Source: Candidatus Nanohaloarchaea archaeon
Lineage (GTDB): Archaea; Nanohalarchaeota; Nanosalinia; Nanosalinales; Nanosalinaceae
Assembly (NCBI GenBank): GCA_046539225.1
Contig: JBKHHG010000021.1
Location: forward strand, 1 to 13,228
Length of the DNA: 13,228 bases
Reading direction: 5' to 3'
In this document: piece after piece, positions 1 to 13,228 of the stretch
How positions within the stretch are numbered: the stretch's first letter is position 1
Layout of the letters: each line of letters begins with the position of its first letter
Program-made: the position numbers and the translations under genes
The notes under the pieces: model-generated
Databases searched by the model: none
What the model was told of the DNA's origin: nothing
What the model saw: only the letters and a program-made list of their open reading frames with translations

Positions 1-666
1 TTACTGGAAGAATACGCCGTCTTTGACCGCGGGCTTGAACTCGGATTCTCGTGTCTTGCTTTGCAGTGGTTCTTCGCCGTGGTATTTTCTGATGTACTGG
101 AAGTAGTCGTAGAGTCTTTGTCTTGCGTATTCTCCGTCGTATTCTACCATTTCTTCTGCGATGAAAGACATGAAGGCCTTTTTGAACAGTTTGTTTAATG
201 GGTAGGCGAGTATTCTTGGGAGGAGCTGTATGCCTGAGGGCATATCGTATTTTATGTCGAGGTCTACCTGGTACTCTACGAATGCGAAGTTGTTTTCGCC
301 TCCTGGCGGGGCCTTGGTCTTAATTGAGGGTGTTATCCTGAGGCTGCCTTTGTCGCTGGGCAGGTCTTCGGAGTTGTCCATCACTGCTTCGAATTCGCCT
401 GTGTCTCGGTGTTCGTAGTAGAATTTTTCGTAGGCCCGCCCCATGTCGATGTTACCGAAGACGTACTTGTGTTCTTTGTAGATTGTGGGGACGTTCGGGC
501 TTTCGTACCATTCGAGCTTTGTCTGGATGGTAACCCAGTCGCCCTGGAACAGGTGTATATCGCTCCATAGGCTGTCCCTTTCCTTGAATCTTTCCTCGTC
601 TTCTATTTTGTAGGTGCCGGGGAAGTGGAACCATGGCAGTATTTTCTTTTTCAGGAGTCCTGTCAT
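1..666 (-). CDS. Hypothetical protein, 221 aa; most divergent member of a three-paralog cluster
   Basis: Complete ORF (ATG 666, TAA 1-3). It starts 2 nt after the stop of the upstream gene. Acidic composition. Segments 'NVPTIYKE...YEKFYYEHRDTGEFEA' and the C-terminal aromatic helices align by eye with the 1285-1731 product. Confidence 0.85.
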   Translation of the reverse strand: MTGLLKKKILPWFHFPGTYKIEDEERFKERDSLWSDIHLFQGDWVTIQTKLEWYESPNVPTIYKEHKYVFGNIDMGRAYEKFYYEHRDTGEFEAVMDNSEDLPSDKGSLRITPSIKTKAPPGGENNFAFVEYQVDLDIKYDMPSGIQLLPRILAYPLNKLFKKAFMSFIAEEMVEYDGEYARQRLYDYFQYIRKYHGEEPLQSKTRESEFKPAVKDGVFFQ

Positions 667-668
667 TT

Positions 669-1280
669 TTATCCCCAGTTAGGCCTGTAGTGGGATCTTC
701 CGCTTGCTCCAATGGTTTTCTCCACGCCGAACTTCTGCCTTAACAGGTCGTGAACCCTTAGAACTGTCTCCTCGGCCTCTTCCTCGTATCTGTGGATCTG
801 TTTGGAGTAGAACTTGTCGTGCCAGATTGAGACCAAGACCTTGTAAAGCTTGGAGTTCTGGAAGGTGGAGGGGTCTTCCGCCATCAGGTTTGAGCCGCCT
901 ATACTGTTGTCCGTCACCGGGGCTGGCTCCCATGGAGTACTGTTTCTTCCAGGGTAATATGTCAGGATCTCGGCGCTTCCTGCAAACTTTGCCTTGAGTA
1001 TGTCGTCAGGCCTCTCCATCGTGTAGATGGTCTTCGGGGGCTTCACTCTTAGCTGGAAGTCGTAGTGGATCAGTGTATGCGGGCTTTTCTCCTTGTAGGC
1101 GTGAAGCCTTACCTTGTCCTTGGGTTTTTGCACGTTGAACTCGTTGTGGCCTTCTTCCAGCCTGTCCATCTCGAACTCGTTTACAAGCAGGTCCTTTATG
1201 CCGCGGTAGATCCTTGCCGGGTCCTCCTTTACAAAGAGGTGGTCGTCCTTTGTAAAGCCGCCGTCCTTGAACTCCACCAT
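669..1280 (-). CDS. Hypothetical protein, about 203 aa; paralog of 1285-1731
   Basis: The ORF track starts at GTG 1310, but ATG 1280 (MVEFK) is preceded by GGAGG and lies 4 nt after the upstream TGA, so it is the likelier start. Shares DP..IY..IKDLL / TYYPG / QNSKLY...Y...EE motifs with the neighbour. Confidence 0.85.
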   Translation of the reverse strand: MVEFKDGGFTKDDHLFVKEDPARIYRGIKDLLVNEFEMDRLEEGHNEFNVQKPKDKVRLHAYKEKSPHTLIHYDFQLRVKPPKTIYTMERPDDILKAKFAGSAEILTYYPGRNSTPWEPAPVTDNSIGGSNLMAEDPSTFQNSKLYKVLVSIWHDKFYSKQIHRYEEEAEETVLRVHDLLRQKFGVEKTIGASGRSHYRPNWG

Positions 1281-1284
1281 TTTT

Positions 1285-1731
1285 TCAGGCCTCCATTGTC
1301 TCCCGGACACGGGTCATCAGGTTTTCAAGCTTCTCCTCAACCGCCGGCTCGTAGCCCTCTCTTACTCCTCCGTAGAGGAACTCGTCGTAGAGCGATCTAT
1401 AGGCGTAGTACCATATAGTGTTCTGCCACGGCATATCACCTGGATACTCCGTGACAAGCTTCGCCTTTATCTGGAGATCAAGCTCGTTCTTCTCAGACTT
1501 TATAGTCAGGAAGATCTCAAGCTTCTCCACAGTATACTTGTCGAATGCCTCTACAGTATGTATCCGGGCCCTTATCCTGCCGGATTCCACGTCGTTAAAG
1601 TACTTGTCTTCATGGACATGGTCGAAAGACATCCTGGACTCGAGAAGCTCCCGGAGCTCGGAGTAAACATTCTCCGGCTCCTCAACCACTATGGTCTGGC
1701 GTCTCCGGGCGACTTCCTCGATAATCTCCAT
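1285..1731 (-). CDS. Hypothetical protein, 148 aa; minimal-length member of the paralog cluster
   Basis: Complete acidic ORF with ATG 1731 and TGA 1285-1287. Motifs EPENVYSELRELL, LVTEYPG and WQNTIWY recur in the downstream gene. Confidence 0.85.
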   Translation of the reverse strand: MEIIEEVARRRQTIVVEEPENVYSELRELLESRMSFDHVHEDKYFNDVESGRIRARIHTVEAFDKYTVEKLEIFLTIKSEKNELDLQIKAKLVTEYPGDMPWQNTIWYYAYRSLYDEFLYGGVREGYEPAVEEKLENLMTRVRETMEA

Positions 1732-1754
1732 AAACTACCTATAGTTACAGGCCT

Positions 1755-1767
1755 AAAAAAAGCAAAG
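1755..1767 (-). terminator. Oligo-T tract after the CBS gene (archaeal-type terminator); may double as the TATA element for the 1731 gene
   Basis: The minus strand reads CTTTGCTTTTTTT just after the TAA at 1771. The T7 run is 24-30 nt upstream of ATG 1731. Confidence 0.4.
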
Positions 1768-1770
1768 GGT

Positions 1771-2301
1771 TTAACGGCACTCCGGGCAGAGCAAAAGCCC
1801 GTTCACCTCTCTCAAATCCTCGGAGTAGTTCTCGCATTCTTCGCACGTCCCGGACTGCGACTCCGGCATAGGAGAGGCCTCAGCATTTAACTCGATTTCC
1901 TCGCCTATGATCTCGGCGTAGCCAGGCCACGCACGGAGAATATCGCTCTGTGTTACTATGCCTGTCAGCATGTCGCCCTCCACGATCGGCACCCGGGAGA
2001 TACTGTTCTGGGTCATCGCCATCGCCACCTCGTCAAGGTACTCGTCAGCCTCGGCGACAATCAGATCTGTGCTCATAACTTCGCTTACCGGAGTCTCCCC
2101 AGGGTCAAGGCCTTCAGAAACTACTTCATAGACTATATCTCTGCAGACCACGACTCCAACCGCCTCGCCCTCATCGACCACTACAAGGCCTCTGATACCT
2201 TCCTCTTCAAGCAGTTCGGCGGCCTGTTTAACGGTTTCATCTTGTTCGACAGCGATAACGCCGTCCGTCATTACTTCCCGGATCTCAACATTGTTTTCCA
2301 T
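1771..2301 (-). CDS. CBS-domain pair protein with C-terminal CxxC...CxxC zinc ribbon
   Basis: Two CBS repeats (IREVMT...IRGLVVVD..AVGVVVCRDI; VSEVMS...ISRVPIVE..LTGIVTQSDIL), followed by CEEC-x15-CPEC. This is a common euryarchaeal architecture. Confidence 0.92.
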   Translation of the reverse strand: MENNVEIREVMTDGVIAVEQDETVKQAAELLEEEGIRGLVVVDEGEAVGVVVCRDIVYEVVSEGLDPGETPVSEVMSTDLIVAEADEYLDEVAMAMTQNSISRVPIVEGDMLTGIVTQSDILRAWPGYAEIIGEEIELNAEASPMPESQSGTCEECENYSEDLREVNGLLLCPECR

Positions 2302-2340
2302 AAAGAACGAAGAGGATCAAAACCTAATTAATGTTGTGAT

Positions 2341-3246
2341 TCACTGAGTTCCTGGAAGAATATTGACTGCGTCGGATTGCTCGCCTTCCTCAACGACCTC
2401 GAAATTAAGGCCTGTCTTCTCAAGTAATTCCTGGGTTTCAGGGATTATGCGATAGTTTCCAGCCTTTACCTTAAGATCCATCATCTTGAGCCTTTGGCCT
2501 TTTATCTCCGGAGATAAATCTATAGGCCTGAACCCCTGACTGTAGAGTTCACGCGAGATAGGATATGCAACAGGTTCTGAAGTGTCAAGGTTTGCCTCTG
2601 TAGCCCAGAACTCTTCTGTGTTAAGAGAAGCGATTTCTTCTTCAATCTGATCCACAGTCGTTTCTCCTTCCCCAACTTCTAATGACATGAAGCCGGTCTC
2701 CTTGCCTCCTCCGCCTTCTATCTTTCCGGCCCCGAACGACCCTCTGATCTCGCTGTTTTCTGGCTTACGATAGTTGATTTCTCTGGCGTTACAGAGAGAG
2801 GCCTCAGTAAATTCCCTGAGTTCCTCAGGAATATACGCTTCTATTTCCTCGTCTATCTTCCAGAGATTAAGATTAAAACCTCCTCCGGCCTCTGATCGAA
2901 CATCACTTACTACAGGGCCGGTATCAAAACCTGAGGCTTCAAAACCTCTGTCCTGTATCATGTGTTGAACTTTGCCATTCATCGAGGTGGCGTATGCGTA
3001 GAGCGTTTCAACGTCAGTGTTTTCCATCAGAAAATCCATCAGAGAACTCGCAACATCTCTGTCTTGGTATTCAGAAAAGACCTCTATGTATTCCAGGACG
3101 CCTGTCTCTTCACTCTCAGAGTATGCCGCCGCCCCAAGCACATTCCCAGCTTCCTCAGCTACGTATATGGCCGTGTTCTCGTCATCTCGGTACAGTTTCA
3201 TCGATGGAGGTAAAGAACAGTCCTCTCCGGCAAAACCCACATTCAT
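2341..3246 (-). CDS. GNAT-family N-acetyltransferase-like protein, 301 aa, probably with a degenerate second domain
   Basis: GNAT pattern 'IYVAEEAGNVLGAAAY...LEYIEVFSEYQDRDVASSLMDFL' (motif A-like) and 'QHMIQDRGF' (motif B-like). A second 'ELYSQGF' segment occurs in the C-terminal half. Confidence 0.7.
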   Translation of the reverse strand: MNVGFAGEDCSLPPSMKLYRDDENTAIYVAEEAGNVLGAAAYSESEETGVLEYIEVFSEYQDRDVASSLMDFLMENTDVETLYAYATSMNGKVQHMIQDRGFEASGFDTGPVVSDVRSEAGGGFNLNLWKIDEEIEAYIPEELREFTEASLCNAREINYRKPENSEIRGSFGAGKIEGGGGKETGFMSLEVGEGETTVDQIEEEIASLNTEEFWATEANLDTSEPVAYPISRELYSQGFRPIDLSPEIKGQRLKMMDLKVKAGNYRIIPETQELLEKTGLNFEVVEEGEQSDAVNILPGTQ

Positions 3247-3276
3247 ATTTATGACTCGCCAATAACAGATAAAAGT

Positions 3277-6200
3277 TTATGTGAACTGTTTCAAACCGCT
3301 CTGGCGTTGATCCTTTCCGAACAGGCTTTGCAGTGTCCTGTTCAAAACCAGCACCTGCTGCCTGAGGTAGGGCGTGACCTCGTACTCCTCGATTATATCC
3401 TTGCTGGGCTGCATATACTTCTTTATGGTTCCCTCGGAAATCGTCAGTAAGACCTTGCCGCCGCATTCAGGGCACTGCGCAGTGGTTTTTCCTGTAGGGG
3501 CGATGGTCTGGTTTGTCATAGGCACTCTTCTGAACTTTTCATTGCAGTCGACGCACCGCATCTCCTGGGAAGAGAAGGAGCGGAGATTTCCTCTTATATC
3601 CGGTAAAAAGTGTTTCTGCAGCAGCAGCTCCGCCACGTTGTCCACATCGCAGGCCTTGATCTTCTCACCGATCTCAAGCTGGGCAGATGTCTTCTCGCTC
3701 ATCTCGTCGAGCGTAACGTACTCCGACTGCTCAGGCCCGTCATCTATATCGCTTGTTTCATGGGTGTAGCCATGAGTGAAAGGATCATCGCTGTGAACAA
3801 TATCCTCTCCTAACTCGATCTCGCAGTCAAGCTCCCAGGGCTTCTTGTACTCCTGGGTCTCGTAGTAAAACTCAAGAGGATACTCGCTGACCGTTTCGAT
3901 CGCCCAGGCCTCATCGTCGATCTCATCAGGATTCAAGACGTTTGAAAGAATCAACGGCGCATCCATGGTGTTGTGAGCGAAGATAGGATGTGGGCCGCAC
4001 AGGAAATTTTGCTGTCCTGGAACCTCTAGATCATAGACATATTCGCTGCCGTAGTCGACTTCTTCTACTTCTCTCACCCTCTCAACATATATATCTCCTT
4101 CCACAGCTTTTTCAAGAGAGTAAAGGCCTTGGTTGTAAAGATCCTCGACTCTCTGCTTAGAGGCTGTCTTCATTCTTTTATTTTCTCTATCGTTGGAGAA
4201 GGCTTGTTTAATCTCTTCGTAGCTTTTTCCTTTCTCTCTCAGTGTTTCTCTTCCCTCTTCAAGAAGATTCCAGAGAGGCCAGTAAGGATCTTTATTCCCC
4301 CACTCTGAATAGAGGACCTCCCATGTTCCTCCATTCTGCCTTGTAGATGACTTGTAGCCAAGTTTCCGCACCAAAAGAGAAAGCTGTGCCGCCATCTCAC
4401 CGCTTTTAGTGTAAAGCTTCGAGAAACCTTTTTCATCATAGACAGAGCCATCGCCGTCTCTATAGGCTTCTATAAATGCCTCTAATTTCTTCATATCGGC
4501 GCCAAAAACAAAGCTTGGAACCTTTTTCGAGTCGAAGTTTTCTCTCTCCAGTCCAAGCTCTTCCAAAGCCTTCATGAAAGTTGCTGGAACCCTAACCGCG
4601 TAGCAGGTTTTCCTGCCCTCTCTGACATCTTCCTTGATTTTGGGCCTCACACCTGTAAGCTTTTCTATACAGCGGACAGCATCATCTATAATCTCTCGAT
4701 CTGTGTTGTAGATATCTCCTCTGTCCAGCGCACCCTCCGACAAGAGGTATCCAAGAAGCCTGTAAAGCTCCTCGCAGTCTTTAAACTTTCTCTCCACTGG
4801 TTCTGCGTTAGCCCTCAGCCTTACCTTACATGATGGAACGGTACCGACCGTCTTATAGAATTTTAGAGGCGCGTCCCTTCTGAAAGTCTTATACCTGTAA
4901 ACATTGTTCTCTCCAAACTCTTCTTTTATCGTGGGCGTGACTTTCTGCTCTATCTCTTTCTTTAGCACTTCCTTCTCGTCTTCAGGAACAGAAACATAGC
5001 ATTCCTCATCCGACAGCACTTCAAACAAGTCGATCTTCTCTCCAAGGCCCTCAACCCCAAGTTCTGGGTTAGAAGGAGCTACTATACAGTCTCCTGCCTC
5101 CAGTTCTCTAACAGGTTTAGCCTCTATTTCACGTCCTTCAGTCACGAATACGCTGTGATCTCCAGTGACGGAGATGCTTCCTCTCGATGTCTTGACTTTA
5201 AACACGTTCTTATCGTTTTCATGTCTTATCAGCGCAGATACATCTCTGAACTCGACTTCGCCCGATTCCCTGTCGAATGATACGGCCTTTATATCATCGC
5301 TGAAGCTTCTTGATACTTCAAAGCCGTCAGGCCTAGTTTCAAACCTTTCTTTCTCCAGAACTTCGTCTATAAGATCATCAGCTCTTGGAGCCTGAATATC
5401 TCCATTTCTCTTTACGACAATCCGAGTGTCTCCCGTGATACTTCTCGCGCCGGTCATGTCCGGTAAAAAGTCGCGTGAAAAGTTCAGCAACCCATCCATT
5501 AACAGTAGGATCGCGTCCTCGTCTCCGTCCGCGTTTCTGCGCTTCGCTGCATGCCAGTAGGGGTGAGCGTACATTCCCTTCGCCTTTGTGAAACCGATTA
5601 TTCTTCCAACGGTTCCTCCGGATGTGTGGGGTGCGAGGCCTATCACGAGCTCGCCTATCAGGTCTTCTTTCGACTCCGCGTTGTAGAAACCCTCCAAACC
5701 GTAAAACTCTTCAAGCAGCTCGTCGACAAAGTTCGCCACATTTACAAAGTAGTCCGAGGCCGGAAGGGTCTTGTCGGACTCCGGAATAACGATATCCTGT
5801 GGCTTCAGCGCAACCACCTGGTCCTCTCTCTCCAATCTGTTTCCGTCAACATCTTCTTTGTAGCCCATTTCCCTGAGTTTTTCGACGGGTGCATTGATCT
5901 CTTTAGGCCTGAAATGAGTTAAGGGTATATCAAGCGCGTCGTACCTGACAGTCGCGTCCTTGTTGACGTATAGACCGTATTTCTGGCGTAGAAGGCCTTT
6001 TTCAATTGGCTCGACGTGTTTATGCTTTGAGGTCATGCCTCTGAACGATTTCAAAAGTTCTGGAGGCTCTCTCATCCCCAGGTTTTCAAGCGCATCGTCC
6101 ATCATCGACTTTACATCGATACTTGCCTCTTTAAACCTCTGGAAGCTGTCGTTGCCGCAGCTGTCGCATTCATCGGGCTTTTCCTCGTGTTGTTGCTTGC

Positions 6201-8226
6201 AGCTGCTGCAGAACCAGATGGGATCGGCCGGAGCATCGCATTCGCGGCAGAAAGCGTAGTGCGTTATTTCCCCGCATTCTGTACATCTGTTATGTATTAT
6301 TTCTTCTCTTACAAGGCCTTCTTTGCTGTGAAGCGTGTTGTTGTAGGATGCTGAAAGGTTTCTCATCCTTCCACCTTCTTTCTTGCCGCAGGGGAAGACA
6401 AGCTGTGGATCGCCGTTCAGGGTTCTTCTCTCGGCTTTTTCAGGCCTCCCCATTCTTGCGCCCATGTAATGCGTGACCTGTCGGCCGACTTCAAGGCCTG
6501 AAACCTTTTCAATAAACTCGGGGATGTCTTCTGAGGCCTGTACAGAGCCGAGTTTTTCGGTACTGTCTTCTTCAGCGTTTAACAAAATTTCGAGGGATTT
6601 TCTATCGTTTTCGCGTATTTCTCCGTCTTCATGCTGTACAAGGCCTTCCTCCATTGCGTTCAAGGCCTTTTCTTCGTCGTGTTCTTTTCCCAGAATCTTT
6701 CTGTAGAGATGTTTGAAGTCTTCCGGGTCGATGTCTCTGTAGTGGTGGGTCCATCTCGGATGCATTCTGATGTCTAAAGCTTGGGAGATCTTCTCTGCTT
6801 CTTCCGGCGTCGGTGTCCTGTCGGAGAAGTCTTTCCCGAGCTCCATATCTTTTTCTTCAAGAGCTTTTTCGAGCTCGAGCTCCCACCACTCATCGACAAA
6901 AGGGGAGGGCACGAGTTTCTTGCCGTTTTCAATGAACTCGCCGTAAGTTACAAGCATATCCCCCATGAACAGGATCTGGTCTATCCTGTCTTCTATCTCT
7001 TTGGCTTCCTGCCTTGTGTCGATTCTTCTGACCTCTCCGCTTTTGAGCCTGACAACAGGAGGCTCTATGCTGTCGCAGGGTGTTCCAACCGTTGCTTTCC
7101 CAGGATACTCTACTTTCAGCTGCGTACCGATAGCTATAAACCTCTGGGATATCTCCATTGTCGCAGGATGGAATGAAACCGCTGCTAAACCGTTGGTCCT
7201 TGAGTGGCCGTACCGCAGCCGGAAACCGCCTTTCCTGCCAGGATGGGCGAACACAGGCCGGCCAGCCGTAAGAGAGCCGAGGTACTTGTCGCTGGGAGTG
7301 TATTTCGATTCCTCTTCTTCCTCTTCCTCGTCTCCAGAGCTGTGGATCTCTTTCTGAAGCTTGAGGTAGTCCTCCACCCACTCCCAGTGTTCAAGTCCGA
7401 AGGCTTTACCCCATTTCTCGATACGTTTCTTGATCTTTGGAGCTTTCAAAGGTAATCCATCAAGATATACGAGGCACATCCCTCCCCTAATCCTGTTTGT
7501 CTTGACGCGGTCAAGATCCTTGTAGTTCGAGACATCAAGCTCTTCAGTCGGACTGCCCGTAACCTCCACAGGAACGTTGCTCGCGATCTTCTTGGTCTCC
7601 TCCCTGGTAGGATTATACTGTTTCGCCGTTACACGGTTATAGTAATCCTCTACCTCGGTTGCGTAACGGTTCAAAACAGTATCAGAAGGCTTGAACTCGT
7701 CAAGGCCTACACCTATCCTCACGTAGTCCGCGATCAAGACGCTCATAGCGCTTGCGGTTCCTCCAGCCGACCTGATAGGCCCAGAGTAGTACACCGCCAA
7801 GTAACTCGAACCATCATCGTTTTTACGAATCTTTACATCGCCTATTCCCTCGAGGGGTGCGGTCGTGATCCCTCCAGTCATGTAAGATACTCCGACACGG
7901 ATACCTGCGTCACAGGCCCGCTCCCTCTCCTCAAAATCGTGAAACCTTCCCTCGGCGATCTCACGGGCGATCTGGAACGCCACACGTTCATCATTTTTTC
8001 CGTACTCCTCCTCTAACCCTCGGATTCTGTCCGCGACGCCTGAATCCTCGAGCTCAGGGAACTGGGCCGCAATCACAAGAGAAGAGGCCTTTTCCGGCAA
8101 GTCAGTCGCGACAGGGATATCCACACGTTGCTCAGGATCCTTTGACTGTTTTCGAGCATCTCTCGCGACTTCATAGGCCTTCTCCGTCTCTTCAGCTATC
8201 TTTTCAAAGTACTCCTCAGTTTTCAT
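3277..8226 (-). CDS. polC: DNA polymerase D large subunit DP2, intein-containing precursor (1649 aa; about 1158 aa after splicing)
   Basis: DP2 hallmarks: APLEGI, YYSGPIRSAGGTA, RIRGGMCLV, GRPVF..P...GGFRLRYG.SR.NG, GTQLKVE.PGK, GARMGRPEK, catalytic HAAKRRNxDGDED, MDAPL, Zn fingers, and a C-terminal PIP-like QSGLKQF. AGGTG ribosome-binding site before the ATG. Confidence 0.98.
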   Translation of the reverse strand: MKTEEYFEKIAEETEKAYEVARDARKQSKDPEQRVDIPVATDLPEKASSLVIAAQFPELEDSGVADRIRGLEEEYGKNDERVAFQIAREIAEGRFHDFEERERACDAGIRVGVSYMTGGITTAPLEGIGDVKIRKNDDGSSYLAVYYSGPIRSAGGTASAMSVLIADYVRIGVGLDEFKPSDTVLNRYATEVEDYYNRVTAKQYNPTREETKKIASNVPVEVTGSPTEELDVSNYKDLDRVKTNRIRGGMCLVYLDGLPLKAPKIKKRIEKWGKAFGLEHWEWVEDYLKLQKEIHSSGDEEEEEEESKYTPSDKYLGSLTAGRPVFAHPGRKGGFRLRYGHSRTNGLAAVSFHPATMEISQRFIAIGTQLKVEYPGKATVGTPCDSIEPPVVRLKSGEVRRIDTRQEAKEIEDRIDQILFMGDMLVTYGEFIENGKKLVPSPFVDEWWELELEKALEEKDMELGKDFSDRTPTPEEAEKISQALDIRMHPRWTHHYRDIDPEDFKHLYRKILGKEHDEEKALNAMEEGLVQHEDGEIRENDRKSLEILLNAEEDSTEKLGSVQASEDIPEFIEKVSGLEVGRQVTHYMGARMGRPEKAERRTLNGDPQLVFPCGKKEGGRMRNLSASYNNTLHSKEGLVREEIIHNRCTECGEITHYAFCRECDAPADPIWFCSSCKQQHEEKPDECDSCGNDSFQRFKEASIDVKSMMDDALENLGMREPPELLKSFRGMTSKHKHVEPIEKGLLRQKYGLYVNKDATVRYDALDIPLTHFRPKEINAPVEKLREMGYKEDVDGNRLEREDQVVALKPQDIVIPESDKTLPASDYFVNVANFVDELLEEFYGLEGFYNAESKEDLIGELVIGLAPHTSGGTVGRIIGFTKAKGMYAHPYWHAAKRRNADGDEDAILLLMDGLLNFSRDFLPDMTGARSITGDTRIVVKRNGDIQAPRADDLIDEVLEKERFETRPDGFEVSRSFSDDIKAVSFDRESGEVEFRDVSALIRHENDKNVFKVKTSRGSISVTGDHSVFVTEGREIEAKPVRELEAGDCIVAPSNPELGVEGLGEKIDLFEVLSDEECYVSVPEDEKEVLKKEIEQKVTPTIKEEFGENNVYRYKTFRRDAPLKFYKTVGTVPSCKVRLRANAEPVERKFKDCEELYRLLGYLLSEGALDRGDIYNTDREIIDDAVRCIEKLTGVRPKIKEDVREGRKTCYAVRVPATFMKALEELGLERENFDSKKVPSFVFGADMKKLEAFIEAYRDGDGSVYDEKGFSKLYTKSGEMAAQLSLLVRKLGYKSSTRQNGGTWEVLYSEWGNKDPYWPLWNLLEEGRETLREKGKSYEEIKQAFSNDRENKRMKTASKQRVEDLYNQGLYSLEKAVEGDIYVERVREVEEVDYGSEYVYDLEVPGQQNFLCGPHPIFAHNTMDAPLILSNVLNPDEIDDEAWAIETVSEYPLEFYYETQEYKKPWELDCEIELGEDIVHSDDPFTHGYTHETSDIDDGPEQSEYVTLDEMSEKTSAQLEIGEKIKACDVDNVAELLLQKHFLPDIRGNLRSFSSQEMRCVDCNEKFRRVPMTNQTIAPTGKTTAQCPECGGKVLLTISEGTIKKYMQPSKDIIEEYEVTPYLRQQVLVLNRTLQSLFGKDQRQSGLKQFT
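3970..5442 (-). mobile_element. Intein (491 aa) with LAGLIDADG homing endonuclease, inside DP2
   Basis: Block A SITGDTRIVV starts at Ser (codon 5442-5440). Block B SVTGDHSVF, block C LLGYLLSEG, block E FIEAYRDGDGS, block F YVYDLEVPGQQNF. It ends in His-Asn (3975-3970) followed by +1 Thr. Removal restores FLPDMTGAR-TMDAPL. Confidence 0.95.
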
Positions 8227-8251
8227 TCTGACACCTGCCCAATGTATTTGA

Positions 8252-8303
8252 AAGCGATGCCGTGAGGCATGGCTTCTGATGATGAAACTTTCAGAAGTTT
8301 CAT
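8252..8303. repeat. Two adjacent inverted repeats in the DP1-DP2 spacer
   Basis: AAGC-G-ATGCC-gtga-GGCAT-G-GCTT (8252-8275) and perfect ATGAAACTT-tcag-AAGTTTCAT (8282-8303). Confidence 0.7.
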
Positions 8304-9890
8304 TTAGAACTGTTTCACCTCTGTGTTCCTGGTTTTGTAGTTTACTATGGTGACTTTTCCCGGATCTGGTTCGTGGCCGACTCTTTTCTGGAAAGGTGTC
8401 TGGGCCTGGAATGTAGAGGAACAGATTACGTTGGTGCCTTTGTAGGATGAGTTGGCGTGGCTGTGGAAATGCCCTGCGACAAAGACGTCCGGTTCTTCTT
8501 CTATTATCAGTGGATCTTTTGAGTCGGGAGCTATAAGGTTGGATCCGAAAGTTGGTGCGAGGTGCCTTCTCTTCAGGAGATCTATCATAAGGTGTTCAGG
8601 CTGTTCGTAGGCCTTTTCCCGCAGTTCTTTTATCTGGTCGGCGTGCTGGTCGAAGGAGTAGCCGTGGTACATCAGGTTTTTGATGCCTTTTGACTCCACG
8701 GCGTGAAGCCTGACCATCTGAGGGTTCTGGACACGGTGAAAGTTGTTGTAGTCTGAGATACTTGGGAATACATTTTTGTCAAGCCTTGGCTGGGGCTCTG
8801 CTAAACGGGTTATATCGTGGTTTCCAGGCCCGGCTATAACCTGTATGTCTTCCGGGATCTTTTCGAACCACTGCTCGAAGGCCTGGTACTGTTTGTAGAT
8901 GTCCGCGATCTCAAGCTCTTCGTCCTGTCCCGGGTAGACACCGACTCCTTCCACGAGGTCGCCAGAGATCACGAGATATCCAACGTCTTTGGCGTCCTCT
9001 GTTGAAAGCCAGTCCGCGAAACGGTCCAGCCTCTTGTGCAGCGTATCCTGGGAGCCGATATGAAGATCGGAGATGTACGCAGCTTTTACCTGCTGCTCCG
9101 TAGTCTTTGTACCCTGTGGGATCGGCAGGTCAGGCCTAACCACAGAATCAGCGTAGATTATGTCGCCTCCCATGGAGCCTTTGGCGCCGATAACCTCATC
9201 GGGAACGATCAGGTCGCCTTCTCTCTCCCCTACAAGAAGCTTGAAGGTTCCTGTCTTGTCCTCTATCTCTACAATGTATTTTCCGTTTCTCGTCGAGTAC
9301 TTATCCTTTACAAGGCCTATAGTCGTCGCTTCTTCCCCCTCGCTTCTTCTTTCCAGTCTGTTGATGGTTGTAGCGGACTTCATCTCTCTGTGCCGCATCA
9401 GCATCTTCTTCATCCTGTCGTAACGGTCGTTGAAAGCACCGAGAAACTCGGGAACGTCTTTCTCGCCCTCTGTAATATCCCTGTCATCCAAAACTTCAAC
9501 TTTCGTAGTCTTTCTGTCTCTACTACCTGAATCCTTGATCTTCACGGTTTTTGACCTGGAGAAATGGGAGCTCCTGTTCGAGTAGATCTCATCCGAGGCC
9601 TTTTCCTCTTCAGGTTCTTCCTTCTTTTGGGACTGCGTTTCCGGCTCTTCTTTTTTCTGTTTAGGCCGCTCCGGTTCGACCTCTGTCCCTGAAGCAGTCA
9701 TAACCTGTTTCTGTTCAGGCCTTGCCTCGATCTTCTCCCTCAGTTTTTCAACCATGTTTTTGGAGACGTACATCGGAGTGGTCTCAAGGTTCTTGATCTG
9801 CTCGACATCGTCGCTGTTCAAGATCTCGGCGGCGTCTCTCTCAACCATGCAGCCCTGTTTCGTCAGCTCTTTTACCGCTTCTTCATTCAT
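8304..9890 (-). CDS. polB: DNA polymerase D small subunit DP1 (proofreading 3'-5' exonuclease)
   Basis: OB fold (TTIGLVKDKYSTRNGKYIVEIEDKTG) plus calcineurin-like phosphoesterase motifs ISDLHIGS, GDLVEG, PGNHD, YHG, LLKRRHLAPTFG and GHFH. Lies directly upstream of DP2. Confidence 0.97.
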   Translation of the reverse strand: MNEEAVKELTKQGCMVERDAAEILNSDDVEQIKNLETTPMYVSKNMVEKLREKIEARPEQKQVMTASGTEVEPERPKQKKEEPETQSQKKEEPEEEKASDEIYSNRSSHFSRSKTVKIKDSGSRDRKTTKVEVLDDRDITEGEKDVPEFLGAFNDRYDRMKKMLMRHREMKSATTINRLERRSEGEEATTIGLVKDKYSTRNGKYIVEIEDKTGTFKLLVGEREGDLIVPDEVIGAKGSMGGDIIYADSVVRPDLPIPQGTKTTEQQVKAAYISDLHIGSQDTLHKRLDRFADWLSTEDAKDVGYLVISGDLVEGVGVYPGQDEELEIADIYKQYQAFEQWFEKIPEDIQVIAGPGNHDITRLAEPQPRLDKNVFPSISDYNNFHRVQNPQMVRLHAVESKGIKNLMYHGYSFDQHADQIKELREKAYEQPEHLMIDLLKRRHLAPTFGSNLIAPDSKDPLIIEEEPDVFVAGHFHSHANSSYKGTNVICSSTFQAQTPFQKRVGHEPDPGKVTIVNYKTRNTEVKQF

Positions 9891-9914
9891 GTTTTCTCCC
9901 CCTTTTTCAAACCT

Positions 9915-11120
9915 CTAAATGTAGAACTTGTCCTCGACCATCTCACGCAGTTTCGCCCTGATGTTCTCCGACAGGTCTACGCTTATCTGCCGCGTTCTAC
10001 CGTAACGGCCTTTCGAAATCACTTTGGCATTGACAACGCCCAGCATATCAAGCTCGGAGATAAGGCCTGAAACACGTCTCTGAGTCAGCTCCGAAATCTC
10101 CAGGTCTTCACATAGCTCCTTGTACTCGCTGTAGACATCGCCGGTCGCGATCTCATCCTCGTCCTCAGTCATCTCCAGTATAGTATACAGCACAAGCTTT
10201 GAATGTTTAGGCTGAGAACGCACTGTCTCAACCACTCTATCCCTCTCAATCTTGTCCTGAGCCCTGTCAACATGCTCCTTCTCTATAATATCCGACTCAG
10301 ATCTCTCAGAGAGCTCGCCCGCCACACGCAGAAGATCCAATGCTCTTCTCGCGTCACCGTGCTCCTGAGCGGCGAGAGCAGAACACTTCGAGATAACACC
10401 GTCCTTCAACGTATCCTCTACAAAGGCCTTATCCGTCCTGTCCTTCAGAATCTTCCTGAGCTCTATAGCATTGTAAGGCGGAAAGATTATCTCCTCTTCC
10501 GACAGAGAAGACTTAACACGGGAATCCATGTAATCAGTAAAGTTCAAATCATTTGAAATACCCAGGATCGAGACCTTTGTCTCATGCAGGTCATCGTTAA
10601 TCCTTGTAAGGTTGTAGAGAAACTCGTCGCCAACCTTTTTCACCAAGGCATCTATCTCATCCAGTGCAATCACTACAACGCCTTTCTGATCCTGCAGAGC
10701 ACTGAAAAACCTGTTGTAGATCTCATCGGTCGGAAGGCCTGTCGAAGGAACCTCTTCGCCCAGCTGGCGGGCGAGTTTAGCAAGTAAACGGTACTCAGTA
10801 TCAGCCACTTTCTTCATCTTGCAGTTAATATATATTATATCGACATCGATATCCTTGTCGTCCGCCACGCTCTTCAGCTGATCCGTAACATGTTTTACAA
10901 CCAGCGTCTTCCCTGTGCCGACGCTGCCATAGACAAAAACGTTGCTGGGATCATTTCCCTTCAAGCTGGGCGCGAGGATAGAAGCAAGCTCGTCTATCTG
11001 GTCATCCCTGTGCAGAATGTTGTCAGGCCTGTAGTTCGTGGTTAAAGCATCCTTGTTTTTGAAGACTGAGTCCTTGTCGACGTAACTTGAGAACATCGAC
11101 TGCAGACCTTCCTTACTCAT
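9915..11120 (-). CDS. cdc6: Orc1/Cdc6 replication initiator
   Basis: Walker A GSVGTGKT, YINC, Walker B LDEID, GDARRALDLL, winged-helix GRYGRTR. ATG 11120 has GGAGG 7 nt upstream (the track starts two codons earlier at GTG 11126). Adjacent to ORBs. Confidence 0.97.
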   Translation of the reverse strand: MSKEGLQSMFSSYVDKDSVFKNKDALTTNYRPDNILHRDDQIDELASILAPSLKGNDPSNVFVYGSVGTGKTLVVKHVTDQLKSVADDKDIDVDIIYINCKMKKVADTEYRLLAKLARQLGEEVPSTGLPTDEIYNRFFSALQDQKGVVVIALDEIDALVKKVGDEFLYNLTRINDDLHETKVSILGISNDLNFTDYMDSRVKSSLSEEEIIFPPYNAIELRKILKDRTDKAFVEDTLKDGVISKCSALAAQEHGDARRALDLLRVAGELSERSESDIIEKEHVDRAQDKIERDRVVETVRSQPKHSKLVLYTILEMTEDEDEIATGDVYSEYKELCEDLEISELTQRRVSGLISELDMLGVVNAKVISKGRYGRTRQISVDLSENIRAKLREMVEDKFYI

Positions 11121-11161
11121 CGACACCCCTCCTCTAATACAATCATCTTAACCCCTGTAAA

Positions 11162-11180
11162 GTTCTACTTGAAATAAAGG
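11162..11180 (+). promoter_or_regulatory. ORB1 (degenerate/mini-ORB, short G-string)
   Basis: GTTCTACTTGAAATAAAGG matches the TTCCAnTnGAAAnnAAGGGG pattern with one core mismatch. It is about 40 nt upstream of the cdc6 start. Confidence 0.65.
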
Positions 11181-11209
11181 CTTATATTTGCTTCCATCTG
11201 AAGGCCCAA

Positions 11210-11235
11210 CCCCCACCCCCTTATTTCGTATGGAA
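11210..11235 (-). promoter_or_regulatory. ORB2 with extended G-string
   Basis: The minus strand reads TTCCATACGAAATAAGGGGGTGGGGG. Confidence 0.85.
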
Positions 11236-11256
11236 AATTCTGTGAGCCGAATCTCC

Positions 11257-11313
11257 GAGATATAACGGTGTTATAATAGTATTAGTTTGTTATACAGATA
11301 TACGCCTGTTATA
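11257..11313 (+). repeat. Three degenerate 19-bp units, each ending in TGTTATA
   Basis: TGTTATA at 11269, 11288 and 11307 (exact 19-nt period). Units: GAGATATAACGGTGTTATA / ATAGTATTAGTTTGTTATA / CAGATATACGCCTGTTATA. Confidence 0.65.
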
Positions 11314-11342
11314 TCTTCTAACCGCGACCTGGAAAAACAAAA

Positions 11343-11366
11343 CTCCACTCGAAATCAAGGGGGTGG
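11343..11366 (+). promoter_or_regulatory. ORB3, G-string pointing to the DUE
   Basis: CTCCACTCGAAATCAAGGGGGTGG. Confidence 0.88.
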
Positions 11367-11409
11367 CTGCTTCAGGCCTCGAGAACTCGAATCAGTAAAC
11401 GCACAGAAA

Positions 11410-11580
11410 CTCGCATATAAATTCTTGCATACAAAGTTCGACTCTCTTACCACAAAAGTATAGACCTGTAGAACACTATTAAAAACCATATACTAACTTC
11501 TAAGATCTTTAAAATACCAGAAATATTTTTCAAACCTTTTATTCTTGTATCAAGCCTGTAATAAACCTCTGTTTCTGTAT
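11410..11580. other. AT-rich DNA unwinding element (approximate limits)
   Basis: Visibly AT-rich non-coding tract (e.g. CTATTAAAAACCATATACTAA, TTTAAAATA, AAATATTTTTCAAA) between inverted ORB3 and ORB4. Confidence 0.7.
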
Positions 11581-11603
11581 CAGGAGCTTCTAAGGCCTCA
11601 GAA

Positions 11604-11625
11604 CACCCCTTTGTTTCAAGTGGAG
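11604..11625 (-). promoter_or_regulatory. ORB4, inverted relative to ORB3
   Basis: The minus strand reads CTCCACTTGAAACAAAGGGGTG. Confidence 0.88.
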
Positions 11626-11672
11626 ATAGGCCTGTATATGGTTTAATAGAGTCGGGTCTATAGTTTTTTCAG

Positions 11673-11825
11673 ATGAGTAATTCTTCCAGGGAAGACGGCA
11701 GGGACCAGGCCGGAGAAGTTGCAAAGACAGCAGCCTCCCTGGTTTCAGGTGCAGTAATTATGTGTTTCAGACTTTTACAGTCGGTGCTTTCAACCGCGTT
11801 CAGAATCCTGGCTACTCTGGCATAA
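11673..11825 (+). CDS. Putative 50-aa small protein with hydrophobic/amphipathic C-terminal helix
   Basis: Hand translation: MSNSSREDGRDQAGEVAKTAASLVSGAVIMCFRLLQSVLSTAFRILATLA*. TTTAATA at 11642-11648 sits 25-31 nt upstream of the ATG. Shorter than any ORF in the supplied track. Confidence 0.55.
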   Translation: MSNSSREDGRDQAGEVAKTAASLVSGAVIMCFRLLQSVLSTAFRILATLA

Positions 11826-11876
11826 AAAATGGAAAACATGTAATCTTTTGCAACATATTTGAGTACAGGAAAACTC

Positions 11877-11895
11877 TGTATAACACTGTTATACA
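11877..11895. promoter_or_regulatory. Perfect palindrome TGTATAACA-C-TGTTATACA, candidate operator
   Basis: 9-bp arms with a 1-nt spacer, 16 nt upstream of a TTTTAA box (11912-11917) that precedes the glycosyltransferase ATG. Confidence 0.55.
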
Positions 11896-11948
11896 AACCG
11901 GTTGGAAGAGATTTTAAGCATCGAGCAGAATACAGGATTAGAGGCCTG

Positions 11949-12695
11949 ATGAATAGAGACGATACCGTGTTTGTATACACATTAAGCAGCAGAAAGAAGA
12001 TGGCGCAGCAAGCGCTCCGCTCAATCGCCACATTGAAACACTACGTGGAAGAGGAAAAGATCAAAATCTTCTACACCCTGCCCTACAGTGAAGAAGATGA
12101 AAAGGCCTTGAAAGCTACAGGAGCCGAACTAATCAAGAAAGAAAACCAGACAGAGGCCTTCAACGTATCAAGATCTCTTCCGGAAAGCCACTACGGAGAA
12201 AAAATCAATTTATGCAGTATTGATGCGGAGAACGTGGTCTTCCTCGACTGCGACACTATTATAGGAAACAACATATGGGAGGTACTGGAAGGCGATTTCG
12301 AATTTAAAGCGAGGCCTTCGGAAGAGATAGATAGTGATAATAGAGAGTGGCAGGCCTTATTCGGCCGAAACAACGAAGAATATCTGCCCTGGATGCCCAA
12401 TGCAGGTTTTCTAGTGTTCAAGAACGGTTTTCACAGAGAAATAAAGAATAAATGGGTTAAGTATGTCAACAAGGATCTGGATTTCCAGGTGGACAAAGTC
12501 AGCCACGATGAGCAATACGCATTGGCGTTAGCAGTATCAGGAGCGGATATAGAAGAGATGAATCCAAAAGAGCATGTGTTTGAATACTTGGGTGAAAAGA
12601 CAGCAAACGCTTATGTGTACCACGTAGATCACGCGGCAGGGAGCAACATGATAAACCTGGTCAAGAACTACGCCAAGAGGCTGAAAAAATGGTAA
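11949..12695 (+). CDS. GT-A fold glycosyltransferase-like protein (GT8-like), about 248 aa
   Basis: N-terminal 'VFVY...ALRSIATLK', DxD motif VVFLDCDT, PNAGFLVF, DEQYALALAV, late VYH. ATG 11949 (GAGG upstream, TATA at 11912) is preferred over the track's TTG 11859. Confidence 0.75.
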   Translation: MNRDDTVFVYTLSSRKKMAQQALRSIATLKHYVEEEKIKIFYTLPYSEEDEKALKATGAELIKKENQTEAFNVSRSLPESHYGEKINLCSIDAENVVFLDCDTIIGNNIWEVLEGDFEFKARPSEEIDSDNREWQALFGRNNEEYLPWMPNAGFLVFKNGFHREIKNKWVKYVNKDLDFQVDKVSHDEQYALALAVSGADIEEMNPKEHVFEYLGEKTANAYVYHVDHAAGSNMINLVKNYAKRLKKW

Positions 12696-13228
12696 AAATT
12701 TTACTGGCCTCAAGACATGGAGGCCATGCAACCAGAACACATCTGGTAAAAGAAGTACTGGAGGAAGAATACGAAGATCCAGAATATGTAGTGGCCACAG
12801 ACTACAAAGATGACTACGAATATGGAGAGAAAAAGTACAGGGTAGACAGCTTCAGAGCTACAAATGGAAACTTTTACAGGCCTGTAAAAGCACTGAAAAA
12901 CCTGTTTAAATCAGGACACATCTTGAGAAAAGAGAGGCCTGACGTCGTTGTATGCTATGGAGCAAACACATCGCTAATTTTAGGATTTTTGTCCACTTTT
13001 ACATCCTCTAAAGTGATAGCGGTCGAGTCAGAGAACAGGACCCAACAACCCAGCATGTCGCCCAAGATACTCAACAGGTTCGGAGCAGAAGTATGGGCGT
13101 CCTACAATGATATAATGGACAAGTACCCCAGAGACAATATAGTGAACAAGGGCCTAATCCAGAGAAGAAGCTACGAAGAATACCGGTCAGAAGAAAAAGA
13201 AGGAACACTGGTAATCCCATCTTCAACA
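12689..13228 (+). CDS. Alg14/PssD/MurG N-terminal-like GT-B glycosyltransferase, truncated by the window end
   Basis: Hand translation, open for 180 codons: MVKILLASRHGGHA...LRKERPDVVVCYGAN...KVIAVESENRTQQPSMSPKIL.... The GGH, RPDVV and ESxxR...PS motifs are typical of this family. The start overlaps the upstream stop by 7 nt. Confidence 0.8.
   Translation, partial: MVKILLASRHGGHATRTHLVKEVLEEEYEDPEYVVATDYKDDYEYGEKKYRVDSFRATNGNFYRPVKALKNLFKSGHILRKERPDVVVCYGANTSLILGFLSTFTSSKVIAVESENRTQQPSMSPKILNRFGAEVWASYNDIMDKYPRDNIVNKGLIQRRSYEEYRSEEKEGTLVIPSST

Follow-up and report, generated by a model that had tools for sequence, protein, structure and literature searches.

A genome-wide excess of the palindrome AGGCCT in a nanohaloarchaeal lineage

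The closest described parallels are HIP1 (GCGATCGC) and the alternate HIPs of cyanobacteria, short palindromes that are 15- to 300-fold over-represented according to the accessible text of two reports (PMC4390886, PMC5861425). The cause of this pile-up has stood unexplained for decades, in part since almost every cyanobacterium carries HIP1. A preliminary description of a 13,228-nt stretch of nanohaloarchaeal DNA (the window) likened its many copies of AGGCCT to HIP1, and the likeness extends to abundance, frame independence and the end-base position of one-off variants. Set against the accessible HIP literature, AGGCCT is likewise a short palindrome in at least 15-fold excess, in genes and spacers, that codons do not explain; the one-off variants of both AGGCCT and HIP1 usually differ from the word at one of its two end bases; and AGGCCT, like the alternate HIPs, switches sporadically between relatives. 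By the same sources, HIP1 is GCGATCGC or a GC-methylated relative and is cyanobacterial, whereas AGGCCT is archaeal, 6 bp long and has a GGCC core. HIP1 occurs about once per 1,000 bp and AGGCCT about once per 210–500 bp. In AGGCCT genomes, moreover, no cognate methyltransferase or MutS was detected, nor was a kb-scale period (by a simple test in one genome) or any single-site conservation beyond filling. A search of the literature outside supplements and REBASE found no account of AGGCCT excess in nanohaloarchaea, in keeping with the preliminary description.

AGGCCT in the window and across the genome

The window contains 47 AGGCCT sites (3.55 per kb), which makes this its top-ranking hexamer, at a density below the genome mean. 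An earlier by-eye count of about 47 was exact and all 40 coordinates listed with it were right; the seven sites absent from that list are 4124, 5329, 7703, 8609, 8879, 9596 and 9717. By our own gene calls, 17 sites encode [KEQ]-A-x, 14 x-G-L and 12 R-P, and 4 lie outside genes.

174..12940, no strand (palindrome): 47 scattered AGGCCT copies
Starts 1–24: 174, 681, 1008, 1287, 1749, 1875, 2108, 2186, 2408, 2524, 2799, 3651, 3906, 4124, 5329, 5636, 5905, 5993, 6314, 6442, 6494, 6534, 6641, 6663
Starts 25–47: 7703, 8085, 8175, 8609, 8879, 9132, 9313, 9596, 9717, 10063, 10424, 10735, 11025, 11374, 11593, 11628, 11942, 12103, 12154, 12312, 12352, 12878, 12935
1749..1754, no strand: AGGCCT in a short intergenic spacer, flanked by called genes 1285-1731 and 1771-2301
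3277..8226, minus strand: PolD large subunit DP2 (Pfam PolC_DP2 domains), 16 AGGCCT across all three frames
3969..5476, minus strand: intein with a LAGLIDADG domain within DP2 (Pfam Intein_splicing, residues 977-1419)
8304..9890, minus strand: PolD small subunit DP1 (Pfam), 6 AGGCCT
9915..11126, minus strand: Cdc6/Orc1 (Pfam), 4 AGGCCT; phylogenetic marker
11374..11633, no strand: three AGGCCT (11374, 11593, 11628) in a 730-bp non-coding stretch upstream of cdc6, no gene called

The DP2 intein, which contigs from two runs of one study skip (3969-5476), is motif-poor, with 2 AGGCCT in 1,508 bp versus 14 in 3,442 bp of the host gene.

The genome under study (G000; 606,781 bp, 38 contigs, 82% complete) is that of a nanohaloarchaeon, a tiny, salt-loving symbiotic archaeon. 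It holds 2,850 AGGCCT sites, present on all 38 contigs at 1.7–5.8 per kb, which is 20.2 times the mononucleotide expectation and 5.9 times the order-2 Markov expectation; the runner-up palindromic hexamer, CCCGGG, has 195 sites (3.4-fold). Codon usage, amino-acid composition or plain mutational bias might yield such an excess with no dedicated system, and under an order-4 Markov model AGGCCT is indeed merely 1.1-fold enriched, because the 5-mers AGGCC and GGCCT hold the signal. However, a synonymous-codon shuffle within genes, which preserves every gene's protein and codon counts, leaves AGGCCT as the top hexamer (2,535 observed versus 432; 5.9-fold), with an excess of 5.2- to 6.8-fold in every frame (455/88, 915/172 and 1,165/172, observed/shuffled). 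Spacers carry it at 38-fold over composition, and the excess is absent from congeners with similar GC, so that compositional bias has next to no credibility as the source. The claims that AGGCCT occurs in all three codon phases and in intergenic DNA, that protein sequence alone is insufficient to explain it and that it extends genome-wide thus stand: it is an outlier after shuffling, other hexamers do not equal it, and it is found well outside the window. AGGCCT is confirmed as a genome-wide, DNA-level signature at the level of the lineage.

Filling of compatible positions and its effect on proteins

In G000, AGGCCT occupies 2,549 of 3,258 protein-compatible positions (78%; 85, 75 and 79% by frame). 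The corresponding values by frame are 84, 71 and 71% in G005, 52, 54 and 64% in G022 (360 kb examined) and 5, 3.5 and 3% in the motif-poor G024. The odds of AGGCCT per compatible position in genes are raised about 23-fold whatever the gene, so that the preference is of much the same size at every position. Fill is flat (0.71–0.84) over five gene-conservation classes despite densities of 2.6–5.3 per kb, and therefore site-poor regions show no compensation. Filling is nearly as high (0.71–0.73) in genes that have no G024 homologue, and the intein and restriction or low-GC islands are poor in AGGCCT.

Comparison of G000 with G005 revealed no site-specific conservation beyond filling: of 573 positions at which G000 has a site, G005 fills 449 (0.78), and of 663 at which the G000 protein forbids one it fills 505 (0.76). 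Of 1,306 aligned G000 sites, 450 recur in G005, which fits independent filling, against 13 of 1,354 in a motif-free genome. A position left empty in one genome has a lower chance of being filled in a second (0.51 versus 0.78); therefore, context matters.

The force behind AGGCCT has altered amino acids. Arg-Pro pairs stand at 1.65 (G000) and 1.58 of expectation in motif-rich genomes versus 0.79 in a motif-free relative, and Gly-Leu at 1.45 and 1.30 versus 1.01. AGGCCT-compatible positions are 1.84 and 1.67 times as numerous as in G024 orthologues (six control words, 0.97–1.23 times), and 52 of 148 G005 sites fall at positions with incompatible residues in both a motif-free congener and G024. 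This distortion of proteins and of k-mer signatures bears on binning, gene-transfer dating and the host assignment of nanohaloarchaeal viruses.

The word preference is graded, with AGGCCT above AGGCCC and GGGCCT, and these above AGGCCA/G. At positions that exclude AGGCCT, the enrichment of AGGCCC and GGGCCT is 2.8- to 3.5-fold in G000, 4.0- to 4.9-fold in G005 and 4.5- to 4.9-fold in G022, as against 0.44–0.48 in G024. One-off variants thus deviate at the end bases (up to 3.5-fold in G000 and up to 4.9-fold in both G005 and G022), whereas inner-base variants lie at 0.4–1.5. AGACCT and AGGTCT equal the synonymous shuffle in G000 (1.0), and where AGGCCT is forbidden they reach 1.43 and 1.50 in G000, 1.19 and 1.52 in G022, and 0.72 and 0.61 in G005. 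G005 sites differ from their congeners at all six bases, transversions included.

Distribution among relatives and genes of methylation, repair and uptake

As proposed in the preliminary description, the motif is a trait of nanohaloarchaeal lineages: the closest Cdc6 relatives of the window are nanohaloarchaeal records, and 13 of 50 family genomes are AGGCCT-rich. Some lineages carry it and have congeners that do not. Two of six genomes of genus g2 are rich, and the congener DNA examined bears no trace of an AGGCCT history in the motif-free members; that DNA has 151 compatible positions, G024 has 150 and G005 has 195. With such on/off states in 1-Mb genomes of one genus, a complete comparison of gene content, a methylome and a pull-down can reveal the cause.

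Among other ideas, the preliminary description proposed an orphan GGCC/AGGCCT methyltransferase with Vsr-like repair, which found no support. C5 (PF00145) and D12 (PF02086) methylases are absent from all four single-contig motif-rich genomes, and just one of these four has an N4/N6 methylase that scores above the cut-off; PF00145 occurs in 1 of 10 motif-rich genomes (G004, on a short contig). No enzyme of the five Pfam families PF00145, PF01555, PF02086, PF07669 and PF02384 is common to the motif-rich genomes tested, and the weak hits read as THUMP/Trm11-like or RsmC-like RNA methylases by sequence. Vsr (PF03852) is absent from 5 of 5 motif-rich genomes and MutS from 5 of 5 genomes. NucS/EndoMS is present in all five genomes tested, motif-rich and motif-poor alike, and was rejected as a marker.

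AGGCCT methylation itself has precedent: the word (StuI-type) is methylated at 1,674 sites in Alcanivorax borkumensis SK2 (PMC12128166). Type II systems share the word (StuI-type) or its GGCC core (HaeIII, NgoPII), but none is present in the motif-rich genomes, and an NgoPII-type nuclease–methylase pair occurs in 2 of 61 relatives, which hold only 73 and 97 AGGCCT and are among the most depleted. G024, with 705 GGCC in 973 kb, is an imperfect negative for this reason, as its GGCC restriction system could have erased AGGCCT while a driver gene was retained. Very-short-patch repair by Dcm and Vsr in Escherichia coli is a repair bias that enriches the methylase site and depletes CTAG. CTAG is likewise depleted in G000 (0.06 of expectation), a loss that does not track AGGCCT among relatives. 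In contrast to Dcm/Vsr, Vsr is lacking here, the C5 methylase is unshared, loss of deamination products is inconsistent and the AGGCCT drive covers all six bases, transversions included.

A methyltransferase-directed ratchet of the kind proposed for HIP1, in which the strand retained by repair is marked by a GGCC/AGGCCT methylase that has since been lost, has escaped recognition or comes from the host, is therefore improbable in our view, given the gene absences and the two depleted NgoPII-type carriers. It gains something from the end-base variants, which HIP1 shares in the accessible part of PMC4390886, from methylation across the host–symbiont boundary, reported for a nanohaloarchaeon in the accessible part of PMC11001535, and from the incompleteness of G000. 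Depletion of inner G/C variants in G005 (0.40–0.72) would also suit it, but is not repeated in G000. The leading HIP1 model requires a methylase that our searches did not reveal; either the cause differs or the model must widen.

Even less probable is a role for AGGCCT in marking DNA as self during uptake or recombination, with accumulation by molecular drive as for the uptake sequences of Neisseria and Haemophilus. AGGCCT is a palindromic hexamer, whereas the uptake sequences known so far are longer words without palindromic symmetry, and a six-base word common to four genera is a poor species mark. ComEC (PF03772) is absent from 5 of 5 complete genomes, including all four complete motif-rich ones (controls positive, 10 of 14), and the nearly equal filling of genes without a homologue is unlike that of uptake sequences. 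The uptake sequences of Pasteurellaceae and Neisseriaceae, in the accessible text of PMC2817400, are nevertheless similar in their thousands of copies, in an approximate doubling of the encoded peptides and in their lower density in conserved and recently acquired DNA; AGGCCT shows the same peptide doubling and the same drop in conserved genes.

A putative sequence-specific factor and possible selection on sites

As the DNA methylases that accompany HIP1 were not found, we favour, tentatively and with somewhat less than even confidence, a putative sequence-specific DNA-binding factor that writes AGGCCT in site by site by biasing repair or conversion. Such a factor could act in mismatch repair or gene conversion by steering the outcome toward the strand with AGGCCT. 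The graded, symmetric word preference suggests a homodimer reading AGG half-sites, and separate gains of a probably mobile gene or allele across lineages are suggested by a patchy distribution that has left no remnants; the sites would need no function of their own. Against site-by-site drive, the absence of a methylase and of MutS leaves no known mark to distinguish the strands, the lower fill of positions that are empty elsewhere is awkward, and weak additive selection per site would give every one of the same patterns. A bolder version, in which a factor that spreads horizontally and works without a methylase remodels an entire archaeal chromosome toward the six-base word it targets, changes hundreds of amino acids and is switched off or reversed when a GGCC restriction system arrives, would be a new kind of sequence-specific genome drive. 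We consider it rather unlikely; if true, it offers a route to explaining HIP1.

The main rival to a biasing factor is weak selection that maintains AGGCCT because an abundant chromosomal protein binds it (a nucleoid organiser, a protective factor or a replication aid), each extra site adding slight fitness. We hold this, too, to be on the unlikely side. It accommodates the graded, symmetric specificity, and selection has been argued for HIP1 by Xu et al. in the accessible text of PMC5861425. AGGCCT pairs 9–32 bp apart are under-represented (325 versus 448.5 expected), with a ratio of 0.46 at 9–12 bp that climbs to about 1.0 from 33 bp. Independent drive does not predict this deficit, whose span is close to the 30 bp covered by an archaeal histone dimer. 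Unrelated inverted hexamers of the same strength, however, are likewise scarce at 9–20 bp (0.55–0.81 in G000, 0.79–0.93 in G005 and 1.0–1.1 in G024), and direct half-site pairs dip hardly at all (0.93 and 0.88). General hairpin avoidance explains part of the deficit, and these controls weaken its reading as a protein footprint.

The top seven matches to the G005 histone, all of them major histones, come from motif-rich genomes of g1, g2 and g7 and rank ahead of those of its own congeners. Yet no residue of the major histone separates the two groups among 43 sequences read of 44: the best, T63, occurs in 8 of 11 motif-rich but also in 3 of 32 motif-poor genomes, and the residues presumed to contact DNA do not differ. 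Selection on binding sites is also at odds with the lack of compensation in site-poor genes, of site conservation beyond filling and of periodicity. There is no 10-bp period, and in G005, the one genome tested, no kb-scale peak exceeds the permutation 95% level (9.2 versus 9.5 and 5.9 versus 7.0) in a simple Fourier test that differs from the published damped-sine method. The chromosome-organising and uptake-signal ideas of the preliminary description gained no positive support.

For the favoured factor no gene was found, and eight candidates were tested and rejected. The PolB2 operon is in motif-poor G014 and absent from motif-rich G022 and G034. An 87-aa SWIM-like protein occurs in 12 of 61 genomes, five of them motif-poor family members, and not in g19, which also lacks the metallophosphoesterase beside the major histone (34 of 50 genomes). 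By RadA allele, g19 shares a divergent type with motif-poor g20 and g21, and motif-poor congeners carry the G005 type. A winged-helix gene adjoining histone C, RPA and RadA is present in 38 of 50 genomes, with a recognition-helix Arg in all 12 copies from rich genomes and in 5 of the 11 from poor ones. Motif-poor congeners have matches to a 69-aa winged-helix gene and an alkyltransferase-like gene near 922–930 kb of G005, and share a second 20-kb block (1.00–1.02 Mb). Of the 264 soluble proteins of G005 that lack a good homologue in G024, a Pfam scan covered 242 and returned just mobile defence genes (type I, type IIG and Mrr) and metabolic enzymes; membrane proteins, G005 proteins shared with G024 and 178 G024-only proteins lay outside the scan. 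Gene content was compared in part, as the DNA examined comprised 360 kb from G022 and 80 kb from the congener G066.

Among 40 listed strain differences (of 116), none hit or made an AGGCCT site, too few to count. A viral scan for three clustered sites covered at least 120 loci; the 30 with the strongest enrichment included none of nanohaloarchaeal appearance, and 9 of 80 long loci had at least 5-fold enrichment and at least 8 extra sites. No other word approached AGGCCT counts in the longer loci; TTCGAA and AGTACT, not outstanding there, were hinted at in 4-kb loci.

AGGCCT excess at the level of DNA

The window holds 47 exact copies of AGGCCT, as counted in the preliminary description, whose listed coordinates are right and are joined here by seven unlisted ones. 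Its genes include those for Cdc6 and for the DNA polymerase PolD subunits DP1 and DP2, the latter interrupted by an intein, and the nearest Cdc6 records are nanohaloarchaeal. Other features are as follows.

Features of the window
1–1731, minus strand: three adjacent genes (221, 213 and 148 amino acids) with no Pfam match
3969–5476, minus strand: intein of PolD DP2, carrying a LAGLIDADG domain
11127–11858: non-coding stretch upstream of cdc6, with three AGGCCT and G-string motifs

The excess is real and strong. The genome of the window (G000; 82% complete, 606,781 bp in 38 contigs) carries 2,850 copies (4.7 per kb), found on every contig, which is 20.2-fold over base composition, whereas all other palindromic hexamers reach at most 3.4-fold. 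Genome-wide Markov and synonymous-shuffle nulls, as proposed for this word, leave the excess standing: it is 5.9-fold over an order-2 Markov model, and shuffling synonymous codons inside each gene predicts 432 copies versus 2,535 observed. An order-4 model gives 1.1-fold, because two 5-mers hold the signal.

This force acts on DNA. With gene coordinates taken throughout from our own simple ORF caller, the excess over the shuffle is 5.2–6.8-fold in each reading frame of G000, and spacers of 20–600 bp contain 240 copies versus 6.3 expected (38-fold), bearing out the claim that the word occupies all three codon phases and intergenic DNA beyond what protein sequence explains. The spacer excess is 50-fold in G005 and 18-fold in the examined part of G022 (both motif-rich relatives), and 0.5-fold in the motif-poor comparator G024. 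Among positions in G000 at which the protein permits AGGCCT, 2,549 of 3,258 (78%) carry it, for an odds ratio of roughly 23 relative to the shuffle; this fill is 71–84% in G005, 52–64% in G022 and 3–5% in G024.

The word has also altered protein sequences. Observed-to-expected ratios for Arg–Pro are 1.65 in G000, 1.58 in G005 and 0.79 in G024, and those for Gly–Leu are 1.45, 1.30 and 1.01, respectively. In orthologues, compatible positions relative to G024 are 1.84-fold in G000 and 1.67-fold in G005 (six control words, 0.97–1.23-fold), ratios that may be inflated by the avoidance of GGCC in G024. Across 60 gene pairs (76% identical), compatible positions number 195 in G005, 151 in its motif-free congeners and 150 in G024, and 52 of 148 G005 sites fall where the congener and G024 residues are both incompatible with AGGCCT.

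Where the protein bars AGGCCT yet permits a one-off variant, AGGCCC and GGGCCT are each enriched 2.8–3.5-fold in G000, 4.0–4.9-fold in G005 and 4.5–4.9-fold in G022, in which the remaining end-base variants reach 2.7–4.0-fold. Inner-base variants stand at 0.4–1.5-fold, end-base variants in G024 at 0.36–0.92-fold, and GGGCCC is scarce (34 sites in G000). This grading suggests a factor that reads AGG half-sites symmetrically and whose stringency varies between lineages.

Distribution among relatives and the methylase model

Repeating the count across Nanohaloarchaeota, as had been suggested, shows that the excess is lineage-limited: 13 of 50 family genomes are rich, comprising all members of genera g1 (five), g7 (three) and g19 (three) and two of six in g2. 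One g1 genome, G003, is merely moderate (762 AGGCCT versus 151 of the reversed control word), and G063 is borderline (892 versus 547). None of 24 genomes from outside the family is rich by absolute count (30–500 sites). Nine of 80 named loci are rich (7.6–15-fold), every one nanohaloarchaeal, including SG9 (L370), Ca. Nanosalina sp. VS9-1 (L394) and strain M3_22 (L399); Ca. Nanosalina sp. J07AB43 (L396) is not (1.4-fold). A 30-row Cdc6 tree places the rich genera inside one 15-row clade (98/93), interspersed with poor genera. Congener DNA retains no remnant of the word (17 of 95 filled at the G005 site positions versus 27 of 168 overall), a pattern more readily explained by separate gains or by a loss so old that its traces are erased; single steps cannot be polarised because synonymous sites are saturated (37% identity).

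An orphan GGCC/AGGCCT methyltransferase with Vsr-like repair had been proposed as the cause. This model fails its test, as no recognisable methylase is common to the rich genomes tested. Searches of G000 with PF00145 and PF01555 gave no match; among four single-contig rich genomes, PF00145 and PF02086 are found in none and PF01555 exceeds the cut-off in one (G022), and strong PF07669 and PF02384 matches are confined to single genomes. Vsr was detected in none of five rich genomes and MutS in none of five genomes tested, whereas NucS is present in five of five, rich and poor alike. The sole GGCC-type system found, in 2 of 61 genomes, is an NgoPII-family nuclease adjoining a C5 methylase, to which its family and a count of 705 GGCC in 973 kb assign a probable GGCC specificity.

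L178:488–2407 (G024): NgoPII-family nuclease and C5 methylase
L337 (G020): NgoPII-family nuclease and C5 methylase

G020 and G024 hold 73 and 97 AGGCCT, the second and third lowest counts in the family; in this family, therefore, the methylase accompanies a depletion of AGGCCT. AGGCCT is a restriction–modification site in Alcanivorax (PMC12128166), and the one nanohaloarchaeal methylome in PMC11001535 and PMC10266531 reports GDGCHC; neither GGCC nor AGGCCT occurs in the text of PMC11001535. That the methylase has been lost, is hidden or is supplied by a host is improbable. The word had been called HIP1-like; it works like this highly iterated palindrome of cyanobacteria (PMC4390886, PMC5861425), but it is not a member, differing in methylase and in sequence. 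Searches of open-access papers turned up no report of an archaeal AGGCCT excess, which is apparently unpublished.

GGCC is strongly depleted in both G020 and G024, and in G024 this extends to 16S rRNA, with 3 copies versus 10 in G005 over 1,481 aligned bases. CTAG occurs at 133 sites in G000 (0.06 of expectation), far below congeners of lower GC, and its level does not track AGGCCT among relatives.

Site independence and candidate drivers

AGGCCT sites behave independently, with one departure at close range. G005 fill is 0.78 where G000 carries a site versus 0.76 where the G000 protein forbids one, and fill stays at 0.71–0.84 across all gene-conservation classes while density varies twofold. 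Spacing has no 10-bp period, and G005 has no kilobase-scale peak exceeding permutation; some of its longest gaps coincide with type I restriction and low-GC islands. The intein of the window has 2 copies in 1,508 bp versus 14 in 3,442 bp of its DP2 host gene. The departure is a depletion of pairs 9–32 bp apart (325 versus 448.5 expected, p ~5e-10), with a ratio of 0.46 at 9–12 bp and about 1.0 from 33 bp on. Controls weaken the case for a protein footprint as its cause. A pair of palindromes can fold into a hairpin; strong inverted hexamers of unrelated sequence are likewise depleted at 9–20 bp in G000 (0.55–0.81) and G005 (0.79–0.93), though G024 shows no such deficit, and pairs of direct half-sites show almost no dip. 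In coding DNA, strong short inverted repeats 13–20 bp apart stand at 0.74–0.89 of the null in G000, G005 and G022 and at 1.03–1.08 in G024, all from small counts.

The force is uniform, graded and site-by-site, limited to certain lineages and without a recognisable methylase. A homodimeric sequence-specific factor may act on AGGCCT and may have been gained more than once, with biased repair or conversion driving sequence toward the word. We tentatively favour such a drive as a plausible origin of the sites, because position, spacing and local density seem not to matter and congeners live without AGGCCT. Selection for binding sites, in the form of weak additive selection, would yield the same patterns and is the main, less likely rival. 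An uptake mark, for which uptake sequences (PMC2817400) offer the comparison, is very improbable. The cause of the excess is now narrowly testable.

Comparing the gene content of G000, whole G005, whole G024 and 360 kb of G022 yielded 35 G000 genes shared with G005 and absent or far weaker in G024, a comparison blind to a driver gene also kept in G024 or to an allele of a shared gene. Eight candidate driver genes were ruled out by tests across relatives. The most tempting candidate, the major histone, clusters rich genomes of three genera by similarity, but no residue separates rich from poor.

Next to histone C, RPA and RadA lies a winged-helix gene whose G024 copy (G024:C1:18346-18591) looks decayed; the gene went undetected in several g2 and g11 genomes. 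A DnaG-like Toprim protein (G000:C4:31464-32564) is present in G000, G005 and G022 and was not found in complete G024. RadA is of two types in the family, divergent in g16, g19, g20 and most of g21 (64–67% to G005; others, 76–90%); in both G022 and G024 the divergent type sits at the same locus (set L338–L367 plus these two genomes), a pattern that looks like allele replacement.

Other observations on the window and databases

Two runs belonging to one study contain contigs that lack 3969–5476; intein-free DP2 alleles therefore exist in related organisms. The stretch upstream of cdc6 is likely to be the replication origin, its G-string motifs resembling archaeal origin recognition boxes. By eye, the three genes at 1–1731 look like distant paralogues. 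A viral contig (L262; 10 kb, 56% GC) carries 30 AGGCCT and 32 CTCGAG, and showed no similarity to nanohaloarchaeal proteomes. L388, titled Colwellia polaris, is probably mislabelled, as its Cdc6 is 82% identical to that of the window and its flanking genes are about 70% identical to nanohaloarchaeal ones.
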